A program made the position numbers and the translations under genes. Of a DNA stretch of 5,089 nucleotides, positions 1 to 5,089 are shown piece by piece. The notes below the pieces were generated by a model. That model was not told the origin of the DNA. It worked only from the letters and a program-made list of their open reading frames with translations, and ran no database searches. Position 1 is the stretch's first letter. The number at the start of each line of letters is the position of its first letter. Origin of the DNA: Candidatus Vampirococcus lugosii (GTDB lineage: Bacteria; Patescibacteriota; Gracilibacteria; Absconditabacterales; Absconditicoccaceae). The stretch is from contig NZ_JAEDAM010000073.1 in NCBI RefSeq assembly GCF_018420025.1, positions 1 through 5,089 on the forward strand, read 5' to 3'.

Positions 1-2004
1 TCAATCTCATAAATCCCAATTTACACTCTGTATATCTTTAGGATTAATTCATTGTATTTCAGTATTTAAATCAATTTTTTCTCATGACGAAATGTTATTT
101 TTATTGACTTTCAAATTAGTTCAATGAAAAGAATTATTGTTATTATTGTTATTGTTATTATTGTTATTATTGTTATTGTTATTATTGTTGTTGTTATTAT
201 TGTTGTTATTGTTATTATTGTTGTTATTGTTATTATTGTTGTTATTATTGTTGTTGTTATTATTGTTGTTGTTATTATTGTTGTTATTGTTATTATTGTT
301 GTTATTGTTATTATTGTTGTTATTGTTATTATTGTTGTTATTGTTATTATTGTTGTTATTGTTGTTAATAGATATATTATTATATGATTCTCATATTTTA
401 TTTCAATTTTTATCATAAGATGAAACTTTTAATTTATGATTTCAATCTCTAATTGGACCAAAATTTTTATTAAAATCAAAAACAATTCTTCAATTTGGAT
501 TACTTATATTAGTTTTATATTCATTTCAATCTATTTCCCATATCAAATAATTAGTATTACTAGATCAATTGTAAACACATCTTAATTTTTCATCAATTTC
601 CAAAACTAATTTTTCACATCTAAATTTAATATTATTTCAATTATTTTTATTTTCCTCAAAAACTCTAACCAAAAAATTAGATGAAACATATTTTCAATTT
701 GACATTTTTCATCTTGCTACAACATTATATACTCATTTATTTCTATAAATATGAGATGTATTTGGTCAGTTTCAATAATTACCATCACCAAAATCCCATT
801 CTATAGATTCAAAATTTCAAATTGAATGAGAATCAAAATTAACTTCCAAAGGAGCAAATCATTTTTGATTATCAGTAAAAATATTTAATCAATATATTTT
901 TTCATTATTATCACAAATTTTTGGATCTTGTTTAGGATTATAAACTAAAGGACATATACTATCTGATTCTCTTAATTTTTTAATATTTATATTTCATTTA
1001 TCATCTACAACTCATATACTATTTTTAATTCAATCTCAACTAATATCATCATCACAGACATCACCAAATCAATCTCAATCTATATTATTTTGATTTGGAT
1101 TATAATCATATGGACAATTATCCAAATGATTTTTAACTCAATCTCATGAATAATCATAATCAAATTCACAAGAATTAATTTCAAATAATTTACTTATTTG
1201 TTCCAAAATTTGTTTTCAAGTAGGAAATCAATCCAATGAAAATTCAATAACTTCATCATAAGAAAATATTCAATGTTTTCTCAAAACATTCATTTCTCAA
1301 ACAGGCCGAACTCATTCACCATATTCAAATCAAGAAAATCAACATTCATCAAGATTAAATGTACAATATTTTATATAAGTTAAAAAAGTTTCATTAGTTT
1401 CAGCATTACAATTTCAATGTCAACATCTTTCAAATTCATTATTAATATTTTTTCTATCTTCAATAGATAAAGAATTATATTCAACTGTTCAATTTTGTAA
1501 AGAATCCATCCAAGATTTAATATTTGACCAATTTATTGAATATTCATTATAAACTTTTTTGGATGTAATATTAAATAATGATTGTACAAATTCAGAATTA
1601 GTAATATTATTATATCAACAGAATTTTCATGGACACAAAGGACTTGTATTAGCTGGATAACCATTTATATAATTATTAAATCAAGCATAAGCAATACACC
1701 AATAATTTTCACTTCAATACTCTATATCAGCAAAATTTTTATTTAATTTAGAAGAGAATTCATCAAACCGATTTTTATTTAAAGTTTCAACTATATCAGA
1801 TGGCGGAGTTTTGCAATCATTACAATCAGCAAAATTTAATAATTTAACAAATTCAAAACGACTAACAGTATTTTTATCAAATAAATTATTATAATCATAA
1901 CCTATATTATTTATTTTTTCATAAAAATTTGAATAAATATTTCAAATGAATACAAAAAATAATAATGATATTACAAAAAAAAACTTAATAATGTAATTAT
2001 ACAT
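1..2004 (-). CDS. Large secreted/cell-surface multidomain protein, 3'-partial (continues past left edge): N-terminal signal/anchor, SLH-like segment, thrombospondin type-3-like Ca-binding repeats, PKD domains, poly-Asn linker
   Basis: With TGA=Gly, the minus strand is one unbroken frame from the ATG at 2004-2002 to position 1. An in-frame TAA lies just upstream at 2011-2013. It contains about 43 in-frame TGA and no TAA/TAG. The N-terminus MYNYIIKFFFVISLLFFVFIGNIYSNFY is a hydrophobic signal/anchor. An SLH-like pattern lies at ~1567-1740: NFADIEYGSENYWCIAYAGFNNYINGYP...FCGYNNITNSEFVQSLF. TSP3-like repeats lie at ~901-1170: DYDYSGDGVKNHLDNCPYDYNPNQNNIDGDGFGDVCDDDISGDGIKN...CPLVYNPKQDPKICD. A PKD domain lies at ~650-890: KGFAPLEVNFDSHSIGNFESIEWDFGDGNYGNGPNTSHIYRNKGVYNVVARG. 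A further beta-sandwich-like segment lies at ~367-630, followed by N78 (133-366). A second PKD hallmark, SVNWDLGDG, sits at 1-27. Confidence 0.85.
133..366 (-). repeat. Imperfect trinucleotide minisatellite (ATT/GTT on +, AAT/AAC on -), in frame within the surface-protein CDS and encoding 78 consecutive Asn
   Basis: Every + strand triplet from 133 to 366 is either att or gtt. In the CDS frame each one reads AAT or AAC. A higher-order 18-bp unit, attattgttgttattgtt, recurs about 5 times in tandem across ~277-366, with 15- and 21-bp variants further left. The flanking codons are unique sequence: ...SYNNISI-N78-SFHGTNLK... Confidence 0.95.
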
Positions 2005-2044
2005 ATTTTCTTAATTTTTAATATAAAAAACATATTTATATTAA

Positions 2045-2073
2045 ATAATATAGTTTTTTACTCATTTTGTCAA
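2045..2073 (-). promoter_or_regulatory. Candidate sigma70-type promoter for the surface-protein gene
   Basis: On the minus strand there is a perfect TTGACA (2073-2068), a 17-nt spacer, then TATTAT (2050-2045). This sits about 40 nt upstream of the ATG at 2004. A -10-like hexamer is not informative in DNA this AT-rich. The G/C-containing perfect -35 at canonical spacing is the only real support. Confidence 0.3.
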
Positions 2074-2230
2074 ATCAAAATATTTTTTATTTAAAAAATA
2101 GTTCTTTTAAATAAAATATAAAGCACTAGTTTCAAATTTATAAAATAACACTAAATATATATCTATTATTAGATAATAGATTATATTTATCAATCTTCAA
2201 GAAATAATTTTTTAATATTTTATTTATTTT

Positions 2231-2785
2231 TTAGTTTTTTCATCGAATCCATACTGGTGGGAAATTTGAAATAACTCTTTCTTTCAATTCTAATCACATA
2301 TTTTTATAAACTTTTTTGAAAATAAAAGGCATATATGTAATTGTTCTATATACACTCCCCCATTGAGAATCTGCTTTTAATATATTATTTACAAGTTTTG
2401 TTCTATTTTTTTCAGGAAGTATAGGAAGAGAAGAGATTATAATATCTAATTTAGGAAATTCATATTTTGATAATATATCAAACATATTTTCAGCAGTATT
2501 CTTTTCTACAAAAATATTTGAATAGCTTGAATATCTATTAAATAACATATCAACATAAGAATTTTCTAATTCTACAAGTATTAATTTACTATCAGTTTTC
2601 ATATTTTTTATAATTTCTTGAGTAATAACTCATGTTCAAGGTCATAATTCCATAATATAATTTATATTATCAAAATCTATTCAATTAATAAGTTTTTTTG
2701 ATAAAGTGTTGGAACTAGGAACTAAAGATGCATTTCTTGACGGGTTTTTAAAAAAATTTTTTGCAAACAGAATATTATCTTTCAT
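2231..2785 (-). CDS. Class I SAM-dependent methyltransferase (RrnaAD/COG3963-like small methyltransferase), 184 aa
   Basis: The ATG is at 2785-2783 and the TAA at 2233-2231. The translation begins MKDNILFAKNFFKNPSRNASLVPSSNTLSKKLINGIDFDNINYIMELGPGTGVITQEIIKNMKTDSKLILVELE... and ends ...SSLPILP...NMGLELKERVISNFPPVWIRGKN. SAM-binding motif I, ELGPGTG (2630-2650), has all three glycines written as TGA. The N-terminal (S/A)xVPSS and C-terminal NxPP(A/V)xV motifs are typical of this family. The track ORF 2294-2602 is the internal piece bounded by TGA codons. Confidence 0.8.
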
Positions 2786-2904
2786 CAGAATAATTATTTT
2801 TTGTATATAAAATCAATTTATTATCAAAAAAATATAATCTTTTGAATTATAAATTTAGATAAGATATAATTATTTTAAATAATATTTCAACAAAAAAATA
2901 TAAA

Positions 2905-4552
2905 TTAATTTATAATTCAATCTACAAAAAATCATCAATTATAATTATCTTTTTTAATTTTTCATACTAATTTTGTTGGATTTCTTAATTCTACTAATCA
3001 CAAATCTTCTCACTTTCACCAAAACATAACTGGAAAAGTATTTCATTCCAAACTTGCATATGCTTTCAAATGTCATTTTCATTTTTTACCTACTTTTTCT
3101 ACATCATTAAATATTATATTTTCCATCAAAAAAACTGGTTCACGATTTCATTCTCAAAATGGTGCAAGTTCATTAATTTTAAGTATTTTTTCTTTTTCTA
3201 ATTCATGAGGATATATTTTAGTATCTATTTGTATAGATTTTATCAAATCTTTTTCTGTAATATTATTTTCTCAATATTCATAAAACAATTCAATAACAGT
3301 AGATAAATTTGAGATTTTGACTGTCATTCATCAAGCTTGTTTATGTCATCAATATCTTTCCATATATTTTCATGCATAATTTAACATATCTATTACCGAA
3401 AAATATTCAGGTCAACGAAGTGATGCAACTGCAAATCATTCTTTTTCTTTTATAGATATTATAACTGAAGGTTTATTATATTTTTCTGTAAGTCTTCAAG
3501 CTGTGATACCAACAATTCATTCATGAATATTATTTGATTGTGCTATCAAAACTTTTTTTGGATTTATCTATAATTTTATCTATTTCTTTATATCAATCAT
3601 CTTGAGATTTTTTTCTATCATTATTTATTTTTTCTATATTTTCCAAATGTTTTTTTTGTTTATCTCATGAATATATAAGACAATTTAAACTATCATAAGG
3701 ACTTTGCATTCTTCATCAAGCATTTATTCTGGGTGCAATCATAAATCATATATGAAATGTTTCTATATTATTTTTTATATTCAAAAAACTCAAAAAATTA
3801 CTAATTGATTTTGGAATTAATTTTTTAGTATTTATATAATCTATTCACATTTTTGTCATTAATCTATTTTCTCACAATAGAGGTACACAATCAGCAACGG
3901 TTCATATTGCTACAATTGGCAACAAATAATTTAATGCAATTTTTTTTCTATTAATATCTTTTATATAAATTTTGATTAATGCACTAGCAATTTTGAAAGC
4001 AACTCATACTCAAGCAATTCATTTAAAAGAATAATTTGGACTAATTTGTGGATTTACTACTGCTAAAGTTTTGGGAATTTGATCAAGTGCTTTATGATGA
4101 TCAGTTATTATTAAATCAAGTCATATTTTACTTGCATATTCAGCTTCTTTTATACAAGTAATTCAATTATCTACAGTAATTACCAAATCTGCTCATACAG
4201 ATTTTATTTCATCCAAATGATGTTTTTTCATTCAATATCAATCTGTAAGTCTATTTGGAAGTCTTATTGATATTTTTTTATAATTCAAAAAAATTGTAAA
4301 AAATTTATATAACAAAAAACTTGATGTAATTCAATCTACATCATAATCTCATAAAATCACTATTTTTTCATTATTTTTAATAGCTTTTTGTATTCTATGT
4401 ATTGCTATTTCAAAATCGTTTAATAAATATGGATCTATCCATGAATTTGTAAATGTTGGATTAAGAAAATCATCAATACTTCAATCAATTTTTCTTATTT
4501 TAAGTAATCTTTGTAATAAATCTTCATTTGGATTGTCATATATAATATCCAT
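2905..4552 (-). CDS. recJ: Single-stranded-DNA-specific exonuclease RecJ (DHH/DHHA1 family), interrupted by a 1-nt frameshift in an A7 homopolymer (T7 on +, 3553-3559)
   Basis: The ATG at 4552-4550 is the first start after an in-frame TAG at 4592-4594. The TAA is at 2907-2905. Canonical RecJ motifs appear in order, with TGA at the invariant Gly positions. These are VILGDYDVDGITS (GDYDVDG = 4331-4351), RLTDGYGM, LVITVDNGIT, LIITDHH (DHH = 4094-4102), FKGIAGVGVAFK, IGTVADCVPLLGENR and IAPRINAGGRM. After the frameshift come NIHEGIVGITAGRL, SLRGPEYF, YGGHKQAGGMT (GGH = 3343-3351) and LAPFGEGNREPVFL. The span is 1648 nt (3n+1). The unshifted frame hits TAA at 3530-3532. Confidence 0.9.
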
Positions 4553-4605
4553 AAATAATCTTAATATTATGATAAAATAATAATTTTGTTTCTAATCTTC
4601 TGCAC

Positions 4606-4941
4606 CTAAATTAAAGAAAAAAGTGAATTTTGTTGATTCTGTAGGTAATTTCTTTGATTTCTATTTCGGAAAAATTTTCAATTATGTAATATATATTCAA
4701 CTACTTCTAACCAGGCATACATATAATAATTATTTAGTCTTTCAACTTCACTTCTTAAATGTATTTTCTCTAAATTGTTTGTAAAAAACATTCTTTGTCA
4801 TTTATTATTTTTTATCACCACCAAATAATATTTTCTCTTAGAGTTTGAATTAAATATCTTTACCATTCAATAGTAAAGTTTTCCTCTAATTTTCTTGCCT
4901 CCTTTCAGACTTATCTCTACCTCCTTTTTCAAGCTTCTCAA
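4606..4941 (-). CDS. Small basic hypothetical protein with an Sm/LSm-like N-terminal motif; start codon uncertain
   Basis: With TGA=Gly, the frame is open from 4980 to the TAG at 4608-4606. The in-frame start candidates are TTG at 4941 (111 aa) or ATG at 4866 (86 aa). The sequence is (L/M)RSLKKEVEISLKGGKKIRGKLYYGMVKIFNSNSKRKYYLVVIKNNKGQRMFFTNNLEKIHLRSEVERLNNYYMYAWLEVVEYILHNGKFFRNRNQRNYLQNQQNSLFSLI. The segment RSLxKxVxxxLKGGxxxRGxL resembles the first half of the Sm1 motif of archaeal and bacterial Sm-like proteins. That similarity favours the longer model. The later Sm residues (DxxMN) are not evident. Confidence 0.45.
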
Positions 4942-4997
4942 ATATACTATTTTGCCTCATTTTCATAATATTTTTTTCTTTTACAAAATCAACATCT

Positions 4998-5019
4998 TTT
5001 TCTCGCCCGGGCGGGAAAA
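4998..5019. other. GC-rich inverted repeat / potential stem-loop with a perfect 10-bp core palindrome CGCCCGGGCG
   Basis: The sequence is tttt-ct-cgccc|gggcg-gg-aaaa. The arms 4998-5008 and 5009-5019 are complementary except for one T/G position (5003/5014). The core 5004-5013 is 100% G+C in a window that otherwise has almost no G/C runs. It lies between a possible upstream-gene stop (5069-5071) and the small ORF. Confidence 0.6.
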
Positions 5020-5089
5020 GTAGTACAAAAAGCTAAGATTAATAAATAGATGAGTTAGTTATAATATATTAGCTACCAAATTCACTATA

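What the first reader, a model, noticed from the sequence alone, without database searches (positions are those of the whole stretch)
1..5089. TGA is reassigned from stop to glycine (translation table 25); the whole window is invisible to standard ORF calling
Under the standard code, the only ORFs over 85 aa are repeat artefacts and one fragment. Reading TGA as sense gives four tightly packed co-directional genes covering most of the window. The amino-acid identity can be read from invariant motif positions. In RecJ these are G-DYDVD-G, D-G-Y-G, VDN-G, NA-GG-R and Y-GG-H. In the methyltransferase it is EL-G-P-G-T-G. In the TSP3 repeats it is D-G-D-G-F-G-D. Every bracketed G is a TGA codon. TGG still encodes Trp in the same genes (NSWIDP and FWGKG in recJ, WDFGDG in the surface protein), so this is not the Mycoplasma-type TGA=Trp code. 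Table 25 is established for Gracilibacteria and Absconditabacteria (SR1), which places this fragment in or near those uncultivated CPR lineages. Any pipeline run with table 11 or 4 would mis-annotate it.
Basis: partly seen in the sequence, partly recalled or inferred. Interest (0 to 1): 0.85.

Follow-up and report, generated by a model that had tools for sequence, protein, structure and literature searches.

The report
Known UGA-to-glycine code, Vampirococcus contig

Summary

- **Open reading frames.** Under table 11 the window has no ORF longer than 111 codons. With TGA as sense, four co-directional minus-strand genes cover 88% of it: a surface protein, a SAM methyltransferase, RecJ and a small hypothetical protein.
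- **TGA is glycine, not tryptophan.**
  - A RecJ model scores 454.6 bits with Gly at the 41 TGA sites, against 346.3 with Trp.
  - In solved RecJ structures, 21 of 40 and 19 of 31 TGA columns are Gly and none is Trp.
  - In three orthologues, TGA interchanges with GGN and never with TGG.
- **Source.** The window is the whole 5,089-bp contig of Ca. Vampirococcus lugosii (Absconditabacteria). It is annotated at NCBI with table 25, and Moreira et al. 2021 state UGA=Gly.
- **Table 25 looks incomplete here.** Both CGG codons fall on conserved Trp columns and one CGA falls on a Tyr/Phe column. This fits the CGA/CGG-to-Trp change predicted for Absconditabacteria in 2021.
- **The recJ split is probably an assembly error.** It comes from one extra A in a homopolymer, and an independent assembly has the gene intact.
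- **Not testable from this window.** Whether this genome has tRNA(UCA) and lacks RF2 could not be checked.

The parts
1..2004 (-). Surface protein gene with its start at ATG 2004. Its 3' end runs off the contig. The 668 aa seen contain 43 TGA codons against 7 GGN. The protein has an N-terminal hydrophobic segment, TSP type-3 repeats (about aa 279-305), a PKD domain (about aa 385-429) and the start of a second PKD domain (WDLgDg) at the window edge.
   Evidence: Pfam gives PKD_4 37.0 bits and TSP_3 33.1 bits with Gly, against 19.3 and 24.9 with Trp. There are 15 long homologues of 700-950 aa.
133..366 (-). Run of 78 consecutive Asn codons (39 AAC and 39 AAT) inside the surface protein. It lies in a linker between domains. 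This is the source of the 'repeat artefact' ORFs under table 11.
   Evidence: TRF periods 9, 15 and 18. Homologues have no such run at this point.
2231..2785 (-). Class I SAM-dependent methyltransferase of 184 aa (NCBI MBS8122330). Motif I is ELgPgTg, with all three glycines encoded by TGA.
   Evidence: Exact match to P0121. There are 2,751 homologues at E<=1e-3. The TGA columns 48, 50 and 52 are Gly in 140 of 149.
2905..4552 (-). recJ (single-stranded-DNA exonuclease), 548 aa once one A is removed from the A7 run. It has 41 TGA codons, 2 GGT and 2 TGG. The deposited record annotates it as two proteins, MBS8122332 (340 aa) and MBS8122331 (214 aa).
   Evidence: TIGR00644 scores 454.6 bits over positions 2-537 of 546.
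3553..3559 (-). A7 homopolymer (T7 on the + strand) that breaks the recJ frame. The independent Logan assembly of run SRR13241709 has A6 and an intact 548-aa RecJ.
   Evidence: L006 matches the window with 0 mismatches and 2 single-base homopolymer gaps.
4606..4866 (-). Hypothetical protein of 86 aa (WP_213349774). No family was found. The open frame continues upstream to 4980.
1306..1308 (-). CGG codon (surface protein aa 233) in the conserved motif W-P-V-A-E-L-N. Homologues have W in 8 of 14 and R in 4 of 14. These include table-25 translations, where W can only come from TGG.
1768..1770 (-). CGG codon (surface protein aa 79) at an aromatic column. The 15 homologues have W 8, F 4, R 2 and T 1.
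2243..2245 (-). CGA codon (methyltransferase aa 181) in NFPPVWI[CGA]gKN. In 132 homologues the column is Y 65, F 28 and L 16, with R at 1%.
4666..4668 (-). CGA codon in the hypothetical protein (aa 67). Its meaning could not be tested because there are no homologues.

Best explanation
**What the window is.** It is a complete 5,089-bp contig of Candidatus Vampirococcus lugosii (Absconditabacteria/SR1, 21% G+C). Its four minus-strand genes are translated with UGA as a glycine codon.

**Codon usage.**
- UGA is the main glycine codon: 92 UGA against 10 GGN.
- UGG remains tryptophan.
- Genes end in UAA or UAG.

**Mechanism, inferred for this genome.**
- By analogy with the lineage, a dedicated tRNA-Gly with anticodon UCA would read UGA and release factor 2 would be absent.
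- Extreme AT pressure would have shifted glycine codons from GGN to UGA.

**Additional reassignment.** The rare codons CGG and probably CGA most likely encode tryptophan rather than arginine. This matches the prediction for Absconditabacteria by Shulgina and Eddy (2021).

**The recJ split.** The apparent split is a one-base homopolymer error in the deposited assembly, not a biological feature.
For: **Shown here: ORFs and composition**
- ORFs appear only when TGA is sense, and far beyond chance: 670, 353, 220 and 207 codons against a shuffle maximum of 192.
- Glycine content is 6.85% with TGA=Gly and 0.67% without it. Trp would be 6.92% under table 4.

**Shown here: amino-acid identity of TGA**
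- Ten residues were substituted at the 41 RecJ TGA sites and scored against NCBIfam TIGR00644. Only G passes the cut-off.

| Residue | G | S | A | C | N | D | K | R | W | L |
|---|---|---|---|---|---|---|---|---|---|---|
| Bits | 454.6 | 392.0 | 384.9 | 378.0 | 374.6 | 368.9 | 363.3 | 361.7 | 346.3 | 334.0 |

- The TGA-masked RecJ was aligned to solved RecJ structures. TGA columns are Gly in 21/40 (8y30) and 19/31 (5f54), and never Trp.
- Codon-level alignment to three orthologues: window TGA columns hold TGA 101, GGN 13 and TGG 0. The window's two GGT columns are TGA in all six cases. The TGG columns are TGG in all six.
- In 107 orthologues that are not clearly table-25 translations (66 of them clearly table-4-like), the TGA columns hold 1,917 G and 1,561 W.
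- Methyltransferase motif I columns are Gly in 140 of 149 homologues.

**Shown here: identity of the window**
- There are exact matches to four NCBI V. lugosii proteins, each on a 5,089-bp contig.

**From the literature**
- Moreira et al. 2021 state UGA=Gly for this genome and used Prodigal table 25 (PMC8080830).

**Lineage-level tRNA evidence**
- A 74-75-nt tRNA with anticodon UCA, G1-C2-G3...C70-G71-C72 and U73 is present in 10 of 10 Absconditabacterales and 'Peribacteria' loci checked.

**CGR as Trp**
- The 2 CGG columns are W-dominated and the 1 CGA column is Y/F.
- In 32 AGA/CGT control columns, W is never the commonest residue and averages about 0.01.
- The R residues at Trp columns of an SR1 RecJ orthologue are CGA codons.
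- The reassignment is published for the clade (PMC8629427; PMC13092985).

**Frameshift**
Against: - No tRNA gene and no release-factor gene lies in the window. The decoding machinery of this genome was therefore not seen directly.
- About a quarter of TGA columns are not conserved glycines, for example RecJ aa 24, 227, 320, 372, 427, 503 and 518. The amino-acid assignment rests on the conserved majority.
- The CGR-to-Trp refinement rests on only three testable codons. The CGA column is Tyr/Phe rather than Trp.
- No protein-level data (mass spectrometry) exist for this organism as far as was found.
Confidence: 0.96

Rival explanations
1. TGA encodes tryptophan (table 4, the Mycoplasma or insect-endosymbiont type).
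For: Table 4 opens the same ORFs as table 25. Several public pipelines did translate these genes and their orthologues that way, for example P0311, P0312 and P0001.
Against: - Trp versions score 108 bits lower on TIGR00644 and fall below its cut-off.
- No TGA column aligns to Trp in solved RecJ structures.
- TGA interchanges with GGN and never with TGG.
- The proteins would be 6.9% Trp and 0.7% Gly.
- TGG is kept separately at conserved Trp sites.
Confidence: 0.01
2. The code is standard and the window is non-coding, pseudogenised, or uses selenocysteine or readthrough at TGA.
For: Under table 11 there are no long ORFs.
Against: - There are 92 in-frame TGA codons in four genes with strong full-length homology.
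- TGA falls on invariant catalytic-motif glycines.
- TGA-containing frames are conserved across more than 100 orthologues.
- The number of sites is far too high for selenocysteine.
Confidence: 0.005
3. Plain table 25 is the complete code here. CGG and CGA still mean arginine, and the three CGR codons at aromatic columns are real Trp/Tyr-to-Arg substitutions.
For: - The NCBI record and the genome paper use table 25 without further change.
- Only three codons could be tested.
- The window still uses TGG for 11 Trp codons.
- The closest RecJ orthologues keep TGG at the Trp columns.
Against: - Both CGG codons sit on W-dominated columns and the CGA on a Y/F column. None of 32 AGA/CGT columns has W as its commonest residue.
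- One of these sites is the conserved WPVAELN motif.
- Arg is otherwise encoded by AGA 35 times.
- The W/R mixture is the same signature seen at true TGG columns across the clade.
- It resolves to CGA codons in an SR1 orthologue.
- The reassignment is published for Absconditabacteria.
Confidence: 0.25
4. The recJ frameshift is biological: a pseudogene, or a gene rescued by transcriptional or translational slippage on the A7 run.
For: The deposited contig has A7, and NCBI annotates two separate proteins.
Against: - An independent assembly of public run SRR13241709 is identical over 3,997 nt apart from two homopolymer lengths.
- That assembly has A6 and an intact 548-aa RecJ.
- All 119 orthologues aligned are single proteins of about 550 aa.
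- The genome came from whole-genome-amplified DNA of about 10 cells.
Confidence: 0.1

Closest known systems
[quoted passage not shown] 2013; Rinke et al. 2013)
   Same: - UGA is an extra glycine codon and UGG is kept for Trp.
- Stops are UAA and UAG.
- G+C content is low.
- The lineage is the same, since the window is from an Absconditabacteria genome already annotated with table 25.
   Different: Nothing differs for UGA. The degree is extreme here: UGA is the dominant Gly codon (92 against 10 GGN) at 21% G+C.
CGA/CGG arginine-to-tryptophan reassignment predicted for Absconditabacteria (Shulgina and Eddy 2021, eLife, PMC8629427)
   Same: - CGA and CGG are rare, 4 of 1,489 codons.
- Arginine is mainly AGA.
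- CGG codons fall on conserved Trp columns.
- Orthologues show the same R/W mixture at Trp columns.
   Different: - No statement of this for V. lugosii was found in the papers searched.
- The evidence here is three codons only.
- No tRNA evidence was obtained for this genome.
Genetic code 4 (UGA=Trp) of Mycoplasmatales and reduced endosymbionts
   Same: A UGA stop is reassigned in an AT-rich reduced genome. The same ORFs open.
   Different: The amino acid is Gly, not Trp.

Membership tests
Genetic code 25 (UGA=Gly) | Many in-frame UGA codons inside conserved genes, and ORFs restored when UGA is read as sense | tested here: met
   There are 92 in-frame TGA codons. Frames of 670, 353, 220 and 207 codons compare with a maximum of 192 in 500 shuffles.
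Genetic code 25 (UGA=Gly) | UGA columns correspond to glycine in homologues from standard-code organisms | tested here: met
   - Solved RecJ structures: 21/40 and 19/31 columns are Gly and none is Trp.
- TIGR00644 scores best with Gly, by 63 bits over the next residue.
- Methyltransferase motif I is Gly in 140 of 149 homologues.
Genetic code 25 (UGA=Gly) | UGA is synonymous with GGN among orthologues | tested here: met
   Window TGA columns hold TGA 101, GGN 13 and TGG 0 in three orthologues. The window's GGT columns are TGA in 6 of 6.
Genetic code 25 (UGA=Gly) | UGG still encodes Trp | tested here: met
   RecJ TGG columns are TGG in 6 of 6 orthologue codons. One aligns to W in structure 8y30. 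The PKD WDFGDG Trp is TGG.
Genetic code 25 (UGA=Gly) | The genome encodes tRNA(UCA) with glycine identity elements (G1:C72, C2:G71, G3:C70, U73) | not testable with these tools
   The window has no tRNA. Such a tRNA was found in 10 of 10 related Absconditabacterales and 'Peribacteria' loci.
Genetic code 25 (UGA=Gly) | Release factor 2 (prfB) is absent | not testable with these tools
   This needs the whole genome, and the window holds only four genes. It is reported as a lineage hallmark in the literature.
Genetic code 25 (UGA=Gly) | Genes end at UAA or UAG, never UGA | tested here: met
   The three complete gene ends are TAA twice and TAG once.
Genetic code 25 (UGA=Gly) | Placement in Absconditabacteria or Gracilibacteria | tested here: met
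   Exact protein matches to Ca. Vampirococcus lugosii, phylum Absconditibacteriota. Every one of the best 120 RecJ hits that carries a source name is from this group.
Genetic code 4 (UGA=Trp) | UGA columns correspond to tryptophan | tested here: not met
   None of 71 aligned TGA columns is Trp. The Trp version scores 108 bits below the Gly version.
Absconditabacteria CGA/CGG=Trp code (Shulgina and Eddy 2021) | CGA and CGG codons fall on conserved Trp columns while AGA and CGU stay on Arg | tested here: inconclusive
   - CGG: 2 of 2 columns are W-dominated.
- CGA: 1 column is Tyr/Phe and 1 could not be tested.
- Controls: 32 AGA/CGT columns have a mean W fraction of about 0.01.
- The direction is clear but the sample is three codons.
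Absconditabacteria CGA/CGG=Trp code (Shulgina and Eddy 2021) | tRNA(UCG)/tRNA(CCG) with Trp rather than Arg identity elements | not testable with these tools
   There is no tRNA in the window, and the rest of the genome could not be reached.

The most novel reading that the evidence does not exclude
Ca. Vampirococcus lugosii uses a code with three changes: UGA=Gly plus CGG=Trp and CGA=Trp. No single standard table describes that combination, to my knowledge. The deposited table-25 proteins of this genome would then carry wrong arginines at conserved tryptophan sites. This would extend the Shulgina-Eddy arginine-codon reassignment to the Vampirococcus lineage, which has a described lifestyle and sits at the AT-rich extreme (21% G+C in this window).
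Probability: 0.7. Interest if true: 0.35.

Novelty: already known. Interest (0 to 1): 0.18.

Why it matters
**For UGA=Gly, nothing new is learned.** The reassignment has been an official NCBI table since the 2013 SR1 and Gracilibacteria papers. It is stated in the genome paper for this organism and is used in its GenBank annotation.

**The practical warning is real and visible in public data.** At least 66 of the 119 RecJ orthologues aligned look like table-4 translations, with Trp where Gly belongs. An automated assembly of this organism's own reads was translated the same way.

**The modest added value is twofold.**
1. Even the 'correct' table 25 probably mistranslates the rare CGG and CGA codons of this genome.
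2. The split recJ in the deposited record is an assembly error, not gene decay.

Tried and rejected
**Searches that found nothing useful**
- ARAGORN on the window found no tRNA. Rfam gave only a chance miRNA-like hit at E=0.89.
- The terminator scan found 0 sites. Promoter-like sites were no more frequent than in shuffles, 64 against 58.5 +/- 7.7.
- The supplementary files held for the genome paper have no mention of release factor, tRNA-Gly, UCA, RecJ or prfB.
- The word-indexed homologue search for the methyltransferase found only itself. The exhaustive search was needed.
- Pfam finds nothing convincing for the 86-aa protein or its upstream extension. The best hit was LSM at 13 bits.

**Approaches that did not deliver**
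- Synteny was meant to supply orthologues of the neighbouring genes. The recJ neighbourhoods of P0001, P0002, P0004 and P0028 are not conserved with the window.
- A pattern scan of the genome collection was meant to find the V. lugosii tRNA(UCA).
- The exhaustive search refuses sequences not found exactly in the window, so the surface-protein N-terminus could not be submitted.

**Ideas considered and dropped**
- The G+C-rich inverted repeat at 4997-5018 was tested as a structured RNA or terminator. Its fold is no better than shuffles, z=0.54.
- Programmed -1 slippage at the recJ A AAA AAG-like site was rejected. The required shift is +1, and an independent assembly has A6.
Full report
**1. Observation**

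The window is 5,089 nt with 21.2% G+C.
- Under the bacterial code it has only six ORFs of 50 aa or more. Three overlap a trinucleotide-type repeat at 124-418, and one (2294-2602) is a fragment of a larger gene.
- If only TAA and TAG are stops, the minus strand opens into frames of 670 codons (1-2010, running off the end), 207 (2231-2854), 220 (2905-3567), 353 (3530-4591) and 124 (4606-4980).
- Making TAG sense instead does not do this. Making TAA sense only yields scattered, overlapping frames on both strands.
- In 500 dinucleotide-preserving shuffles, the longest TAA/TAG-free frame averaged 111 codons (sd 20.5) and never exceeded 192.
- In the gene models, TGA occurs 92 times in frame, GGN 10 times and TGG 11 times, out of 1,489 codons.
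- Reading TGA as Gly gives 6.85% glycine. Not doing so gives 0.67%. Reading it as Trp gives 6.92% tryptophan.

One exception is the third glycine of the TSP3 motif NIDgDgFGD, which is GGT.

**2. Which amino acid TGA encodes**

Four independent tests agree on glycine.

(a) *Substitution scan.* All 41 TGA positions of RecJ were replaced by each of ten residues. These included every single-nucleotide neighbour of TGA. Each version was scored against NCBIfam TIGR00644. Only Gly passes the curated cut-off of 396.9.

| Residue | G | S | A | C | N | D | K | R | W | L |
|---|---|---|---|---|---|---|---|---|---|---|
| Bits | 454.6 | 392.0 | 384.9 | 378.0 | 374.6 | 368.9 | 363.3 | 361.7 | 346.3 | 334.0 |

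Pfam behaves the same way for the surface protein.

| Model | Gly | Trp | Masked (X) |
|---|---|---|---|
| PKD_4 | 37.0 | 19.3 | 26.4 |
| TSP_3 | 33.1 | 24.9 | 23.8 |

(b) *Solved structures from standard-code organisms.* With TGA masked as X, so the query cannot bias the result, RecJ aligns to solved structures.
- Entry 8y30 matches at E=1.9e-59 and 5f54 at 3.2e-37.
- TGA columns are Gly in 21 of 40 and 19 of 31 cases. Background glycine is 6.5-9%. None is Trp.

(c) *Codon-level comparison with three orthologues.* Their DNA was fetched as L001-L003.
- Window TGA columns hold TGA 101 times, GGN 13 times and TGG never.
- The two window GGT columns are TGA in all six cases.
- The two TGG columns are TGG in all six.
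- Among the 119 orthologues aligned, 107 are not clearly table-25 translations, and 66 of those are clearly table-4-like. Across these 107, the window's TGA columns hold 1,917 G and 1,561 W. That mixture makes sense only if 'W' is a mistranslated UGA synonymous with GGN.

(d) *Methyltransferase motif I.* In the exhaustive search, the three TGA codons of ELgPgTg align to Gly in 140 of 149 homologues. The remaining 8-9 show the same table-4 'W' artefact.

There is also an internal control. The first PKD domain has WDFGDG with GGT glycines. The second has WDLgDg with TGA.

**3. What the window is**

- The N-terminal RecJ ORF is identical to NCBI protein MBS8122332 (340 aa).
- The C-terminal ORF, with its TTG start, is identical to MBS8122331 (214 aa).
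- The methyltransferase is identical to MBS8122330.
- The small ORF is identical to WP_213349774.
- All four belong to Candidatus Vampirococcus lugosii, and each is recorded on a contig of exactly 5,089 bp. NCBI places the species in phylum Candidatus Absconditibacteriota.

[quoted passage not shown] It also says genes were called with Prodigal table 25 (Moreira et al. 2021, PMC8080830). It is also already published for this exact sequence.

**4. Gene content**

All genes are on the minus strand.
- **4866-4606:** an 86-aa hypothetical protein with no family match.
- **4552-2905:** recJ, with DHH, DHHA1 and RecJ_OB domains and TIGR00644 matched over nearly its full length.
- **2785-2231:** a class I SAM-dependent methyltransferase. 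Pfam alone is below threshold, but 2,751 homologues were found at E<=1e-3.
- **2004-1:** the first 668 aa of a large surface protein.
  - It has a hydrophobic N-terminus, TSP type-3 repeats and PKD domains.
  - Its 15 full-length homologues are 700-950 aa. Those that carry a source name are from the same bacterial group.

**5. How it works**

Steps shown here:
- UGA is decoded as Gly.
- UGG is decoded as Trp.
- Termination is at UAA or UAG.

Steps inferred:
- Decoding is by a dedicated tRNA-Gly(UCA), and RF2 has been lost.
- The window has no tRNA or release-factor gene, and the rest of the genome was out of reach.
- A pattern encoding the glycine identity elements, the UCA anticodon and the T-loop was scanned over one genome per species. 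It found a conserved 74-75-nt tRNA(UCA) in all ten Absconditabacterales and 'Peribacteria' loci checked.
- In eight of those ten loci, tRNA-Tyr and/or tRNA-Ala genes lie beside it.
This is lineage-level support only.
- The literature gives the same picture for the clade.

**6. Refinement: table 25 is probably not the whole code**

- At the two TGG (Trp) columns of RecJ, about 60% of orthologues show 'R' and 40% show 'W'.
- In one SR1 orthologue, those R residues are CGA codons and the gene has no TGG at all.
- This is the CGA/CGG-to-Trp reassignment that Shulgina and Eddy (2021) predicted for Absconditabacteria (PMC8629427). Later work treats it as accepted (PMC13092985).
- The window has 2 CGG, 2 CGA, 3 CGT, 35 AGA and no AGG.

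| Codon and site | Homologue column |
|---|---|
| CGG, surface protein aa 233, motif [W]PVAELN | W 8/14, R 4/14; includes table-25 translations where W must be TGG |
| CGG, surface protein aa 79 | W 8, F 4, R 2, T 1 |
| CGA, methyltransferase aa 181 | Y 65, F 28, L 16; R 1% |
| CGA, small protein aa 67 | no homologues |
| Controls: 32 AGA/CGT columns | mean W fraction about 0.01; W never the top residue |

I rate CGG=Trp, and probably CGA=Trp, at about 0.7 for this genome. No paper in the searched library links Vampirococcus to this change. The deposited proteins carry Arg at these sites.

**7. The recJ frameshift**

- In the window, recJ is split by one extra A in an A7 run (T-run at 3553-3559 on the + strand). 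Removing one A gives a 548-aa protein colinear with all orthologues.
- A Logan assembly of public run SRR13241709 (L006, 3,997 nt) matches the window with no mismatches. The only differences are two single-base homopolymer lengths: A6 at this site, and one fewer A at about 2227, just downstream of the methyltransferase stop codon.
- That assembly encodes the intact 548-aa RecJ.
- The genome came from MDA- and MALBAC-amplified DNA of about ten cells. An amplification or assembly error is the likely cause. The two-protein annotation in GenBank is an artefact.

**8. Comparison, novelty and score**

- The system is a member of the code-25 lineages on every feature that could be tested. It is not code 4.
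- Nothing about UGA=Gly here is new.
- The only modestly new points are the likely CGR=Trp usage in V. lugosii and the annotation errors.
- A specialist would not be surprised. Interest is scored at 0.18.

Noticed in passing
window 1306-1308, 1768-1770 (CGG); 2243-2245, 4666-4668 (CGA): The rare CGG and CGA codons sit on conserved Trp or aromatic columns rather than Arg columns. The genome therefore probably also uses the CGA/CGG=Trp reassignment predicted for Absconditabacteria. The table-25 proteins in GenBank would carry wrong Arg residues at these sites.
   Followed up: yes
window 3553-3559: An A7 homopolymer splits recJ into two annotated proteins (340 aa and 214 aa). An independent assembly of run SRR13241709 has A6 and an intact 548-aa gene.
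   Followed up: yes
window ~2227: This is the second and only other difference from the independent assembly. The window has one extra A in a homopolymer just downstream of the methyltransferase stop codon. It is intergenic.
   Followed up: partly
window 133-366: A run of 78 consecutive Asn codons (exactly 39 AAC and 39 AAT; repeat periods 9, 15 and 18) is inserted in an inter-domain linker of the surface protein. Homologues lack it. The independent assembly stops before reaching it, at about window 621. The tract is longer than the 125-nt reads, so its true length is uncertain.
   Followed up: partly
window 4997-5018: This is an isolated G+C-rich inverted repeat, TTTTCTCGCCC|GGGCGGGAAAA, containing a CCCGGG site. 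It lies in otherwise ~20% G+C sequence, upstream of the small ORF and near the contig end. Its predicted RNA fold is no better than shuffles (z=0.54). It is not terminator-like, and its function is unknown.
   Followed up: partly
window 4897-4905 and 4919-4927 (minus strand): Two AAAGGAGG Shine-Dalgarno-like motifs lie 31 and 53 nt upstream of the annotated ATG (4866) of the 86-aa protein, inside its open upstream frame. An in-frame ATT at 4890-4888 follows the first motif after 7 nt. The real start may therefore be upstream of the annotated one.
   Followed up: no
public protein databases (P0001, P0002, P0311, P0312 and at least 66 of 119 RecJ orthologues): Many database entries for this clade, including an automated assembly of V. 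lugosii's own reads, are table-4 translations with Trp at every UGA. Trp content reaches 3-9% and glycine motifs are corrupted.
   Followed up: partly
L012, L013, L015, L017, L025, L036, L052, L073, L080, L082: In relatives, the tRNA(UCA) with glycine identity elements is highly conserved in sequence. In eight of the ten loci, tRNA-Tyr(GUA) and/or tRNA-Ala(UGC) genes lie beside it. Both flank it in six, and L080 shows neither. ARAGORN labels it tRNA-SeC purely from the anticodon.
   Followed up: partly
L005:10001-11662: An SR1 RecJ orthologue has no TGG codon at all. Both conserved Trp columns are CGA, which suggests a more advanced stage of the Arg-to-Trp reassignment than in the window.
   Followed up: partly

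What the first reader, a model, noticed from the sequence alone, without database searches (positions are those of the whole stretch)
133..366. 78-residue uninterrupted poly-asparagine tract inside a bacterial surface protein, encoded by an AAT/AAC minisatellite
The 234-bp att/gtt tract is not intergenic. It lies exactly in frame within the surface-protein CDS, between two beta-sandwich/PKD-like modules, and encodes N78 with no other residue. Homopolymeric Asn runs this long are typical of AT-rich eukaryotes (Plasmodium, Dictyostelium) and of prion-like domains, and are very unusual in bacteria. Mixing the two synonymous codons in an 18-bp higher-order unit, rather than a pure (AAT)n, suggests unit-wise expansion with partial stabilisation against slippage. 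Any gain or loss of 3n-bp units keeps the frame. The tract could therefore act as a variable-length flexible stalk or spacer for the distal adhesin domains, or as an aggregation-prone low-complexity region.
Basis: partly seen in the sequence, partly recalled or inferred. Interest (0 to 1): 0.7.

Follow-up and report, generated by a model that had tools for sequence, protein, structure and literature searches.

The report
Poly-asparagine linker in predator surface protein
A 78-residue run of pure asparagine is encoded in frame at a domain junction of a cell-surface protein of the tiny predatory bacterium Vampirococcus lugosii; it is a rare, lineage-specific linker expansion, not a new kind of system, and its exact length is unverified.

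Summary
Window 133-366 (minus strand) is 78 consecutive Asn codons, 39 AAC and 39 AAT. They lie in frame in a 670-codon open frame that is only open if UGA is read as Gly (code 25).

The window is a whole 5089-bp contig of Candidatus Vampirococcus lugosii (Absconditabacteria). The host gene encodes an N-terminally anchored surface protein with thrombospondin type-3 repeats and PKD/Ig-like domains.

With the tract removed, the protein is collinear with 75 homologues. None of them has an Asn run of 5 or more. The closest relative has a 6-residue linker (VDDDQQ) exactly where N78 sits, between beta-sandwich 2 and 3. So the tract is a recent expansion of an inter-domain linker.

It has a 6-codon (18-bp) higher-order period (0 of 2000 shuffles). 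AAC makes up 50% of tract codons against 2% elsewhere in the gene (P=1e-13).

Long poly-Asn is rare in prokaryotes but not unique. A capped scan of 185,579 species genomes gave 28 in-frame mixed-codon tracts of 30-81 Asn. Every host with a Pfam match was extracytoplasmic.

The exact length is unverified: 2x125-bp reads, amplified DNA, internal repeats up to 77 bp, and two homopolymer discrepancies against an independent assembly. A spacer function is inferred, not shown.

The parts
133..366 (-). Poly-Asn tract: 78 codons (39 AAC, 39 AAT). It is built from a 6-codon unit, AAC-AAC-AAT-AAT-AAC-AAT, with 5-codon variants and a degenerate promoter-distal end.
   Evidence: lag-6 match 0.72, reached by 0 of 2000 shuffles; longest same-codon run 3, P=0.002; AAC inside vs outside the tract, Fisher P=1e-13.
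1..2004 (-). Surface-protein gene, truncated by the contig end. ATG at 2002-2004. Hydrophobic N-terminal anchor or signal (residues 5-22), Cys-rich helical domain, TSP type-3 repeats, then PKD/Ig-like beta-sandwiches.
   Evidence: TSP_3 33.1 bits vs cut-off 25; PKD_4 37 bits vs 27; homologues to E=7.7e-109; tandem Ig-like folds. The anchor is read directly from the sequence; no predictor was run.
1090..1170 (-). Best-scoring thrombospondin type-3 repeat stretch (residues 279-305). These are D-rich motifs such as DGDGFGDVCDDDISGDG.
   Evidence: The invariant D/N/C columns in the family alignment fall here.
718..852 (-). PKD domain core (residues 385-429), beta-sandwich 1, with the WDFGDG motif.
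367..642 (-). Beta-sandwich 2 (about residues 455-546). Its last strand (...GESYNNISI) ends at the tract.
   Evidence: (maps to P0004 strands 470-547, pLDDT about 85-92).
1..132 (-). Start of beta-sandwich 3 (SFHGTNLKV...NWDLGDG). The contig ends inside the conserved WDxGDG motif.
   Evidence: PKD_4, E=0.026, partial; best match to the next domain of P0001, score 56 vs shuffle mean 26, sd 4.8.
2045..2073 (-). Promoter-like site, TTGACA-17-TATTAT (11 of 12), about 40 bp upstream of the ATG.
   Evidence: The total number of such sites does not exceed chance in this AT-rich DNA, so this is weak evidence.

Best explanation
The tract is a genuine in-frame coding minisatellite. It has expanded the short polar linker between the second and third Ig-like (PKD-type) beta-sandwich of a membrane-anchored surface protein. 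The organism is the epibiotic predator Candidatus Vampirococcus lugosii, which reads UGA as Gly.

Shown:
- It is coding and in frame.
- The flanks are collinear with the protein family.
- The insertion point is a domain junction.
- It is absent from all 75 homologues examined.
- It has a 6-codon periodic architecture and a strongly atypical codon mix.

Inferred:
- It arose by tandem duplication (replication slippage or unequal recombination) of a 15/18-bp unit that already mixed AAC and AAT. It can still change length in 5-6 residue steps without breaking the frame.
- The product is a polar, uncharged, disordered segment of about 78 residues. Its contour length is roughly 28 nm. As a random coil it would span about 9 nm end to end, and less if collapsed.
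- Physically it acts as a tolerated flexible spacer between the membrane-proximal part (anchor, TSP3, PKD1-2) and the distal domains. This resembles low-complexity stalks in other bacterial surface proteins.
- Because it is lineage-specific, it is probably dispensable for the family's core function.
For: - In frame, code 25.
- Host protein domains.
- Source organism: (RecJ fragment P0058 is 100% identical and lies on a 5089-bp V. lugosii contig).
- Collinearity once the tract is deleted: score 799 against P0004; P0173 reads ESQVNISV-VDDDQQ-DGYGSELSV; the window reads ESYNNISI-[N78]-SFHGTNLKV.
- Junction between beta-sandwiches.
- The C-terminal 44 residues match the next domain, so no domain was replaced.
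- Unique in the family: (0 of 75 members have an Asn run of 5 or more).
- Not a general feature of relatives: about 60 kb from four related code-25 genomes (GC 23-29%) has no AAY run longer than 5.
- Unit-wise architecture.
- Codon mix 50% AAC against 2% in the rest of the gene.
- Same kind of context elsewhere: mixed-codon poly-Asn tracts in other prokaryotes lie in frame in PBP1 tails, NlpC/P60 linkers, FN3-SLH proteins and He_PIG/Ig giants, or directly after signal peptides.
- A chimeric junction is excluded, because both flanks continue the same protein in order and in frame.
- The 670-codon frame has no TAA or TAG in 79% A+T DNA.
- The paper describes a fibrous cell surface and large surface proteins with PKD and other interaction domains (PMC8080830).
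Against: - No reads were available. The genome came from roughly 10-cell consortia amplified by MDA or MALBAC, sequenced 2x125 bp and assembled with SPAdes 3.6 defaults (PMC8080830).
- The tract is longer than a read. It has internal exact repeats up to 77 bp and 73 positions with non-unique 55-mers.
- An independent Logan assembly of run SRR13241709 differs from this contig at two homopolymers and stops 255 bp short of the tract. Slippage-type errors or heterogeneity therefore exist in this contig, and the number 78 may be wrong.
- The gene is truncated 132 bp past the tract, so the distal domains are unknown.
- No orthologue closer than about 47% identity was found, so length variation could not be examined.
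- A spacer function is a physical inference. The tract could equally be neutral.
Confidence: 0.8

Rival explanations
1. The tract exists but its length or internal order is an artefact. A shorter or differently sized natural poly-Asn linker was mis-sized by de Bruijn graph repeat resolution, or was expanded or contracted by polymerase slippage during whole-genome amplification.
For: - Reads were 125 bp against a 234-bp tract, and the DNA was amplified by MDA or MALBAC.
- Internal repeats of 77, 71, 59 and 56 bp exist, and 55-mers are non-unique at 73 positions.
- All repeat offsets are multiples of 3, so a mis-sized tract would still be in frame.
- Two homopolymer-length discrepancies occur in 4 kb against an independent assembly of the same material.
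- The tract lies 132 bp from a contig end.
- Several tracts in the genome scan sit at contig termini (L089, L110, L141, L142, L150).
Against: - All 99-mers are unique, and only two 77-mer positions repeat. The longest perfectly periodic block is 95 bp, shorter than a read. So 125-bp reads can in principle resolve the path.
- The interrupted pattern, with 5- and 6-codon unit variants and a degenerate end, looks like evolutionary history rather than in-vitro stutter of a pure repeat.
Confidence: 0.35
2. The tract is neutral junk. It is a slippage product of an extremely AT-rich, reduced genome, tolerated because it sits in a linker, with no contribution to function. This is the 'good for nothing' view of Plasmodium Asn repeats.
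For: - GC is 21% and Asn is already 14.7% of the protein.
- The tract is lineage-specific and absent from 75 homologues.
- In P. falciparum, deleting the Asn repeat of Rpn6 gave no phenotype (PMC3749963).
- The insertion lies exactly where a linker tolerates it.
Against: - AT pressure alone predicts (AAT)n. Here half the codons are AAC, in a genome where AAC is about 4% of Asn codons (P=1e-13 to 3e-16).
- About 60 kb of related, equally AT-rich genomes shows no AAY run longer than 5.
- Neutrality and a physical spacer effect are not mutually exclusive.
Confidence: 0.4
3. The tract is a functional self-associating element: a polar zipper, or an amyloid or prion-like segment. It would promote lateral association of surface proteins (the fibrous coat) or adhesion to prey.
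For: - Long Asn repeats aggregate strongly. An 83-residue Plasmodium Asn repeat aggregates in mammalian cells (PMC3749963).
- The V. lugosii surface is described as conspicuously fibrous (PMC8080830).
- The protein is extracytoplasmic, beyond the reach of cytosolic chaperones (inference).
Against:
- It is absent from all homologues, including those of other code-25 relatives.
- Asn-rich LCRs are generally disfavoured in prokaryotes (PMC6821194).
- Only one such tract was seen, in one protein.
Confidence: 0.08
4. The tract is a contingency locus: a phase-variable simple-sequence repeat that switches the surface protein on and off.
For: It is a long, slippage-prone tandem repeat inside a surface-protein gene.
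Against: Every repeat unit and every internal repeat offset is a multiple of 3 (3, 15, 18, 24, 36, 54, 60, 78, 96, 114, 132 bp). Slippage therefore changes length, not frame. The tract is far from the promoter.
Confidence: 0.03

Closest known systems
Plasmodium falciparum poly-asparagine repeats (e.g. the 83-residue repeat of PF3D7_0923500)
   Same: Uninterrupted Asn homopolymers of similar length in an extremely AT-rich genome. They are thought to spread by slippage or unequal crossover, their function is largely unknown, and they are prone to aggregate (PMC3749963; PMC13438671 abstract).
   Different: - Plasmodium is a eukaryote, and a quarter of its proteome is affected. Here there is one tract in one bacterial protein, and none in about 60 kb of related genomes.
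- Plasmodium repeats are predominantly AAT. Here the mix is 50% AAC, arranged in an 18-bp unit.
- The host protein here is extracytoplasmic.
Staphylococcal Clf/Sdr/Fbl R-domain (Ser-Asp repeat stalk)
   Same: A low-complexity stalk in a bacterial surface adhesin, encoded by tandem 18-bp units that differ mostly by synonymous changes. Copy number varies between strains (9-52 in Fbl) in frame-preserving steps. It acts as a flexible stalk projecting the binding domain (PMC6533592).
   Different: - The staphylococcal repeat is a dipeptide or hexapeptide (SD, SDSDSA), not a homopolymer. It is charged and gets glycosylated.
- It lies between the ligand-binding domain and an LPXTG wall anchor in Gram-positives.
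- It is conserved across a family. The N78 tract is a singleton in its family, and no strain variation is known.
In-frame mixed-codon poly-Asn tracts in other prokaryotic extracytoplasmic proteins
   Same: Runs of 30-81 Asn encoded by mixed AAT/AAC, often with 2- to 12-codon periodicity. They sit at linkers or tails of secreted or surface proteins. Examples: PBP1 after PASTA (L115 N81, L146), NlpC/P60 (L097, L171), FN3-SLH (L131, a Paenibacillus phytorum isolate), He_PIG/SH3 giants (L098, L127), and directly after a signal peptide (L096, L159, L199).
   Different: - The host proteins and phyla are unrelated, so these are independent origins.
- The window tract is second-longest in this class and has the largest codon-usage contrast with its gene (0.50 vs 0.02).
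- No paper describing this class was found in the searches run.
Yeast and Dictyostelium N/Q-rich prion-like domains
   Same: Extreme Asn richness over more than 60 residues; expected to be disordered and amyloid-prone.
   Different: Those are cytosolic regulatory proteins with mixed N/Q/S/G/Y composition. Self-propagation here is untested.

Membership tests
Homopeptide (single-amino-acid repeat) coding tract | Uninterrupted run of one residue, in frame within a protein-coding gene | tested here: met
   N78 with no other residue. Both flanks are homologous to one protein family.
Homopeptide (single-amino-acid repeat) coding tract | Encoded by tandemly repeated DNA, indicating a slippage or duplication origin | tested here: met
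   TRF period 18, score 319. Lag-6 codon periodicity reached by 0 of 2000 shuffles. Exact internal repeats up to 77 bp.
TSP3-repeat / PKD-domain surface protein family of CPR bacteria (P0001-P0015, P0172 onward) | TSP_3 and PKD Pfam domains above their gathering scores | tested here: met
   TSP_3 33.1 bits vs 25; PKD_4 37 vs 27; PKD 25.6 vs 23.5.
TSP3-repeat / PKD-domain surface protein family of CPR bacteria (P0001-P0015, P0172 onward) | Full-length collinear homology, including the conserved Cys/Asp columns | tested here: met
   E=7.7e-109 with 99% coverage to P0001. Invariant C64, C103, D284... columns. 47% identity to P0173.
TSP3-repeat / PKD-domain surface protein family of CPR bacteria (P0001-P0015, P0172 onward) | Complete C-terminal region (second TSP3 block and CxxCPC tail) | not testable with these tools
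   The contig ends 132 bp past the tract, and no overlapping contig was recovered.
Staphylococcal SD-repeat stalk (Clf/Sdr R-domain) | 18-bp DNA unit with synonymous variants | tested here: met
   Unit AAC-AAC-AAT-AAT-AAC-AAT. This is an analogy only.
Staphylococcal SD-repeat stalk (Clf/Sdr R-domain) | Ser-Asp dipeptide composition and position next to an LPXTG wall anchor | tested here: not met
   The tract is pure Asn. It sits between two Ig-like domains, and the anchor is N-terminal.
Staphylococcal SD-repeat stalk (Clf/Sdr R-domain) | Copy-number polymorphism between strains that affects display of the binding domain | not testable with these tools
   No second strain or reads were available. 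The independent Logan contig stops 255 bp short of the tract.
Phase-variable contingency locus (simple-sequence repeat) | Repeat-number change shifts the reading frame or alters promoter spacing | tested here: not met
   All units and repeat offsets are multiples of 3, and the tract is internal to the CDS.
Prion-like / amyloid-forming N-rich domain | N/Q-rich, low-complexity segment of at least about 60 residues | tested here: met
   78 of 78 residues are Asn. No dedicated predictor was run.
Prion-like / amyloid-forming N-rich domain | Demonstrated self-templating aggregation | not testable with these tools
   This needs an experiment.
Genetic code 25 (SR1/Gracilibacteria, UGA=Gly) organism | In-frame TGA at conserved Gly positions | tested here: met
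   TGA falls at G in ELGPGTG, GDYDVDGITS, GGH and DGDG, where standard-code or correctly translated homologues (P0004, P0012) have Gly. RecJ is 100% identical to Ca. Vampirococcus lugosii and 68% to Ca. Absconditicoccus praedator.

The most novel reading that the evidence does not exclude
Mixed-codon, higher-order-unit poly-Asn tracts may be a recurrent, selected class of length-tunable extracytoplasmic spacer or self-associating element in bacteria. Under this reading, the V. lugosii tract tunes the reach or lateral packing of a prey-contact surface protein, and its 50:50 AAC/AAT architecture is maintained to damp 3-bp slippage. The evidence does not exclude this. The tract's codon mix is far from the genomic bias. 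Every other mixed-codon tract whose host had a Pfam match sits in a surface or secreted protein. In AT-rich hosts those tracts are also AAC-enriched (L115, L097, L147, L119).
Probability: 0.12. Interest if true: 0.6.

Novelty: new member of a known kind. Interest (0 to 1): 0.35.

Why it matters
The tract documents one of the longest uninterrupted poly-Asn runs seen in a bacterial open reading frame. It lies in a surface protein of one of the few CPR bacteria whose predatory lifestyle has been observed, and the genome paper does not mention it.

If the length is real and variable, the tract would be a ready strain marker. It would also offer a natural experiment on how a long polar homopolymer is tolerated outside the cytoplasm.

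The survey done here suggests a practical rule. Coding poly-Asn tracts in prokaryotes are mixed-codon and sit in linkers of extracytoplasmic proteins. Pure (AAT)n or (AAC)n tracts are mostly non-coding or come from suspect MAG contigs.

The finding also shows why code-25 genomes must be translated correctly. Many homologues in public protein sets carry Trp where Gly is meant.

Tried and rejected
- Recovering the source contig or closer orthologues by exact protein look-up failed.
- The metagenome scan gave nothing closer than 32-33% identity.
I predicted homologue P0004 instead and mapped the junction onto it.
- MAFFT first spread N78 over a whole homologue domain, which suggested a domain replacement. 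I rejected this after pairwise tests.
- Synteny with the best homologue (L200) and with Absconditicoccus praedator (L203) was absent. L202 ends at recJ.
- My first impression was that tract codon usage universally regresses to 50:50. That came from filtering on mixed tracts. The unfiltered test over 38 ORF-embedded tracts gave 23 closer to 0.5, with 7 significantly towards and 7 significantly away. It is a property of one class, not a rule.
- No tRNA or Rfam family lies in the window. The tract mRNA is unstructured, with MFE 0.
- The plus-strand poly-Leu and poly-Ile/Val ORFs are antisense by-products.
- The independent Logan contig (L204) stops 255 bp short of the tract, so it does not test the tract.
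- Searches for bacterial poly-Asn linkers returned no paper that appeared to address them.
Full report
**Observation.** The window is 21% G+C. Under the standard bacterial code its genes are shattered. If TGA is read as sense, four minus-strand genes appear. TGA falls at canonical Gly positions: ELGPGTG in a methyltransferase; GDYDVDGITS, DHH and GGH in RecJ; and DGDG in thrombospondin-type repeats. So the code is 25, UGA=Gly.

In that reading, window 133-366 is exactly 78 consecutive Asn codons, 39 AAC and 39 AAT. They lie in frame in an open frame running from 2010 to the left end of the window. TRF finds periods 9, 15 and 18, and period 18 scores best.

**Source.** A repaired RecJ query returned P0058. 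It is 100% identical over 340 residues, sits on a contig of exactly 5089 bp, and is annotated Candidatus Vampirococcus lugosii. The next best hits are 71% (an unnamed NCBI assembly) and 68% (Ca. Absconditicoccus praedator).

The window is therefore a complete contig of the V. lugosii assembly. V. lugosii is an epibiotic predator of Chromatiaceae. Its genome was obtained from about 10-cell consortia by MDA or MALBAC amplification, HiSeq 2x125 bp reads and SPAdes 3.6 defaults, and annotated with table 25 (PMC8080830). The paper stresses giant surface proteins with PKD and other interaction domains and a fibrous surface. It never mentions asparagine or low complexity.

**The host protein.** The protein starts at the ATG at 2002-2004. 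It has these parts, in order:
- a hydrophobic N-terminal segment (residues 5-22, read directly from the sequence);
- a Cys-rich helical region;
- thrombospondin type-3 repeats (33.1 bits vs cut-off 25);
- a PKD domain (37 bits vs 27).

Fifteen homologues of 730-950 residues were found (best E=7.7e-109). A profile search of 1.84 billion representatives added 60 family-size members. Many of them are mistranslated in public sets, with Trp where Gly is meant.

An AlphaFold2 model of the correctly translated homologue P0004 has mean pLDDT 79, and 85-93 in the relevant region. It shows four consecutive beta-sandwiches at about 389-460, 470-547, 552-635 and 643-730. Foldseek matches it to strings of Ig/FN3 domains. 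The top hit, the Aureispira grappling-hook protein, is only a generic tandem-Ig resemblance with low TM-scores.

**Where the tract sits.** With the tract deleted, the window protein aligns collinearly with P0004 (score 799). The insertion point I546|S547 maps to P0004 545|546. That is the end of the last strand of sandwich 2, just before the 4-residue linker to sandwich 3.

The 44 residues after the tract match the immediately following domain of P0001 best (score 56 vs shuffle mean 26, sd 4.8). So no domain was replaced, contrary to what a first MAFFT alignment suggested.

In the closest relative, P0173 (47% identity after W/G normalisation), the junction reads ESQVNISV-VDDDQQ-DGYGSELSV. The window reads ESYNNISI-[N78]-SFHGTNLKV. 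The tract therefore occupies the position of a short polar inter-domain linker.

None of the 75 family members has an Asn run of 5 or more. About 60 kb from four related code-25 genomes (GC 23-29%) has no AAY run longer than 5. The tract is a lineage-specific, presumably recent, expansion. No homologue shows a gene boundary at this position.

**DNA architecture.** In the coding direction, with C for AAC and T for AAT, the codon string is CCT(CCTTCT)x4 CCTTC CCTTC CCTT (CCTTCT)x2 CCTTC CCTTCT, then a degenerate tail. The statistics are:
- Lag-6 self-match is 0.72, reached by 0 of 2000 shuffles.
- The longest same-codon run is 3, against a random expectation of 6.3 (P=0.002).
- AAC is 50% of tract codons, against 2 of 87 Asn codons elsewhere in the gene and 6 of 152 in the window (Fisher P=1e-13 and 3e-16).

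Simple AT-driven (AAT)n slippage does not explain this. Amplification of a mixed 15/18-bp unit does. The mixing removes 3-bp slippage substrates. However, the tract still has a 95-bp block of perfect 18-bp periodicity and exact repeats of 77, 71, 59 and 56 bp. It therefore remains a minisatellite that can change in 5-6 residue steps. The mRNA is completely unstructured (MFE 0).

**How unusual is it?** A survey of more than 1500 prokaryotic proteomes found Asn heavily under-represented in LCRs (PMC6821194). I scanned one genome for each of 185,579 prokaryotic species for 30 or more consecutive AAY codons. Two classes separate:
- Pure (AAT)n or (AAC)n tracts: 90 in total, of which only 10 lie in ORFs with at least 250 flanking residues. 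Many come from a few suspect MAGs or are Flavobacteriia (GTT)n microsatellites.
- Mixed-codon tracts: 46 in total, of which 28 lie in long ORFs, drawn from many phyla.

Ten of the mixed-tract host ORFs were scanned against Pfam, and nine had matches, all to extracytoplasmic proteins. These include class A PBPs (L115 with N81 after PASTA; L146), NlpC/P60 hydrolases (L097, L171), an FN3-SLH protein of a cultured Paenibacillus (L131) and He_PIG/Ig/SH3 giants (L098, L127). Further tracts lie directly after signal peptides.

Many of these tracts also show multi-codon periodicity. In AT-rich hosts they are AAC-enriched relative to the rest of the gene. An unfiltered test shows this is a property of the mixed class, not a universal rule.

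So the V. lugosii tract is rare and near the top of the length range. It belongs to a recurring, undescribed-looking pattern: poly-Asn linkers in bacterial surface proteins.

**Reliability.** A chimera is excluded, because both flanks continue one protein in order and in frame. The exact length is not secured, for these reasons:
- Reads (125 bp) are shorter than the tract.
- From my knowledge of SPAdes defaults, the largest k for such reads is 55. At k=55, 73 positions in the tract are non-unique. Two positions are non-unique at k=77 and none at k=99, so 125-bp reads can in principle resolve the path.
- All repeat offsets are multiples of 3, so being in frame is no evidence of correct length.
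- An independent Logan assembly of run SRR13241709 (L204) matches window 621-4619 with no mismatches but two single-base gaps. Both are in A/T homopolymers.

One of those gaps (T7 vs T6 at 3553-3559) is what splits recJ in the deposited contig. The Logan version encodes an intact 548-residue RecJ. Slippage-type errors or heterogeneity therefore exist in this contig. L204 stops 255 bp before the tract and cannot test it.

**Mechanism and verdict.** Most likely (confidence 0.8), this is a real in-frame expansion of an inter-domain linker, created by tandem duplication of a mixed-codon 15/18-bp unit. It would give a disordered polar segment of about 78 residues that acts physically as a flexible spacer between the proximal and distal parts of a surface protein. 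The contour and coil estimates (about 28 nm and 9 nm) come from polymer arithmetic, not measurement.

Whether the tract is selected or merely tolerated cannot be decided here. Neutral tolerance and a spacer effect are compatible. A self-associating polar-zipper role is possible but untested. On/off phase variation is excluded by the 3n architecture.

The closest functional analogue is the staphylococcal Clf/Fbl R-domain. It is a stalk encoded by variable numbers of 18-bp units with synonymous variation (PMC6533592). The closest compositional analogue is the Plasmodium Asn repeat (PMC3749963).

This is a new member of a known kind (homopeptide or low-complexity linkers in surface proteins). It is a noteworthy curiosity, not a new system.

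Noticed in passing
window 3553-3559 (recJ, 2905-4552, minus strand): recJ is split into two overlapping ORFs by a T7 (A7 on the coding strand) homopolymer, and NCBI annotates only the 340-residue N-terminal piece (P0058). Deleting one T gives a 551-codon open frame. An independent Logan assembly of run SRR13241709 has T6 and an intact 548-residue RecJ (P0318), so this is an assembly or amplification error or heterogeneity, not a pseudogene.
   Followed up: yes
window about 2222-2227 (intergenic, just after the methyltransferase stop): This is the second single-base homopolymer discrepancy (A6 vs A5) between the deposited contig and the Logan contig L204. The two contigs show no substitutions over 3999 aligned bases.
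   Followed up: partly
P0001-P0011 and many of P0172-P0317; L200:10001-12751: Public protein predictions for homologues from UGA-recoded CPR genomes are translated with Trp at UGA (e.g. DWDWVWDVCD instead of DGDGVGDVCD). P0001 has 73 in-frame TGA codons. This corrupts the Gly-rich Ca-binding and PKD motifs and lowers apparent identity (39% becomes 45% for P0001 after W/G normalisation).
   Followed up: partly
PMC8080830 Supplementary Fig. 6 (not in the window): The V. lugosii ATP synthase c-subunit is shown as LAIWLSWLWVWIWQGR, with W where the other species have the GxGxGxG glycines. The alignment used to infer H+ vs Na+ dependence therefore appears to use a UGA=Trp translation.
   Followed up: no
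window 5002-5015: A G+C-rich palindrome, CTCGCCCGGGCGGG (13 of 14 bases G/C), sits in a 21% G+C contig. It is flanked by a T-run and an A-run, upstream of the 4609-4980 minus-strand ORF. No tRNA or Rfam match; function unknown.
   Followed up: no
window 4609-4980 (minus strand): A 124-codon open frame (code 25), Lys/Gly-rich at its N-terminus, has no Pfam match apart from a faint LSM hit (E=0.074). Its start codon is unclear.
   Followed up: no
window 1-20: The contig ends exactly inside the conserved WDxGDG motif of the next PKD-like module. Similarity between paralogous PKD modules, rather than the tract, may have broken the assembly here.
   Followed up: no
P0173 (about residues 455-560 and 848-955): The closest relative carries an almost exact internal duplication of the sandwich-2/sandwich-3 block (ISLQAKCDPLSG.TPQEFNCTVDYQWDVD...), which explains its extra 170 or so residues. 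So module duplication also occurs in this family.
   Followed up: partly
L084, L087, L090, L091, L101, L109, L116, L117, L121 and others (MAG 'Metamycoplasmataceae isolate ce316e97'); L100, L111, L124, L134, L140, L144, L156, L179 (MAG 'Ekhidna isolate 7926a775'): A few MAGs contribute dozens of contigs with pure (AAT)n or (AAC)n tracts of up to 237 units at 34-48% G+C. This looks like eukaryotic contamination or mis-binning rather than bacterial sequence.
   Followed up: no
L082, L113, L132, L138, L145, L161, L189, L194: Cultured Flavobacteriia (several Flavobacterium species, Postechiella, Maribacter, Lacinutrix, Algibacter) carry pure (AAC)n = (GTT)n microsatellites of 33-47 units. Most lie outside long ORFs, but two are in frame in long ORFs (L161, L189). 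This is a lineage-specific microsatellite habit.
   Followed up: no
L096:2529-3974 (minus strand), L159:3978-5414 (minus strand), L199:5113-6609 (minus strand): Three Planctomycetota MAG proteins (two clearly homologous, the third with similar flanks) each have N30-N34 directly after the signal peptide. The tract may therefore be conserved across species in that family, unlike the singleton here.
   Followed up: no
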